Shown one piece after another: positions 1-64,000 of a stretch of DNA of 64,000 nucleotides (positions are counted from its first letter, which is position 1; every line of letters begins with the position of its first letter). The stretch is taken from assembly GCA_049317385.1 (NCBI GenBank), contig JBMOIJ010000010.1, positions 527-64,526 on the forward strand. The letters run 5' to 3'. The DNA comes from Acidimicrobiia bacterium. Its GTDB lineage: Bacteria > Actinomycetota > Acidimicrobiia > IMCC26256 > JBMOIJ01. A model generated the notes under the pieces. That model was not told where the DNA came from, ran no database searches, and was given only the letters and a program-made list of their open reading frames with translations. A program made the position numbers and the translations under genes.

Positions 1-657
1 GAAATACACGTACGCAAAGGCGGCGAAGAAGAACAGCCCTTCGATGCAGCACGCGAAGCAGATGAGGTTCAACAGGAACTGACGACGCTGTTCGCGGGTC
101 TCGATGCGGTCGAGTTGCTCCATAGAGTTCATCCACTTGAAGCAGAACTCGGCCTTCTGGCGAATGCTCGGGATGTTCTCGATGGCGGCGAACGCGGCGT
201 GCCGCTCATCGTGGTCGGGGATGTAGGTGTCGAGCAGCGTCAGGTAGAACTGGACGTGCAGCGCCTCTTCGTAGAGCTGGCGGCTCAGGTACATCCGCGC
301 TTCGGGAGCGTTGATGTGCTGGTACAGGTTGAGCACCAGGTTGTTCGCCACGATGGAGTCGCCCGTGGCGAAGAACGCCACCAGGCGGTTCACCAAGTGC
401 CGCTCGCTCGGCAGCAGCTTGCGCTGCAGGTCGACGATGTCGTCGGAGAAGTCGATCTCCTCGACCGTCCACGTGTTGCGGATCGCGTCGCGGTACATGT
501 CGAAGAACTGCGGGTACCGCATGGGGCGCAACGTGAGGTTGAACCCGGGGTCGAGGATGTTGCCCTGACCTTCTTTGGCCTCTTCGGCCGGCAGGTCGAT
601 GAATTCGGGAGCGGTTGCAGTGTTGCTGGTGTTCATGAACGATTCGGTGACAGCCAT
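1..657 (-). CDS. nrdB: Ribonucleotide-diphosphate reductase class Ia beta subunit (3' end runs off the window)
   Basis: Hand translation from ATG at 657 gives TWTVEEIDFSDD, FFATGDSIV, EEALHVQFY (radical Tyr) and IEGLFFFAAF. It overlaps the nrdA stop (TGATG). Confidence 0.95.
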   Translation of the reverse strand, partial: MAVTESFMNTSNTATAPEFIDLPAEEAKEGQGNILDPGFNLTLRPMRYPQFFDMYRDAIRNTWTVEEIDFSDDIVDLQRKLLPSERHLVNRLVAFFATGDSIVANNLVLNLYQHINAPEARMYLSRQLYEEALHVQFYLTLLDTYIPDHDERHAAFAAIENIPSIRQKAEFCFKWMNSMEQLDRIETREQRRQFLLNLICFACCIEGLFFFAAFAYVYF

Positions 658-3095
658 CAGTCGCACGCCTCACAAGCTTCGGGGTTCTCCAGCGAGCAGG
701 CAATGGCTTCGCTGTCGGTGTAGGTCTTCTTGGTCGCCGGCGGGGTGCCATCCGGGTCAGTCCCTCCGGAACGATCTCCGCCGGTGGTGGTTTGCGCGAT
801 ACGCGTCGCCGGACGCGACCGCAGGTAGTAGGTGGTCTTCAGACCGGCCTTCCATGCGTGGAGGTACATCGAGCTGAGCTTGCCGATGGTGGGCGACTCG
901 ACGAAGAGGTTGAGGCTCTGGCTCTGGTCGATGAACGCGCCACGCTCGGCCGCCATGTCGATCAGGGAGCGCATCGGGACCTCCCACGCGGTGCGGTAGA
1001 TCTCCTTGACGTCATCGGGGAGCGGCAGCCCTTGCACCGAGCCCTCGGCCTTCTTGAGCTCGGCCCGCAGGGTTTCGGTCCACATGCCGCGGGCCTGCAG
1101 GTCTCGCACCAGGTAGGTGTTGATCTGGAGGAACTCGCCCGAGAGCGTTTCGCGCTTGAAGAGGTTGCTGACTTGGGGCTCGATGCACTCGTAGCAACCG
1201 GCGATGGATGCAATGGTTGCGGTGGGCGCAATGGCGATGAGCAGCGAGTTGCGCAGGCCGTAGGTCTTGATGTCTTCGCGCAGGGCGTCCCACCGCGCAG
1301 GGTCGGTGGGCTCGGCCCCGTCCCAGAGGTCGAACTGCATGACACCTTGCGCGGCGCGGGTGTCGGCGAACGCTGCGTGCGGCCCGTATTCCTTGGCGAG
1401 TTCGTTCGAACGCACCAGAGCGTTGAAGTAGATCTCTTCACTGATCCGACGCGAGATCTCGCGGGCCTCGTCGCTGTCGAAGGGCAGACGCATCTGGAAG
1501 AGAACGTCCTGGAGCCCCATGAGACCGAGGCCGACCGGCCTCCACTTCGCGTTGGAAGTGGCCGCAGCATCGGTGGGGTAGAAGTTGATGTCGATGACGC
1601 GGTCGAGGTACGTGACTGCGGTACGAACCACTTCGCCCAACCGATCGAAGTCGAATGCGGTGACGCCGTCGTCGTGACGGACCAAGCGACCCAGGTTCAC
1701 CGAGCCGAGGTTGCAGACTGCGGTCTCGTCCTGGTTCGTGACCTCGATGATCTCGGTGCAGAGGTTGGAGAGGTGGATCACGTTCTCGGGCTTGGCAGTT
1801 TGGTTGGCCTTGAGGTTGGACGCGTCCTTGAACGTCATCCAGCCGTTGCCGGTTTGCGCAAGCGTGCGCATCATGCGGCCATAGAGCTCGCGGGCGCTGA
1901 CCTGGCGCTCATAGAGGCCCGCCTCTTCGGCTTCGAGGTATGCCTTCTCGAAGTCGGCGCCGTAGAGGTCGACGAGGTGGGGCACCTTCTTGGGGTCGAA
2001 GAGGCTCCACATCCAGTCGTTCTCGACGCGCTGCATGAAGAGGTCGGGGACCCAGTTGGCCAGGTTGAGGTGGTGCGTGCGGCGTGATTCGTCGCCGGTG
2101 TTGTCACGGAGTTCGAGGAACTCCTCGATGTCGGCGTGCCAGCTCTCGAGGTACACGCATGCCGCGCCCTTGCGGCGTCCACCCTGGTTCACTGCTGCGA
2201 CCGATGCGTCGAGGGTCTTGAGCCACGGCACGATGCCGTTGGACAGACCGTTGGTTCCCTTGATGAGCGACCCGCGTGAACGGATGCGGTGGTAGGCGAG
2301 ACCGATGCCGCCCGCGTGCTTCGAGAGCTTGGCCACGTCGGTGTAGCGGCCGTAGATCGCTTCGAGTTCGTCGAGCGGGGAGTCGAGCAGGTAGCAGCTG
2401 CTCATCTGCGCGTGGCGCGTACCCGAGTTGAACAGTGTGGGTGACGACGGCAGGTACTGCAGCGACGAGATGAGGTCGTAGAACTCGACTGCTTCGGCGG
2501 GGGTGCGGCTGAGCCCGCACGCCACACGCATGAAGAAGTACTGCGGGGTCTCGACGGCGTCGCGTGCTTCGGGGTGCTTGAGCAGGTAGCGGTCGTAGAC
2601 GGTGCGCAGACCGAAGAACTCGAAGAGCCAGGTGCGCTCGGGTCGGATGGCGGCGTTGAGCTTGCGAGCGTTGCTCTCGACGAATGCTGCGAGGTCGTCG
2701 CCGATGAGTCCGAGCGAGTGGCCATAGCGCACCGACTGGCTGAACGAGTGAACGTCTTGATTCTCGACTTCCTTGAGGATGAAGGTGTCGAGCATGCGGG
2801 CCGCAAGCTTGGAGTAGTCGGGCTCTTCCGCGATGAGCGCGGCGGCGGTACGGATGGACAGCTGGTCGAGCTCTTCGGTGGTGGCACCGTCGTAGAGACC
2901 GCTGATGGTGCGCGTGGCGACGCGCAACGCGTCGACGCCGCCCAACCCCTCGCAGCACCGTGCGACGGCCTTGACGATCTTGTTGACGTCGACCGACTCG
3001 AACTCGCCGTTGCGCTTCCTCACCCGCATCGAGGAGCCGGCGACCGCTGCATCAGTGGTTCCCAGTTCAGCGGTTGCGTCGTGCGTCACCGTCAT
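657..3095 (-). CDS. nrdA: Ribonucleotide-diphosphate reductase alpha subunit with N-terminal ATP cone
   Basis: VRKRNG ATP cone, PSSPTLFNSG, SSCYL, SNLCTEI, VCNLGS, APTATIA and C-terminal CEAC. Confidence 0.97.
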   Translation of the reverse strand: MTVTHDATAELGTTDAAVAGSSMRVRKRNGEFESVDVNKIVKAVARCCEGLGGVDALRVATRTISGLYDGATTEELDQLSIRTAAALIAEEPDYSKLAARMLDTFILKEVENQDVHSFSQSVRYGHSLGLIGDDLAAFVESNARKLNAAIRPERTWLFEFFGLRTVYDRYLLKHPEARDAVETPQYFFMRVACGLSRTPAEAVEFYDLISSLQYLPSSPTLFNSGTRHAQMSSCYLLDSPLDELEAIYGRYTDVAKLSKHAGGIGLAYHRIRSRGSLIKGTNGLSNGIVPWLKTLDASVAAVNQGGRRKGAACVYLESWHADIEEFLELRDNTGDESRRTHHLNLANWVPDLFMQRVENDWMWSLFDPKKVPHLVDLYGADFEKAYLEAEEAGLYERQVSARELYGRMMRTLAQTGNGWMTFKDASNLKANQTAKPENVIHLSNLCTEIIEVTNQDETAVCNLGSVNLGRLVRHDDGVTAFDFDRLGEVVRTAVTYLDRVIDINFYPTDAAATSNAKWRPVGLGLMGLQDVLFQMRLPFDSDEAREISRRISEEIYFNALVRSNELAKEYGPHAAFADTRAAQGVMQFDLWDGAEPTDPARWDALREDIKTYGLRNSLLIAIAPTATIASIAGCYECIEPQVSNLFKRETLSGEFLQINTYLVRDLQARGMWTETLRAELKKAEGSVQGLPLPDDVKEIYRTAWEVPMRSLIDMAAERGAFIDQSQSLNLFVESPTIGKLSSMYLHAWKAGLKTTYYLRSRPATRIAQTTTGGDRSGGTDPDGTPPATKKTYTDSEAIACSLENPEACEACD

Positions 3096-3224
3096 GCGAT
3101 CCCCAGTTCCTCCGGGCAGCCCGCTGGTGGCGGCGCTGCTTCCCCCTGTCCGGCATCACGCCGGATTCCTGACTTCCGGCGCTCGGTGCCGGCGTTTCGT
3201 GGCCCCGTCGAAACTCCCGAGCAA

Positions 3225-3272
3225 CCACAAGATATTGGGGTTGGGTCTTTCTCTCCCCCCAAGATGAGGTTG
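3225..3272. promoter_or_regulatory. Tandem NrdR boxes
   Basis: CCACAAGATATTGGGG (3225-3240) and CCCCAAGATGAGGTTG (3257-3272) start 32 bp apart upstream of nrdA. This matches the NrdR-box pattern and its usual three-turn spacing. Confidence 0.8.
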
Positions 3273-3304
3273 AATTACAACAGTGGAACTACAGCGGCGT
3301 CAAC

Positions 3305-3326
3305 AGTTTCGGGGTGGGGTGTGACA
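3305..3326 (-). promoter_or_regulatory. PafBC/RecA-independent-type promoter candidate for nrdAB
   Basis: Minus strand reads TGTCAC-ACCCCACCCC-GAAACT. The same architecture recurs at 18996-19017 and 57243-57264. Confidence 0.55.
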
Positions 3327-3423
3327 AAAAGCGCTCCGACCTGCGACGACGCGATCGCTGCGGTGACGACGCCCGCGAATTCGCCTCCCGCGCGCCGGTA
3401 CGTCCCGTCGGTAGCGTCGACCC

Positions 3424-4332
3424 ATGCGTGTCATCACGTCCCATTTGGCCTTCCCCGAGGGGCCGATCGCCCGACCCGACGGCTCGGTGGTGCTCGTCGA
3501 GATTCAGGCCGGTGACGTCACCGAGATCGCTCCCGACGGCACCCGGCGGGTGATCGCGCACACCGGTGGCGGACCCAACGGCGCAGCAATCGGGCCCGAC
3601 GGCGCGTGCTACGTCGTCAACAGCGGCGGATGGGAGTACCTGCAGTTCGGCGAGCTGGCCGTTCCGCAGAGCCACCTGCCGGAGTGGCACGAAGGCGGCA
3701 GCATCCAACGCGTCGACCTGGACACGGGTGTGGTCACCACGCTCTACACCGAGTGCGACGGTGTTCCACTCACGAGCCCGAACGACATCGTGTTCGATGC
3801 GGCCGGCGGCATGTGGGTCACCGACCACGGGCGCGAACATCAACGGACCCGCGTGCTCGGGTGTGTGTATTACGCGCAACCTGATGGTTCGTCCATTCGC
3901 AAAGCTATTGCGCCCGTCGACAGCGCGAACGGTGTGGGGCTTTCGCCCGACGGGCGCACGCTCTATGTCGCCGACACCTACAGCGGCCGATGCAACCAGT
4001 GGGCCCTCGCCGGCCCGGGTGAACTCGAAACGCCGAATCCAGTGTTCGGCAACGGCGGTGGCATGTTCGCCGATCCCGGTGGCTACCGACTCTTCGATTC
4101 CCTGGCCGTCGAAGCGAACGGGAACGTGGTGGTGGCGAGCCCTTCGGCGGGCTCGATCTGCGTGTTCTCGCCGACGGGTCAACTCGTCGACGAGGTGAAG
4201 TTCGACGACCCGATCGTCACGAACATCTGTTTCGGCGGCCCTGACCTTCGCACCGCTTACGTCACCTTGAGCGGCACTGGTCGTTTGGTCGCGATGGAGT
4301 GGCCTCGCCCGGGGCTCCGCCTCGCCTACTGA
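3424..4332 (+). CDS. SMP-30/gluconolactonase/LRE family beta-propeller protein
   Basis: FPEGP, GGPNG, SPNDIVFD, ANGVGLSPDGRTLYVADT, FDSLAV and TNICFGG motifs. TAGCGT lies 6 nt before the ATG (leaderless). Confidence 0.9.
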   Translation: MRVITSHLAFPEGPIARPDGSVVLVEIQAGDVTEIAPDGTRRVIAHTGGGPNGAAIGPDGACYVVNSGGWEYLQFGELAVPQSHLPEWHEGGSIQRVDLDTGVVTTLYTECDGVPLTSPNDIVFDAAGGMWVTDHGREHQRTRVLGCVYYAQPDGSSIRKAIAPVDSANGVGLSPDGRTLYVADTYSGRCNQWALAGPGELETPNPVFGNGGGMFADPGGYRLFDSLAVEANGNVVVASPSAGSICVFSPTGQLVDEVKFDDPIVTNICFGGPDLRTAYVTLSGTGRLVAMEWPRPGLRLAY

Positions 4333-4444
4333 TCGCGGCACGCGGCCGGCGCGTCATCGCCGCCGCCCGGCCGGGCCGCCGTTGGCCCGGTCCGTGCCCG
4401 ATGTGGTTCCCTGGAGCGCTCGAACACGGACGTGAGAACTGCCC

Positions 4445-5902
4445 ATGGACATTCAATCCGCCGATCGCGCCACCATCGACGATCCCGCGTCGTACGTGGC
4501 CGCGGTCCAATGGGTGTTCGCGCTGCAGCGGCTGGCATCGGGATCGTTGTTGCCCCCGCGCCAGGATTCGGACGCCGCCCGTTCGGCTGCTCGCGAGGTG
4601 GACGCCTTGTTGCGCGGCCGCGTCACGCCGGCCAACGAAGAGTTCTCGGCGTCCGAACGCGCCCTGGGAACGCCGACGAACGGAACGCAGGCCGGCGTCA
4701 TGAGTGCACTTACGCCGCGCGCGCTTGTCGAATACGCGCGCTATCTCGATTGGCTCACGGCCCAACCTGCCGATGACCTGCGCGCGTCTTTGCGCAACGA
4801 CGAATCCTTCATGGTGGTCTGGGGGCTCGACGGACGCGCAGAACGGCTCGACATGTCCACGTCCACCGCAGCCGCCGTGCGTTCCGACCTGCTCGAGGAT
4901 CTGGTCCTCGCGGCAACGGCGTTGGAGTTCCACGCGCGTATCGCGCCGCCCGGTTCCGCGCATGAGTCGGCGGCCAAGCGACTGTTGCGAGTGAACCGCG
5001 ATGCCACCGATCTGTTGCTCGCCACTTCCGCGCGCCTCACCCGGGCGGCCGAGGAACTCGAGCGTGCGGATCGCAACGCCCTGCATGACGTCGGGGCTGC
5101 CGCGCTGCTCGCCCGCGGTGACGAGACGGTCAAGAAGCTGCTCGGCCAGGTGGCCGAGGCGTTCGTCGAACTGTCGTGGGAGCGTGACGGCTTCGAAGCG
5201 GTCTTCCCGCACGAAACGCCGGCCTGGGCGATCGTCGACGGGCGGTGGAGGGGCTGCACTCCTGACATCACGATGCAGCGCGATGATCGACTGTGGGTGA
5301 TCGAAGTGAAGAGCGGTGGGAACTCGCTCACGTCGGCGCAGAAGGTGGTGATGCCGGCCCTGGCCACGAACGGTGGTGCGTTCGCTCCCGGTATGCGTTC
5401 GCACGACATGCAGCGGTCGGTCGATCCGCTCGAGCGGGAGGACTCGGTTGCGTACACCGCCGACGAACTCGTCGTCATGGTTGTGCACTGCGCCACCATC
5501 GAAGAGCAACGGTTGCGAGCCGCGCTCGGCGACGAGATCACACGGTGGGGGGTCGAGCCAGCCCGAGCGGTGTTGCGCGCGCACCCCGAGTGGGACCATC
5601 TGCGGCACCGCTTCGCCGACCTTGCCGGTCGTGCGGCCCGCGCCGACGACGCCGGTACCCAACAGCTTTTCCGTGATCTGGCTCGCGCCCAACAGCGCAT
5701 TGCGGTCGGGCTGGCCGAGAAGCGGTTCCTCGGTTCGATGCAACCCTTCGATGAGGGACACGTGTACTACCGCGGCGTGCAAGAGACCGAGGAGTTCCGC
5801 GACCATCCGCGCATCAAGGTGCTGCGCGATGCGCTCGACGATCGCGTCATGCAGATCATGGAGTCCCGCGGCATCGACGGCAGCGGTCGTTCGCGCTCCT
5901 AA
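4445..5902 (+). CDS. Hypothetical protein with a central PD-(D/E)XK nuclease-like motif
   Basis: 485-aa ORF filling the gap between neighbours with host-like codon use. Contains GQVAE...TPDITM...WVIEVKSG...LTSAQ. Confidence 0.65.
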   Translation: MDIQSADRATIDDPASYVAAVQWVFALQRLASGSLLPPRQDSDAARSAAREVDALLRGRVTPANEEFSASERALGTPTNGTQAGVMSALTPRALVEYARYLDWLTAQPADDLRASLRNDESFMVVWGLDGRAERLDMSTSTAAAVRSDLLEDLVLAATALEFHARIAPPGSAHESAAKRLLRVNRDATDLLLATSARLTRAAEELERADRNALHDVGAAALLARGDETVKKLLGQVAEAFVELSWERDGFEAVFPHETPAWAIVDGRWRGCTPDITMQRDDRLWVIEVKSGGNSLTSAQKVVMPALATNGGAFAPGMRSHDMQRSVDPLEREDSVAYTADELVVMVVHCATIEEQRLRAALGDEITRWGVEPARAVLRAHPEWDHLRHRFADLAGRAARADDAGTQQLFRDLARAQQRIAVGLAEKRFLGSMQPFDEGHVYYRGVQETEEFRDHPRIKVLRDALDDRVMQIMESRGIDGSGRSRS

Positions 5903-5911
5903 CGCGCTTCG

Positions 5912-6739
5912 TCAGGCCGGCGCGGCCACGCACAGGCGTACCCGCTCGCCGAAGGTCCCCGCAGTGCGCAGGTCCCGGAACAGCTCGGGGTACCCGCCCA
6001 CCGAGATTCGCAGCGGGTTCGTCGATTCGATGGGATGGGTGAGGCCGTACACCGGCGTCTCGACTTCGGGCTCGTAGGTGCCGAAGAGCCGGTCCCAGAT
6101 CATGGTGGTCCCGCCGAAGTTCTTGTCGATGTACTGCGCGTTGCGCGCGTGGTGCACCCGATGGTTCGACGGTGTCTGCAGGAACCAGTCGAGCGGCCCG
6201 AGCGACCCGATCAGCTTCGTGTGTTGGAGCTGTCCGATCATCAGCGTGAGCGCGCCCATCACCGCACCCATCGTGGGGTTCACTCCGATCAGCGGCGCCC
6301 AGATTCCGGTGATCGGCTTGTAGAACACCTCGGTCCAGGGCATGCGGACCGCCGTGGTGAACGAGAACTCCTCCGACGAGTGGTGCACGCAGTGTGTCGC
6401 CCACAAGATGCGCACCCGGTGCTCGGCACGATGAATCCAGTAGTAGAAGAAGTCGCCCACCATCCACGCGGCGATCCAGTGCAGCGGGTTGCCGGCGTCG
6501 AGCGTGAACAGTCGGTAGTGGTCGAACAGGTAGAAGAATCCGGCGAGTGCCAGCGCCTTGCCGGCGATCACCTTGACCACCAGGTAGGCCGCGCCGTTCG
6601 CGATCGAGTTGGCCCGGTCCCGCAGGTCGACGGAACGGGTCCGGCGGAGTTCGATTGCGATTTCGACGGCGATCATGGCGGCCACCGACACGAACAACAT
6701 GACGGTCGAGGCCTGGAAGACGCTGGAGTGGTGCTGCAT
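5912..6739 (-). CDS. Sterol desaturase / fatty acid hydroxylase family membrane protein
   Basis: His boxes HRAEH, HCVHH, QHT, HRVHH and KNFGG...WDRLFGT. Start placed at ATG 6739 after GGAG. Confidence 0.9.
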   Translation of the reverse strand: MQHHSSVFQASTVMLFVSVAAMIAVEIAIELRRTRSVDLRDRANSIANGAAYLVVKVIAGKALALAGFFYLFDHYRLFTLDAGNPLHWIAAWMVGDFFYYWIHRAEHRVRILWATHCVHHSSEEFSFTTAVRMPWTEVFYKPITGIWAPLIGVNPTMGAVMGALTLMIGQLQHTKLIGSLGPLDWFLQTPSNHRVHHARNAQYIDKNFGGTTMIWDRLFGTYEPEVETPVYGLTHPIESTNPLRISVGGYPELFRDLRTAGTFGERVRLCVAAPA

Positions 6740-6775
6740 GTCTCCAGTGTGCGGACTGGCGGGCCCGTCGCCCAT

Positions 6776-6812
6776 TGGGGGCTGCCCCCATACGGGCCTG
6801 GGGATGCCCCCA
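6776..6812. promoter_or_regulatory. Tandem palindromic operator candidate
   Basis: TGGGGGCTGCCCCCA (6776-6790) and CTGGGGATGCCCCCA (6798-6812) lie 22 bp apart in a divergent promoter region. Confidence 0.5.
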
Positions 6813-6888
6813 CGAGGCTCCGAGTGGGCCGCACCGGGGAGTGGGGCCGCTAGGTTGCGCGCTCGACCCCACATCCTCTGGAGGCATC

Positions 6889-8031
6889 GTGGCGAGTGGA
6901 CCGTTGGCCGGCGTGAAGATCGTGGAGCTCGCGGGTATCGGCCCCGGGCCGTTCTGCGGGATGTTGCTTTCGGACCTGGGGGCCGACATCGTGCGCATCG
7001 ATCGCGCCGGCGGCCGTCCGTCGCACTCCGAACGCGAGCCCATGTACCGCGGCCGGCGCTCGATTGCCGTCGACCTGAAGAACCCCGAAGGCGTCGAGCT
7101 CGTGCTGCAGCTCGTCGAGCAGGCCGACGCGCTGATCGAGGGGTACCGGCCCGGCGTCACCGAACGGTTGGGCGTGGGCCCCGACGCGTGTCTGGCTCGC
7201 AACCCCAAGCTCGTCTACGGACGCATGACCGGCTGGGGTCAAGACGGGCCGTACGCCCAGATGGCCGGGCACGACATCAACTACATCGCGCTGGCGGGCG
7301 CGCTCGCGCACTTCGGTCGCGCCGGCGCCAAGCCCACGCCGCCCATCAACCTGGTCGGTGACTTCGGTGGCGGCGGCATGTTCCTGGCCCTCGGCGTGGT
7401 CAGCGGCATCTTGAGCGCGCGTGCCACCGGCGAAGGCCAAGTGGTCGACGCGGCGATGGTCGATGGTTCGGCCACGCTCATGACCATGATCTGGGGGCTC
7501 AGCCAGATCGGTGCGTGGAGCGACGCCTTCGGCACCAACGTGCTCGACACCGGTGCGCCCTTCTACGACACCTACGAGACCAAGGACGGCAAGTTCGTGT
7601 CCATCGGTTCGCTCGAACCGCAGTTCTACGCCGAGCTGTTGGCGCGCACCGGGCTCGACCAAGAGGAACTGCCCGCGCAGATGGACGCCGGCGGGTGGCC
7701 GCAGTGGCGTGACCGTCTCACCGAACTGTTCAGGACCAAGACGCGCGACGAGTGGGATGCGCTGCTCGCCGGTTCCGACGCGTGTTACGCACCGGTGCTC
7801 ACCATGAGCGAGGCGAAGGAGCACCCGCACATGCAGGCCCGCGGCACGTTCGTCGAAGATGGCAAGGGCGTGTGGCAACCCGCACCCGCGCCGCGCTTCT
7901 CGAAGACGCCGGGTGCCATTCAGCGTGGTGCGCCCAGTGCGATCGGCGAGCACACCGATGAGGCGTTGGCCGACTGGGGCTTCGCCGCCGCCGACGTTGC
8001 GCGACTTCGTGACGCCGGCGCCATCGCCTGA
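6889..8031 (+). CDS. CaiB/BaiF CoA-transferase family protein, alpha-methylacyl-CoA racemase-like
   Basis: GPLAGVKIVELAGIGPGPF, GHDINY, GDFGGGG, PAPAPRFS. GTG start after GGAGG. Confidence 0.92.
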   Translation: MASGPLAGVKIVELAGIGPGPFCGMLLSDLGADIVRIDRAGGRPSHSEREPMYRGRRSIAVDLKNPEGVELVLQLVEQADALIEGYRPGVTERLGVGPDACLARNPKLVYGRMTGWGQDGPYAQMAGHDINYIALAGALAHFGRAGAKPTPPINLVGDFGGGGMFLALGVVSGILSARATGEGQVVDAAMVDGSATLMTMIWGLSQIGAWSDAFGTNVLDTGAPFYDTYETKDGKFVSIGSLEPQFYAELLARTGLDQEELPAQMDAGGWPQWRDRLTELFRTKTRDEWDALLAGSDACYAPVLTMSEAKEHPHMQARGTFVEDGKGVWQPAPAPRFSKTPGAIQRGAPSAIGEHTDEALADWGFAAADVARLRDAGAIA

Positions 8032-8047
8032 CCCATCTCCGCCCTCT

Positions 8048-8099
8048 CCTTTTGGCGCGCGTTCACTGCTCTTCGTGGCGGTCTGCGCGCGCCAGAAGG
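8048..8099. repeat. REP-like palindrome, family A (possible bidirectional terminator)
   Basis: CCTTTTGGCGCGCG...CGCGCGCCAGAAGG between convergent genes. A reverse-complement relative lies at ~48548-48599. Confidence 0.65.
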
Positions 8100-8115
8100 G
8101 GAGTGGAAGTGGTTG

Positions 8116-9225
8116 TCAGCCGTCTTCAGAGGCAGCGATGAGGGTGCGGACGGCCGAGCAGGCCGCATCGAGCGCGACGCGTTCGTCGGCGGTCACCGTG
8201 ATGTGCCCCACCTTGCGGGCGTGACGCGGCTCCTTGCCGTAGTCGTGGAAGTGCGCGCCTGGGATGGCGAGAACCGCGTCACGGTCGGGAAGCGCGCCGA
8301 TGGCATTGAACATCACGCTCATGCCCCGGGCATGGGTTGCGCCCAGCGGAATGCCAGCGATTGCGCGCACGTGGTTCTCGAACTGACTGGTGACGGCGCC
8401 TTCGATGGTCCAGTGGCCCGAGTTGTGTACGCGAGGCGCGATTTCGTTCCCGAGCAACTCGCCGTCGAGCACGAAGCACTCCAACGTGATGACACCCACG
8501 TACGCGAGTGTGTCGAGCAGCTTGGTGATGTGCGCCTCGGCCTGCGATTGCAGCGCGCCACGGTTCGGTGCCGGTGCGACGGATTCGCGCAGGATGCCGT
8601 TGCGGTGCACGTTCTCGACGAGTGGCCACACGCGCACGTCGCCGTCGCGGCCGCGCACGGCGATGACCGACACTTCGCGCTCGAACGGCACGAAGCCCTC
8701 GAGGATCGCGGGTACTCCGCCGATTGCGTCGAACGCTCTATCGACATCGGCCGGGGACTGCAGCACCACCTGGCCCTTGCCGTCGTAGCCACCGCGCCGG
8801 GTCTTCAGCACTGCGGGCAGCCCGATCTCGGTGACGGCGGTCTGGAGGGACGCGTCGTCGTCGACTGGGGCGAACGGGGCCACACCGATCCCGAGATCGC
8901 GCAGGAGGGTCTTCTCGGCGATGCGGTCGGACGCCACCTCCAGCGCGCGGGCGTCGGGGAAGACCGGCACCGACTGGGCCACGTGCTCGGCCGTGGCGGC
9001 CGGAACGCCCTCCCACTCGTAGGTGCAGACCCGGGCGCCATCGACGAGGCGGTCGACGGCGGCCAGATCGTCGAGTGGGGCCGTGATCGTGGGACCGGCC
9101 ACCTGAGCTGGGGGCTGGGCGGCGGGGTCGAGGAAACGGAACTCGACGCCGAGCGGAAGACCAGCGAGGCCGATCATGCGGCCCAGCTGGCCGCCTCCGA
9201 GCACTGCGATGAGGTCACCGGTCAT
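8116..9225 (-). CDS. purK: N5-carboxyaminoimidazole ribonucleotide synthase
   Basis: GGGQLGRM, GGYDGKGQ, NEIAPRVHNSGHWT, SQFENHVRA and RKVGH. TACGCT lies 7 nt before ATG 9225. Confidence 0.95.
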   Translation of the reverse strand: MTGDLIAVLGGGQLGRMIGLAGLPLGVEFRFLDPAAQPPAQVAGPTITAPLDDLAAVDRLVDGARVCTYEWEGVPAATAEHVAQSVPVFPDARALEVASDRIAEKTLLRDLGIGVAPFAPVDDDASLQTAVTEIGLPAVLKTRRGGYDGKGQVVLQSPADVDRAFDAIGGVPAILEGFVPFEREVSVIAVRGRDGDVRVWPLVENVHRNGILRESVAPAPNRGALQSQAEAHITKLLDTLAYVGVITLECFVLDGELLGNEIAPRVHNSGHWTIEGAVTSQFENHVRAIAGIPLGATHARGMSVMFNAIGALPDRDAVLAIPGAHFHDYGKEPRHARKVGHITVTADERVALDAACSAVRTLIAASEDG

Positions 9226-9304
9226 GGCGGGCAGCGTACGCAAGTTGTTCCTATGGGGCCGAAACCGTCGTGGCAGGGTTCGCCGAGCCGATAACGTCGG
9301 AAGC

Positions 9305-9443
9305 GCGACAGCGGCGTCGCCGGCGCACACGGTGCGCACTTGGGCTCGATGCTGCGCCCAAGGGCTCGACGGTGAGCCCATCCGCCTGACGGATCGCCAA
9401 CGGTTGCCGGTCCCGGGCGTGCGACGTACAGCGGCGTACGGTC
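9305..9443 (+). promoter_or_regulatory. Structured gltB 5' leader with ANTAR-like hexaloop hairpins
   Basis: GCGAC-AGCGGC-GTCGC, GGGCTC-GACGGT-GAGCCC and CGTAC-AGCGGC-GTACG, plus further stems, downstream of TAACGT (9292-9297). Confidence 0.5.
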
Positions 9444-9490
9444 TTTCACATTGTCATCGCGCGTCCCGCGCCAGATCAGGAGTTCAGTTC

Positions 9491-12400
9491 GTGGTGCGAG
9501 CTGTGCCATACCATCTCGAAGCTTCCACCGCCCGTCGCGTCGAACGCGACGCGTGTGGCATCGGCTTCGTCACCCACACCAGCGGCGAGGCGCGCCGCGA
9601 CATCGTGGAACTCGCGCTCGACGGGTTGGGCAACATGCATCACCGCGGCGCAATCGCGGCCGATGGACTGTCGGGCGACGGCGCCGGCGTGTTGGTGGCG
9701 ATTCCTCGCGCGTTCTTCGCCCGCGTTTCGCAATCCGAGCTGGGCGCAACGGTGGACCCCGACGAGTTGGGGGTCGTCTTCGCGTTTCTGGACGCCGACG
9801 ACCCATCGGCCCGGGCGGCGGCCGAGCAGGCCGTGGTGGACGCATGCGCGGCGGAGTCCATCCGGGTGATCGGATGGCGCGACGTTCCGGTTGACCCCAT
9901 CCAGGTCGGCGAACAGGCAAACGCGATCATGCCGGCGATGCGTCAGGCAGTGATCGCTTCGCATGCCGACGCAAACGAACGGGAACGGCGCGCCTATCGA
10001 GCGCGACGGGCAGCCGAACGGACCTGCGCTGACGCAGGTGTGCGCGCGTACTTCGCCAGCTGGTCGTTCCGCACCGTCACGTACAAGGCGCTCGCCATCA
10101 GTGATCGCCTCCGTGCGTTCTTCCCTGACCTCCGGGCCGACGACTTCGCGTCGTCGCTCGCAATCTTCCACTCGCGCTTTTCGACCAACACGAGTCCGGC
10201 CTGGGAACGCGCGCAGCCGTTCCGCATGTTGGCGCACAACGGTGAGATCAACACGCTCCTCGGCAACGAGCGCCGCATGTCGGCGCGCAGCGAGTTGGGC
10301 ACCAAAGCAGTGGGACTCGGGCCGGAGTCCCAGTTTCGCCCCTTGTTCTTGGCTGACGACTCCGACTCCGGCAAGCTCGACAACGCGTTGGAACTGCTGG
10401 TGCGCGGTGGCCGTGACGTTCGCCATGCCATCGCCATGCTGGTGCCCGACGCGTGGGAGGGCCAGCGCAGCCTGAGTGGTCCGGTGCGCGACTTCTATCG
10501 CTTCCACGCGTGCTTGACCGACCCGTGGGACGGCCCGGCCGGTTTGGTGTTCACCGACGGCCGTCGGGTCGCCGCTGCACTCGACCGCAACGGGTTGCGG
10601 CCGCTGCGCTACCAGATCTGTGCCGACGGCTTGGTGGTGTGCGCGTCGGAAGTCGGAGCGGTATCCGTGGCCGGTCGCGGCGCCGTGCAGCGGGGGCGGT
10701 TGGGGCCGGGCGACATGTTGTCGGTCGACCCCGACGCGAAGGAGCCCGTGCTCGGTGATCGTGCCGTGAAGCAGTGGCTCGCCACCCAGGCGCCGTACGG
10801 CCAATGGGCGGCCGACGGGTTACGACCGTTCCCCGTGGGTGACGTCATCACCGAACCGCGCCCGAGTGACGAGCTCGTGGCCGCGCAGGTTGCGGTCGGG
10901 ATGACCAAGGAAGAGATCGCCACGGTGATCAAGCCCATGGCGGCCGACGCAAAAGAGCCCACGTTCGCGATGGGCGACGACACGCCGTACGCGGCGTTGG
11001 CGGCACGGCCTCGTCAGGTGTCGCACTACCTGAAGCAGCAGTTCGCCCAGGTGACCAACCCGCCGATCGACCACCTGCGCGAACGAGTCGTGATGAGCCT
11101 GCGCACCTGCCTGGGGCCGCGGTCACCGATCTTGGTCGAGCATCCCGATGCGGCGTGCCTGCTCGAACTGCCGAGCTTCTTCTTGTACCCGCGTGCGGTG
11201 GAGAAGTTGCTCGACCCCGAGGTACGACCTTTCGACGCCCAACGGCTCGACGCTACGTTCCCCGTCGCGAACGGGAGCGGGGGACTGCGTGCCGCGATCG
11301 AACGCCTCGCGGCCGAAGCCGAGATCGCCGTGCGCGACGGTGCCGGCATAGTCGTCATCAGCGACCAAGACGCCGATGCTGCGAATGTTCCGGTCCCCAC
11401 GTTGCTCGTCACCGGGGCAGTGCACCAACGACTCATCGCGGCGCAGCTCCGCTCGCGGGCATCCATCGTGGTGGAAGGCGCCGACGCGCGTGACACCCAC
11501 TCGATCGCCGCGTTGATCGGCTTCGGCGCTGATGCCGTGTGCCCGTGGCTCGCGCTCGAGACGGTTGCCGCGCTCGCCGACGAGGAACAACTCGGCGAGC
11601 TGCAGTCACCCGAAGCGCAGGCCAAGTTGCAGGCGGCGCTCGAAGATGGAGTGCTCAAGATCCTCTCGAAGATGGGGATCTCCACCGTCGATGGCTATCG
11701 CTCGGCGCAGATCTTCGAAGTCCTGGGGCTCGGGGCCGACGTGGTGGATCTCTGTTTCACGGGCTGTAACGCGCCGGTTGGTGGCGTGAGCTTCGAACAA
11801 CTCGCCGACGAGATCCTCGGTTGGCACGAAGAAGCATTCGAGGACGACGTTGCGCTCGCCGAACCCGGGTACGTGCGCCACCGCAAGCGGGGCGGCGAGT
11901 ACCACGACAACAACCCAACCGTCATCGACAAGTTGCATGCCTTCACCATGCCCGACGAGGAAGTTGTTCCGGTGGGCGATGCGGCCGAGTTGCGCGCCGC
12001 ACACTTGTTGAACTTGGCGATCGAAGCCGGTCAGCGCGAGCTCTACGACGCGTTCGCCGATGAAGTGCGCGCGCGTCCGGTCACCACGCTCGGTGATCTG
12101 CTCGAGTGGGTTCCGGCTGGTGAACCCATTCCGCTCGACCAAGTGGAACCGGCGAGTGCGATCACCAAGCGCTTCTCCACCGGTGCAATGAGTCACGGAG
12201 CACTCTCGAAAGAAGCTCACGAGACCTTGGCTGCCGCCATGAACCTCATTGGTGGCGCGAGCAACTGTGGAGAGGGTGGCGAGGACCCGCACCGCTACCG
12301 CACGCGCGGCGACGCTCGTGACCTGAATTCGCGCATCAAGCAGATCGCAAGTGGTCGCTTCGGTGTGACGCCCGAGTACTTGGCGTTTGCCGATGAACTC

Positions 12401-14041
12401 AACATCAAGATGGCCCAGGGGTCCAAGCCCGGTGAGGGCGGGCAGCTGCCCGGCCACAAGGTCAGCGCCGAGATCGCTCGCCTGCGGCACACGCAGCCGG
12501 GTGTGGGACTCATCTCGCCACCGCCGCATCACGACATCTATTCGATCGAGGACCTGGCGCAGCTGATCTTCGACCTGAAGCAGGTCAACCAGTTCGCCGC
12601 AGTGTCGGTGAAGCTCGTGGCGGAGCTCGGTGTCGGTCAGATCTCGACGGGAGTCGTGAAGGCGCTCGCCGACGTGGTGCAGATCAGTGGGGCCAACGGG
12701 GGCACGGGCGCGTCGCCGCTCTCGTCCATCAAGCACGCCGGGATGCCGTGGGAATACGGCCTGGCCGACGCGCAACGGGCGCTCGTCGACGAGGGGCTGC
12801 GGAGCCGGGTGAGGGTGCGCGTCGACGGCGGGTTCAAGACCGGTCGCGACATCGTGCTCGCCGCGCTCTTGGGGGCCGATGAGTACAGCTTCGGCACTGC
12901 GGTGATGCTCGCCGAAGGCTGCATCATGTTGCGCGCCTGTCACCGGGACACCTGTTCCACGGGCGTGGCCACGCAGCGGCCGAATTTGCGGGCCAAGTTC
13001 CGGGGCACACCCGAGGGTGTGGCGCGCTACCTGTTGTTCGTGGCCGAAGAGACCCGTGAAATCCTGGCGTCACTCGGACTGCGCAGCGTCGATGACGCAA
13101 TCGGCCGGGTCGAGCTCCTGCGCCAACGCGTCACTGGTGATGCTCGGGCGGACGCGTTCGACGTCACGCACTTGCTTGCGCCCCCGTCGGACGCTGACGC
13201 GCCGCGCCGCTTCGTAGCTCACGTTCCCATTCAGCGACCGCGTAGCGCGCTCGACGAGCAACTGCTGCTCGACGGGTACTGGCCGCTCTATGAAGGCGAC
13301 GACTCCGAATTCGAGTACACGATCACCAACGCCGACCGCACCGTTGGCGCGTCACTCGGTGGAGCAGTTGGCCTCGAGTTCGGCGGTCGGTTGCCGCCTG
13401 GGTCGGTACACGCGCGGTTCGCGGGCGTGGCCGGTCAGAGCTTCGGCGCGTTCTTGTCGAACGGTGTCACCCTCGAACTCCATGGCGAAGCGAACGACTA
13501 TGTGGGCAAGGGCATGGGTGGGGGCTGCATCATCATCCGGCCACCTGATGACGACGCCGGCGACCCGGTGCTCATGGGCAACACCGTGCTCTATGGCGCA
13601 ACCGGCGGCGAGGTCTTCGTTGCGGGTGCGGCGGGCGAACGTTTCTGTGTGCGCAACAGTGGTGCCACGGTGGTGGTCGAAGGGACTGGTGACCACGCGT
13701 GTGAGTACATGACCGGTGGTACCGCGGTGATCCTTGGCGAAGTGGGGGCGAACCTGGGGGCGGGCATGACCGGCGGGCAGGCGTACGTGTACGACCCACA
13801 TGGCCAGTTGGTCGAGCGGATGAACCGTCAGTTGGTTGATGCCATCTCGCTCGACGACGAACACGCGGTGGAGTTGCGCTATCTGGTCGAACGGCACGTG
13901 CACCTCACCGGTTCCGAACGGGCTCGCGTCCTGCTGGACCTGTGGGAGTCCGAGCTCGCTCACTTCTGGCGGGTGGTCCCGATCAGCGAGGTACAGCGCA
14001 TCGAACGGGCGAACGAAGGCGTCCTCACCTCCGCCCGCTGA
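9491..14041 (+). CDS. gltB: Glutamate synthase large subunit
   Basis: ERDACGIGF (N-terminal Cys), HSRFSTNT, HNGEINT, IKMAQGSKPGEGGQLPG, CIMLRACHRDTC and GXGXG repeats. GTG start after GGAG. Confidence 0.97.
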   Translation: MVRAVPYHLEASTARRVERDACGIGFVTHTSGEARRDIVELALDGLGNMHHRGAIAADGLSGDGAGVLVAIPRAFFARVSQSELGATVDPDELGVVFAFLDADDPSARAAAEQAVVDACAAESIRVIGWRDVPVDPIQVGEQANAIMPAMRQAVIASHADANERERRAYRARRAAERTCADAGVRAYFASWSFRTVTYKALAISDRLRAFFPDLRADDFASSLAIFHSRFSTNTSPAWERAQPFRMLAHNGEINTLLGNERRMSARSELGTKAVGLGPESQFRPLFLADDSDSGKLDNALELLVRGGRDVRHAIAMLVPDAWEGQRSLSGPVRDFYRFHACLTDPWDGPAGLVFTDGRRVAAALDRNGLRPLRYQICADGLVVCASEVGAVSVAGRGAVQRGRLGPGDMLSVDPDAKEPVLGDRAVKQWLATQAPYGQWAADGLRPFPVGDVITEPRPSDELVAAQVAVGMTKEEIATVIKPMAADAKEPTFAMGDDTPYAALAARPRQVSHYLKQQFAQVTNPPIDHLRERVVMSLRTCLGPRSPILVEHPDAACLLELPSFFLYPRAVEKLLDPEVRPFDAQRLDATFPVANGSGGLRAAIERLAAEAEIAVRDGAGIVVISDQDADAANVPVPTLLVTGAVHQRLIAAQLRSRASIVVEGADARDTHSIAALIGFGADAVCPWLALETVAALADEEQLGELQSPEAQAKLQAALEDGVLKILSKMGISTVDGYRSAQIFEVLGLGADVVDLCFTGCNAPVGGVSFEQLADEILGWHEEAFEDDVALAEPGYVRHRKRGGEYHDNNPTVIDKLHAFTMPDEEVVPVGDAAELRAAHLLNLAIEAGQRELYDAFADEVRARPVTTLGDLLEWVPAGEPIPLDQVEPASAITKRFSTGAMSHGALSKEAHETLAAAMNLIGGASNCGEGGEDPHRYRTRGDARDLNSRIKQIASGRFGVTPEYLAFADELNIKMAQGSKPGEGGQLPGHKVSAEIARLRHTQPGVGLISPPPHHDIYSIEDLAQLIFDLKQVNQFAAVSVKLVAELGVGQISTGVVKALADVVQISGANGGTGASPLSSIKHAGMPWEYGLADAQRALVDEGLRSRVRVRVDGGFKTGRDIVLAALLGADEYSFGTAVMLAEGCIMLRACHRDTCSTGVATQRPNLRAKFRGTPEGVARYLLFVAEETREILASLGLRSVDDAIGRVELLRQRVTGDARADAFDVTHLLAPPSDADAPRRFVAHVPIQRPRSALDEQLLLDGYWPLYEGDDSEFEYTITNADRTVGASLGGAVGLEFGGRLPPGSVHARFAGVAGQSFGAFLSNGVTLELHGEANDYVGKGMGGGCIIIRPPDDDAGDPVLMGNTVLYGATGGEVFVAGAAGERFCVRNSGATVVVEGTGDHACEYMTGGTAVILGEVGANLGAGMTGGQAYVYDPHGQLVERMNRQLVDAISLDDEHAVELRYLVERHVHLTGSERARVLLDLWESELAHFWRVVPISEVQRIERANEGVLTSAR

Positions 14042-14046
14042 CGGAA

Positions 14047-14087
14047 GCGTTTTTGACTGTCACATAGCTAGCTCAGAAACGCCTCGG
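14047..14087. repeat. REP-like palindrome, family B (possible bidirectional terminator)
   Basis: GCGTTTTTGA...TCAGAAACGC-CTCGG between convergent genes. A same-length relative lies at 28517-28557. Confidence 0.65.
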
Positions 14088-14090
14088 GGG

Positions 14091-14576
14091 TTACTCGTCG
14101 TCGGGCTTGGGTTCCGGTTCGATGAGCAGGTCGTCGCGGACGCGTTGTACCACCCGCTCGAGGTCTTCGATGGTGACCACGTCGGCCAGGGCCAGGCGGA
14201 TGGCGGCGAGTTCGCGTGCCAGGTATTCGGTGTCGGCCTGATTGCGCGCGGCCAGTTGGCGGTCGCGCTCGGACTGCACGCGGTCGCGCTCCTCTTGGCG
14301 GTTCTGGGCGAGCAAGATGAGCGGCGCGGCGTACGCCGCCTGGGTGGAGAACGCCAGGTTCAACAAGATGAACGGGTAGGGGTCCCAGCGCAGCGCGACC
14401 ACGGCAACGTTGAGCGTGATCCAGACGATGACCACCACGGTTTGGATGGCGAGGTAACGCCCCGTGCCCAAGAAGCGCGCCACGTTCTCGGCCAGCTGAC
14501 CCATCGCGCTCGAGTCGTAGGACAGTCCGACCGACAGGCCGCGCCGCGGCTGGGAGAGTTCGTCGCGGCGGGTCAC
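14091..14576 (-). CDS. DUF1003 family membrane protein
   Basis: WDPYPFILLNLAFSTQAAYAAPLILLAQNRQ signature. GTGA overlap with the upstream gene. Confidence 0.92.
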   Translation of the reverse strand: MTRRDELSQPRRGLSVGLSYDSSAMGQLAENVARFLGTGRYLAIQTVVVIVWITLNVAVVALRWDPYPFILLNLAFSTQAAYAAPLILLAQNRQEERDRVQSERDRQLAARNQADTEYLARELAAIRLALADVVTIEDLERVVQRVRDDLLIEPEPKPDDE

Positions 14577-15811
14577 GGCGCAGCACTCCGCGTCGGTGCG
14601 GTGCGCGTGCGTCGCCACCCTTCGGGGAGGACGGCGTCGAGGACGTCGTCGACGGTGACGGCACCGAGCAGGCGCCCGGTTTCGTCGCACACGGGAATGG
14701 CCAGCAGGTCGTAGGCCGCGAAGAGCTCGGCGAGCCGCGACTCAGCGAGATCGGGTCGCACCGGTTCCACCGACGGGTCGACACAACGGTCGAGCGTCAC
14801 GCCGGGTTGCTCGCGTAGCAGCCGCTGGAATCCGATGACGCCGATGTAGCTCCCGGTGGGCGTGGTGATGGGCGGGCGGGCCACGAACACCTGCGCCGCC
14901 AGCGTGCTGGTGGTGTCCGGGTCGCGTAGGCGCGCCAGTGCGGTGGCCACGGTGGCGTTCGGCGGCAACACGATGGGCTCGGGGGTCATGAGCGCGCCTG
15001 CGGTCTGGTCGGGGTAGAGCAGGAGGCGCCGCATCGACTCGGCGTCGTCGGGCTCCATCTCTTCAAGGAGGCGCATGCGCATCTGTGCCGGCATCTCGGC
15101 GAGGAGGTCGGCGGCGTCGTCGGGCTCCATCTCTTCGACGATGTCGGCGACGCGTTCCATGTCGAGTCCCTCGACGAGTCGTAGCTGCTCGTCTTCGGGG
15201 AGTTCCTCGAGGAGGTCGGCCAAGCGTTCGTCGTCCATCGCTTCGGCCAGCCGCCGGCGCCGTTCGTGTGGCATTCGCCGCAACGCAGCCGCCACGTCGG
15301 CGGGGTGCAATTCAGCGAGTGATGCCACCTCGCGGCTCATCTCTCCGAGGTCGAAGAGCTCGGCCGCGTCGTCCCAGTCGACGGTGCGCGACCGCGATCG
15401 GCGCCGTAACGCGCCGCCCGGTCGGAGTGAGACCTTGGCGACTTCCCAACCCCACGCCTTGCCCCAGGCGGGCCGCAACGCGATGTCGTTGATGTACTCG
15501 CGCCCGTGCTTGCGGTCGAGGAGGTCGCCGACCACGAGCAGCTCGTAGGGCCGCTGCGCGAAGTGGCGCAGGTCGAGTGTGCCGGTGCGCAGGGTGATGC
15601 CGCTCGCATCGATGGCGCCGACCCGGCCGCCGTTGACGAAGATGGGGCGGCGTTGGACTTCGGCGATGAACCCGGTGACGCGGGGCGCACCTTCGATGGC
15701 CGCGCTCACCACCACATCGGTGCAGCGCCCGATGACTTCGTCGTCGACGGCGCGCAGCGGCAACCGGGTGAGTCGGGAGACCCAGATGAGTGGCTGCGGC
15801 GGCTGATTCAC
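14573..15811 (-). CDS. MgtE intracellular N-domain / CBS-domain protein (no transmembrane part)
   Basis: LHPADVA, MEPDDAADLL, TAGALMTPEP and GRLLGAVTVDDVLD. Typical actinobacterial pairing with DUF1003. Confidence 0.88.
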   Translation of the reverse strand: MNQPPQPLIWVSRLTRLPLRAVDDEVIGRCTDVVVSAAIEGAPRVTGFIAEVQRRPIFVNGGRVGAIDASGITLRTGTLDLRHFAQRPYELLVVGDLLDRKHGREYINDIALRPAWGKAWGWEVAKVSLRPGGALRRRSRSRTVDWDDAAELFDLGEMSREVASLAELHPADVAAALRRMPHERRRRLAEAMDDERLADLLEELPEDEQLRLVEGLDMERVADIVEEMEPDDAADLLAEMPAQMRMRLLEEMEPDDAESMRRLLLYPDQTAGALMTPEPIVLPPNATVATALARLRDPDTTSTLAAQVFVARPPITTPTGSYIGVIGFQRLLREQPGVTLDRCVDPSVEPVRPDLAESRLAELFAAYDLLAIPVCDETGRLLGAVTVDDVLDAVLPEGWRRTRTAPTRSAAP

Positions 15812-15846
15812 GCAGTAACCGTACTCAGGACGAGATGCCCGTTGGG

Positions 15847-16398
15847 TCAGGTTGCGGGCTCATAGGCATCCTGGGGGCGAAATCCGAACAGGACGGCCGC
15901 CGGCCGATTGCGCAGCGTGTCGAGAGTGTTCTTGTAGGACCGCACCGCCCGGTTGTACGGGTCGATGAGGCGAGTGCTCGGGACCGTCGGGGGGAGCGCC
16001 TCGGCGGCCTTCACCAGATCGGCGTTGGCCGAGAGCTTCGGCACCGACTTGGTGCTCGCGCTCAGGCGCCCCGTGAGGCCCTCGATGCGGTTGGCAAGGC
16101 GCACCTCGGCCTGCGGATCACGGGCGGTTCGCCCGCGGGCGCCGGTCTCGCGCCACTGGATGAGCGCCCCGTCGAGCTCCCGGACCACCTCCCGGTCGCC
16201 ACCCACTTCTTTGGCCAACGCGTTCACTTCGCCGACGGCGAGGTACCGCGTGGTGAGCGGGGCGCGCAGGGTGGCCCAACGGTCCTCGACCTTGGCCTGC
16301 CCGTCGGAGAGGCTGCTGCGCCCCATGAACACGATGACTGCGAATGCAACTGCGATGACGCCGAAGACGATGAGGAGGATGAGGCCGGCTTTGCGCAT
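15847..16398 (-). CDS. LemA family protein
   Basis: N-terminal transmembrane helix, helical body and YNRAVRSY...PAAVLFGF C-terminus. Confidence 0.75.
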   Translation of the reverse strand: MRKAGLILLIVFGVIAVAFAVIVFMGRSSLSDGQAKVEDRWATLRAPLTTRYLAVGEVNALAKEVGGDREVVRELDGALIQWRETGARGRTARDPQAEVRLANRIEGLTGRLSASTKSVPKLSANADLVKAAEALPPTVPSTRLIDPYNRAVRSYKNTLDTLRNRPAAVLFGFRPQDAYEPAT

Positions 16399-16476
16399 TG
16401 GTCGGTGAGGCTAGGGGACCGCACGGTGCAGATCGGGGTCTGTCGTGGTCCTCGTCCGCTTGGCGCTTGGTGCAGT

Positions 16477-16965
16477 GTGCGGCGAGTTGCGATTGGTATC
16501 GCGGTGGTCCTGGTGAGCGCAGTGGTTGCGCACGCGCTCCTGCGCGGGAACGCACACCCGCGCGCTGTGGTGGAACGCGCGGTCGACGGCGACACGCTCG
16601 AGGTGCGTGTCGGCACCCGTGTCGAGACCATCCGGGTCCTGGGCGTGAACACGCCCGAGACCCATCACCCCACCAAGCCGGTGGAGTGTTTTGGACCCGA
16701 GGCGGCGGCATTCACGGCGGCGCGGCTCACTGGGGCCACGGTCGAACTCGAAGACGACGTGGAAGCACACGACAAGTACGGCCGTCGGCTGGCGTACGTG
16801 TGGGTGGATGGACATCTCTTCGAAGATGAACTGCTCCGCGCCGGATACGCGCGGCTGCTGGTGATCGCGCCCAACACTGAGCACGCACGCACGTTTCTGC
16901 GGGCGGAGCTCGACGCGCGTCGACGCGGGGCAGGGTTGTGGCGCGCGTGTGAAGGGCGCAACTAG
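16477..16965 (+). CDS. Thermonuclease (SNase-like) with N-terminal signal/anchor
   Basis: VDGDTL, IRVLGVNTPE, DKYGRRLAYV and ARRRGAGLW. Confidence 0.9.
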   Translation: MRRVAIGIAVVLVSAVVAHALLRGNAHPRAVVERAVDGDTLEVRVGTRVETIRVLGVNTPETHHPTKPVECFGPEAAAFTAARLTGATVELEDDVEAHDKYGRRLAYVWVDGHLFEDELLRAGYARLLVIAPNTEHARTFLRAELDARRRGAGLWRACEGRN

Positions 16966-18989
16966 GCGCAGGTGCCGGCGAGGACCTCGAGGACTTCGGC
17001 GCCGTAGCGGTCGACGAACGCGGACGAGCAGCCCGCCGTGACGAGGTCGCCGGTGGCCTCGGGTGCCGAGCCGGCGATGGCCGCGATGAGCGTGTCGCTG
17101 AGGATGGCCGACTCGACGATGCCGAGGGCGCGCGCGTTGCGGGCCCGCCATTCGGCCAATGCTCGCCGACGGTGCGCGACTTCGTGGGTGGCGGCTGCGT
17201 TGAGCGGTGCGGCGATGGCGTCGGTGGCGACTGGTTGGTCGAGCGCGGCGCGGAGCGCGTCGACTCGCTCGAGCGGCACGACTGCGACGGGCGGTACGTG
17301 GTCGGCGACAGCATCGACGATGGCTTCGATCCACGGCGAAGGGTCACGCTCGGCCGCGCGTTCTCCGAAACTGCGGGTTTGCGCCCACGAGACGTGGAGT
17401 TCCCGACGGGCGCGGCTGAGCGCAACGTAGGCCAGGCGCCGTTCCTCGGTGAGTGCCGCCGCTGACGTGGCGTACGAGATGGGCACCAGTCCGTCTTCGA
17501 ACCCGATGACGTACACGACGTCCCACTCGAGTCCCTTGGCCCGGTGGAAGGTGATCACGTCGACGGCGTCGCGCTGCATTGGTTCCGGATCGCGGCGCAG
17601 CGATGCGGCGAGGGAACTGCGGAACCCGGCCGCACTGGCGGCAGGCCCGTCGGCCAACACGTACTCATGAGCGAGTTCGATGAGCGCGTCGAGCTCGCCA
17701 CGTTCGTGGGGCGCGGCGTTGGCTGCCGCATCTTCCAGATCGCGGATGTGCCCACTGAATGGCCGGTTGGGCGTGGCGCGCACGATCTCGTCGAGCGCGT
17801 CGAGGTTTGCCTTCACCGCGGGGCGGTGCAAGAACGCAGCTGCGACCCGGACGCGGTTGGGGACGGCGGCGTCTTCGAGCGCGCGCCCCATGAGCTCGGC
17901 CTGCGCGTTCGTGCGCGCCAGCACGGCGATCGATGACCAGGACGTGCCGTGACGCGCCAGCTGACGGATGGACGTAGCGATGCCCGCACACTCGGAGGCA
18001 TCGTCGGGGTACTCGGTGAACGTTGGGAGCGGCGCATGGGAGGTTGCATGTTCGGGGCGTTGCGGTTCGACGCGATCGGCGGGAGCCAGCACGGCCCGGG
18101 CGGCGGCAATGACCGGCGCCGTGGAGCGGTAGTTGGTGCGCAGCTCGATGACTTCGGCGCCCGGGAACGACCGGGTGAACTCGGTGAGGAGCTCGGGGTC
18201 GGCACCGGCGAAGGAGTAGATGGCTTGGTCGGGATCGCCGACCGCGAAGAGGTCGGCCCGGTCGCCGAGCCACGCCTTCACCAACCGCACCTGGGCCGGA
18301 CTCGCGTCCTGGAACTCGTCGACATGGAGATGGCGGAACCGCCACCGCTGCGCAGCGGCAAAGTCACGGTCGCGTTCGATGAGGTCAGCACACCCAATGA
18401 TGAGATCGTCGAAGTCGACGAGGCGCTTGCGACGACGTTCCTGTTCGTACTGGCGATACAGCGTGGCGACGCGCTCGAGGGGCAGTCCTGGCCGGCGGTG
18501 CGCAGCGATTGCCGCGTGTTCGTAGCGCTCGACGGGCACGCCGCGCGACTTGGCCCACTCGATCTCGCCGGCAACGGCCCCCGCGAGCTTCAGCGAGTTG
18601 CCGCCAACCGGCGCGGCTTCCAGCATGGGGATGAGCAACCGGGCTTTGCGTTCGAGGATGCGCGGCGGGGGACGGTTGTGGTCGACGGCGTACCGCCGCA
18701 GTTGCGCGAGCGCAATGGCGTGAAACGTGCCGGCCGTGAGCTGATCGTTGACGCCGAGGGCGCGCAACCGGGTGCGGAGTTCGCCGGCGGCTTTGCGCGT
18801 GAACGTGACGGCCAGAACGTGCTCGGCGTCGGCGCGTTCAGTGCGGATGCGCCACGCGATGCGGCGGGTGAGGACGCGGGTCTTGCCCGAGCCGGCGTTC
18901 GCGAGCACGGCCAGTGGCGCAGCGTCGGAGGTGACGGCCGCGAGTTGGTCGGCATCGAGGCCGGCAAGGAGCGGGGCGAGCTCGCGCAT
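16962..18989 (-). CDS. uvrD2: ATP-dependent DNA helicase UvrD2-like with C-terminal HRDC domain
   Basis: AGSGKTRVLT, VDEFQD, VGDPDQAIYSF, NYRST, TFHRAKGLEW, EERRLAYVALSRAR and an HRDC-like tail. Confidence 0.9.
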   Translation of the reverse strand: MRELAPLLAGLDADQLAAVTSDAAPLAVLANAGSGKTRVLTRRIAWRIRTERADAEHVLAVTFTRKAAGELRTRLRALGVNDQLTAGTFHAIALAQLRRYAVDHNRPPPRILERKARLLIPMLEAAPVGGNSLKLAGAVAGEIEWAKSRGVPVERYEHAAIAAHRRPGLPLERVATLYRQYEQERRRKRLVDFDDLIIGCADLIERDRDFAAAQRWRFRHLHVDEFQDASPAQVRLVKAWLGDRADLFAVGDPDQAIYSFAGADPELLTEFTRSFPGAEVIELRTNYRSTAPVIAAARAVLAPADRVEPQRPEHATSHAPLPTFTEYPDDASECAGIATSIRQLARHGTSWSSIAVLARTNAQAELMGRALEDAAVPNRVRVAAAFLHRPAVKANLDALDEIVRATPNRPFSGHIRDLEDAAANAAPHERGELDALIELAHEYVLADGPAASAAGFRSSLAASLRRDPEPMQRDAVDVITFHRAKGLEWDVVYVIGFEDGLVPISYATSAAALTEERRLAYVALSRARRELHVSWAQTRSFGERAAERDPSPWIEAIVDAVADHVPPVAVVPLERVDALRAALDQPVATDAIAAPLNAAATHEVAHRRRALAEWRARNARALGIVESAILSDTLIAAIAGSAPEATGDLVTAGCSSAFVDRYGAEVLEVLAGTCA

Positions 18990-18995
18990 GGCCGA

Positions 18996-19017
18996 ACGGT
19001 AGCGAGCCGGTGTGACA
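18996..19017 (-). promoter_or_regulatory. PafBC/RecA-independent-type leaderless promoter of uvrD2
   Basis: Minus strand reads TGTCAC-ACCGGCTCGC-TACCGT, then 6 nt, then the ATG. Confidence 0.7.
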
Positions 19018-19083
19018 GCCGTCCTGGCCGGCCGTGCTTGCCCGGACGGCCAGGGAAGTGGCCCCCCGAACCAGGCCCGAGAC

Positions 19084-19351
19084 GAGAGAAGGCCCCGAGT
19101 AGCCGAACGCTGCGTGCGCAGCTCCCGGACTCCTCGGGGCCCTTCCCTGTGCCGGCCAACCCGGCCCCGGAGGACCGCCTTCGCCAGGCACCGGCTCCGT
19201 GCACCTTGCGGCGCACCGTGCCCACCAACGCTCACCGCCAGCTCCCGAGCACCCCCGGCCGCCCTTGCGGGCCGCACCAGCGGCTGACCCTGCCGACCCC
19301 GAAAGGCCCTCGAGTCTGCGCTCGAAAACCGGTGAATCGGTTTTCGTTGGC
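19084..19351 (-). ncRNA. Putative structured small RNA (~270 nt), family not recognised
   Basis: It has an upstream TGGACA-N17-TACATT promoter. The 5' GCCAACG pairs with CGUUGGU, there are two GCAA-capped and one UUCG-capped hairpins with G-U pairs favouring the minus strand, and a long 3' hairpin. No credible ORF. Confidence 0.6.
19089..19144 (-). terminator. Long hairpin ending the putative sRNA
   Basis: AAGGGCCCCGAG...GCUGCG-CA-CGCAGC...CUCGGGGCCUU followed by CUCUC (weak U tract). Confidence 0.55.
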
Positions 19352-19358
19352 GAACGGC

Positions 19359-19387
19359 AATGTACGACGCGCGCGGTCGCTTGTCCA
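19359..19387 (-). promoter_or_regulatory. Sigma-A-type promoter
   Basis: TGGACA (19387-19382), 17-nt spacer, TACATT (19364-19359), with an AT-rich tract upstream. Confidence 0.7.
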
Positions 19388-19423
19388 ATGGAATTTCGAA
19401 AAACGCGCGAGGTTTCTCGGAGG

Positions 19424-19450
19424 GTGTTGCGCGTGTTGCGCATGTTGCGC
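19424..19450. repeat. Three tandem 9-mers (RTGTTGCGC)
   Basis: GTGTTGCGC GTGTTGCGC ATGTTGCGC read directly. Confidence 0.8.
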
Positions 19451-19455
19451 GCGAG

Positions 19456-19941
19456 TCAGATGGTGGTGGTCAACACGAGGCCGTGGTACGCCTCGGGGAT
19501 GCGTTGCCGCAGATCGCCGAACCCCACCTGGGCGTCGACATCGGTGGTCCACGTTGCCTTCACGCCCGAGAACTGTGAGAACCGTTGCTCGATGTTGCCG
19601 CGGGCCAACACGGGGATGATGTAGGCGCGGGTGACCACGAACTTGCCGGACTTCTTCGTCACCTGGGTTCCGGCCTGCTTCACCGCCGGGTCGGTGCTCT
19701 GCACCATCTGATCGAAGGTGCGGTTCGCCTGAGCCTCGGCCCGGTTCTTCTCGATCCGGGTGATTGCGCCGCCGTGGCCGGAGGCCACGATCGTGCCGGC
19801 GAGGTACAGCGAACCCAAGAAGACCGCCACGAAGATCATCAACATGAACGTGACGCCGACCACCAGTCCGGCGAGGCGAGTACCCGCCCAGGCCACTCCA
19901 CGGCCCTTGGACGACGACGATTGAGCAACGGCGCTGGTCAC
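19456..19941 (-). CDS. Hypothetical membrane-anchored protein
   Basis: Long hydrophobic helix followed by a polar domain. TAGCGT and GGAGG precede GTG 19941. Confidence 0.7.
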   Translation of the reverse strand: MTSAVAQSSSSKGRGVAWAGTRLAGLVVGVTFMLMIFVAVFLGSLYLAGTIVASGHGGAITRIEKNRAEAQANRTFDQMVQSTDPAVKQAGTQVTKKSGKFVVTRAYIIPVLARGNIEQRFSQFSGVKATWTTDVDAQVGFGDLRQRIPEAYHGLVLTTTI

Positions 19942-20004
19942 GTCCTCCACGCTAGGCGGTGGGTCGGCCACCGTGCCCGTACCGGGTTCCCGTAGGGTTC
20001 GGGC

Positions 20005-20538
20005 ATGGCTCGTTTCGCAGTGTGGGCGGTAGGCGCCGACCAGCCCGGCATCGTTGCGGGGGTGACCGGGGTGGTCCTGGAGCAGGGGGGGAACCTCGCC
20101 GACTGCTCCATGACGATCCTTGCCGGCCAGTTCGCCATGGTGCTGGTCGTCGAGTTCCCCGACGATCGGCCCGTCGCCGACGTTGAGGCGGCGTTCGCTC
20201 CGGTGGCGGAGCAGCTCGAGCTCGGGGTGTCGGTGCGGGGGTTGGCGAACGCTCCAGCGGGCGTGGCCGGCTCACGCTTCGAACTTGCGGTCTACGGCGC
20301 CGACCGGCCGGGCATCGTGCACGCGGTGGCGGCGGCGCTCGCCGACGCCGGGGTGAACATCACGGACCTTGCCACCCGCGTGATCGGTTCCAGCGAGACT
20401 CCGGTGTACGCCGCGCTGGTCGACTGCGTTGTACCGGACTCGGCGTCGGTGGATGCGCTCCGCACGCGCGTCAATGCGTTGGCTGCCGAGCTCGGGCTCG
20501 ACGCCACCTTGCACCCGGCCGACGTCGACGTCCTGTAG
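20005..20538 (+). CDS. Double ACT-domain protein (GcvR-like)
   Basis: GADQPGIVAGV and GADRPGIVHAV ACT repeats. Leaderless TAGGT-type -10 (TAGGGT, 6 nt before the ATG). Confidence 0.88.
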   Translation: MARFAVWAVGADQPGIVAGVTGVVLEQGGNLADCSMTILAGQFAMVLVVEFPDDRPVADVEAAFAPVAEQLELGVSVRGLANAPAGVAGSRFELAVYGADRPGIVHAVAAALADAGVNITDLATRVIGSSETPVYAALVDCVVPDSASVDALRTRVNALAAELGLDATLHPADVDVL

Positions 20539-20544
20539 CGGCCA

Positions 20545-21045
20545 ATGTCCGTTCGACCGGTTCTGCAGCTCCCGGCTGCAGTGCTCAAGCACCCAACGGC
20601 CGAGGTCACGAGCATTGGTGACGACGAGCGCGCGTTGGCGCGCGATCTGCTCGACACCATGGCGGCGTCACCCGCGTGTGTCGGGTTGGCAGCGAACCAG
20701 ATTGGCGTGGCGTTGCGCGCGTTCGCGGTCGATGTGAGTGGACACAAGAAGGCCGACTCGTGCCACGCCGCAGTCGTGTTGTTCAACCCGGTGTTGATCG
20801 GATCGTCCGCGCCGGTGGTGGCGCGCGAAGGGTGCATGAGTGTGCCCGACCTCACCGGCAACGTGGCCCGTCCCACCGAAGTGGTGGTGCAAGGAATCAC
20901 GCCCGAAGGAACCATGCGTGTCATTGAAGCGAATGCGTTCGAAGCCCGAGCCATCTTGCACGAGCTCGATCACCTGGACGGCCTGGTCTTCCTCGACCGG
21001 GTGGTGTCGGTCGCCGATGTGTTCCGTCGGGTGAAGTACCAGTGA
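20545..21045 (+). CDS. def: Peptide deformylase
   Basis: GLAANQIG, EGCMS and HELDHLDG. Confidence 0.95.
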   Translation: MSVRPVLQLPAAVLKHPTAEVTSIGDDERALARDLLDTMAASPACVGLAANQIGVALRAFAVDVSGHKKADSCHAAVVLFNPVLIGSSAPVVAREGCMSVPDLTGNVARPTEVVVQGITPEGTMRVIEANAFEARAILHELDHLDGLVFLDRVVSVADVFRRVKYQ

Positions 21046-21103
21046 CGCCGGTTCCCACCGGCAAAGCGCGAGCGCTCGCAACCGCGGGGCCTAGAGTCGA
21101 CGC

Positions 21104-21730
21104 ATGGCTTTCCCGCACGATGTGCTGAACGAAGGCGAAGAGCTCGCCCTCGATCTTCGCCCGCACTGGTGGTACTTCTGGAAGCACGCCGTGCTCGGCG
21201 TGCTGCTCTTCATTGCGTTCATCTTGATGTTCCAACTCAGTGGAACGCCGAAGAAGCTCTTGGCCCCAGTGTTGGCCATCGCGGCTGTGGTGTGGGCCGT
21301 GTGGTTGGTGCTCAAGTACTTCCAGTGGACCTATACGCACTTCGTCGTCACGAGTGACCGGGTGATTTGGCGCACCGGGGTCATCGCTCGGCACGGCGTG
21401 GAGATCCCGCTCGAGAACGTCAACAACATCAACTTCAAGCAGGGCATCTTCGAACGGATGATCGGCGCCGGCGACCTCATCATCGAATCGGCTGGCAAGG
21501 AAGGGCAGTCGGACTTCGACAACGTTCGTCACCCCGACCGCGTTCAACAAGAGATCTACCGGCAGATGGAAGTCAACGCGAAGAAGACGGCATCGTACTC
21601 GCGTCCCGAGATTCAACACCAGGACTCCATCCCGGCTCAGATCGAACACCTCGCGCGGCTGCGCGACCAGGGCGTCCTCACCCCTGAGGAGTTCGAGGCC
21701 AAGAAGCAGGACCTGCTCAACCGGATGTAG
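21104..21730 (+). CDS. Membrane protein with bacterial PH (bPH_2) and C-terminal SHOCT domains
   Basis: RPHW, two transmembrane helices, GAGDLIIESAG and LARLRDQGVLTPEEFEAKKQDLL. Confidence 0.88.
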   Translation: MAFPHDVLNEGEELALDLRPHWWYFWKHAVLGVLLFIAFILMFQLSGTPKKLLAPVLAIAAVVWAVWLVLKYFQWTYTHFVVTSDRVIWRTGVIARHGVEIPLENVNNINFKQGIFERMIGAGDLIIESAGKEGQSDFDNVRHPDRVQQEIYRQMEVNAKKTASYSRPEIQHQDSIPAQIEHLARLRDQGVLTPEEFEAKKQDLLNRM

Positions 21731-22844
21731 GCGATTCCACCTCGGCGGCGCCCTCCGCGCTGCGGGCCACGAACGCGGTCGGAACCAACATCGACCGTGC
21801 CCGATACGGACCCAACGCGCTTGCCGCCACGATCATGCCTTCGCCCGGCTCGGTGAGTGCCACGACGCATCCACCGAAGCCGGCGCCGGTCACACGGGCG
21901 CCGAGCGCGCCGTGTTGCACGAGCAGTCGAACGAGCAGGTCGAGTTCGGGCGTGGACACGCGGTAGTCGTCGCGCAGCGACTCGTGGCTGGCAAGCATCA
22001 ACGCACCGAGCTGCGCGTGATCACTGGCCCGGAGCGCGTCGACGAACGCCAACACGCGGGCGTTCTCGCTGACCACGTGACGGGCGAACGGGTAGTCGGC
22101 CACTTGGTCGAGCGTTGCGTCGCGAAGTGCCGGAACACCGAGTCGCGCGGCGGCGGCCTCGCACGCGCGTCGACGCTGTGCGTATTCACTCGATGTCAAC
22201 GCGCGCGGCATACCCGAGTGCACGACCAAGATGTCGAGATCGGGGAGGGGCACCGCTTCGGTCGAGAGACTGCGGCAGTCGAGCAAGAGCGCGTGGCCTG
22301 CTGTTCCCCGAACGCTGGCGAGTTGGTCGAGCACCCCCGTGGGGACGCCGGTAGCTCGCTGCTCGGCGGCCTGGGCGGCGAAGACGAGTTCGTCGGGTTC
22401 CAGCGGGCATTCGGCCTGCGCGGCCAGCGCCAGCGCAACTGCGACCTCGAATGCCGCGCTCGACGAGAGCCCGGAGCCCACGGGGACCGTCGACCCAACG
22501 GCGAGTTCGGCACCGGGAACCACCACGCCGCGGGTCGCGAGCTCGTGGGCGAGTGCGGCCATGAGGCCGCCCCACCCTGCGGGCGCGGGCGTATCGGGCG
22601 CCGGGCCGGCGGCGGGCACCTCGATGCGATCGGGGAAGGCGTCGGACCAGGCCCGGATCCTCCCGTCGGTCCGCGGGGCGGCGGCGACCAACACCTCCCG
22701 GTCGATGGCCACCGGGAGGCACCAGCCGTCGCAGTAGTCGGTGTGGTCGCCGATGAGGTTCACCCGCCCAGGGGCCCGGAACCACCGCAGGGTCGAGTCG
22801 GTCGGGAGGTGCGAGCGCAGGGGAGTGGGATCGGGCGCAGCCAC
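21717..22844 (-). CDS. galK: Galactokinase
   Basis: APGRVNLIGDHTDY, GSGLSSSAA and GARVTGAGFGG. Start placed at GTG 22844, 6 nt after TACGAT. Confidence 0.93.
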   Translation of the reverse strand: MAAPDPTPLRSHLPTDSTLRWFRAPGRVNLIGDHTDYCDGWCLPVAIDREVLVAAAPRTDGRIRAWSDAFPDRIEVPAAGPAPDTPAPAGWGGLMAALAHELATRGVVVPGAELAVGSTVPVGSGLSSSAAFEVAVALALAAQAECPLEPDELVFAAQAAEQRATGVPTGVLDQLASVRGTAGHALLLDCRSLSTEAVPLPDLDILVVHSGMPRALTSSEYAQRRRACEAAAARLGVPALRDATLDQVADYPFARHVVSENARVLAFVDALRASDHAQLGALMLASHESLRDDYRVSTPELDLLVRLLVQHGALGARVTGAGFGGCVVALTEPGEGMIVAASALGPYRARSMLVPTAFVARSAEGAAEVESPTSG

Positions 22845-22900
22845 GGGCGGATCGTAGGGCCCCGGCCTGGAATCGGTCCCCGAGCTGCCGATCAGTCTCC

Positions 22901-23779
22901 GTGGGTCGAATTCGGAACTCATGGGCACTCGCCCGCAAGTCGGTCGCGGTCGTCACCGAGCACCGCGCGCTCGTGCTGATCCCGGTGGTGCAGTTCCTCG
23001 CGGTGTTCCTCGTACTCGCGCTCTTCGCCGGGCTGGCCTTCGCGTTCGGGCCGCGACCGGGGTCCGCAACCGACAGCACGACCGCCAACGCGATCGGACC
23101 GCTGACGATCGTGGCGCTCCTCGCGATGTACTTCGTCACCTCGGTGGTCGCGACCTACTTCTTCGCCGCGTTGGTTGTCGGTGCCGACCAAGCGCTCCGC
23201 GGCGGGCAGCCTTCGTTCGCGCCGATGTTCGGCGCAGTGAATGCGCGCCTTGGTCGCGTGGTCGAGTGGTCTGCGCTGTTGGCGGTGGTGAAGCTCGTAC
23301 TCGGGTTGCTGCGACGCAATGGCGGTGCCGGCGGCGCAATCGGCGCTGGTATCGGTGGTGCGGCGTGGAACGTCGTGACGTTTCTCGCGGTGCCCGTCAT
23401 CGTGCACGAGGACCTGGGGCCAATCCGTGCGCTCAAGCGTTCGGGGAAGTTGTTGCGCCAGACATGGGGTGAGAACCTCGCCGCGCAGGTGGGATTCGGT
23501 TTGCTCGGCGTCTTGGCGTTCCTCCCTTGTCTGTTGCTCTTCGCGATCGGTGCGGCGGCCGCCAACGCGGCGGTCTCCGTTGCGTTGGGCGGGATCGCAT
23601 TCATCTGGCTGTCGATGGCGGCAGCATTCATCAGCACGCTCACCGGTGTGTACCGAGCTGCGTTGTACCGCTACGCCGTCGACGGCGCGGTGCCGCCGGC
23701 CTTCGCCGGGGCCGGGCTCGAGCGTGCGTTCGGCGGTCGCAACCGGGGATTGGGTCGCGTCCCGTCGCAGGGAATGTGA
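22901..23779 (+). CDS. DUF6159-like integral membrane protein
   Basis: MGRIRNSWALARKS start, AWNVVTFLAVPVIVHE and LLRQTWGE, with multiple transmembrane helices. Confidence 0.8.
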   Translation: MGRIRNSWALARKSVAVVTEHRALVLIPVVQFLAVFLVLALFAGLAFAFGPRPGSATDSTTANAIGPLTIVALLAMYFVTSVVATYFFAALVVGADQALRGGQPSFAPMFGAVNARLGRVVEWSALLAVVKLVLGLLRRNGGAGGAIGAGIGGAAWNVVTFLAVPVIVHEDLGPIRALKRSGKLLRQTWGENLAAQVGFGLLGVLAFLPCLLLFAIGAAAANAAVSVALGGIAFIWLSMAAAFISTLTGVYRAALYRYAVDGAVPPAFAGAGLERAFGGRNRGLGRVPSQGM

Positions 23780-24618
23780 TGGAAGCCATGTGGTTGCCCG
23801 GCGACGAGACCGCTCCGGCGGGCGAACCCGTGGAAGAGCGGCGAGCGCGTGTGGCGCGCGCGCTGGCGCGCTACGTCAACGACCCCGAGGCGCTGGCCGG
23901 CGTGATCGACGAGGCGATCGTCGATGGACTCTCGGCCGATCTCGATGACGCAACGCAACGTCTCTTGGCCTTGGAGCCGCGTTCCGAGCGGGCCATCCGC
24001 ATGCGAGTGCTGGTGCTGACCGCAACGATGCGGCACGACGAAGCGACGGACACGCTCGCAACGGCGTTGGCCGATCAGCCCGATTCCGAGATCCTGCACC
24101 GGTTGGCCGATCAGCTCGCGCCGCGACTCGGTGGCGTTCGGCCGGCCCAACCATTGCTTGCCGTGGTGCACGACGGACCGGTGGACGCGTTGGCCCTCAC
24201 CGAGGGACTGGACGACGCGCCGGCGCCCGCACTTGCACCCGAACCATCGTCATCGGCCCATGCAGTGTGGCGTGAACGCGCCGCGTTGGCTGCGGAAGTG
24301 CTGGCTCGCGGCGACGTGGAAACTGCGCTCACTGCGTTCCGTCGGATTGCGGCGGCCGACCGTGAACCCGCAACCATTGCGGTGATCGCCGATGCGTTGG
24401 CGAGTCAGGAACGGTGGCAGGTGCTCATCGAACTGGTAGCACCCGACTACGACCCGGCTGCCGACGCCGGTCGCGCCGGATTGCACCTCGCGGAGGCATA
24501 TTTGGCACTCGGACGCCGATCCGATGGCATCGCGTTGGTGCAGCGGCTCGGTGACCATGTGCCGGCGGCGGAAGCCACGGCGCTCGCCCGTCGGTTCGCG
24601 CGATTGGGCGCAGGCTGA
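23779..24618 (+). CDS. Hypothetical TPR-like helical protein
   Basis: TGATG overlap with the upstream gene and TPR-like segments (LAEAYLALGRRSDGIALVQRL). Confidence 0.65.
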   Translation: MEAMWLPGDETAPAGEPVEERRARVARALARYVNDPEALAGVIDEAIVDGLSADLDDATQRLLALEPRSERAIRMRVLVLTATMRHDEATDTLATALADQPDSEILHRLADQLAPRLGGVRPAQPLLAVVHDGPVDALALTEGLDDAPAPALAPEPSSSAHAVWRERAALAAEVLARGDVETALTAFRRIAAADREPATIAVIADALASQERWQVLIELVAPDYDPAADAGRAGLHLAEAYLALGRRSDGIALVQRLGDHVPAAEATALARRFARLGAG

Positions 24619-24628
24619 CCGTTGCGCA

Positions 24629-24670
24629 GCTGATCAATCGACGGCGCGGCTGATCAATCGCCGGCGCGGC
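24629..24670. repeat. 20-bp tandem duplication covering the galT stop codon
   Basis: GCTGATCAATCGACGGCGCG GCTGATCAATCGCCGGCGCG. Confidence 0.8.
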
Positions 24671-25592
24671 GGAGCGCATCGGCGGCGGCTTCGGGGACGA
24701 CGGGATTCGAGAACGTTCCCGATCCCAGTTCGCCGGCCGCGACGAACCGCAACGTCGACGGCGCTCGGCGTGGGGGAGCCAAGTGCACGTGCAGATGCGC
24801 GATGTCGCGCTCGACGCGTATAGGTGCCTGGTGGATCCAGAGCATGTAGGGAAACGGTGCGGTATTGGGGAACAATGCGTCGTAACGACCGAGGACGTCG
24901 ACCAAGAGCTCGGCGAGCTCGTTCCGACCGGCGTCATCGAGTTCCATCAGGGACGGAACCCGAGTGCGGGGCGCGAGCAACATGCCGTAGGGCCATGACG
25001 ACGCGTACGGAACCCACGCGACCCAGTCGCCGCGCCGGTTCACCACCCGCACTTCGGCAGCGAGTTCGGCATCGACCACTGCCGCTAGCGCCGCGCCCTC
25101 GCGCGCAACGGCGAGTTCGCGTTCGGCTTCGGGCGGCACGAACGGGAACGCATAGATCTGCCCGTGGGGATGATCGATGGTTGCGCCCACTTCGCGCCCG
25201 CGGTTCTCGAATACCAACACGTATTCGATCTCGGGACGCGCGCTGAGTGCTGCCGTGCGCTCGGCCCAGAGGTCGATGACCCTGCGCACGCCCACGGGAC
25301 CAATGGTGGCCATCGTGGCGTTGTGTTCGGGGGCGTAGAGCACCACTTCGGCGGCGCCACGCGCCGGTCGGCTGGTGAAGGGTTCGGGTCCGACCACCGG
25401 CGCAAGCGGCAAGCCGGGTTCCATCGCCGGCCACCGGTTGGTGAACGCCTTCACCTCATAGGGACCAGGGGCTTCGAGCCCGCCCACGCAGAACGGGCAA
25501 TCCGTGGTGGGCAGGTTGGGACGGTGCTGGCGCGCGCCCACGATGGTGACCCAGTCGCCGGTGAGCGGGTCACGGCGGAACTCGTTGGTCAT
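24654..25592 (-). CDS. galT: Galactose-1-phosphate uridylyltransferase
   Basis: RRDPLTGDWV, CPFC, FENRG and HPHGQ active site. Confidence 0.95.
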   Translation of the reverse strand: MTNEFRRDPLTGDWVTIVGARQHRPNLPTTDCPFCVGGLEAPGPYEVKAFTNRWPAMEPGLPLAPVVGPEPFTSRPARGAAEVVLYAPEHNATMATIGPVGVRRVIDLWAERTAALSARPEIEYVLVFENRGREVGATIDHPHGQIYAFPFVPPEAERELAVAREGAALAAVVDAELAAEVRVVNRRGDWVAWVPYASSWPYGMLLAPRTRVPSLMELDDAGRNELAELLVDVLGRYDALFPNTAPFPYMLWIHQAPIRVERDIAHLHVHLAPPRRAPSTLRFVAAGELGSGTFSNPVVPEAAADALRRAGD

Positions 25593-25612
25593 CGCGGACA
25601 GCTCGGCGTCAT
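25589..25612 (-). CDS. Candidate leaderless 7-aa uORF (MTPSCPR) coupled to galT
   Basis: TACCGT lies 7 nt before its ATG, and its TGA overlaps the galT ATG (ATGA). Confidence 0.4.
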   Translation of the reverse strand: MTPSCPR

Positions 25613-25673
25613 TGCCGGAACGGTACGCGCTCGGCCCCGATGCCCGGACCAATCGATCGAGAAGTGTCGCGGG

Positions 25674-26360
25674 TCAGCTGTCGCCGGTGCGGTACTGCGG
25701 GAGGCGCAGCGCCGCGGTGACGAGTTCGCCGGTGTGTAGCTCCAGATCGCCGCCGAGCGATCGGGCCAGCGTGCGTGCGAGCACCAGGCCGGGGTCGCCG
25801 TCGCCCGCGGGTTCGTCGCTGGGTGATCGCGCCCAGGTGACAACGACCTGGAGGACCCGGTCGTCCCACTGCGCGCTCGCGTGCAATGCCGTGTCGGTGC
25901 TGGTGCGCGAACCAGCAGCCAACACGTTCACCAGGATCGTGTGGACCCGCGGCGGGTCGGTGGTGAGGGCGAGCGTCGGGTCGATGTCGACCTGCACTCG
26001 TCGGTCGAAATGGTCGCGCACTTCGGAGGCGGCGTGATCGACGAGCGCGTGCAGCTGGACGCGCTCTTGTGCAGCACGAGTCACGGGACCGGCGGCCGGT
26101 GCGGTGGTGTCCGCCAGTTCTTCGGTGAGTTCGACGAGTTCGTTCACCAACGCGCGCGCGCGCCGCACGAGGTGCGCGGTACTGGACTCGCCAATGTCCT
26201 GGAGCGACAGGCGCTGCAGGCTGCGGGCCACGGACTCGAGTGGCTGGCGAATCTCGTTCTCGACCACCCCGCGCGACAGCCGGCCCCGGGCGCGCGGGGT
26301 CCGGGGCGGGTCGACGGGTGCATCGAGCACCAACGGATTGGTGGCGTCGGCAGCGGTCAC
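25674..26360 (-). CDS. Degenerate histidine-kinase-like protein (HisKA/HATPase fold, no sensor domain)
   Basis: ENEIRQPL H-box-like segment with Asn in place of His, TDPPRVHTILVNV, and PGLVLARTLARSLGGDL. GGAGG RBS. Confidence 0.75.
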   Translation of the reverse strand: MTAADATNPLVLDAPVDPPRTPRARGRLSRGVVENEIRQPLESVARSLQRLSLQDIGESSTAHLVRRARALVNELVELTEELADTTAPAAGPVTRAAQERVQLHALVDHAASEVRDHFDRRVQVDIDPTLALTTDPPRVHTILVNVLAAGSRTSTDTALHASAQWDDRVLQVVVTWARSPSDEPAGDGDPGLVLARTLARSLGGDLELHTGELVTAALRLPQYRTGDS

Positions 26361-26536
26361 CGACCCTCCTTGGGTCCTCCGTCTCTCGTCGGCCAGTTGA
26401 TGACGGGGCTGAGCGATCGGCGCTGCGCCCGGCCTGGTCGGGGCGGGATGGGAGGGCGATTTGGGGCGATTCGCCGGGCTCGTCGGCGGGAGGCGTTCCG
26501 CGCGACGCTGCAGGGTCCCCCGGTCGAGGAGCGCCC

Positions 26537-26842
26537 ATGAGCGTCGTGAAGATCAATGCCATCGAGGTGTCCGAAGGTGCCGGCCCCGAGCTCGAAGCGC
26601 GCTTCGGAGCGCGGGCGGGTTCCGTGGCCCAGGCGCCCGGCTTCGAAGCGTTCGAACTGCTGCGCCCCACCAACGGCGACACCTACTTCGTGTACACCCG
26701 CTGGGAGAGCGAAGAAGCGTTCCAGAACTGGCGCAATGGTCCCGCCTTCGCGCATGCGCACGGGGAAGGGTCCGCGCCCGTCGGCAACCAGAGCGAACTG
26801 CTCGAGTTCGAGGTGATCCAGCAGGAGACCGCACGCGCCTGA
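26537..26842 (+). CDS. ABM-family monooxygenase, MhuD/heme-degrading-like
   Basis: MSVVKINAIEV...GPELEARF...PGFEAFELLRP...YFVYTRWESEEAF...AH. Confidence 0.88.
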   Translation: MSVVKINAIEVSEGAGPELEARFGARAGSVAQAPGFEAFELLRPTNGDTYFVYTRWESEEAFQNWRNGPAFAHAHGEGSAPVGNQSELLEFEVIQQETARA

Positions 26843-27219
26843 TGGATGCAATCAAGTGGGTTCACTTCCACTGGGGCTGGTACGTCCTGGGCCTCAACGC
26901 GATCGCCGGCATCGCCACCTTGGTGACCTACTGGGTGAAGGGCGCGCGCGGGCGCTGGACATGGATCCTCACCGGCATCGCCGAAGTCGGCATGCTCGTA
27001 CAGATCGTCCTGGGCGTGATCCTCGTCACGTTGTCGAAGGACTACCAAGGGAACAGCCGGGTGCAGTTCCACATGTTCTACGGATTCGTGTCGTTCGTGA
27101 CCATCGGCTTGCTGTTCGCGTACCGCAAATCCATGCGCGGCCGCCTTGAACTCTTCTACGGTTTGGGTGGTTGCTTCCTGGCCGGGCTCGCCATTCGAGC
27201 CATCATGCAGGTGGTGTGA
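26842..27219 (+). CDS. Hypothetical 4-TM membrane protein
   Basis: Hydrophobic 125-aa ORF with a TGATG overlap upstream and 1 nt before ddl. Confidence 0.8.
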   Translation: MDAIKWVHFHWGWYVLGLNAIAGIATLVTYWVKGARGRWTWILTGIAEVGMLVQIVLGVILVTLSKDYQGNSRVQFHMFYGFVSFVTIGLLFAYRKSMRGRLELFYGLGGCFLAGLAIRAIMQVV

Positions 27220-27220
27220 C

Positions 27221-28294
27221 ATGACCGAGCGCACGCGGGTTCTCTTGCTCTTCGGCGGTCGTTCGGCCGAGCACGAGGTGTCGTGCATCAGTGCGGTGGC
27301 TGCGGCCCGCGCCCTCGACCCTGCTCGCTACGAGGTCACTCCGGTCGGCATCACGCTTGATGGCCGGTTCCTGTTGTCCGGCGCAGCGAAAGCCGCCATC
27401 GAGGCCGGCGCCGACGTTCTGCCGCGCGCGTTCGTTGCCGAGGGAGAACCCGTCGCGCTCGAGGACATTGCGAACGGCGCGCTCGGGGTCGATGTCGTGT
27501 TCCCGCTGTTGCACGGGCCTTACGGGGAGGACGGCACGGTGCAGGGATTGTTCGAGCTCTTCGACCTGCCGTACGTGGGTTCCGGAGTGCTCGGCTCGGC
27601 AGTCGGCATGGACAAAGTGATGATGAAGGTCGCCATCGAATCGGCCGGTTTGCCGGTTCCAAAGTGGCGCGCGTTTCGCGAGTGGGACGTCTCGGTGGCG
27701 GCGCTCGACGATGCCGTGCGCGACCTGGGGCTGCCAGTGTTCGTGAAGCCCGCGAATATGGGCTCGTCGGTTGGCATCACGAAAGCGCACGACCGGGCCG
27801 AGCTCGAAGCGGCCGTGCAGCTTGCGCTCACTTTCGACGAGTGGGTGATCGTCGAAGAAGCCATCGATGCGCGTGAAGTCGAGGTCGCAGTACTCGGAGA
27901 CCACCCGGTAGAGGCGTCGGCGCCCGGCGAGATCGTGCCCGGCGACGAGTTCTACAGCTACGCCGACAAGTACCTCGACGACAATGCGCAGCTGCTTGCG
28001 CCGGCGCCACTCACGCCGGAACAGACCGACGAAGTGCGCGCGCTGGCTATCAAGGTGTTCGAGGCGTGTCGGGCCGACGCGATGGCACGGGTCGACTTCC
28101 TCATGGAACGCACCACTGGCACGTTCTACGTGAACGAGATCAACACCATCCCTGGGTTCACGCCCATCTCGATGTTCCCGCGGCTCTGGCAGGAGAGCGG
28201 CGTGACGTATCCCGAACTGCTCGACCGGCTCATCCGTTTGGCGTTCGAACGCCATGGCCGCCGCGCCAAGCGCGCGGGCCGCCCCCGCGACTGA
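27221..28294 (+). CDS. ddl: D-alanine--D-alanine ligase
   Basis: FGGRSAEHEVS, HGPYGEDG, KPANMGSSVG, YSYADKY and NEINTIPGFT. Confidence 0.97.
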   Translation: MTERTRVLLLFGGRSAEHEVSCISAVAAARALDPARYEVTPVGITLDGRFLLSGAAKAAIEAGADVLPRAFVAEGEPVALEDIANGALGVDVVFPLLHGPYGEDGTVQGLFELFDLPYVGSGVLGSAVGMDKVMMKVAIESAGLPVPKWRAFREWDVSVAALDDAVRDLGLPVFVKPANMGSSVGITKAHDRAELEAAVQLALTFDEWVIVEEAIDAREVEVAVLGDHPVEASAPGEIVPGDEFYSYADKYLDDNAQLLAPAPLTPEQTDEVRALAIKVFEACRADAMARVDFLMERTTGTFYVNEINTIPGFTPISMFPRLWQESGVTYPELLDRLIRLAFERHGRRAKRAGRPRD

Positions 28295-28516
28295 CGGTTA
28301 GCGAATCGACACGCCGCTGGTGGGTGGCACCGGCCGGAACTTTGGATCATCCAACTCGGTCGTCTTGCGGCCGGGGGGCTGCAAGATGCCCTCAGGCACC
28401 GAGGCCAGCTTCGAAAGCTTGAGAAACAGTTTTTCTCGGTTCCGCGCCATGCCCGCGAGTGTGGCTGGAACGTCCGAAACCGGTCAAAACCCCCAGACGC
28501 TTACCTATGACCTGGG

Positions 28517-28557
28517 GCGTTTTTCACCTGCATATATGACAGTGAGAAACGCCTCGG
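28517..28557. repeat. REP-like palindrome, family B
   Basis: GCGTTTTTCA...CATATATG...TGAGAAACGC-CTCGG, related to 14047-14087. Confidence 0.65.
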
Positions 28558-28561
28558 TTGG

Positions 28562-30379
28562 TTAGGTGAGGCGGGTGCTGAGGGCGTCGAGCTCGTCGTG
28601 CAGGCGGGCCGGAACCTTGGTGCCGAAGCGACCGAAGTGCTCGTGAATGAGCGGGATCTCGCGCTGCCACTCGTCGGCATCGACGCGCAGCACCGCTTCG
28701 AGCTGCTCCTCGGAGAGGTCGAGTCCCTCCAGGTTGAGGTCGACGGCCTTGGGCACCACGCCGATGGCGGTTTCCTCGCCGCCCACCTGGTTGCCCACGC
28801 GCCGGAAGATCCACTCGAGCACGCGACTGTTCTCGCCGTAGCCGGGCCAGAGGAACTTGCCGTCGGCGTCCTTGCGGAACCAGTTCACGCCGTAGATGCG
28901 CGGGAGCTTGGACCGGTCGGTGCGTTCGGGCATGGTGAGCCAGTGCGCCCAGTAGCCGGCCATGTTGTACCCGCAGAACGGCAGCATCGCGAACGGGTCA
29001 CGGCGCACTTCGCCGAGACCACCCACTGCGGCGGCGGTCTTCTCGCTCGCCATGGTGGAACCAACGAACACGCCGTGTTCCCAGTCGCGTGACTCGAACA
29101 CCAACGGCACGGTGGACGCGCGTCGCCCGCCGAAGAGGATGGCGTCGATGGGCACCCCTGCGGGGTCTTCCCACTCGGGTGCGATCACCGGGCACTGCGA
29201 TGCCGGCGCGGTGAAGCGCGCGTTCGGGTGCGCGGCGGGTGTGCCTGATTCAGGCGTCCAGTCGTGGCCCTTCCAGTCGATGAGGTGCGCGGGTGGTTCC
29301 GACATCTCTTCCCACCACACATCGCCGTCGTCGGTGAGACCGACGTTGGTGAACACCGAGTTCTCGGTCATCGACAACATGGCGTTCGGGTTGGTGTGCA
29401 TGTTCGTGCCCGGGGCCACGCCGAAGAATCCGAACTCGGGGTTGATGGCGTGCAGGCGGCCGTCGGGGCCGAACTTCATCCACGCGATGTCGTCACCGAT
29501 GGTTTCGACCTTCCAGCCCGGCACGGTGGGCACCAACATCGCGAGGTTGGTCTTGCCGCAGGCACTGGGGAACGCGGCCGCCACGTACTTGACGGCGCCC
29601 TCGGGGTTGGTGAGCTTCAAGATGAGCATGTGCTCGGCGAGCCAGCCCTCGTCGCGCGCGATCACGCTGGCGATGCGCAGCGCGAAGCACTTCTTGCCCA
29701 ACAATGCGTTGCCGCCGTAGCCCGAGCCGTAGCTCCAGATCTCGCGCGTCTCGGGGAAGTGCACGATGTACTTGGTTTCGTTGCACGGCCAAGCCACGTC
29801 GGCCTGTCCGTCGGCGAGCGGCGCACCCACGCTGTGCATGCAGGGAACGAACGAACCGTCGGTACCCAACACGTCGAGCGCGCCCGCGCCCATGCGCGTC
29901 ATGGTGCGCATGCTGAGAGCAACGTACGGGGAGTCGGTGATCTCGACGCCGATGTAACTGAGCGGCGAACCGAGCGGCCCCATGCTGAATGGCACCACGT
30001 ACATGGTGCGACCGCGCATGGCGTCGTCGAAGAGGTCCTGGAGGGTGACGCGCATTTCGGCCGGCGCCATCCAGTTGTTCGTGGGCCCGGCTTCGTCTTC
30101 GTGTTCAGAACAGATGTACGTGCGATCTTCGACCCGGGCAACGTCGCCGGGATCCGAGTGCGCCCAGTACGAGTTGGGGCGCTTCTCGGGGTTGAGGGGG
30201 ACGAACGTGCCGGCGGCCACCAGCCGCTGCGCGAGTTCGGTTGCTTCGTCGGCTGAGCCGTCGCACCAGACAACCTGCCCGGGGGAAGCGAGTGCTGCCA
30301 TCTGGTCGACCCAGGCGAGCAGGGCTTCGTGGGCGACCTCGATCGATCCGCCCGTGACCGTGGGAACCGTACGTGCCAT
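28562..30379 (-). CDS. pckG: Phosphoenolpyruvate carboxykinase (GTP)
   Basis: [36 protein letters not shown] and [12 protein letters not shown]. Leaderless (TACGAT, 6 nt before the ATG). Confidence 0.97.
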
Positions 30380-30451
30380 GACGGGATCGTACCGGCGGAG
30401 CAAGGGGAGGATTCCATTCGACGCCGACCGCCGCTGGCTGACCCCATCGGT

Positions 30452-30703
30452 ATGCGGAGCCCGGCCCTGTTCGCCCTCGACGTGCTGGTCGTGGTGGTCA
30501 CCGTGGTGGTCTGCGCCCAGCCGCTCGTGGCGCTCTTCGGTGTGGGCGTAGTGCATGGACTGGCCGAAACCCGCCGAGCGTGGCTCGCTGCCGACGGCGT
30601 GACTAGCTTCGACGGCCGAATCCAAGTGGTTTCGAACCTGCAGTTCGCCGGGCTGATGGTGGCGGCAGCGGCGTTGGCCGGAGTCGCGTTCGGTTACGTA
30701 TGA
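30452..30703 (+). CDS. Small hypothetical membrane protein
   Basis: 83-aa hydrophobic ORF filling the gap between pckG and the next gene. Confidence 0.5.
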
Positions 30704-30729
30704 GTGGTCTGGCTGACCGGCCGAGGTGA

Positions 30730-30957
30730 TCAGACGTGCGCGGTGGGGCCGGCGAGGTCGGCCTCGGCGCCCGAGCGCACGTTGATGGCCTGACCGGCGC
30801 CATTGAGTTCGAAGACCACCCGCTGCCCTTGGCGGAGCGTGCGGAAGATGGACCCTTCGAGCGCCCCCGGGGCAATGGCAATCTGGGCCCGGTCGGTGTC
30901 GGCGATGACCACGCCTTCCGCAGTCTGCGGGTCGTAGGCGAGGACGACGCCTTGCAT
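30730..30957 (-). CDS. Small cold-shock-like OB-fold protein
   Basis: [10 protein letters not shown]...GVV...[13 protein letters not shown] resembles the CSD fold without RNP aromatics. TGATG overlap with rpmB. Confidence 0.7.
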
Positions 30958-31169
30958 CAGGAGGCAGCCTTCGGGGTGCTGACGCGCTTCTCGACCTTGC
31001 CGGCCTTCAGGCACGCGGTGCACACGTTGAGCCGCTTGGGCGCGCCGTTCACCACCGCGCGAATGCGGCGGATGTTCGGGTCCCAGCGGCGCTTGGTGCG
31101 GCGGTGGGAGTGGGAGAGCTGCATGCCGAAGCGGGGGCTCTTCCCGCACACGTCGCATACCGATGCCAT
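30957..31169 (-). CDS. rpmB: 50S ribosomal protein L28 (Zn-binding form)
   Basis: CDVCGK...[15 protein letters not shown]...[11 protein letters not shown]. Confidence 0.97.
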
Positions 31170-31306
31170 CAGACCTGTTCCTCGCTCGACGGCCGAACGG
31201 TTCGACCGGAACTCCATGGGACCGGGAGAGGGTAGCAGTTCGGCTCCCGGAGCGGGCTGGGGTGGCTCCGAAGGAGCGGCGCCGCTTCGCCTACGCTCGA
31301 CCGCCG

Positions 31307-32956
31307 ATGCCGGTCGACGCTCCCAGTGCCATTGATGCCGCCGTCTTCCGTTCGGTGGTGCTGCGCTATCGCGAGGTGCTACGCGCCCACCAGGAAGAGC
31401 TGAACCGTCTCAACGTCTACCCGGTGCCCGACGGCGACACGGGCACGAACATGGCCCTCACCATCGAATCGGTGGTTGGCGAACTCAACGGCGCCGGCGA
31501 CGGCATGGAGTCGGTCTGCAAGGCCGTGGCCCACGGGTCACTCATGGGGGCCCGCGGCAACTCGGGTGTCATCCTTTCCCAGATCCTGCGCGGCGTGGCC
31601 GAGGTGTTCAGCCCGCTGCAGGTGGCCGAGGTGCCTCAGGTGGTGGCAGCGCTGCGCCGGGCCGCCGATGCGGCGTACCAAGCGGTCATGCGTCCGGTGG
31701 AAGGCACCATCCTCACGGTGGCGCGTCTCTCGGCCGAGGGCGCTGAAGCGGTGGCCACCACCGTCACCGACGTGCAGTCGTTGCTCGAGCACGTTTCCAG
31801 AACCGCGCACGACGCAGTGTCACACACGCCCGACCTGTTGCCGGCGTTGAAGGACGCTGGCGTGGTCGACGCCGGCGGGCGTGGGTTCGCGCTCTTCGTC
31901 GACACGATGCTCGAAGTGCTGGGTGGACCGGCCGTCCCCGAACCCGAAGTCGTCATTGGTGGCGCGAAGTACATCGAAGGCGAAGGCGTCGGCGACGACG
32001 TCGGCGACTTGCGCTACGAGGTGATGTACCTGCTCGACGCCGCCGACGAAACCATTGCGGGTTTCCGTGATGCGTGGGCGGCCATCGGCGACTCCATCGT
32101 GGTGGTGGGCGGCGACGGGCTCTGGAACTGCCACGTGCACACCAATGAAATCGGTGCCGCCATCGAGGCCGGCATCGAAGCCGGCACTCCGCGGCGCATC
32201 CGCGTCACCGACCTCTTTGAACAAGTCGAGCACCTCGAGCACCACGAACCGAACTGGGCCGAGGTCGACGGCGATGCACCGGCCACGGAACTTCCGCACG
32301 TGGCCACTGCGGTCGTTGCGGTTGCGGTCGGTACCGGCTTGCAGCGGTTGTTCCGCAGCCTCGGCGTGCAGCGCGTCATTGCGGGTGGGCAGTCCATGAA
32401 CCCGTCCACCGCGCAGATCCTCGACGCCGTACGCGAGTGCAACGCCGATTCGGTCATCGTGTTGCCGAACAACAAGAACATCATCCCGGTCGCCGAGCAG
32501 GTCGACGAACTCGCCGACATCCCAGTGCACGTGGTGCCCACCAAGTCGGTCATCGAAGGGCTCGCCGCGCTGGTGGCCTACGACCCCGAAGCCGTGGGCA
32601 CCGCGAACCTCGATCGATTGTGGGGTGCCGCGGAACATGTGTGCACCGGCGAGATCACCCAAGCCGTGCGCGCGAGTTCGGCCGAGTGTGGTCCCATCGC
32701 GGAAGGCGATTGGATCGGCGTGGAACGCGACGGCATCCACGTGTGTGCGAGCAACGTGATCGATGCGCTCACTGCGCTCGTCGACCGCATGGTCGATGAC
32801 GACTCCGAGATCGTCACCGTCATCGTTGGTGCCGACGCGCACGCCGGTGACACGCGGCTCCTCGAAGAGCACGTGCAGAGCCAACACCCGCACGTCGAGG
32901 TCGAGGTGCACGACGGCGGCCAGCCGTTGTACCCATTCCTCGTCGGCGTCGAGTGA
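31307..32956 (+). CDS. DAK2 domain protein (YloV/FakA fatty acid kinase-like)
   Basis: [38 protein letters not shown] and GGQPLY. Confidence 0.93.
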
Positions 32957-35118
32957 TCTCGGGCGCAGCAGCCGGCGCGGGCGAACCGAAGTCGTTACGC
33001 GAGCTCCGTCAGATCGGCGTCGACCGCCTGAAAGGGGCGGGGCCCAAGGTCACGGAACGGCTCGCCTCCATGGGTATCGAGACACTGCTCGACCTGCTGC
33101 AGCACTATCCCCGTCGCTATCTCGATCGTACGAAGCGCGCGTCGATCGCCGAACTCGCGCCGGGCGACGAGGCCACGGTGTTTGCGGAAGTGGTGCGCAT
33201 CTCTGGTCGGCGTACGCGCAACGGGCGCGCGCTGGTGGAAGCAGTGGTCGAAGAGCAGGGCACGCGTCTCTATGTCACGTTCTTCAACCAGGCGTGGCGT
33301 GAGCGGCAGCTCCCGGTGGGCACGGAGGCCGCGTTCTTCGGCAAGGTCGAAGACCGCAACGGGCGTCGACAGATGACCAATCCGGTCGTCGACGTGGTGG
33401 GCCTGGCGGGTGAACCGAAGACCGACACCATCGTGCCGCTCTATCCGCAGTCGGCGAAGGCCGAGGTCACCACCTGGCAGTTGCACAAGTTGGTGGCCGA
33501 AGCGTTGCGCCGCGTCGCCGGCTTTCGTGATCCGGTGCCCAGTGAGGTTCGCAGCGATCTGCACCTCGTTGATCGCACCGCCGCCTATCGCGGGATCCAT
33601 CGTCCGCAGGACATGCGCGAGATGCTCGTAGCTGCGCATCGGTTGAAGTTCGACGAGTTCTTCCGCATGCAAGTGGGTCTGGTGGCGCGCAAGCGCGCCC
33701 TCGAAGCGGATCGCAAGGGCATCGAGCACGTGAAGGACGCGCCGTTGTTGCACTCCTTTCACGCGCAGCTGCCCTATGAGCTCACCGGTGATCAGCAGCG
33801 CGCCATCGGCGACATCGAGCGCGACATGGCGCGGCCCGTTCCGATGCACCGCTTGCTGCAAGGTGACGTGGGGTCCGGTAAGACCGTCGTGGCGCTGAGC
33901 GCGCTCATGATCGCGATCCAGGGCGGCCACCAGGGCGCGCTGATGGCGCCGACTGAGGTGCTGGCCGAACAGCACTATCTCGGCAGCATGAAGTTGCTCG
34001 ATGGGCTCGCGGTCGAGTCGGGCACCGAGAATCTCTTCGGTGCGCGGCCCGTTCGGGTTGCGCTGCTCACCAACCGCACCACGGCGGCCGAGCGCCGTGC
34101 GATCCATCGAGACCTGGAGGCGGGCGACCTCGACATCGTGATCGGCACGCACGCGCTTCTCTATGGCGACTTGCCGTGGAAGCACCTCGGCTTAGTCGTG
34201 ATCGACGAACAACATCGGTTCGGTGTGGAGCAACGCGCAGTCCTGGCGTCGCACGTGGGGAGCGACGGGCGCACGCCCGACGTGTTGGTGATGACCGCAA
34301 CCCCCATTCCTCGCACCGCGGGCATGTTGATCTACGGCGACCTCGACAAGACCGAACTGCGCGAGCTGCCGCCCGGGCGTACGCCCATCGTTACCGAACA
34401 CGTCGAAGAGGGAGGAACGGGCGCGCATCGTGCCTACGAGTTGCTGCGCAACGAAGTTGCGGACGGGCACCAGGGGTACGTGGTGTGCCCGTTGGTCGAA
34501 GGCTCCGAAAAGGTCGAGGCCAAAGCCGCCACCGAGGAGTACGAACGGCTTGCGGCCGAGGAACTCGAAGGGTTGCGAGTGGGCCTGCTGCATGGGCAGA
34601 TGAAGGCGCCCGACAAAGAAGCGGTGATGCGGTCGTTTCGCGATCACGATCTCGACGTGTTGGTGTCGACCACGGTGATCGAAGTCGGGGTCGACGTCCC
34701 GAACGCCACCGTGATGATCATCGAGGATGCGGATCGCTTCGGGCTCTCGCAGCTCCATCAGCTCCGGGGTCGCGTGGGGCGCGGGGCGGCGAAGAGCTAC
34801 TGCTATCTGGTGGCCACTCCCACCACCCCGGACGGCGAGGCGCGGCTCGAAGCAATGGTCGAGAGCACCGACGGGTTCCTGCTCGCCGAGCGAGACCTCG
34901 AGATTCGTGGAGCGGGCGAGGTGTTCGGTGAGCGCCAGGCCGGGCTGGGCGACCTCAAGCTGGGACGCATTCCGCGCGACGAAGAGATCGTGGTGGCGGC
35001 CCGGGCGGCGGCCGAGCGCGTGCTCGAGGGCGATCCAACGTTGCGGGCGCAACGCGACCTGGCCGATGAAGTGGAAGATCTGCTGGGCGACGACGTCGAG
35101 TTCCTGTTCAAGAATTGA
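32953..35118 (+). CDS. recG: ATP-dependent DNA helicase RecG
   Basis: QGDVGSGKT, DEQHRFG, MTATPIPRT and QLHQLRGRVGRG. Confidence 0.97.
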   Translation: MISGAAAGAGEPKSLRELRQIGVDRLKGAGPKVTERLASMGIETLLDLLQHYPRRYLDRTKRASIAELAPGDEATVFAEVVRISGRRTRNGRALVEAVVEEQGTRLYVTFFNQAWRERQLPVGTEAAFFGKVEDRNGRRQMTNPVVDVVGLAGEPKTDTIVPLYPQSAKAEVTTWQLHKLVAEALRRVAGFRDPVPSEVRSDLHLVDRTAAYRGIHRPQDMREMLVAAHRLKFDEFFRMQVGLVARKRALEADRKGIEHVKDAPLLHSFHAQLPYELTGDQQRAIGDIERDMARPVPMHRLLQGDVGSGKTVVALSALMIAIQGGHQGALMAPTEVLAEQHYLGSMKLLDGLAVESGTENLFGARPVRVALLTNRTTAAERRAIHRDLEAGDLDIVIGTHALLYGDLPWKHLGLVVIDEQHRFGVEQRAVLASHVGSDGRTPDVLVMTATPIPRTAGMLIYGDLDKTELRELPPGRTPIVTEHVEEGGTGAHRAYELLRNEVADGHQGYVVCPLVEGSEKVEAKAATEEYERLAAEELEGLRVGLLHGQMKAPDKEAVMRSFRDHDLDVLVSTTVIEVGVDVPNATVMIIEDADRFGLSQLHQLRGRVGRGAAKSYCYLVATPTTPDGEARLEAMVESTDGFLLAERDLEIRGAGEVFGERQAGLGDLKLGRIPRDEEIVVAARAAAERVLEGDPTLRAQRDLADEVEDLLGDDVEFLFKN

Positions 35119-35138
35119 CCGAGAGTCCGAGGAGGCCC

Positions 35139-36170
35139 ATGCGCACACCGAACCGCCCCCGTGGCGCGGCGCGTCGAGCGCCGCTCACTGCTATGCGTCG
35201 AGCGCCGCTCACTGGTATGCGTCGAGCCGCGCTGATCGGCGCGCTCGCGTGCGCGTTGGCACTCGTCGGGTGCAGCGGAGGTGGCAAGGGCGGCGCGGTC
35301 ACCACCTCCGTCCAGGTCGTCACCACGGTTCCCGAGCTGGTGGGCGGCGATGCGATCTTCCGCAATGACTCGGCCAAGCCGCTCGACCCGCAGCGTTCCA
35401 GTAACGGGAAGTACGAGCAGGTCTCGTTCCTTGCGAACGATGGTCAACGCATTCCGGGCCTGCTCGCGTTGCCGGCGAACGCAACGGGCCCGTATCCGTG
35501 TGTCGTGGTGCAACACGGCCTCGACAGCAGCAAGGCCGATGCCGTGCAGTTCCTCGACACCATCAACAACGCAGGGTCCGGAGCAATTGCGATTGACGCG
35601 CGAATCCATGGCGATCGCGGCACGCGTGCGCAGCGGGAAGCGGCATTCAAGGATCCGGCGGCCATGCGCGACGTGTTGGTGGCTTCCGTGCGCGACCTTC
35701 GACGCACGCTCGACTACCTCGCAACCATTCCGCAGTGCGACCCCACGCGCACCGGATATCTCGGGTTCAGTCTGGGGGCCATCATGGGGGCGATGGTCAG
35801 CGGTGTCGACACCAGGGTTCACGCGGCGGCGTTGCTGTCGGGTGGGGGAGATTGGGACGTCATGCTTGCGGGCACATCGAACCCGTTCCTGCAGAGCTAC
35901 AAGAACCCTGCGAAACGTGCGCAGGCGGTGCAGATGCTCGCCCCAATCGATCCCGACGTCTGGATTCCGAAGATGGCGGGACGGTCGGTGTTCTTCGCGA
36001 ACGGGACGCGTGACGACGTGATCGTTCCGGCGAGCGCTCGTGCGTTGCACGACGCGGCGAAGGACCCGAAGCAGGTCGTGTGGTGGGACGGCGGTCACTC
36101 GCCCGAGGGGCTGCAGGTCGCCACCACGTTCAATGCGCTGGTGCAGTGGTACCAAGCGAACTTTTCGTGA
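35139..36170 (+). CDS. Alpha/beta-hydrolase lipoprotein (esterase/dienelactone hydrolase-like)
   Basis: Lipobox LVGC, GFSLG nucleophile elbow, GTRDD and GGH. The start is ambiguous (35139/35193/35217). Confidence 0.85.
   Translation: MRTPNRPRGAARRAPLTAMRRAPLTGMRRAALIGALACALALVGCSGGGKGGAVTTSVQVVTTVPELVGGDAIFRNDSAKPLDPQRSSNGKYEQVSFLANDGQRIPGLLALPANATGPYPCVVVQHGLDSSKADAVQFLDTINNAGSGAIAIDARIHGDRGTRAQREAAFKDPAAMRDVLVASVRDLRRTLDYLATIPQCDPTRTGYLGFSLGAIMGAMVSGVDTRVHAAALLSGGGDWDVMLAGTSNPFLQSYKNPAKRAQAVQMLAPIDPDVWIPKMAGRSVFFANGTRDDVIVPASARALHDAAKDPKQVVWWDGGHSPEGLQVATTFNALVQWYQANFS
35171..35227 (+). repeat. In-frame 24-bp tandem repeat (about 2.4 copies) in the signal-peptide region
   Basis: GCGTCGAGCGCCGCTCACTGCTAT / GCGTCGAGCGCCGCTCACTGGTAT / GCGTCGAGC. 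Confidence 0.9.
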
Positions 36171-36192
36171 CGCTGCGTCGATCGGATCTGCG

Positions 36193-36759
36193 ATGAGTGC
36201 CGGGGTGCGGGTGATCGCCGGCGAGTTCCGCGGTCGGCGATTGCGCGTACCGGCTGGTATCCGCCCCACGGGTGATCGGGTGCGTGAAGCGATCTTCTCG
36301 GCGGTGGGCAACCGCTTGCACGATGGCGTGGTGCTCGACGGTTACTCGGGCACCGGCGCGTTCTCGATCGAATCGTTGTCGCGGGGAGCGTACGTTTCGG
36401 TCGCAGTCGAGCAGGACGCGCGCGTGGCGAAGGTTCTGGCCGAGAACGTTGCGCTCGTCGATCTCGGCGACCGGGTGCGCGTCGAACGGCGTGATGTCGA
36501 GCGATTCGTGGCGGCGGCACCGCCTGCGGAGGCTCCGTTCGATCTGGTGTTCCTCGATCCGCCCTATGACGTTGCGAGCGAGACCGTTGAGCGGGTGCTT
36601 CACGCGCTGGCCGCTCCGGGGTGGCTGCAACCCGATGCAATGGTGGTCGTGGAGCGCTCGTCCCGCAGTCGGGAGCCGGTGCTGCCGACTGGCTGGGAGA
36701 TCCACTGGTTGCGGACCTACGGGGATACGCTCGTCCTGATGGCAACGACGCCTCGCTGA
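36193..36759 (+). CDS. rsmD: 16S rRNA m2G966 methyltransferase
   Basis: RVIAGEFRGRRL, RPTGDRVREAIF and FLDPPY. Lies between recG and coaD. Confidence 0.93.
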   Translation: MSAGVRVIAGEFRGRRLRVPAGIRPTGDRVREAIFSAVGNRLHDGVVLDGYSGTGAFSIESLSRGAYVSVAVEQDARVAKVLAENVALVDLGDRVRVERRDVERFVAAAPPAEAPFDLVFLDPPYDVASETVERVLHALAAPGWLQPDAMVVVERSSRSREPVLPTGWEIHWLRTYGDTLVLMATTPR

Positions 36760-36810
36760 GGTCTCGTCGCCGGTCACCGAGTCCGCTCAACGAGGGAACA
36801 CCACGCTGCC

Positions 36811-37296
36811 GTGAGGATTGCGCTCTGCCCAGGGTCCTTCGACCCGGTCACCAACGGGCACATCGACATCATCGAACGCACCGCTGGTCTGTTCGACCAG
36901 GTGATCGTCGCGGTGATTCGTAACCCCCAGAAGAGCGAACCACTCTTCACGCTCGAAGAGCGCCAGGACATGCTCACCGAGGTGGTGGCGCATCTTCCCA
37001 ATGTGCGCATCGAGTTCTTCAAGGGTCTGTTGGTTGACTTCGCGCAGGATCATGGCGCATCGGCCATCGTGAAGGGCCTGCGCGCCGTGTCCGACTATGA
37101 GTACGAGATGCAGATGGCGCAGATGAACCGCAGTCTCTCGGGAATTGAAACCGTGTTCGTGACCACGTCGCCGCGCTACTCGTTCTTGTCGTCGAGTCTG
37201 GTGCGCGAGATCGCGCGTTTCGGTGGCGACGTGTCCAAGCTGGTGCCGGAGGTCGTGAACGGCCGATTGCACGAGCGCTTCGGAAAGGGATCGTGA
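36811..37296 (+). CDS. coaD: Pantetheine-phosphate adenylyltransferase
   Basis: CPGSFDPVTNGH, KGLRAVSDY and SSSLVRE. Confidence 0.97.
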   Translation: MRIALCPGSFDPVTNGHIDIIERTAGLFDQVIVAVIRNPQKSEPLFTLEERQDMLTEVVAHLPNVRIEFFKGLLVDFAQDHGASAIVKGLRAVSDYEYEMQMAQMNRSLSGIETVFVTTSPRYSFLSSSLVREIARFGGDVSKLVPEVVNGRLHERFGKGS

Positions 37297-37300
37297 CGCA

Positions 37301-37843
37301 ATGAACGAAGCCAACTTCGAAACGGTCGACGTGGAAGACCTGTTGTTGCAGCTGCGCGAGATCGTCGAGAGCGCGCGCTCGGTTCCCATGTCGGCATCGG
37401 TGATGGTCAACCAGGACGAGTTGCTCGGTCTGCTCGACGACATCTCGGCCGGTCTGCCCGAAGAACTGCGGCGCGCCCGGTGGTTGCTGAAGGAGCGCGA
37501 GGAGTTCCTCACCCAGGCTCGGCGTGAGGCCGACGACATCATCGAGTCGGCCCGCGTGCAGGCCGCGAAGATGGTGGAGCGCACCGAGATCGTGCGCGAG
37601 GCCCGTCGGACCAGTCAGCAGGTGGTCGACGACGCCGATGCCACTGCCCGCCAGCTCAAGCATGAGGCCGAGGACTACATCGATCAGAAGCTCGCCAGCT
37701 TCGAGGTGGTCCTGGAGCGCACCATGCAGACGGTCCAGAAGGGCCGCGAGCGCTTGCAGGTGGTCATCGAGCCCGAGGCCGAGGCCGAGGCGGGCGAAGA
37801 CGAGCTCGACGGGGGCGCGTTCTTCGACCAGGACGCCGGCTAG
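37301..37843 (+). CDS. DivIVA/SepIVA-like coiled-coil protein
   Basis: ARSVPMSAS...LPEELRRARWLL coiled coil, in its usual position between coaD and yceD. Confidence 0.8.
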   Translation: MNEANFETVDVEDLLLQLREIVESARSVPMSASVMVNQDELLGLLDDISAGLPEELRRARWLLKEREEFLTQARREADDIIESARVQAAKMVERTEIVREARRTSQQVVDDADATARQLKHEAEDYIDQKLASFEVVLERTMQTVQKGRERLQVVIEPEAEAEAGEDELDGGAFFDQDAG

Positions 37844-37932
37844 CCGGTCCCGCACGCGCAGGCTGGGAGAATCTGGCAGCCTGCTAGCATCGCGCAGCCG
37901 TCCTGGCGGGGAAGTACCCCCGGCGCACGCCC

Positions 37933-38430
37933 ATGACTGTGCTTCGCTCCAACGTCGCTGATCTCTTGCACCACCCTGGCGCGCGCCGGCCTTGGCGTCT
38001 CGCGGCCCCGGTGGAAGGTCTGCGCGCCGGCACGGCAGTGGTCGCCGACGACGCGCCGGTCGACGTCGACGTCGTGCTCGAGCGGGTCCCCGAGGGCATC
38101 ATCGTGCGCGGCACCTTCGCCGGGCACTGGAGCGCCGAGTGCAGTCGCTGCCTGGCGCCGGCCAACGGGGTGCTCCAGGTCGGTGTGCAAGAGCTCTACG
38201 AGCACGATGCCGTCGACGGCGAGACCTACCCGCTCGACGGTGACGAACTCGACCTCGAGCCGCTCCTGCGCGATGCCGTGCTCCTCGAGTTGCCGTCGGC
38301 GCCGTTGTGCCGTCCCGACTGCGCCGGGTTGTGCCCGGTGTGTGGCGTCGACCGCAACCGTGCAACCTGTTCGTGTGACACCTCGGTGCGCGACTCCCGG
38401 TGGGACGCGCTCGAGAACCTGAAGTTCTGA
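37933..38430 (+). CDS. DUF177/YceD metal-binding protein
   Basis: CSRCL, LCRPDCAGLCPVCG and DSRWDAL. Confidence 0.93.
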   Translation: MTVLRSNVADLLHHPGARRPWRLAAPVEGLRAGTAVVADDAPVDVDVVLERVPEGIIVRGTFAGHWSAECSRCLAPANGVLQVGVQELYEHDAVDGETYPLDGDELDLEPLLRDAVLLELPSAPLCRPDCAGLCPVCGVDRNRATCSCDTSVRDSRWDALENLKF

Positions 38431-38448
38431 AACCAAGGAGAAGCAGCG

Positions 38449-38628
38449 ATGGCTGTCCCGAAGCGCAAGACCCCGCGCAGCAAGACCCGTACCCGGCGAG
38501 CTTCGAGCTGGACGCTCGACACGCCGGCCCGCTCGGTGTGCCCGAACTGTGGCGCCGACAAGTTGCCGCACGTGGTGTGTGGCACCTGTGGGCACTACAA
38601 GGGCCGCACCGCGGTCGACGTCGACTGA
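38449..38628 (+). CDS. rpmF: 50S ribosomal protein L32 (absent from the ORF track)
   Basis: Hand translation gives MAVPKRKTPRSKTRTRR...CPNCG...PHVVCGTCGHYKGR. GGAG RBS. Confidence 0.96.
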   Translation: MAVPKRKTPRSKTRTRRASSWTLDTPARSVCPNCGADKLPHVVCGTCGHYKGRTAVDVD

Positions 38629-38629
38629 C

Positions 38630-39637
38630 GTGAGCGTCGAGCAGGTCACCGTCGCGATCGACGCGATGGGTGGCGACCACGCACCCGACACCATCGTGGC
38701 GGGTGCGCTCGCTGCCGTTGAACAACTCGGGGTGCGAGTGCTGCTTGCCGGGCAAGAAGACCGCATTCGCGCACTGCTGCCCGATGGCGAAACGCCCGAA
38801 GGCGTCGAGCTGTTGCCCGCGTCGGAAGTCATCGCAATGGACGACGAACCGGCCACCTCGGTGCGCACCAAGAAGGACGCATCCATGACGCGTGCGGCGG
38901 AAGCCGTGCGTGACGGGAAGGCGCAGGCATTGGTGGGCGCCGGCAACACCGGGGCAACCATGGCGGCTGCGTTGTTGCGGTTCGGTCGCATCAAAGGCGT
39001 CGCTCGTCCGGCCATTGCGGTGCCAGTGCCCGCGATTGCCGCCGACGCGCAGTTGCTGGTCGACGCCGGGGCCACGGTCGACTGCCAGCCCGATTGGATC
39101 CTGCAGTTCGGTCTCATGGCGCGCGAGTACGCACGGGTGCGGTTGGGTGTCGACGAACCGACCGTGGGGTTGCTTTCCAACGGTGAAGAAGCGGGCAAGG
39201 GCGACGAGCTCCGCAAAGCCGTGTTCCCCATCTTGCAGGCGCAACTGCCTGGGTTCGTGGGCAACTGCGAAGGTCGCGACATCATGGGCGGCTCGCCGAA
39301 CGTGGTGCTCACCGACGGGTTCACCGGAAACATTGCGCTCAAGACTGCCGAAGGCGCAGTGCGGGCCGTGGCCAAGCTCGTGTTCGAGGTGCTCGACAGC
39401 ACGCCCGAGGCTCGCGAGGCCGCCAAGGTCATCACTCCGCTGCTGCTCGAGCGGGCGAAGTACCTCGATCCCGAGCACACCGGCGGCGCGTTGCTGCTGG
39501 GTGTCGACGGAGTGTGCATCATCTCGCACGGCTCCTCGGGGTCGACCGCCATCATCAACGCCGTGCGCGCAGCGAAGGATGCCGTCGAAGCGAACGTGAT
39601 CGATCGGTTGAAGGAGGCCGCACAACATGCCGGCTGA
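38630..39637 (+). CDS. plsX: Phosphate acyltransferase
   Basis: AIDAMGGDHAP, GNTGA, NGEEAGKG, DGFTGN and SHGSS. Confidence 0.95.
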   Translation: MSVEQVTVAIDAMGGDHAPDTIVAGALAAVEQLGVRVLLAGQEDRIRALLPDGETPEGVELLPASEVIAMDDEPATSVRTKKDASMTRAAEAVRDGKAQALVGAGNTGATMAAALLRFGRIKGVARPAIAVPVPAIAADAQLLVDAGATVDCQPDWILQFGLMAREYARVRLGVDEPTVGLLSNGEEAGKGDELRKAVFPILQAQLPGFVGNCEGRDIMGGSPNVVLTDGFTGNIALKTAEGAVRAVAKLVFEVLDSTPEAREAAKVITPLLLERAKYLDPEHTGGALLLGVDGVCIISHGSSGSTAIINAVRAAKDAVEANVIDRLKEAAQHAG

Positions 39638-39926
39638 GACCCACATGAGCAGCGGCCCCATCGAACCCGCCGAAGTCGAGACCCTCATCCGTGAGCGCTT
39701 GGCCGAGATCCTGGAAATCGACGTCGACCAGATCACTGCGTCCAGTCGGTTCGCCGAAGACCTCGACGCCGACTCGCTCGCCCTCATCGAACTGGTCGAA
39801 GCGCTTGAAGAAGAGTTGGGCGAGCGCACTGTTGGGTTCTCCATCGACGACGACGACCTGAGAGATCTCACGTCCGTTGCCGAGGCGCGTGACTACGTGG
39901 TGGCGCGCTTGGGCGGGGCGAGCTGA
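39627..39926 (+). CDS. acpP: Acyl carrier protein
   Basis: FAEDLDADSLALIEL phosphopantetheine site. Confidence 0.92.
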   Translation: MPAETHMSSGPIEPAEVETLIRERLAEILEIDVDQITASSRFAEDLDADSLALIELVEALEEELGERTVGFSIDDDDLRDLTSVAEARDYVVARLGGAS

Positions 39927-39933
39927 GCGCACC

Positions 39934-40653
39934 ATGACGCTCGCGGCGCTGCAGGCTCGCATCGGGTACGAGTTCTCCGACCTGTCACTGCTCGAACGCG
40001 CTCTCACCCACCGGTCCTATTGCGCCGAGCATGCGGGTGAGGAACCGAACGAACGGCTCGAGTTGTTGGGCGATGCCGTGTTGGGGCTTGTCGTCACTGA
40101 ACAGCTGTACGTCGACTTCCCCGAGCACGCCGAGGGAGAGTTGGCCAAGGCGCGCGCAGCAATCGTCAGCAGTGATGCGCTGTTCGCCTACGCAACCGAG
40201 GTCGATCTCGGCGGCCACCTGCGGCTCGGCAAGGGCGAGGAAGCATCGGGCGGACGCGAGAAGGCGTCGATCCTGGCCGATGCCTGTGAGGCCGTCATGG
40301 GGGCCGTGTTCCTCGACGGAGGGTTCGAGGCGGCCAAGCCGTTCGTGCTCCGACTCGTCGGTGACCGGTTGCACGAGTCGGCAGCTGTTCCCGGTACCGC
40401 CGACTTCAAGACGCGGCTCCAAGAGTTGGCCGCGCAACAGTTCGAACAACTCCCGCGCTACCAGGTGCGGTTCGAAGGCCCCGACCATGAGCGCACGTTC
40501 TTCGCTGCAGTGCGCATCGATGGCACGGTCTTCGGTGAGGGTGAAGGGCGATCGAAGAAGGCTGCGGAACAACACGCAGCCGAACGTGCATGGCTCGCGC
40601 TCCAACAGGCCGTGAGCTCAACCGCAAGGGGTAACGATGCCGGAGCTGCCTGA
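39934..40653 (+). CDS. rnc: Ribonuclease III
   Basis: ALTHRSY, NERLELLGDAVL and dsRBD (DFKTRLQE...GRSKKAAEQ). Confidence 0.97.
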   Translation: MTLAALQARIGYEFSDLSLLERALTHRSYCAEHAGEEPNERLELLGDAVLGLVVTEQLYVDFPEHAEGELAKARAAIVSSDALFAYATEVDLGGHLRLGKGEEASGGREKASILADACEAVMGAVFLDGGFEAAKPFVLRLVGDRLHESAAVPGTADFKTRLQELAAQQFEQLPRYQVRFEGPDHERTFFAAVRIDGTVFGEGEGRSKKAAEQHAAERAWLALQQAVSSTARGNDAGAA

Positions 40654-41476
40654 GGTCGAGGTGATTCGCCGCGACCTGGAGCGCGAGGTCGTGGGTCGGC
40701 GTATCAAGACCGTCGAGGTCGACGGGATGCGTTCGATTCGACGCCACAAGCAACGCAAGCAATTCACCAGCCGGCTCGAGGGCAAGAAGATCACCGGAGT
40801 CACGCGCAAGGGCAAGTACGTGCTCGTCAGCCTCGAAGACGGTGACGTGCTCGTGATCCACCTGGGGATGTCGGGTCAGCTCTTGCGGGCGAAGACCGCG
40901 CGTGAGACCAAACCGAAGCACACCCATGTGGTGATCGTGTTCCAACAAGGCGGGCAATTGCGTTTCGTCGACCCGCGCACCTTCGGCGAGATGTTCGTCA
41001 CCGAGGGGGACAACGTCGAGAAGGAAGTCGAAGAGCTCGCGCACCTGGGAATCGATCCCATCGAAACCGTGATGAGTTGGGATCACTTCGGTGCGTTGCT
41101 GTACCAGCACAACGCAAAGCTCAAGAACTTGCTGATGGACCAGACGTTCCTCGCGGGCATCGGCAACATCTACAGCGATGAGATCCTCTGGGAGGCCGGG
41201 CTGCGCTACGACCGGGCAAGCAACTCGCTGTCGGCTCAGGAAGTGCGCCGGCTCTACCGGGCAATGATCGAGGTGCTCCAAGATGCGCTGAAGTACCGCG
41301 GGTCGTCCTTGGCCGACGAGCAGTACGTCGACATCTACGGCGAACCGGGCGAGTACCAGCTGCACCACAAGGTGTACGCCCGTGAAGGCGAGATGTGTCA
41401 GCGCTGCCGCGCCACCATCGTGCGTGAGAAGACCAACGGCCGCTCCACCTTCTACTGCGAGGCATGCCAGGTATGA
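40637..41476 (+). CDS. mutM: Formamidopyrimidine-DNA glycosylase
   Basis: MPELPEVE, HLGMSG, GIGNIYSDE and C-terminal Zn finger. Confidence 0.96.
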   Translation: MPELPEVEVIRRDLEREVVGRRIKTVEVDGMRSIRRHKQRKQFTSRLEGKKITGVTRKGKYVLVSLEDGDVLVIHLGMSGQLLRAKTARETKPKHTHVVIVFQQGGQLRFVDPRTFGEMFVTEGDNVEKEVEELAHLGIDPIETVMSWDHFGALLYQHNAKLKNLLMDQTFLAGIGNIYSDEILWEAGLRYDRASNSLSAQEVRRLYRAMIEVLQDALKYRGSSLADEQYVDIYGEPGEYQLHHKVYAREGEMCQRCRATIVREKTNGRSTFYCEACQV

Positions 41477-41748
41477 GCGCCGGAACGCGACGGCACGTCT
41501 ACGTGAGCGGAGCGGTGCAAGGCGTGTGGTTCCGTGACGCCTGCTCGAAGTTGGCGCAGTCGTTCGGTGTGACGGGCTGGGTTCGCAATCTCGACGACGG
41601 TCGGGTCGAGGCCGTCTTCGAGGGATCGGACCGCATGGTCGAGGCCATGGTCGGCTGGTGCCATGAAGGGCCGCCTCGGGCCAAGGTCCAGCGAGTTGAT
41701 TCACAGATCGAGGAGCCCGAAGGGCTCGAGGGGTTCGAGGTCCGCTGA
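41473..41748 (+). CDS. acyP: Acylphosphatase
   Basis: VSGAVQGVWFR, GWVRNLDDGRVE and GPPRAKV. Confidence 0.95.
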   Translation: MSAGTRRHVYVSGAVQGVWFRDACSKLAQSFGVTGWVRNLDDGRVEAVFEGSDRMVEAMVGWCHEGPPRAKVQRVDSQIEEPEGLEGFEVR

Positions 41749-41824
41749 GCTGCTGGTCGGCACGCATCCGCGGTGATTCCGGGACGCGCGCCTACCCTCG
41801 ACAAACGGAGTAGGGGAGCGGGAA

Positions 41825-44800
41825 TTGTTCCTGAAGTCGTTGACACTGAAGGGCTTCAAGTCCTTCGCAGACAAGACCGTGTTGGAGTTCGAACCGGGCG
41901 TCACCGTGGTGGTGGGGCCCAACGGTTCGGGGAAGTCCAACCTTGTGGACGCCGTGGCGTGGGTGCTCGGTGCGCAAGGAGCGCGATCCCTGCGCGGGGC
42001 CAAGATGGAAGACGTCATCTTCGCCGGTACGCCCAAGCGTCCGGCGTTGGGGCGGGCCGAGGTTGCGCTCACCATCGACAACAGCGGTGGGCTACTCCCC
42101 ATCGAGTTCAACGAAGTCACCATCACGCGCACGCTGTTCCGGAACGGTGACAGCGAGTACGCCATCAACGGTGCACCGTGTCGGTTGCTCGACGTGCAGG
42201 AGCTGCTCTCAGACTCCGGGATCGGCCGCCAGCAGCACGTCATCATCGGGCAGGGCCAGATCGACGCGATCTTGAATTCCAAGCCCGAAGATCGTCGGGG
42301 CGTCATCGAAGAGGCCGCCGGCGTGTTGAAGTACCGCAAGCGCAAGGAGCGCGCTGAGCGTCGTCTCGAAGCCACCGAAGGCAACCTGCTGCGCCTCAAC
42401 GACCTGCTGCGCGAAGTTCGCCGTCAGCTCGCGCCGTTGGCGCGCCAGGCCGACGCGGCTCGCCGGTACGACGGTCTCGTCGAAGAGCTGAAGTCGATTC
42501 GTACGCACCTCGCGGGCACGGAACTACAAGGGCTGCAGCTCAAACTCGAGCGGCTGCGTACCGAGCGTGGCAATCACCGAGCTGCCGCAGACAAGTGTGT
42601 GCTGCGGTTACGCGAGCTCGATGTCGATGTATTGGCCTCCGAGCAAGCGTTGTCCGCCATGGGCGACGACGCACTCTCGGACATGCTCGTGCGGGCCGAG
42701 GCGCTGCGGGAGCGCGCTCGAGGCTTCAACGCGCTGCTTGCCGAGAAGCAGCGGGGCATCGAACGTGAGATGGCTTCGGTGGCCGACGAGGGCGTCATCG
42801 AAACGCTGGTGGCCGATGCGGCGCGTTTGCGGGGTGAGTTGGCCGAGATCGAAGGCGAGATGGCGCTGTTCGCACCACTTGCCGACGAAGTCGCAACCGC
42901 CGAAGCCGAGGTGGCGCGCGACCGGGCGGCCATGACCGACGACGACGCGGAAGAGAACGTGGTCGATGCCGAGTCGGTGCGGCGTGAGCTGTCGGCTCGT
43001 CGAGGGGCACGCGACCGGGCGGTCGCCGAACTCGACCGGAACCGCACGCGTCTCATGTCCACGCGCCTGCGGGCCGACCAGCTCGAAGCCGATCACGCCT
43101 CGTTGCTCGAAGAAGTGAACCGGGCCGAAGCCGATGCACCGGCGCTCAGCGACGCCGCAGCATTCGGGGAAACCACGCGCGTCGACGCGGAACGGGCGGC
43201 CGAAGCTTCGGATGCGCGTCGCCTGCGTACCGCTGGTGAATACGAGCACGCGCGAGCTCGGGCCGAAACCCTGGCGTTGGCACTGGCCACCGAGCGGGCC
43301 GCGTCGGGAGCCGAGAACCTGAGCGGCATCGACGGCGTCGTCGGTCCGCTGATCGATCATCTCGAGGTCGAAGCCGGTTGCGAAGCCGCAGTCGGTGCAG
43401 TTCTCGGTGACGCGTTGCGCGCGGTCGTGGTTCGGGGTGGCGACGGCGCGCGCCGGGCCATGGAGCGTCTGGCCGCCGGCGATGCATCGGGACTGTTGCT
43501 CGTGCTCGACGGCACGGCCAGTGCACCGCAGGGGCGCTTCGCTCCCACCGGTGCGCGGCTGCTCGCCGAATATGTGCGGACTCGGGTGGATGGTCTCGAC
43601 GCCGCCCTCGACCGCTTGTTCGACGGCGCAATCCTGGCGCCGGGGGATTGGCGCAGCGGGATCGACTTTGCCATCGCGAACCCCGGCACCACGGTGGTCA
43701 CGCGTGACGGCGACCGCTTCGGAGGAACGCGTGCTTGGCGTTTGGGCAGCGATGTCGCAGTCGGCGTCACCCAGGCTGAGCTCGACGAAGCACTCGAACG
43801 CGCGCAGCAGGCCGACGCCGCTCGGTCCGAAGCTGAGGCGGCGGCCTCGGCAGCACGAAGCGCACTCGCAACGGCACGTGAACAGGAATCCACCACGCGC
43901 GACGCGCTGCGAGTGAACTCCGATGTATTGCAGGGCGCGACGCGTGCCCTCGAGCGCCTCGACGACGAGCGTCGTGCCCGCGCCACCGAGATCGACATAC
44001 TCGAAGCCGAGGCAGTCGAAGCTGAAACCAGTCGCGACGAGGCGGCCGCGGTCATCACCGAGATCGAAGCGCGGCTGCCGGAACTCGAGCTCGCGGAATC
44101 CGAGCGCCACGTTCGTGCCGAAGCCCGACGGACGGCGCGCGTCGAGCTCGCGCAACGCGAGCAGGCCGTGGTCGCGCAGCGACGTGATCTCGAAGTGCGG
44201 ACGGCCGCGGCCACCGAACGGCGGTCCGTACTGACTGCTCGGCTCTCCGAGGTCGAAGCGCGCCTGGCCCGTCAGCCCGATGCCCAGGCGAAGGCCGAAC
44301 GACGCCGCACCGAGTTGGCGCAGCGCAGTGCGCGCTACGCCCGAGCCACTGAGCGGTTGTCGCTCTACCTCGCCACGGTCGAGGCCCTGCACGAACGTCT
44401 CCGCACCCAACGGCGTGAGCAGTCCGAGGCGGCCCGGGCCGCCACTGAGGCGCTCGAAGGGTTGCGGCGCGACCGCGGCGAGGTCGAACGGGAACTCCAA
44501 GAAGCTCGGGAATTGGCTCAGCGCACCGAAGTCGACGAAGCCGAGACCAAGCTGCGGCTCGAGACACTCGTCGAGCGCATCCGTGCCGAACTCGACATGG
44601 AGCCCGAGGCCACCCTCGATGCGCCCGTGCCCGACGTGCCTGGGGGTACCACCATGTCAGGGCGCGCCCGCGAGCTCGAGCGCGAGTTGCGGCTCATGGG
44701 CCCGATCAACCCGTTGGCACTCCAGGAATACGACGAACTGCAGGAGCGACACACGTTCCTCGAAGAGCAGCTCGAAGACGTCAAGCAGAGTCGACGCGAG

Positions 44801-45310
44801 TTGCAGCGCGTGATCAAAGCGGTCGACACCGAGATCGTCGCCGTGTTCGAGACCGCGTTCGCCGAGGTGTCGCGGCACTTCTCGGACCTGTTCTCGACGC
44901 TGTTCCCCGGGGGCGCGGGACGGTTGTTCCTCACGAACTCGGAGGACATGCTCAACACCGGCATTGAGCTCGAGGCCCGGCCCTCGGGCAAGCAGGTGCG
45001 ACGGCTGTCGTTGCTCTCGGGTGGGGAGCGGTCGCTCACGGCGTTGGGTTTCCTCTTCGCCGTGGCTCGCGCGTGTCCCTCGCCCTTCTACCTCCTCGAC
45101 GAGGTCGAAGCTGCGCTCGACGACGTGAACCTGCAACGGTTCCTCGACCTGGTGCACGAGTTCCGCAACGACTCGCAGCTGCTCGTGGTGAGCCACCAGA
45201 AGCGTACGATGGAGACGGCTGACTGCTTGTACGGGGTGTCCATGCCACCGGGTGGGTCGAGTCGGGCGATCAGTCAGCGCGTTGGTGACGTCGCGCCCGT
45301 CGCAGGCTGA
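41825..45310 (+). CDS. smc: Chromosome segregation protein SMC
   Basis: GFKSFA, GPNGSGKSN, hinge, LSGGE and LLDEVEAALD. TTG start. Confidence 0.97.
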   Translation: MFLKSLTLKGFKSFADKTVLEFEPGVTVVVGPNGSGKSNLVDAVAWVLGAQGARSLRGAKMEDVIFAGTPKRPALGRAEVALTIDNSGGLLPIEFNEVTITRTLFRNGDSEYAINGAPCRLLDVQELLSDSGIGRQQHVIIGQGQIDAILNSKPEDRRGVIEEAAGVLKYRKRKERAERRLEATEGNLLRLNDLLREVRRQLAPLARQADAARRYDGLVEELKSIRTHLAGTELQGLQLKLERLRTERGNHRAAADKCVLRLRELDVDVLASEQALSAMGDDALSDMLVRAEALRERARGFNALLAEKQRGIEREMASVADEGVIETLVADAARLRGELAEIEGEMALFAPLADEVATAEAEVARDRAAMTDDDAEENVVDAESVRRELSARRGARDRAVAELDRNRTRLMSTRLRADQLEADHASLLEEVNRAEADAPALSDAAAFGETTRVDAERAAEASDARRLRTAGEYEHARARAETLALALATERAASGAENLSGIDGVVGPLIDHLEVEAGCEAAVGAVLGDALRAVVVRGGDGARRAMERLAAGDASGLLLVLDGTASAPQGRFAPTGARLLAEYVRTRVDGLDAALDRLFDGAILAPGDWRSGIDFAIANPGTTVVTRDGDRFGGTRAWRLGSDVAVGVTQAELDEALERAQQADAARSEAEAAASAARSALATAREQESTTRDALRVNSDVLQGATRALERLDDERRARATEIDILEAEAVEAETSRDEAAAVITEIEARLPELELAESERHVRAEARRTARVELAQREQAVVAQRRDLEVRTAAATERRSVLTARLSEVEARLARQPDAQAKAERRRTELAQRSARYARATERLSLYLATVEALHERLRTQRREQSEAARAATEALEGLRRDRGEVERELQEARELAQRTEVDEAETKLRLETLVERIRAELDMEPEATLDAPVPDVPGGTTMSGRARELERELRLMGPINPLALQEYDELQERHTFLEEQLEDVKQSRRELQRVIKAVDTEIVAVFETAFAEVSRHFSDLFSTLFPGGAGRLFLTNSEDMLNTGIELEARPSGKQVRRLSLLSGGERSLTALGFLFAVARACPSPFYLLDEVEAALDDVNLQRFLDLVHEFRNDSQLLVVSHQKRTMETADCLYGVSMPPGGSSRAISQRVGDVAPVAG

Positions 45311-45312
45311 CG

Positions 45313-46338
45313 TTGGTGCTCGCGCTGACTCGCCTGGCGGCGGAGTCGCTGGCCGATGCCGCCGCCCGTGTCCGGGCGTGCGGCCCGCCGGCGCAGGAAT
45401 CAGTGCTGTGCAAGTGGACCTGGACGGTTACGCGCAACGAGACCGCGGCTTCGGTCGCCCAGGATCTCTCGCGTCCGTTGTGGGCCGCGGTGATCCTGCT
45501 GGGCGCGTGGTTGCTGACCCGGGTGGTGCGCAAGGTCACCAAACGCGTGGTGCGTCAGCTCGCGACTGATCGCACCGGTGAACGCATCGACAAGGTTCGC
45601 CAGCGTACCGGGCTGGCGTTGCTCGACAGCACGTCCGCCGAAATGGCGTCGCCGCGACGCGCGCAACGGGCCGAGACCATCGGCGTGGTGTTGCGGAGCA
45701 TCGCAAGCGTTGCGATCTGGCTCGTAGCCATTGTGTGGGCGCTCGACGCGTTGGGCGTGTCGGTTGGTCCGTTGCTCGCCGGTGCCGGCATCGTGGGGGT
45801 GGGGCTGGCCTTTGGCGCGCAGAGCATGGTGCGTGACTTCCTCGCGGGCATGTTCATCGTCATCGAAGATCAGTACGGGGTCGGTGACGTGATCGACGTG
45901 GGTTCGGCGCTCGGTGGTACCGGTACTACGGGCACCGTCGAGAGCATCACGCTCCGCAGTACCCGCTTGCGCGACCTCGAGGGGGTCGTCTGGCACGTCC
46001 CCAACGGTGAGATACGGCGGGTCGGGAACAAGAGCCAGCAGTGGGCCAAGGTCGTGCTTGACATCGCAGTGGCGCGAGAGACCGATCTCGACGCGGCATC
46101 GACGGTGATCGAGCAGACCGCACATGACATGTGGCAGAGCGAGGAATGGCGCACGATCATCCTCGACGATCCCGAAGTGCTCGGCGTCGAGGCGTTGGGT
46201 GCACTCGACGTGAAGATCCGCCTGGTCGTCAAGACGGTGCCGCTCGAGCAGTGGCGAGTGGCTCGCGAACTCCGAGCGCGTATCAAGGTGGCGCTCGAGG
46301 CGGCGGGGATCGACGCGCCGCCGGCTGTCGGCGGTTGA
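45313..46338 (+). CDS. Small-conductance mechanosensitive channel family protein
   Basis: GLAFGAQSMVRDFLAG, EDQYGVGD and VPNGEI. Confidence 0.93.
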   Translation: MVLALTRLAAESLADAAARVRACGPPAQESVLCKWTWTVTRNETAASVAQDLSRPLWAAVILLGAWLLTRVVRKVTKRVVRQLATDRTGERIDKVRQRTGLALLDSTSAEMASPRRAQRAETIGVVLRSIASVAIWLVAIVWALDALGVSVGPLLAGAGIVGVGLAFGAQSMVRDFLAGMFIVIEDQYGVGDVIDVGSALGGTGTTGTVESITLRSTRLRDLEGVVWHVPNGEIRRVGNKSQQWAKVVLDIAVARETDLDAASTVIEQTAHDMWQSEEWRTIILDDPEVLGVEALGALDVKIRLVVKTVPLEQWRVARELRARIKVALEAAGIDAPPAVGG

Positions 46339-46370
46339 GGCAGCCGCTCGCGGGCTAGCGTCTCGGCCCC

Positions 46371-47549
46371 ATGGAAGTCGTCCTCATCTTCGTCCTCATC
46401 GTCGCCGTCATCGGCGTATTGCTGTTCACTGCGGCGGGGGTGTCGCGGCGCACTCGCCGCCGGGCCGACGAGATCGCCAAGGAGTTTGGCTCGGGCGGCA
46501 CTGCGACATTGCCGCCCCTTCCCGCCGAGCTCCCGCCCGAGGGCGCGATCCCGCCGCCCACCGACCTCGAAGCTCCGCCGGTCGAAGTACCAGCGGTCGG
46601 GGCGGTCGAGGCGCCCGAGGCGCCCGAGGCGCCGGTCGCTCCGCCCGAAGCTCCCTCCAAGCCGAAGCTGCGTGATCGGCTGGGCAAGACCCGCGCGGTG
46701 TTTGCGGGCCTGTTGGGTCGATCGGTCATCGACGACGACACGTGGGACGAACTCGAAGAGACCCTGCTCCTCGCCGACGTTGGCGTGAACACCAGCACGG
46801 CACTGGTCGATCGACTGCGTGCGCGCGTGAAGGCCGAGAAGGTCACCACCGCCGATGGGCTGTTCGCGCTGCTGCGTGCCGAGTTGTTGGCGATGCTGCA
46901 GAGCGATGACCGCTCGCTTCATGCGCCAGCCGGCAAGCTCAACGTCTGGATGTTCGTGGGCGTCAACGGGGTGGGAAAGACCACCACGATCGCCAAGCTC
47001 GGGCAACGTGAAGTCGACGCCGGCAAGAAGGTGATCCTCGCCGCGGGCGACACGTTCCGGGCCGCCGCAAGCGACCAGCTGGCGCACTGGGCCGATCGCG
47101 TGGGCGCCGAGATCGTTCGCGGTCAGGACGGTGCCGACCCGGGCAGTGTGTTGTACGACGCGATGGACGCCGCCAATTCGCGGGGTGCCGACGTCTTGCT
47201 CGTCGACACGGCGGGGCGCTTGCACACGAAGACCAACCTGATGGAAGAGCTGAAGAAGCTCCGTCGCATCGTCGACAAGACCCAGGGCGCGCTCGAAGAG
47301 GTGCTGCTGGTGATCGATGCGTCCACCGGGCAGAACGGGCTGGCGCAGGCGCGTCAGTTCACCGAAGCGGTCGACGTCACCGGGGTGGTGCTCACCAAGC
47401 TCGATGGCACTGCCAAAGGCGGCATCGTGCTCGCGATCCAGCACGAGCTGCAGATCCCGGTCAAGGTGGTGGGAGTCGGGGAAGGTTCGGCCGACCTCAT
47501 CGAGTTCAACGACGAAGAGTTCGTCGACGCACTCCTCGCCCGGGACTGA
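46371..47549 (+). CDS. ftsY: SRP receptor FtsY with N-terminal transmembrane anchor
   Basis: GVNGVGKTTT, DTFRAAA, DTAGR and TKLDGTAKGG. Confidence 0.97.
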   Translation: MEVVLIFVLIVAVIGVLLFTAAGVSRRTRRRADEIAKEFGSGGTATLPPLPAELPPEGAIPPPTDLEAPPVEVPAVGAVEAPEAPEAPVAPPEAPSKPKLRDRLGKTRAVFAGLLGRSVIDDDTWDELEETLLLADVGVNTSTALVDRLRARVKAEKVTTADGLFALLRAELLAMLQSDDRSLHAPAGKLNVWMFVGVNGVGKTTTIAKLGQREVDAGKKVILAAGDTFRAAASDQLAHWADRVGAEIVRGQDGADPGSVLYDAMDAANSRGADVLLVDTAGRLHTKTNLMEELKKLRRIVDKTQGALEEVLLVIDASTGQNGLAQARQFTEAVDVTGVVLTKLDGTAKGGIVLAIQHELQIPVKVVGVGEGSADLIEFNDEEFVDALLARD

Positions 47550-47569
47550 CGCGGTTCGTCCCGATCGGC

Positions 47570-47597
47570 TGCAGGTCGGCCCGGCCGCGGCCGATTG
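47570..47597 (+). promoter_or_regulatory. Candidate sigma-28/WhiG-type promoter
   Basis: TGCA-N16-GCCGATTG, 8 nt before the GTG of the PAS-GGDEF gene. Confidence 0.45.
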
Positions 47598-47605
47598 AAC
47601 AGGGC

Positions 47606-48532
47606 GTGAGCCCGTCGGAGCCCCCATTCAGCGACGCCCAGTACCGCCTCGTGGTGGAGCATTCGCGCGACGCGATTCTTGTGATCGACGAGCATGCGAA
47701 CGCGACCTTCGCGAGCCCGGCGTGCAAGGAAGTCCTGGGGTACGAGCCCGAGGAGCTGGTGGGTCTGAGCGGGGTCGAGCTGATTCACGCCGAGGATCTC
47801 GGGGAGGTCGCTCGTCGTCTCGGTGCGGCATATGACCCATCGATTCCCTCCGGGCCTCCACTGCGGTGCCGTCTCCGCACGGCAACCGGCGAGTACCGAT
47901 GGTTCGACCTGCGGAGTCAGTTCGCCGCACCCGACCCGTTGTTGGGCGGCATCGTCGTCAACGTGCGGGACGTGCACGACCAAGTGATTGCAGAGCGAGC
48001 AGTCGAGGAACACAAGGAGCGGCTCGCGCACATCGCGCTGCACGATGTGCTGACTGGCTTGTCGAATCGGGCCGCGTTCATCGAGCAGCTCGAGGATCTG
48101 TTGCGGTCTCGGCCGGGCGACGCGCGTTCGGCATTGCTGCTGTACGTGGACGTCGATCACTTCAAAGCGATCAACGATGCCCATGGACACGCCGTGGGCG
48201 ACGCGCTCTTGATCGCCGTGGCCGCGCGCCTGCGCGGAAGCGTGCGCGATTCGGATTTGGTTGCGCGTCTTGGCGGCGATGAGTTCGTGGTGTTGTGTGA
48301 AGGCATGAGTGATGAGGATGCGCGTCGGGTGCTCGAGCGCTTGACTACGGCCGTTCCGGAACCGTTGGTGGTGAACGCAGCTCGGGTGAATGTCACGGTG
48401 AGCATTGGCGTGGCTCGTCCGCGTGTGGGGAGCTCCGCTGACGATGTGATCGCGGCCGCCGACCGGGCGATGTATGAGGCCAAAGGGGCCGGGCGCAACC
48501 AGTGGGTGCTCGACCGGGCCAGCACGGCGTAA
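47606..48532 (+). CDS. PAS-domain diguanylate cyclase
   Basis: PAS segment (IHAED...GEYRW), HDVLTGLSNR, RDSD I-site and RLGGDEF. Confidence 0.94.
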   Translation: MSPSEPPFSDAQYRLVVEHSRDAILVIDEHANATFASPACKEVLGYEPEELVGLSGVELIHAEDLGEVARRLGAAYDPSIPSGPPLRCRLRTATGEYRWFDLRSQFAAPDPLLGGIVVNVRDVHDQVIAERAVEEHKERLAHIALHDVLTGLSNRAAFIEQLEDLLRSRPGDARSALLLYVDVDHFKAINDAHGHAVGDALLIAVAARLRGSVRDSDLVARLGGDEFVVLCEGMSDEDARRVLERLTTAVPEPLVVNAARVNVTVSIGVARPRVGSSADDVIAAADRAMYEAKGAGRNQWVLDRASTA

Positions 48533-48547
48533 TAGACCGCACCCCTC

Positions 48548-48599
48548 CGTTCTGGCGCGTGCAGACCGCTGCCGGTGGTACCGAACGCGCGCCAAAAGG
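48548..48599. repeat. REP-like palindrome, family A
   Basis: TTCTGGCGCGTGCAGACCGC...GAACGCGCGCCAAAAGG, a reverse-complement relative of 8048-8099. Confidence 0.65.
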
Positions 48600-48645
48600 G
48601 GAGGCCGTACACTGGCGGGGCCCCTTTGATCGCTGAGGAACGCTC

Positions 48646-50100
48646 GTGTTCGAAGTTCTTTCCGACCGCCTCGACGGCATCTTCAAGAAGGTTCGCTCGC
48701 GCGGGAAGCTGACCGAGCAGGACGTCGATGCGGTGATGCGGGAGATTCGTATCGCGCTCCTCGAAGCCGACGTCAACGTCAAGGTCGTGCGCGACTTCAT
48801 CGGTCGGGTGAAGGAACGCGCCGTGGGTGCTGAGGTCAGCAAGGCGCTCGACCCGGGCCAACAAATCGTCAAGATCGTCCATGAGGAATTGATCACCACG
48901 TTGGGCGGCGAGCAGGCGAAGCTCGTCATGAGTTCCAAGCCGCCCACCGTCATCATGCTGGCGGGGTTGCAGGGATCGGGAAAGACCACGCATGCCGGCA
49001 AGCTCGCCAAACATCTGAAGAGCCAGGGCTTGCAGCCGCTGTTGGTGGGAGCCGACCTCCAACGGCCCGCGGCCGTGGAGCAGTTGCGCACCCTCGCCGA
49101 GCGCGTTGGGGTTCCATTCTACAGCGCGCCCAGCGATCCGGTTTCGGTGGCGCGTGGCGCCATGGAGGAAGCGTCGCGCCTCGGTCGCAACGTGGTGATC
49201 GTCGACACGGCGGGTCGTCTGCAGATCGATGACGCGCTCATGGACGAACTCAAAGAGATCCGCAACGTGGTGCAACCACAGAACACGTTGCTGGTTGTGG
49301 ACGCGATGGCCGGTCAGGAAGCGGTCAACGTTGCAGTTGCATTCAACGAAACCGTGCCGCTCGACGGGTTGATTCTCACCAAGATCGACGGCGACGCGCG
49401 CGGTGGTGCCGCACTCAGCGTGAAGCAAGTGGTGGGCAAGCCCATCCTGTTCGTGGGAACGGGCGAAAAACTCGACGAGTTCGAACCGTTCTTCCCCGAC
49501 CGCTTGGCGGGACGCATTCTCGGTATGGGCGACGTGTTGTCGCTCATCGAGAAGGCCGAGCAGACCTTCAGCGAGCAAGAGGCCGAGAAGGCCGCGGCCA
49601 TGTTGCAGCGGGGCGAGTTCACGCTCGACGACTTCCTCGACCAGCTGCAACAGGTCAAGAAGATGGGTCCGCTGAAAAATGTCATCGGGATGATCCCGGG
49701 CCTGCCCAAGGAAGTGAAGAACGCCGACATCGACGACCACGAACTCGTGAAGGTCCAAGCGATCATCCAGTCGATGACCCGGGAAGAACGCGCCAACCCG
49801 AAGATGATCAACGGGTCGCGTCGACTGCGCATCGCGAAGGGCTGCGGCATGCAGACCCAGGACGTGAACCAGCTGCTCAAGCAGTTCTCCGAGATGAACA
49901 AGATGATGAAACAGCTCGGCGGAATGACCCGTTCCAAGAAGGGCAAGATGAAGATGGGCGGCGGGCTCCGCCAGATGCGGGAGCTCGCAAACCTCCAGGG
50001 CGGGGGTGGGCTCGAAGGCCTGGCCGGCCTGGGCGGACCGGGCGCGCCGGGCGCCCTGGGTTCGGGTCTGCCGCCCAGTGATTTCCCCGGCAAGAACTGA
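48646..50100 (+). CDS. ffh: Signal recognition particle protein
   Basis: [26 protein letters not shown] and Met-rich M domain. Confidence 0.97.
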
Positions 50101-50186
50101 CTTCGCCCGAACCGGCTAACCTCTCCAGGTCCTCGGGCCGGCCATCAACCTCCTCGGTCGCCCTTGCCGCTTCAGGAGCGAATTTC

Positions 50187-50606
50187 GTGGCAGTGAAGAT
50201 CCGCCTCATGCGGGTAGGGAAGAAGAAGCAACCGTTCTACCGAGTGGTCGTGGCCGACGAGCGTTCGCCGCGTGACGGTCGGTTCATCGAGATCATCGGG
50301 CAGTACGACCCCCGGCGCGAGCCCACCTTCGTCAACATCGACAACGAGAAGGCACTCGGCTGGTTGAAGAACGGCGCCCAGCCCACGGTGCAGGTGCAGA
50401 AGCTCCTCGCTTCCACTGGGATCTGGGAGGAGTTCGCCAAGGGCAAGAAGAAGGCCCCGAAGGTGGCGCCGCCGAAGGCTCCGAAGCCGACCGAAGCTCC
50501 GGCCGAGGAAGCCCCGGCTGCCGAAGCCGACGTGCCGGCCGAAGAAGCGCCGGTTGCCGAAGCCGACGCAGTTGAGGAAACCACCGAGACCGAAGGCGGC
50601 GAGTGA
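50187..50606 (+). CDS. rpsP: 30S ribosomal protein S16 with acidic tail
   Basis: [23 protein letters not shown]...RDGRFIE. Confidence 0.97.
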
Positions 50607-50926
50607 CCATGCCCGAGCCGGGGAACGTTGCCGACGACATCGTCGAGGACGACGAGTTCGGCGGTGAGGGCAACCGCATCGTCGGCGCCCGCGCCACGTC
50701 GGTTGTCGAGCACATCGTGAAGTCCTTGGTCGACGAACCCGACTTGGTCGACATCGACGTTTCCGAGCGGGGCAACGGCCGGGTGCTCATCATGATCCAT
50801 GCCGGTCCCGACGACATGGGGCGTCTCATCGGTCGCCGTGGACGCGTCATTCAGTCGATCCGACGGGTGGCGGTGGCCGCCGGCGCCACTGAGGGCGTGA
50901 AGGTCGAAGTCGACACCGCCGACTGA
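50603..50926 (+). CDS. khpA: KH-domain RNA-binding protein (KhpA-like)
   Basis: [11 protein letters not shown], between rpsP and rimM. Confidence 0.88.
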
Positions 50927-50945
50927 TCAAGCGATCGTCCTCAGC

Positions 50946-51416
50946 GTGTCTGGTGAGCAACTCGAACTCGGTCACGTGGGCAAGGCCCACGGCTTGAAGG
51001 GCGAAGTTCATATCGTTGCCACCACCAATCGTGACGAGCGGTTCCGTCCCGGCGAGTCACTCACCGTCGACGGCGAAGACCGGGTCATCGCGTCCTCTCG
51101 CCAGCATCAAGGTCGGTGGTTGGTGCGCTTCGAAGGCGTCGATGATCGATCGGCCGCCGAATCGTTGCGCGGTGCGTTGATCACCGGCGAGCCCTTGGGC
51201 GAACTCCCTCCCGGCGAGGTGTGGGTGCACGACTTGGTGGGTTCCGAAGTGCGCGAGGTCAACGGTCAGGCGCGCGGCACGGTGGTCGCCGTCGTGGTGA
51301 ACCCGGCGCACGACCTCCTCGAACTCGACTCGGGCGTCCTCGTACCCATGCCGTTCGTGCGTGAGGTTGCCCCCGGCGTGGTCACCATCGACCCACCCGC
51401 CGGCTTGTTCGACTGA
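50946..51416 (+). CDS. rimM: Ribosome maturation factor RimM
   Basis: GKAHGLKGEV, DRSAAESLRG and LVPMPFV. Confidence 0.93.
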   Translation: MSGEQLELGHVGKAHGLKGEVHIVATTNRDERFRPGESLTVDGEDRVIASSRQHQGRWLVRFEGVDDRSAAESLRGALITGEPLGELPPGEVWVHDLVGSEVREVNGQARGTVVAVVVNPAHDLLELDSGVLVPMPFVREVAPGVVTIDPPAGLFD

Positions 51417-51423
51417 GGTGCGC

Positions 51424-52143
51424 ATGCGCATCGACGTCTTCTCGCTGTTTCCCGAGTACCTGCAGGCGCCACTCGACGCGGCGCTCCTGGGGAAGGCGCG
51501 CACTACGGGGTTACTCGACATCCGCGTCCACAACCCGCGGGAGCACACGTCCGACGTCCATCACACCGTCGACGACGCGCCGTTTGGTGGTGGCGCCGGC
51601 ATGGTGATGATGGCGGAGCCATTGTTCGCGTCAGTTGAGGCCGCGCAACCGCAACGGCCGCTGTTCCTGCTGTCCGCGGCCGGGCGGCGCTTCGATCAGC
51701 GGGTGGCCGAGGAACTGGCGGCCGGTCCCGGGTTCTCGCTCATCTGCGGCCGTTACGAGGGCGTCGACCAGCGGGTGGCCGACAATTGCTGCGACGGCGA
51801 ACTCTCGGTGGGCGACTTCGTGCTCGCCGGCGGCGAGGCCGCCGCACTCATCGTCATCGAGGCCGTCACCCGCTTGGTGCCCGGCGTGATGGGCAACGCC
51901 GCCAGCGGCACCGACGAGAGCTACGCCGCCGGCCTCCTCGAGTACCCGCAGTACACCCGGCCGGCCGAGTTCCGGGGCTGGTCGGTGCCCGAGGTGCTGC
52001 GCTCGGGGGACCACGCCAAGGTCGCCCGGTGGCGGCGCGCCCAGGCCCTGGCCCGCACGGTGCGGGAACGCCCGGACCTGCTGGTGGGGCGCTCGCTCGA
52101 CGACTCCGACCGGGCCCTCCTGGCCGAGTTCGACCTCGACTGA
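51424..52143 (+). CDS. trmD: tRNA (guanine-N1)-methyltransferase
   Basis: VDDAPFGGGAGMV, CGRYEGVDQR and LEYPQYTRP. Confidence 0.97.
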   Translation: MRIDVFSLFPEYLQAPLDAALLGKARTTGLLDIRVHNPREHTSDVHHTVDDAPFGGGAGMVMMAEPLFASVEAAQPQRPLFLLSAAGRRFDQRVAEELAAGPGFSLICGRYEGVDQRVADNCCDGELSVGDFVLAGGEAAALIVIEAVTRLVPGVMGNAASGTDESYAAGLLEYPQYTRPAEFRGWSVPEVLRSGDHAKVARWRRAQALARTVRERPDLLVGRSLDDSDRALLAEFDLD

Positions 52144-52275
52144 GGCCCCGCCGCCGAGCCGATCGGGTGCGCCCGATCCGGCTCGCCCTCGCTTGGCTAC
52201 ACTCTCACCTTCGGCCCGCCGGCCCGTCCGGTGTTTCGGCCCCTGTTCATCCCCAGCCTTGAGGTGTTTCCGGCC

Positions 52276-52620
52276 ATGCAGCCCACCGATCTCGTCGACC
52301 GTGCCTCGCTTCGCACCGACATCCCCGACTTCGCCCCGGGCGACACCGTTCGTGTCGGCGTGAAGATCGTCGAGGGCAACAAGGAGCGCGTCCAGGCGTT
52401 CGAGGGCGTCGTCATTCGTCGCCAGGGCAGCGGCGTGCGCGAAACCTTCACGGTGCGCAAGGTCACCAACGGCGTCGGCGTCGAGCGCACGTTCCCGTTG
52501 CACTCGCCCATCATCGATTCCCTCGAACTGCGCACCCGAGGCGACGTCCGTCGGGCCAAGCTGTACTACCTGCGCGACCGCGTCGGGAAGGCTGCGAAGA
52601 TCAAGGAAAAGCGCTTCTGA
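52276..52620 (+). CDS. rplS: 50S ribosomal protein L19
   Basis: [18 protein letters not shown] and [10 protein letters not shown]. Confidence 0.97.
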
Positions 52621-52639
52621 TGACGGTTCGGGGCTTGGC

Positions 52640-52933
52640 ATGAGTGCCGAGGATCTCGAGCGGTACGAAACCGAGATCGAACTCCAGCTCTACAAGGAGT
52701 ACCGCGACGTCCTGCCGATGTTCACATACGTCGTCGAGACGGAGCGCCGCTTCTATCTGGCCAACTCGGTGAACCTCGATGTCAAGAACGAGAACGGTCG
52801 CGTGTACTACGAGCTGCGACTCCAGGACGCATGGGTCTGGGACATGTACCGACCGGCGCGTTTCGTGACCGACGTACGGGTGCTCACGTTCAAGGACGTG
52901 AACATCGAAGAACTCGCCGGCAAGGACATCTGA
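52640..52933 (+). CDS. DUF2469 family protein
   Basis: MSAEDLERYE...VVETERRFYLAN...DAWVWDMYRPARF. Confidence 0.93.
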   Translation: MSAEDLERYETEIELQLYKEYRDVLPMFTYVVETERRFYLANSVNLDVKNENGRVYYELRLQDAWVWDMYRPARFVTDVRVLTFKDVNIEELAGKDI

Positions 52934-52973
52934 CGCCCGTCGCCTGATCGCAACCCGGACCGCGTGGTCTGGC

Positions 52974-53324
52974 GTGCACGAACGATCGCTCCTGGGCCGA
53001 CGTGGGGAAGACGCCGCAGCCGGGTTCTACGAGTCGAACGGTTTCACCGTCCTCGACCGCAACTGGCACGGTCCCGAAGGGGAACTCGATCTGGTGCTGT
53101 CACGCGGGCGACTCGTGGTGTTCTGCGAGGTGAAGACCCGACGCAACACTGCGTTCGGTACGCCGGCTGACGCAGTCACTGCGGTCAAGCAGCAGAAGCT
53201 GCGTACGACGGCACTCCGATGGATCCAGGAGCACCGAGGTCGCTACGAGACCCGCTTTGACGTGGCGGCCGTCCTGATGGACGGCGACGACGCGCGCGTG
53301 GAGTTGATCACGAACGCGTTCTGA
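52974..53324 (+). CDS. yraN: YraN family nuclease
   Basis: LGRRGEDAA, RNW...GELDLV, FCEVKTR and RFDV. Confidence 0.93.
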   Translation: MHERSLLGRRGEDAAAGFYESNGFTVLDRNWHGPEGELDLVLSRGRLVVFCEVKTRRNTAFGTPADAVTAVKQQKLRTTALRWIQEHRGRYETRFDVAAVLMDGDDARVELITNAF

Positions 53325-53340
53325 CGCAGCTCGCAGTCAC

Positions 53341-53547
53341 CTACGAACGACGGTTCCAGCAGGCCTTGTGCCAGTGGCGTCGCAAGGTGGAGTCGGTGGT
53401 GGGTACCACCACGACGTGATGCTCGCCGACCCGGATCTCATGGTCACACCCCGGACATCGATATTCCTTCACGGCCTCGTAGGGCTGCACGAACCGAGCG
53501 TCGAAGCCGCTTCGTAGGGCGGCGTCGTGGTCGGGGTCGAAGCTCAT
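53341..53547 (-). CDS. Small Zn-ribbon-like protein (conserved actinobacterial type)
   Basis: YRCPGCDHEI...HVV...RRHWHKACW. ATGA overlap with the upstream peptide. Confidence 0.8.
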   Translation of the reverse strand: MSFDPDHDAALRSGFDARFVQPYEAVKEYRCPGCDHEIRVGEHHVVVVPTTDSTLRRHWHKACWNRRS

Positions 53548-53654
53548 CCGCCGAACAGGCCCCACGCGAGGAGCGCCACGACGGCAACGAGCGCGGCGGC
53601 CACGAACACGATGTCGCTCGGTTTGCGCTTGCCGCCGAAGGGGTTCAGTCCCAT
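53544..53654 (-). CDS. 36-aa single-TM peptide
   Basis: MGLNPFGGKRKPSDIVFVAAALVAVVALLAWGLFGG. TACGCT lies 7 nt before the ATG. Confidence 0.6.
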   Translation of the reverse strand: MGLNPFGGKRKPSDIVFVAAALVAVVALLAWGLFGG

Positions 53655-53688
53655 GGTGTCGAGCGTACCCAGCACTAGCGTCGGGAGC

Positions 53689-54480
53689 ATGAGCGACTCG
53701 CATCTGCTGGTGGACCGAGCCGACGCGGTGGCCACCATCACGTTCAACCGGCCCGACAAGAAGAACGCGATGACCGGCCCGATGTGGGACGCGTTGCTCG
53801 CGGCGCTCACGGAGCTGGGCGCAGATCGCGCGGTGCGCGTGGTGGTGTTGACCGGCTCCGATGATTCGTTTTGCGCGGGTCAGGACTTGTTGGACCCGGT
53901 GAACGCGTTGCGGTTCAACGGCGTGGGCGGCGCATTGACCACCATGCGCATGATGAGCGACGTGGCGATGGCGTTGCACGAGTTGCCGCAGCCCACGATT
54001 GCGGCGGTGAACGGAGTGGCGGCCGGGGCCGGCGCAAACTTGGCGCTGGGTTGCGATCTCATCGTGGCGGCCCAGACCGCGCGGTTCTCGCAGATCTCCA
54101 CCAAGCGCGGCCTGACCCTGGACCTGGGTGGCTCGTGGTTGCTGCCGCGGCTGGTGGGTTTGCCCAAGGCCAAGGAATTGGCGTTCCTGGGTGACATGGT
54201 GAGTGCCGCCGATGCCGAACGGTTGGGGTTGATCAATCGAGTGGTGGCCGACGAGGAACTGACGCACGCCGTGCGGGCGCTGGCGGAACAGCTGGCCGCC
54301 GGCCCGCCGTTGGCCATGAGCGCGATGAAGCGACAGCTGAACGATTCGATGCAGCAGTCGTTGGCGCAGGCGTTGGAAGCCGAAGCGGTGGCCCAAGCCA
54401 TGCTGTTCTCGACCGACGATGTGCGCGAAGCGGTGACGGCGTTCATCGAGAAGCGGCCGCCGCACTTCACCGGCCAGTAG
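53689..54480 (+). CDS. Enoyl-CoA hydratase/isomerase (PaaG-like)
   Basis: NRPDKKNA, FCAGQDL, AVNGVAAGAG and FIEKRPPHFTG. Confidence 0.93.
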   Translation: MSDSHLLVDRADAVATITFNRPDKKNAMTGPMWDALLAALTELGADRAVRVVVLTGSDDSFCAGQDLLDPVNALRFNGVGGALTTMRMMSDVAMALHELPQPTIAAVNGVAAGAGANLALGCDLIVAAQTARFSQISTKRGLTLDLGGSWLLPRLVGLPKAKELAFLGDMVSAADAERLGLINRVVADEELTHAVRALAEQLAAGPPLAMSAMKRQLNDSMQQSLAQALEAEAVAQAMLFSTDDVREAVTAFIEKRPPHFTGQ

Positions 54481-54497
54481 CGCGTGACGGGCGCGCA

Positions 54498-55625
54498 TCA
54501 CGTGGCCCACCAACGCCCGCGCTCGTAACGGGCCCCGCCATCGGCGCGCAGTGACCGCAGCTGCGCCGACAGCGTGGCCGCATCGAGGCCGGTGGTTTCG
54601 AGGAGTTCGTCGAGGCTTGCACCCCGATCGGCCATGGCCGTGCGCACTGTGGTGGCAGTGGCCGTGCGCGGTGGTTCGCAATCGGGGCTCCACACGGCAT
54701 CGATGCCCGCCGGGACGTCGAGATCGAGCGCCATGAACACATCGGACGGCCGCACCAGTGGATGGGCGCCGTCGGCGATGAGGGCGTTGCACCCGGCGGC
54801 GGTGGGGTTGCGACGCGAGCCGGGTTGGGCCAGCACTGCCCGGCCGTATTCCAACGCGTGTTCGGCCGTGATACGCGCGCCGCCGCGCTCGGTGGCTTCG
54901 GTGACGACCACGGCGTCGGAGAGCGCGGCGATGATGCGGTTGCGCACCGGGAAGCGACCCGGTTCCGGCCCCACGCCGAACCCAGATTCGCTGAGGATGC
55001 CGCCGTGCTCGAGCACTTGGCGCGCGAGCGCCTCGTGGCGGCGGGGGTAGACGATGTCGAGCCCAGTGGCCACCACGGCCACGGTGTGGCCGCCCGCAGC
55101 AATGGCGCCGCGATGCGCAGCTGCGTCGACGCCAATGGCCAGGCCGCTGATGACCACTACGCCGGCCGCGGCGAGCGCGGCGGCGAGCCGCTCGGTATCG
55201 GCCCGGCCCGACGGGGTGGCTGCGCGCGTGCCGACGATGCCGACTCGGAGTGCACGTCCGGGCGCGAGCACGTCGAGTTGGCGACCCTCGCCGAGGAGGA
55301 CGCGCGGCTGGTGGGGTACTGGCCGGGTGATGGGGTAGCCGGGGTCGTGATCGCGCCAGATGCGGGTGCCGCGTTGCTCGCAACGTGCGCCGACAACGTC
55401 GGGGTCGACGGCGCGCCAGCGGGCGGCGAGTCGCTGCGCGGCGGACAAGCCGGTCTTGGGCGTCTCGAGGCATCCGACCACGGCTCCGTCGCCGGCGTGG
55501 ATGGCGGCGAGGGCAGTGGTGGCGCGGCCCCAGCGGCGGAGCAATGCGTTGAGCCGGCCGGGATGCATCTCGGGCAGGCAGGCCAACGTGGCGGCGGCGC
55601 GTTGTTCGGCAGTGAGCGCGCTCAT
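54498..55625 (-). CDS. dprA: DNA-processing protein DprA
   Basis: IVGTRAAT, ISGLAIGVDAAAHRGA, FPVRNRIIAALS and GCNALIADGA. Confidence 0.95.
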   Translation of the reverse strand: MSALTAEQRAAATLACLPEMHPGRLNALLRRWGRATTALAAIHAGDGAVVGCLETPKTGLSAAQRLAARWRAVDPDVVGARCEQRGTRIWRDHDPGYPITRPVPHQPRVLLGEGRQLDVLAPGRALRVGIVGTRAATPSGRADTERLAAALAAAGVVVISGLAIGVDAAAHRGAIAAGGHTVAVVATGLDIVYPRRHEALARQVLEHGGILSESGFGVGPEPGRFPVRNRIIAALSDAVVVTEATERGGARITAEHALEYGRAVLAQPGSRRNPTAAGCNALIADGAHPLVRPSDVFMALDLDVPAGIDAVWSPDCEPPRTATATTVRTAMADRGASLDELLETTGLDAATLSAQLRSLRADGGARYERGRWWAT

Positions 55626-57127
55626 GGCACGTCCTCGCGCAGGAGTGCGGCTTCGAGGACGTGGGCAGTGTCCACGGCGGCGGAATCGGCGAGGTCGGCG
55701 ATGGTGCGTGCCACTCGCAAGATGCGGGCGGCACCGCGACCGCTGAGCGCGAGCCGTTCGACTTCGTCGCGCCAGCACGAGGCGGCGTCGGGGGTGGCGC
55801 CGATCAGGTCGTCGAGCGCGCCGGGTGGAATGTGGGCGTTGCGAGCCCACGGTGCGTGGGCGTAGCGCGCGCGTTGGCGGGCTACTGCGGTCATCACCCG
55901 GGTACGGACCTCGGCGGACGACTCGCCTGCGCGCGCAGTGGCGGCCGGCGGTTCGACCCAACACCGAAGGTCGAATCGGTCGAGGAGCGGAGCCGAGAGG
56001 CGGCGCAGGTAGCGCTCGCGGTCGACGGGACGACATGCGCACTTCTCGGGCGGCAGACCGCACGGGCAGGGGTTGGTGCACGCGATCAGTTGGAAGTTCG
56101 CCGGGAACTCGATGGAGGTGCCGACGCGCGACAGTCGGACGACGCGATCTTCGAGCGGTTGGCGCAGACACTCGAGCGCGCGCGGCGCGAACTCGCCCAA
56201 CTCATCGAGGAACAGCGTGCCGTGGTGGGCCGCCGTGACCTCGCCGATGGTGAGCTTGCCGCTGCCGCCGCCCACCAGTGCCAGCGGAGAGCATGTGTGG
56301 TGCGGGGAGCGGAATGGCCGTCGGCTGGCGAGCGCCTGCGGTGGTTCGCCCCCGATGACCGAGTGCACGCGGGTGACGTCGATGGCTTCGTCGGCGTCGA
56401 GCGGCGAGCAGATGGTGGGGAAGCGCTGGGCCACCAAGGTCTTGCCGGCCCCCGGCGGACCAACGAGCAGGAGATGGTGCCGGCCGGCCGCCGCGATCTC
56501 GAGGGCGCGGCGCGCAACGGTGAGGCCGCGCACGTCGGCGAGGTCCCCGACTTCGGCAACGTCAATTGCGGGGTCGTCGGACGCGAGTTCGGGTGGCCGG
56601 ACGCGTGTGAAGACGTCTTCGCCTTTCAGGCAACGACCGAGTTCGCCAAGCGTTGCGACGGGGAGCACTCTGATGCTGTCGACGAGTGCTGCTTCGGTGG
56701 CGTTGGCGTGCGGGACGATGACCGACTCGACTCCGGCGCGCGCCAACGCGTCGACCAACACGAATGCGCCGCGTACCGGCCGCACGGTGCCGTCCAGTCC
56801 GAGCTCGCCGAGGACGCCCACGCCGTCGAGCGCGCCGGCGGGAAACACGCCGGCGGCGCTGAGCACGCCACACGCCACGGCGAGTTCGAGCCCCGAGCCG
56901 CTCTTGCGGAGATCTCCGGGCGCAAGGTTGACCGTCATGCGCTTGTTGGGCCACGAGAGATCGGAGGACAGCACGGCGGCGCGTGCACGCTCGCGGCTTT
57001 CGCGTACTGCGGTGTCGGGGAGACCCACGATCTGGAACCCCGGCAACCCTTCGGAGATGTGGACCTCGACCCACACGGGTTGGGCGTGCACGCCGCTGAG
57101 CGCGGCGCTGCGGATGGTGGCGAGCAC
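55622..57127 (-). CDS. comM: YifB/ComM Mg-chelatase-like AAA+ ATPase
   Basis: IVGLPDTAVRESRER, GPPGAGKT, PFRSPHH, NPCPCG and PLLDRFD. GAGGAGG RBS. Confidence 0.95.
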   Translation of the reverse strand: MLATIRSAALSGVHAQPVWVEVHISEGLPGFQIVGLPDTAVRESRERARAAVLSSDLSWPNKRMTVNLAPGDLRKSGSGLELAVACGVLSAAGVFPAGALDGVGVLGELGLDGTVRPVRGAFVLVDALARAGVESVIVPHANATEAALVDSIRVLPVATLGELGRCLKGEDVFTRVRPPELASDDPAIDVAEVGDLADVRGLTVARRALEIAAAGRHHLLLVGPPGAGKTLVAQRFPTICSPLDADEAIDVTRVHSVIGGEPPQALASRRPFRSPHHTCSPLALVGGGSGKLTIGEVTAAHHGTLFLDELGEFAPRALECLRQPLEDRVVRLSRVGTSIEFPANFQLIACTNPCPCGLPPEKCACRPVDRERYLRRLSAPLLDRFDLRCWVEPPAATARAGESSAEVRTRVMTAVARQRARYAHAPWARNAHIPPGALDDLIGATPDAASCWRDEVERLALSGRGAARILRVARTIADLADSAAVDTAHVLEAALLREDVP

Positions 57128-57242
57128 GGTGGCCTCCTCGCTGCGGGCGCACCCGCACGGATCGCGGCGGGCGTACCCGGACTGATGAACACGAGAGGAG
57201 GACCGAACCGCGGCCGACTCGACGGACCCGAAGGTGTGCCGG

Positions 57243-57264
57243 ACCCTACGGAGGGGGTGTGACA
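57243..57264 (-). promoter_or_regulatory. PafBC/RecA-independent-type promoter of comM-dprA
   Basis: Minus strand reads TGTCAC-ACCCCCTCCG-TAGGGT. Confidence 0.7.
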
Positions 57265-57337
57265 GCGACGCCGGGCCCGTTGGTCAGGGGTGTTCCGGCC
57301 CGGGCCGCGCTGGCCGCCGAATGACGCGAAGCGTGCA

Positions 57338-57366
57338 TTGACCCGCGCGCAGCGCGCGCCTAGCGT
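57338..57366 (+). promoter_or_regulatory. Sigma-A leaderless promoter of xerC-whiG
   Basis: TTGACC-N17-TAGCGT, 6 nt before ATG 57373. Confidence 0.75.
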
Positions 57367-57372
57367 CGCCGC

Positions 57373-58254
57373 ATGGCTTGGGAAGTCGACGAGTTCGTGG
57401 CATCCCTCACCGGCAAGAGTCCGGCAACGCGCGACGCCTATTCCCGCGACGTTGCGCAGTTCGTTGCCTGGTGTGACCGTGCGCAACTCGATGGCCCCAG
57501 CGCGATCGACCGCACACTCATGCGTCGGTATCTCGCGTCACTGCAGAACCGCGCGCTGGCGCGCCGTTCCATTGCGCGCAAGGCGAGTTCGTTGCGCGCG
57601 TACACGCGCTGGCTGCACAACCGCGGCGTGATCGCGCGCGACCCGGGTCGCTCGCTCCATGCGCCATCTGGCCATGCGCGCCTGCCACGCGTTCCCAAAG
57701 CAGTCGATGCTGCGCGCGTGGTGGAAGTCGACACCAGCGATGCAGATCACGATCCCATCGCATACCGAGATCACGCGCTCCTCGAACTGCTCTACGGCGC
57801 GGGCCTGCGCGTCAGCGAAGCCTGTTCGCTCACCATCACCGATCTCGACCTGAAGCGCCGTCTCGTCACGGTGCTCGGCAAGGGCGCCAAGGTCCGGCGA
57901 GTACCCATCGGCGAGCCGGCGGCCGCAGCCATCGACGTGTGGCTGCGGCTCGGACGGCCCCACTTCGCAACCGACACGAGCCCCGACACCGTGTTCCTGA
58001 ACCGTCGGGGCGGCGCTACCGGACCCCGGGACGTGCGCCGGCTGCTCGCGGCCCGGCCGCTGCCTGATGGGCAGGTGCTCCACCCTCACGCCCTGCGGCA
58101 CGCGTATGCCACGCACCTGCTGGAGGGAGGGGCCGATCTGCGCACCGTTCAGGAGCTGTTGGGCCACGCCGACCTGGCCACCACGCAGGTCTACACTCAC
58201 GTGACCCAAGATCGACTCCGTACCGTCTACGAGAGCGCGCATCCCCGTGCCTGA
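57373..58254 (+). CDS. xerC: Tyrosine recombinase XerC
   Basis: [26 protein letters not shown] and TQVYT. Conserved position near dprA and rpsB. Confidence 0.9.
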
Positions 58255-59044
58255 ACCAACCACCGACGACTCAGCTGCAGTAGTCGCCCAACACTGGGAC
58301 GAGTACAAGAGCACTGGCACCATCGAGGCGCGTGAGCGACTCATCCTGCACTACTCGCCGCTCGTGAAGTTCGTGGCCGGACGTGTTGCGGCCGGTCTGC
58401 CGCAGAACATCGAACAGTCCGACCTGGTGAGCTACGGCATCTTCGGACTCATCGATGCGATCGACAAGTTCGATCCCGAGCGCGGCTTCAAGTTCGAGAC
58501 CTACGCAATCAGTCGAATCAAGGGTGCGATCATCGACGAGCTTCGTTCCATCGACTGGGTGCCACGGTCGGTGCGCGCAAAGGCGCGGGCGATCGAACGG
58601 GCGTACTCGAAGCTCGAGAACGAGCTGAAGCGCACCCCAAACGACGTCGAACTCGCCAAGGAGCTCGACCTCACCGAAGAAGAGCTGGCGCAGACGCTGG
58701 GACAGATCAGCTTCGTGGGTCTGGTTGCGCTCGACGAGTTGCTCGACGCCAGTAACAGCGAGCGCACGGGTGGCTCCACGCTGGGCGACACCATCTCGTC
58801 AAGCGACGTACGCCTCGACCCGGTGGCGTCGTTCGAAATCGACGAGATGAAGCACGTGCTCGCCGACGCCATCAACCGCATGCCCGATCGTGAACGTCTC
58901 GTGCTCACGCTCTACTACTACGAGGGCCTCACGCTCTCGGAGATCGGCGACGTGCTCGGTGTCACCGAGTCGCGCGTGTGCCAGATCCACACCAAGGCCA
59001 TCTTGCACCTCCGCGCCCGCATGGTGGAACCGTCAGCGCGCTGA
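58247..59044 (+). CDS. whiG: FliA/WhiG family RNA polymerase sigma factor
   Basis: [22 protein letters not shown]...[14 protein letters not shown] and [12 protein letters not shown]. Confidence 0.93.
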
Positions 59045-59058
59045 AGTTGCGCCGCGAC

Positions 59059-59763
59059 TCAGCGGTACTCGGGGTTCACGAAGTCGAAGCGACAGCCGGC
59101 GTCCCACTCGCTGCGCTGGTTGCCGTGCGCCGGGATGCCGCCTTGGTCCTTCAGCATCCGCGCCAGGTGCATCAGGTTCCACGTCATGAAGGTGGTGTTG
59201 CGGTTGGTGAAGTCGTTGTCGGGACCGCCCGAACCCTCGTCGAGATAACTCGGGCCCGGCCCGGCTTCGCCGATCCAGCCCGCGTCGGCTTGCGGCGGGA
59301 TCGTGTACCCGAGGTGTTGCAGCGAATACAGGATGTTCATCGCGCAGTGCTTCACGCCGTCTTCGTTGCCGGTGATGATGCAGCCGCCGGTGCGCCCGTA
59401 GTACGCGTACTGGCCACGGTCGTTGAGTTGCGCACTGTTGCCGTACAGGCGCTCGATGATCTTCGTGCACACCGAACTCTTCTCGCCCAACCAGATCGGG
59501 GTACCGAGCACCAGGATGTCGGCGGAGATGATGCGCGGGAACAACTCCGGCCACTCGTCGGTGGCGAACCCGTGCTCGCGCATGTCGGGGTACACGCCGG
59601 GCGGTAGGTCGTGATCCACGGCGCGCATCACGTCGACTGACACACCGTTGGTTTCCATGATGTGGATCGATCGATCCATCAAGCCTTGCGTGTTCGACAC
59701 CTGGGGCGAGGGCTTGAGCGTGCAGTTGATGTAGACGGCGCGGAGGTCCGAGTAGTCGGTCAT
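59059..59763 (-). CDS. Flavodoxin family / NADPH-dependent FMN reductase-like protein
   Basis: NCTLKPSP, GTPIWLG, TGNEDG and PGPSY. Confidence 0.88.
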   Translation of the reverse strand: MTDYSDLRAVYINCTLKPSPQVSNTQGLMDRSIHIMETNGVSVDVMRAVDHDLPPGVYPDMREHGFATDEWPELFPRIISADILVLGTPIWLGEKSSVCTKIIERLYGNSAQLNDRGQYAYYGRTGGCIITGNEDGVKHCAMNILYSLQHLGYTIPPQADAGWIGEAGPGPSYLDEGSGGPDNDFTNRNTTFMTWNLMHLARMLKDQGGIPAHGNQRSEWDAGCRFDFVNPEYR

Positions 59764-59829
59764 GGCCGCAGACTCTATGACTGAGGTGTCCGGCGCTCAG
59801 GTGACCGGCCGACGATTGGTTGCAGGTCG

Positions 59830-60207
59830 CTAGCGCTCGCCGAGCGAGTGGGCATGGCGTCGCCGGGCGCGGGGGCCGCCTTCAGTGATTGCGATCTCGA
59901 CGGGCATCGAGTGTGGGGTGTCCTTGCGGTGCTGGCCGCTGTCCTCGGTGATCCCGAGTCGTTCGAGCTTGCGCTTCGCCTCGGGGTCGCCCGCTCGATG
60001 TTCGATCATCCATGCCCACCGGCGGACGAACGGCCCCACCATGATGCGCCGGCCGTTGACGATGGTTTCGTCGGCGATGCCGACGTTGAGCGGTTCGCCA
60101 GCCTGGAGCCCGCGCTCGTTGCGCAGTTGGCGAAGCGACTTCAGCGCCAGGTTGAGCTGTCTGGGGTCCTTGGGATCGAGGACGATGGGCTCGGATTGCT
60201 GCGCCAT
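59830..60207 (-). CDS. Hypothetical protein (125 aa)
   Basis: GAAGGA RBS before ATG 60207 and a natural-looking amino-acid composition. No recognised motif. Confidence 0.65.
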   Translation of the reverse strand: MAQQSEPIVLDPKDPRQLNLALKSLRQLRNERGLQAGEPLNVGIADETIVNGRRIMVGPFVRRWAWMIEHRAGDPEAKRKLERLGITEDSGQHRKDTPHSMPVEIAITEGGPRARRRHAHSLGER

Positions 60208-60288
60208 GAGGTCCTTCTCTCGCGCCGAATGGTCGCCCGAGGGTACCGATCGACGCCCGAGATCGCACATGTCGTCTCGGGGTGATCG

Positions 60289-60798
60289 ATGACGCGTGGT
60301 GCGAGCATGGTCAGGAGATGGGCTGCGCTCGGCGCGGTTGGTGTGATCGTCGTCGTCGGATCGCTGGCGGCGTTGGGTGTCCGGGCCGGAGCCGAGCAGG
60401 GCGAGGCGCTGCGGGTTTCGTGGGTGCGTCCCGTTGGCGGTCCAGTGGTCGAGCCGTTTCGGCCGCCGAGCACGCCCTATGGTCCAGGCCACCGCGGGGT
60501 CACCTTCGCCGTTGAGCCCGGGACGCCCGTCCATGCTGCGGGGGCCGGGGTGGTCACCTTCGTGGGCACCATTGCCGACGTGACCTGGGTGGTGGTCGGC
60601 CATGCGGGTGGTCTGCGCACCACGTATGGGTACTTGGCCACCACGGCCGTGGCCACCGGCGACCCCGTGGCCCCGGGGCACGTCATCGGCACCGTCGGGC
60701 CGGCGGGGCGGTGCTACTTCGGTCTTCGTCGGGGAGCCACGTACCTGGATCCGATGCGGCTGTTCCGACCTCGGATCCGGTTGGTTCGTCCCCGCTAA
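60289..60798 (+). CDS. M23/LytM family protein with degenerate Zn ligands
   Basis: N-terminal transmembrane helix, [14 protein letters not shown] and YLDPM, in the usual position before rpsB. Start may be 60307. Confidence 0.85.
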
Positions 60799-60802
60799 CC
60801 TC

Positions 60803-60962
60803 TCCCTGCCCGATGCGCCCTGCATCGAGCCGGACCGGGCCGATCCCGGGCCTCACCCACCGGCCGCCCAAGGTCGCGACGCCCCTCGGCGCCGTGCTCG
60901 GTCGGTGGATTCCGCTCCGGCGCGTCTGCGTGGGGGCACCACAACCAAGGGAGACAACCGAA
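60803..60962 (+). promoter_or_regulatory. Probable structured rpsB 5' leader
   Basis: TAACCT -10 at 60796, then a ~160-nt GC-rich leader ending in GGGAGA. rpsB leaders are established autoregulatory sites. Confidence 0.5.
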
Positions 60963-61904
60963 ATGGCCGTGACCGAGGCGAAGGCGCCCGTCGTCACGAT
61001 GAAGCAGCTCTTGGAAGCCGGCGTGCACTTCGGGCACCAGACCCGCCGCTGGAACCCCAAGATGAAGCGCTTCATCTTCGGCGAACGCAATGGCATCTAC
61101 ATCATCGACCTTCAGCAGACGCTGGAGCGCATCGACGCTGCGTACAAGTTCATCCGCAACACCGTGGAGAACGGCGGCACCGTGCTCTTCGTGGGCACGA
61201 AGAAGCAGTCGCAGGAAGCAGTCGAGAACGCGGCGAAGCGCAGCCAGTCGCCGTACGTGAACTACCGCTGGCTCGGCGGCATGCTCACCAACTTCCAAAC
61301 GGTGCACAAGCGCGTTGCGAAGTTGCTCGAGCTCGAACGCCAGGTGAAGAGCGGTGAGACCGACTTGATGGCCAAGCGTGAAGCGCTGCGCATCACGCGT
61401 GAACTCGACAAGCTCAACCGCAACCTCGGGGGCATCCGTGCGCTCGAGAGGGCGCCCGACGCCGTCTTCGTGATCGACACGAAGAAGGAGCACATTGCGG
61501 TCACCGAGGCGAATCGCCTTGGCATTCCGGTCATCGCCGTGGTTGACACCAACTGCGACCCTGACCTCATCGACTTCGTCATTCCTGGCAACGACGACGC
61601 CATCCGTTCGGCCAACCTCATGAGTCGAGTCATCGCCGACGCAATCGAAGAGGGTCGTCTGCTGCGGGCGAAGAAGGAAGCGCGTCCGGCCACCACGAAG
61701 GCGGCGGCCGAGCCGAAGAAGGAACTCACGCCCGAAGAGAAGGCGGCCAAGCAGGAACAGCAGGCGCAGGCGCGTGCTGCTGCCGCCGCCAAGCAGAAGG
61801 AAATCGAAGCCCGCGTTGCCGCGGCCAACGCCGAGAAGCGTTCTGCCGGCGCCGAGGGCGACGGTTCCACGACCGAGACCCAGGAGTCCGACTCGAATGG
61901 CTGA
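60963..61904 (+). CDS. rpsB: 30S ribosomal protein S2
   Basis: [19 protein letters not shown] and DTNCDPD...PGNDDAIRS. Confidence 0.98.
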
Positions 61905-62727
61905 TGTTTCCGCGAAGGACGTTGCGGCGCTCCGCAAGGCAACCGGCGCCGGAATGATGGATTGCAAGAACGCGCTCGCCGAAACCGACGGCGACCTCGA
62001 AGCGGCGAAGGAATACCTCCGCAAGAAGGGTCTGGCCGGTGCGGCCAAGCGAGCCGGTCGGGGCGGGAGCCAAGGTGCGGTCGACGTGCAGGTCGACGGC
62101 ACCGTGGGCGCGCTCGTCGAGCTCACCTGCGAGACCGACTTCGTGGCCAAGGGCACCGACTTCTCCGACACCCTCACCGACTTGGTGAACCTCGTGGTCG
62201 AGAAGGGCATCGACTCCGGTGACGCATTGGCGGCGGTTCCGTACGGCGCCAGCACCGTGGGCGAGGAAGTCACTCAGATGGCCGCCAGGCTCGGCGAAGA
62301 CATCCAGCTCGGGCGGGTGTCGCGTATCTCGTCCACCGACGGGGTGATCGACGCGTACAAGCACGTGCAGGCCGACCGTGGTGTCATCGGCGTATTAGTC
62401 GAGCTGACTGGCAACGACCGCGAGCTTGCTCACGACGTCGCGTTGCACATCGCGTCGGCCGCGCCGCGTTACCTCAGCCGCGACGACGTCCCTTCCGACG
62501 TCGTCGAGAAGGAACGCGACGTTCTCACTGAACTCACGCGCAACGAAGGCAAGCCCGAATCGGCGCTCGAGAAGATCGTCGAAGGTCGCATCGGCGGCTT
62601 CTTCAAGGAGATCTGCTTGCTCGAGCAGGGCTACGTGAAGGATCCCAAGGTCTCCATTGCGAAGCTCCTCGACGAACGCGGTGCTTCGGTGAAGCAGTTC
62701 GTGCGCGTCAAAGTCGGCGAGGAATAA
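61897..62727 (+). CDS. tsf: Elongation factor Ts
   Basis: [16 protein letters not shown] and [10 protein letters not shown]. Confidence 0.97.
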
Positions 62728-62731
62728 CCCC

Positions 62732-63481
62732 ATGAGCGACGCCAAGTACAAGCGCGTCGTGTTGAAGTTGTCGGGCGAGTCGTTCGCGCCGCTCGACGTC
62801 GGATATGGCATCGACGCCGGGATCGTCCAACGCATCGCCGAAGAAGTGGCGGAAGCGCAGCGCGATCTCGGCATCGAGGTCGCCGTGGTGGTCGGTGGCG
62901 GCAACATCTGGCGCGGTCTGGCCGGAGAATCCCGGGGCATGGATCGTGCCCGCGCTGACTACATGGGCATGCTCGCCACGGTCATCAACGCCCTGGCGCT
63001 GCAGGACGCCCTCGAAGCGATCGGCCAGCCCAGCCGAGTGCAGACGGCTATCAACATGGCGCAGGTTGCCGAGCCCTACATCCCGTTGCGCGCCATGCGC
63101 CACCTGGAGAAGGGCCGCGTGGTGATCTTCGCGGCCGGCACCGGCAACCCGTTCTTCACCACCGACACCACTGCTGCGTTGCGGGCGGCCGAAGTGCGGG
63201 CCGACGCGTTGGTGAAGGGCACACACTCCGGTGTCGACGGCGTGTACAGCGCCGACCCGCGTACCAACCCCGACGCCAAGAAGCTGCGGACCGTCAGCTA
63301 CAAGGAAGTCATTGCGAACGACCTGCGGGTCATGGACTCCACGGCCATCACGTTCTGCATGGACAACGACTTGCCCATCGTGGTGTTCGACGTGAGCACG
63401 CCGGGCAACATCAAGCGAGTACTCCAAGGTGAGGCCATCGGCACCACCGTGAGCAACGAATCCTGGGGAGAAGCGCAGTGA
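62732..63481 (+). CDS. pyrH: UMP kinase
   Basis: [15 protein letters not shown] and [11 protein letters not shown]. Confidence 0.97.
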
Positions 63482-64000
63482 TCGACGACGCACTGGCCGA
63501 CTGCAAAGACAAGATGCACAAGGCGATCGAACACGTGCGCGACGAGTTCGTGGCCGTGCGTACCGGCCGCGCCAATCCGGCGGTGGTCGAGAAGCTCACC
63601 GCCGAGTACTACGGCACGCCCACGCCGATTCAGCAGCTGGCCGGTATCTCGGTGCCGGAGCCTCGGGTCATGGTGATTTCGCCGTATGACCAGGGCGCGC
63701 TGAAGCCCATCGAGAAGGCCATCCAGAACAGTGACCTTGGCGTGAACCCCAGCAACGACGGCAAGATCATCCGGCTGGTGTTCCCCGAGTTGAACGAAGA
63801 GCGCCGCAGGGAACTCGTGAAGGTCGTCAAGCAGCGGGCCGAAGACGGGCGCGTGGCCGTGCGCAACATCCGGCGCGAGGCCAAGCAGAAGATCGAGAAA
63901 CTCGAAAAGGACGGCGAGATCGGGAAGGACGATCTCGAGCGGGCCGAGAAAGAACTCGAGAAGGTCACCGCAGGATTCGTCGCCGAGGTCGACAAGATGC
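63478..64000 (+). CDS. frr: Ribosome recycling factor (3' end runs off the window)
   Basis: Hand translation gives [24 protein letters not shown] and AVRNIRR. GTGA overlap with pyrH. Confidence 0.96.

Follow-up and report, generated by a model that had tools for sequence, protein, structure and literature searches.

A predicted structured RNA of about 270 nt, encoded upstream of uvrD2 in an Acidimicrobiia genome, belongs on the evidence of sequence comparison, as a divergent member, to an RNA family not yet catalogued. The family occurs in more than 100 genomes, nearly all of them Acidimicrobiia, with a few members in another actinobacterial class, and the RNA near uvrD2 is very probably a real, stand-alone gene. 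The family appears to be new, having no matching model in Rfam 15 and no description that we could find in the literature on actinobacterial or Acidimicrobiia small RNAs. The analysis began from a 64,000-nucleotide stretch of this genome (hereafter the window), within which the RNA lies in a gap of 466 bp between the stop codon of an upstream ORF and the uvrD2 start codon, in close agreement with the approximately 470 bp given in a first-pass annotation of the same DNA. That annotation had seen no credible ORF in the gap, and six overlapping ORFs of 72-201 aa found there likewise gave no Pfam match at E ≤ 0.01. The features of the locus, all on the minus strand, are as follows, in the direction of transcription.

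19458 to 19456, minus strand: TGA stop codon of the upstream ORF, which has no Pfam match.
19424 to 19450, minus strand: three tandem 9-mers GCGCAACAY, outside the RNA, between the upstream ORF stop codon and the RNA promoter.
19388 to 19404, minus strand: A+T-rich stretch GTTTTTCGAAATTCCAT, abutting the -35 hexamer on its upstream side.
19359 to 19387, minus strand: RNA promoter of the sigma-70 type, with -35 TGGACA (19387-19382), a 17-nt spacer and -10 TACATT (19364-19359).
19085 to 19351, minus strand: predicted RNA of about 270 nt, its start predicted from the -10 hexamer and its end placed at the base of the terminal stem-loop.
19224 to 19351, minus strand: 5′ domain, a predicted rod closed by GCCAACG (19351-19345) and CGUUGGU (19230-19224).
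19193 to 19222, minus strand: GCAA hairpin, GUGCGCC-GCAA-GGUGCAC (19216-19199) plus outer pairs, present in both the minimum-energy and the constrained folds.
19149 to 19191, minus strand: third hairpin, GGUGCC...GGCAC with a CUCC-loop inner stem, seen in the minimum-energy fold only and without comparative support.
19081 to 19151, minus strand: family-defining 3′ stem-loop, with P1 CCCCGAG/CUCGGGG, core 19139-19093 and a pyrimidine-rich tail.
18996 to 19017, minus strand: uvrD2 promoter, TGTCACAC-N8-TACCGT, its -10 hexamer ending 6 nt before the ATG (leaderless).
16962 to 18989, minus strand: uvrD2, the neighbouring gene, with ATG at 18989, encoding 675 aa with UvrD helicase and HRDC domains.

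A consensus scan of positions 18700-19800 identified TGGACA-N17-TACATT as the sole promoter-like site, where shuffled sequences gave 0.0 ± 0.2, bearing out the near-consensus minus-strand promoter proposed at first reading; the site lies 219 nt upstream of the stem-loop core. The sequence running from 19351 to 19075 folds at -165.3 kcal/mol (z = -4.49), a value that none of 200 shuffles equalled, and for the plus strand of the same region z is -2.51, with 4 of 200 shuffles folding equally well. Of the helices drawn in the first-pass annotation, the minimum-energy fold contains the closing stem (GCCAACG/CGUUGGU), the hairpin GUGCGCC-GCAA-GGUGCAC and the terminal hairpin, which is long. The smaller hairpins that it had placed inside the 5′ domain (AAAACCG/CGGUUUU, GGCCU-UUCG-GGGUC and GCCC-GCAA-GGGC) exist as sequence, but enforcing them gives -152.6 rather than -165.3 kcal/mol, and because of this cost of 12.7 kcal/mol the inner fold of the 5′ domain is uncertain. 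Only the stem-loop is aligned with relatives by BLAST; the window's 5′ domain is rod-like, as theirs are, and has no alignable homologue, so that some 200 nt of the window's RNA are modelled from folding energy alone. Close kin sought through uvrD2 in metagenome contigs were not found, the best uvrD2 identity being 61%.

In 20 other genomes of the order, BLAST matches are confined to the last 60-100 nt of the RNA, that is to the stem-loop, at 75-84% identity, giving a stem-loop in 21 of the 41 order genomes searched (the window's genome and 40 relatives); tblastn places uvrD2 just downstream in 19 of these 20 relatives. A degenerate stem-loop pattern, applied to one genome per prokaryote species, returned at least 119 loci, and among the pattern matches listed the labels are nearly all Acidimicrobiia, Acidimicrobiales or unclassified Actinomycetota, from which the window's own genome is assigned to Acidimicrobiales. 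A covariance model, R1, was built from 49 stem-loops, the window's copy being excluded. On the minus strand it gives positions 19081-19151 of the window a score of 70 bits (E 4.7e-13); the plus-strand score is 35.2 bits. These scores and the G-U pairs, which had already been said in the first-pass annotation to favour one strand, both select the strand that carries the promoter. R1 finds one copy in the window's genome, which is 99.2% complete, and matches in 28 of 151 sampled genomes of the class, 22 of the 28 belonging to the window's order. Homologues in relatives, which the first-pass annotation had proposed to collect, are thus present by both BLAST and R1. Outside the class, R1 matches in six genomes of a phylum sample, including 5/5 in one genus, and the matching loci there also have a promoter and a body of about 210 nt. 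The stem-loop is further found upstream of uvrD2 in 16 of 80 metagenomic uvrD2 loci. At one locus, L028, two identical stem-loops lie 518 nt apart.

Sixteen loci were set aside by eye as chance or unrelated matches, comprising two weak BLAST matches (L022, L023) and 14 loci from the pattern scan (L049-51, 53, 82, 86, 92, 95, 98, 109, 110, 113, 119 and 128). Three of these, L049, L113 and L119, are probably real members, as judged from their resemblance to genus g113 stem-loops with promoters, and stand outside all counts given here.

From the outside inwards, the stem-loop consists of an outer stem of variable register, the helix P1 (CCCCGAG/CUCGGGG), a 1 × 1 purine-A mismatch, AG/CU, a short P2, an internal loop, a P3 of 4-5 pairs and a UUCG or GNRA loop. 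The internal loop is symmetric and G/A-rich (GA/GA or GGA/GAA) in most members and largely paired in the window's copy. P1, the mismatch and the internal loops are nearly invariant, and the upper helices covary. Covariation, put forward as a check in the first-pass annotation, was assessed for the stem-loop by counting pairs in a model-based alignment of 86 sequences (A3), which had been fitted to the structure of the model. Of its cells 96.2% pair, and 10 of the 19 pairs show changes on both sides (121 cells). None of 500 shuffles reaches any of the five measures, and sliding the partners against each other lowers pairing to 37-51% (maximum 50.7%). A3 was used in place of an earlier MAFFT alignment of 119 stem-loops (A1), in which the upper helix was misaligned and RNAalifold returned only 11 pairs. 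The nine invariant pairs are partly fixed by the search itself, since L024-L142 came via a pattern that fixes the bases of P1 and AG/CU; the 20 other genomes with BLAST-found stem-loops show the same bases. In the window the stem-loop carries the tail CUUCUCUCGUCUC, and a scan of the window called no canonical intrinsic terminator; across the family, UUU (TTT) occurs within 16 nt of the stem in 48 of the 126 loci listed.

Upstream of the stem-loop, at distances of 85-530 nt, a site of the form TTGAC-N16-19-nAnnnT is present in 103 of the 126 family loci listed, under what is a loose rule. These observations bear on whether there is an RNA gene at all, as the region might instead be G+C-rich intergenic DNA whose palindrome is a protein operator or the terminator of the upstream gene. 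Consistent with that reading, the core of the stem-loop is an inverted repeat, with a score of 35.2 bits on the opposite strand too, and high-G+C DNA folds well anyway, as the plus strand does (z -2.51). Against it stand the compensatory changes that keep pairing, the G-U pairs that fit one strand only, and the conserved promoter lying at a variable distance upstream. In 41 loci, moreover, the upstream neighbour is a divergently oriented Zincin_1 gene (no such gene was found in the window), so that there the hairpin can terminate nothing but the RNA. On these grounds we regard the absence of an RNA gene as extremely improbable.

The DNA immediately upstream of the RNA promoter shows two further kinds of element. 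Stretches of GAAATTC/GAATTTC occupy the position 5′ of the -35 hexamer in many relatives, and the stretch GTTTTTCGAAATTCCAT at this position in the window may be an UP-like element. Copies of TCC[AC]CA or its complement, 1-6 per locus, occur within 150 nt 5′ of the -35 hexamer in 27 of 81 loci. Many are spaced about 11 nt apart, and their density is 6.5 per kb as against 0.23 per kb in the RNA bodies; these arrays resemble DnaA boxes. The window's own RNA promoter has no TCC[AC]CA boxes and carries the three GCGCAACAY 9-mers instead. The possibility that the DnaA-box-like arrays mark a replication origin was rejected, because dnaA is 0.27-0.495 of a chromosome distant in seven records and because, in one chromosome sampled for GC skew, the origin falls near dnaA and the terminus beside the RNA gene.

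The neighbourhood of the RNA was examined by targeted tblastn and Pfam, longest-frame typing and all-against-all clustering of ORFs being dropped because they proved too noisy in high-G+C DNA. uvrD2 lies next downstream in the same orientation in 72 of 118 distinct loci (within 350 nt in 71 of 118); it is not next in the other 46, some of which are uncertain, having only 300 nt of flank. The frequent proximity to uvrD2, together with the stem-loops that lie just upstream on the same strand in 14 of the 80 metagenomic uvrD2 loci, would suit a cis-acting uvrD2 leader in which the stem-loop is an attenuator and read-through sets uvrD2 expression, and some read-through is plausible in the window because no canonical U-tract terminator is seen there. 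A riboswitch or attenuator leader is, however, expected to keep a constant position upstream of one gene, and the family does not: in addition to the 46 loci in which uvrD2 is not next, Pfam identifies convergent next genes in L013 and L017 (both EAL-domain), L042 (acylphosphatase) and L255 (XdhC), and the same-strand next genes in L024 and L065 are hydrolase and binding-protein genes. For L169 and L170, the better-scoring strand of the stem-loop is the one opposite to uvrD2. The length of the RNA body also varies between about 130 and 570 nt, a spread uncharacteristic of a ligand-binding aptamer.

Furthermore, uvrD2 has a promoter of its own. The first-pass annotation had described a leaderless uvrD2 promoter beyond the hairpin, and a TGTC-N12-TAnnnT site is indeed found 6 nt before the ATG; the corresponding motif TGTC[AG]-N11-TAnnnT, with its -10 hexamer 4-10 nt before the start codon, recurs in 40 of 72 distinct loci, including the window. 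This site appears to resemble the mycobacterial RecA-NDp/PafBC (RecA-independent DNA-damage) promoters. Because uvrD2 is not next in 46 of 118 loci, convergent genes follow in some loci and uvrD2 has this promoter, we favour a stand-alone gene and consider a leader role highly improbable; the earlier statement that the RNA is not simply the uvrD2 5′ UTR accordingly holds for a family that also occurs away from uvrD2 and before convergent genes.

Contigs assembled from environmental libraries provide some indication of expression. Two runs of one study of freshwater metatranscriptomes contain contigs of 210 nt (19094-19303) and 157 nt (19099-19255) that lie wholly inside the RNA, each with a single mismatch, in both cases at 19223, an unpaired linker base in the minimum-energy fold; a DNA run of another study contains a contig identical over 18868-19398. 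Four of 11 runs were compared with the locus, as contigs, from which neither strand nor transcript ends nor level can be read, and DNA may be present in RNA libraries. Runs X6 and X7 give no cover on the flanks of the RNA and X11 gives none at all, missing cover not being counted as evidence. The contigs within the RNA are supportive of its expression and are not proof of it, and their position is a further point against reading the region as DNA without an RNA gene.

Since the promoters lie 85 to about 530 nt before the stem-loop, the promoter-to-stem-loop distances imply RNAs of approximately 130 to 570 nt. The bodies are predicted to fold into variable strings of rods, packed with hairpins and capped by GNRA or UUCG loops; 52 5′ domains in relatives are predicted to form long, irregular rods with the RNA's first 6-8 nt in the closing stem, and in the inspected folds of the shortest members (minimum-energy folds only) there is no internal loop larger than about 4 × 4 and no central bubble. 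Across 94 bodies, just 217 of 20042 5-mers are predicted to be unpaired at p > 0.5, and the commonest hairpin loops in the family are GCAA (64), UUCG (23) and GCGA (20).

These features bear on whether the RNA might be an sRNA that base-pairs in trans, or a sponge of the Csr/Rsm type in which short binding motifs recur. Regulators of this sort typically have sibling copies and vary in their number of hairpins, and some genomes do have two tandem copies (as at L028). There is, however, almost no unpaired sequence predicted with which to pair, the loops are structural tetraloops and not GGA, and no conserved single-stranded seed is seen in the 94 bodies, so that we think this role very unlikely.

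Comparison with known RNAs did not provide an identity. Searches with Rfam 15 gave no match at the gathering score in the whole 64-kb window, in line with the first-pass judgement by eye that this is not a common known family, and at E ≤ 10 over positions 18900-19600 yielded only F6 and four matches to three microRNA precursor families, all of them sub-threshold hairpin resemblances that fall on the terminal stem-loop. The F6 sRNA (RF01791) match, at 22.1 bits (E 0.22) against a cut-off of 46, covers the terminal hairpin only and was rejected. SRP RNA, RNase P RNA and tmRNA were found elsewhere in the window's genome, and the model searches exclude each of them as the identity of the RNA. The G/A-rich internal loop was also considered as a K-turn, a motif in which tandem sheared G-A pairs come after a 3-nt bulge; that reading of the GGA/GAA loop was discarded, as shorter variants have a symmetric GA/GA loop with no bulge, and the L7Ae-family domain PF01248 was not found in the window's genome.

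Two further structured RNAs invite comparison. The raiA motif (RF03072), which is reported in Acidimicrobiia (PMC10861870), is like the present family a widespread, clade-restricted and highly structured orphan RNA. Its model has no match in the window's genome and matches in 5 of the 151 class genomes, all in other orders; in one of these (G166) the raiA locus differs from the R1 match. CoRP, described as a 516-nt RNA that lies between tRNA genes, occurs in Corynebacterium only and binds RNA polymerase (PMC11077062), is similarly a recently found, abundant actinobacterial RNA of restricted distribution, but the family described here is without tRNA-gene flanks and lies outside Corynebacterium.

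As to function, we lean narrowly towards a role in trans as a protein-binding RNA, whose terminal stem-loop would serve as both terminator and recognition site. In this proposal, the independent gene would give rise to a small RNA of about 270 nt that is abundant and very tightly folded, and the stem-loop would end transcription and protect the 3′ end of the RNA. The invariant helix, the purine-A mismatch and the internal loop that is G/A-rich in most members may together form a sequence-specific docking site for a protein, and it is from this putative site that a role in trans is drawn, in which the RNA would work as a ribonucleoprotein or as a protein-sequestering decoy, not by base pairing or as a uvrD2 leader. 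The leading single candidate for the partner would be RNA polymerase, in a 6S/Ms1-like role, although this particular assignment is doubtful.

Stated in full, that assignment would make the RNA a functional analogue of 6S or Ms1, one that binds RNA polymerase, as holoenzyme or core, and keeps it stored or sequestered when growth is slow. With 6S the family shares the character of a housekeeping-type, putatively abundant structured RNA with a strong promoter, here also a conserved one, and the 6S niche appears empty by model search: the 6S model (RF00013) has no match in the window's 99.2%-complete genome, in which SRP RNA, RNase P RNA and tmRNA were all detected, or in any of 101 class genomes. 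This is weak evidence of absence, however, because the control search was positive in only 4-5 of 14 control genomes. The RNA-library contigs that fall on the RNA would be in keeping with such an analogue.

Ms1, according to a survey (PMC9130861), is an abundant, poorly conserved, rod-like actinobacterial RNA of about 300 nt that was found by synteny and not by sequence; Acidimicrobiia has no occurrence in the survey text. In Mycobacterium, as MTS2823, and in Streptomyces, as scr3559, it resembles the present family in having its own promoter, a length of a few hundred nucleotides, a helix-rich rod and weak sequence conservation, and both RNAs occur in groups where 6S is not detected (PMC9130861). 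The genes that define the Ms1 locus in the same survey, for a HAD-IB hydrolase and an oxidoreductase (PMC9130861), are by contrast not the neighbours here, which are uvrD2 and, in other loci, Zincin_1.

Several structural points likewise count against this analogy. In the region, which was searched to E ≤ 10, every Rfam match is below threshold, and neither 6S nor Ms1 is among the matches; the family's lengths range widely, its conserved module is the terminal 3′ hairpin and not a bubble, and the inspected predicted folds, of the window's RNA and of relatives' 5′ domains, have neither a large central bubble nor, unlike 6S, a closing stem for the whole RNA. Taken with the points in its favour, we rate such an analogue as possible, if unlikely.

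A broader and more speculative reading, which we hold to be distinctly unlikely, is that the family would be the missing global RNA of Acidimicrobiia that binds RNA polymerase (or a replication or repair protein), with a third architecture beside those of 6S and Ms1, and that its synthesis would be coupled in many lineages to the replication initiator via the phased DnaA-box-like arrays. Although lakes, soils, sponges and wastewater harbour abundant Acidimicrobiia, the class has hardly been studied at the bench, and to our knowledge almost nothing is known of its RNA biology. A single-copy, promoter-driven RNA of this kind would be a useful find, should it prove to be expressed as strongly as housekeeping RNAs and to be conserved throughout the order, and would likely mark a basic cellular function, as 6S, Ms1, SRP RNA and tmRNA did. 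The nearly invariant stem-loop would provide a ready bait for the protein partner, and with a covariance model of the family, an intergenic region that recurs as 'empty' in annotated Acidimicrobiia genomes would no longer appear so.

At 41 loci carrying the family stem-loop (the conserved 3' hairpin), a divergent gene for a Zincin_1 (PF06262) metallopeptidase begins at a distance of ~30-60 nt from the -35 hexamer of the RNA, and the arrangement Zincin_1, RNA, uvrD2 (repair helicase) is conserved; the Zincin_1 gene is absent from the window's own RNA locus. The uvrD2 gene is preceded by its own promoter, which is leaderless, ending 6 nt before the ATG, and whose motif recurs in 40 of 72 related loci; we presume this motif to resemble the mycobacterial RecA-independent (PafBC) DNA-damage promoter. 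The two elements are located as follows:

L010:424-795, minus strand: example of the Zincin_1 gene
window 19017-18996, minus strand: uvrD2 promoter, TGTCACAC-N8-TACCGT

Members of the RNA family were also located outside the class, at loci L255-L259, from genomes G198, G279, G240, G253 and G212. Within one genus of another Actinomycetota class, a ~210-nt version of the RNA is present in all five of five genomes, with a CTGGGGA box directly abutting the -35 hexamer, and G240, from a different family from that genus, likewise contains a member. Searches of L255-L259 by tblastn found neither uvrD2 nor Zincin_1, and at L255, the one locus tested, the downstream flank carries an XdhC gene in the opposite orientation.

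Upstream of the window's RNA are three open reading frames, none of which matched Pfam and which may be either wrong frames or unknown proteins, and, between the stop codon of the nearest and the RNA promoter, three tandem 9-mers that may constitute a regulator site:

window 19450-19424, minus strand: tandem 9-mers GCGCAACAT GCGCAACAC GCGCAACAC
window 19456-19971, minus strand: ORF, 171 aa
window 20292-20954, minus strand: ORF, 220 aa
window 20921-21649, minus strand: ORF, 242 aa

Across the family, 27 of 81 loci (among others L025, L028, L033-L035, L042, L065 and L024/L041/L054) contain DnaA-box-like hexamers, i.e. TCCACA, TCCCCA or their complements, at one to six per locus and often spaced ~11 nt apart, within 150 nt upstream of the -35 hexamer; the window's own RNA locus has none over the same interval. 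Their density is 6.5 per kb upstream of the -35 hexamer, whereas the RNA bodies have 0.23 per kb. The idea that these arrays mark the replication origin was rejected, since they do not lie at the origin.

In L017, L020 and L021, short tandem repeats (unit 11-16 nt, at least three copies; e.g. GCGACCTCAG in L017 and GTCGGGGCCCTTCCGC in L021) directly follow the stem-loop, beginning at its foot or just past it. L028, from a genome labelled Microthrixaceae, contains identical stem-loops at 701-742 and 1219-1260, on the same strand and 518 nt apart, indicating that the RNA gene is present there as a tandem pair. The RNA body of L005 exceeds 500 nt and, from ~500 nt upstream of the stem-loop, comprises approximately seven similar hairpins (GGUCACC-YYCGG-GUGGNC), so that this long body looks like an expansion through hairpin duplication.
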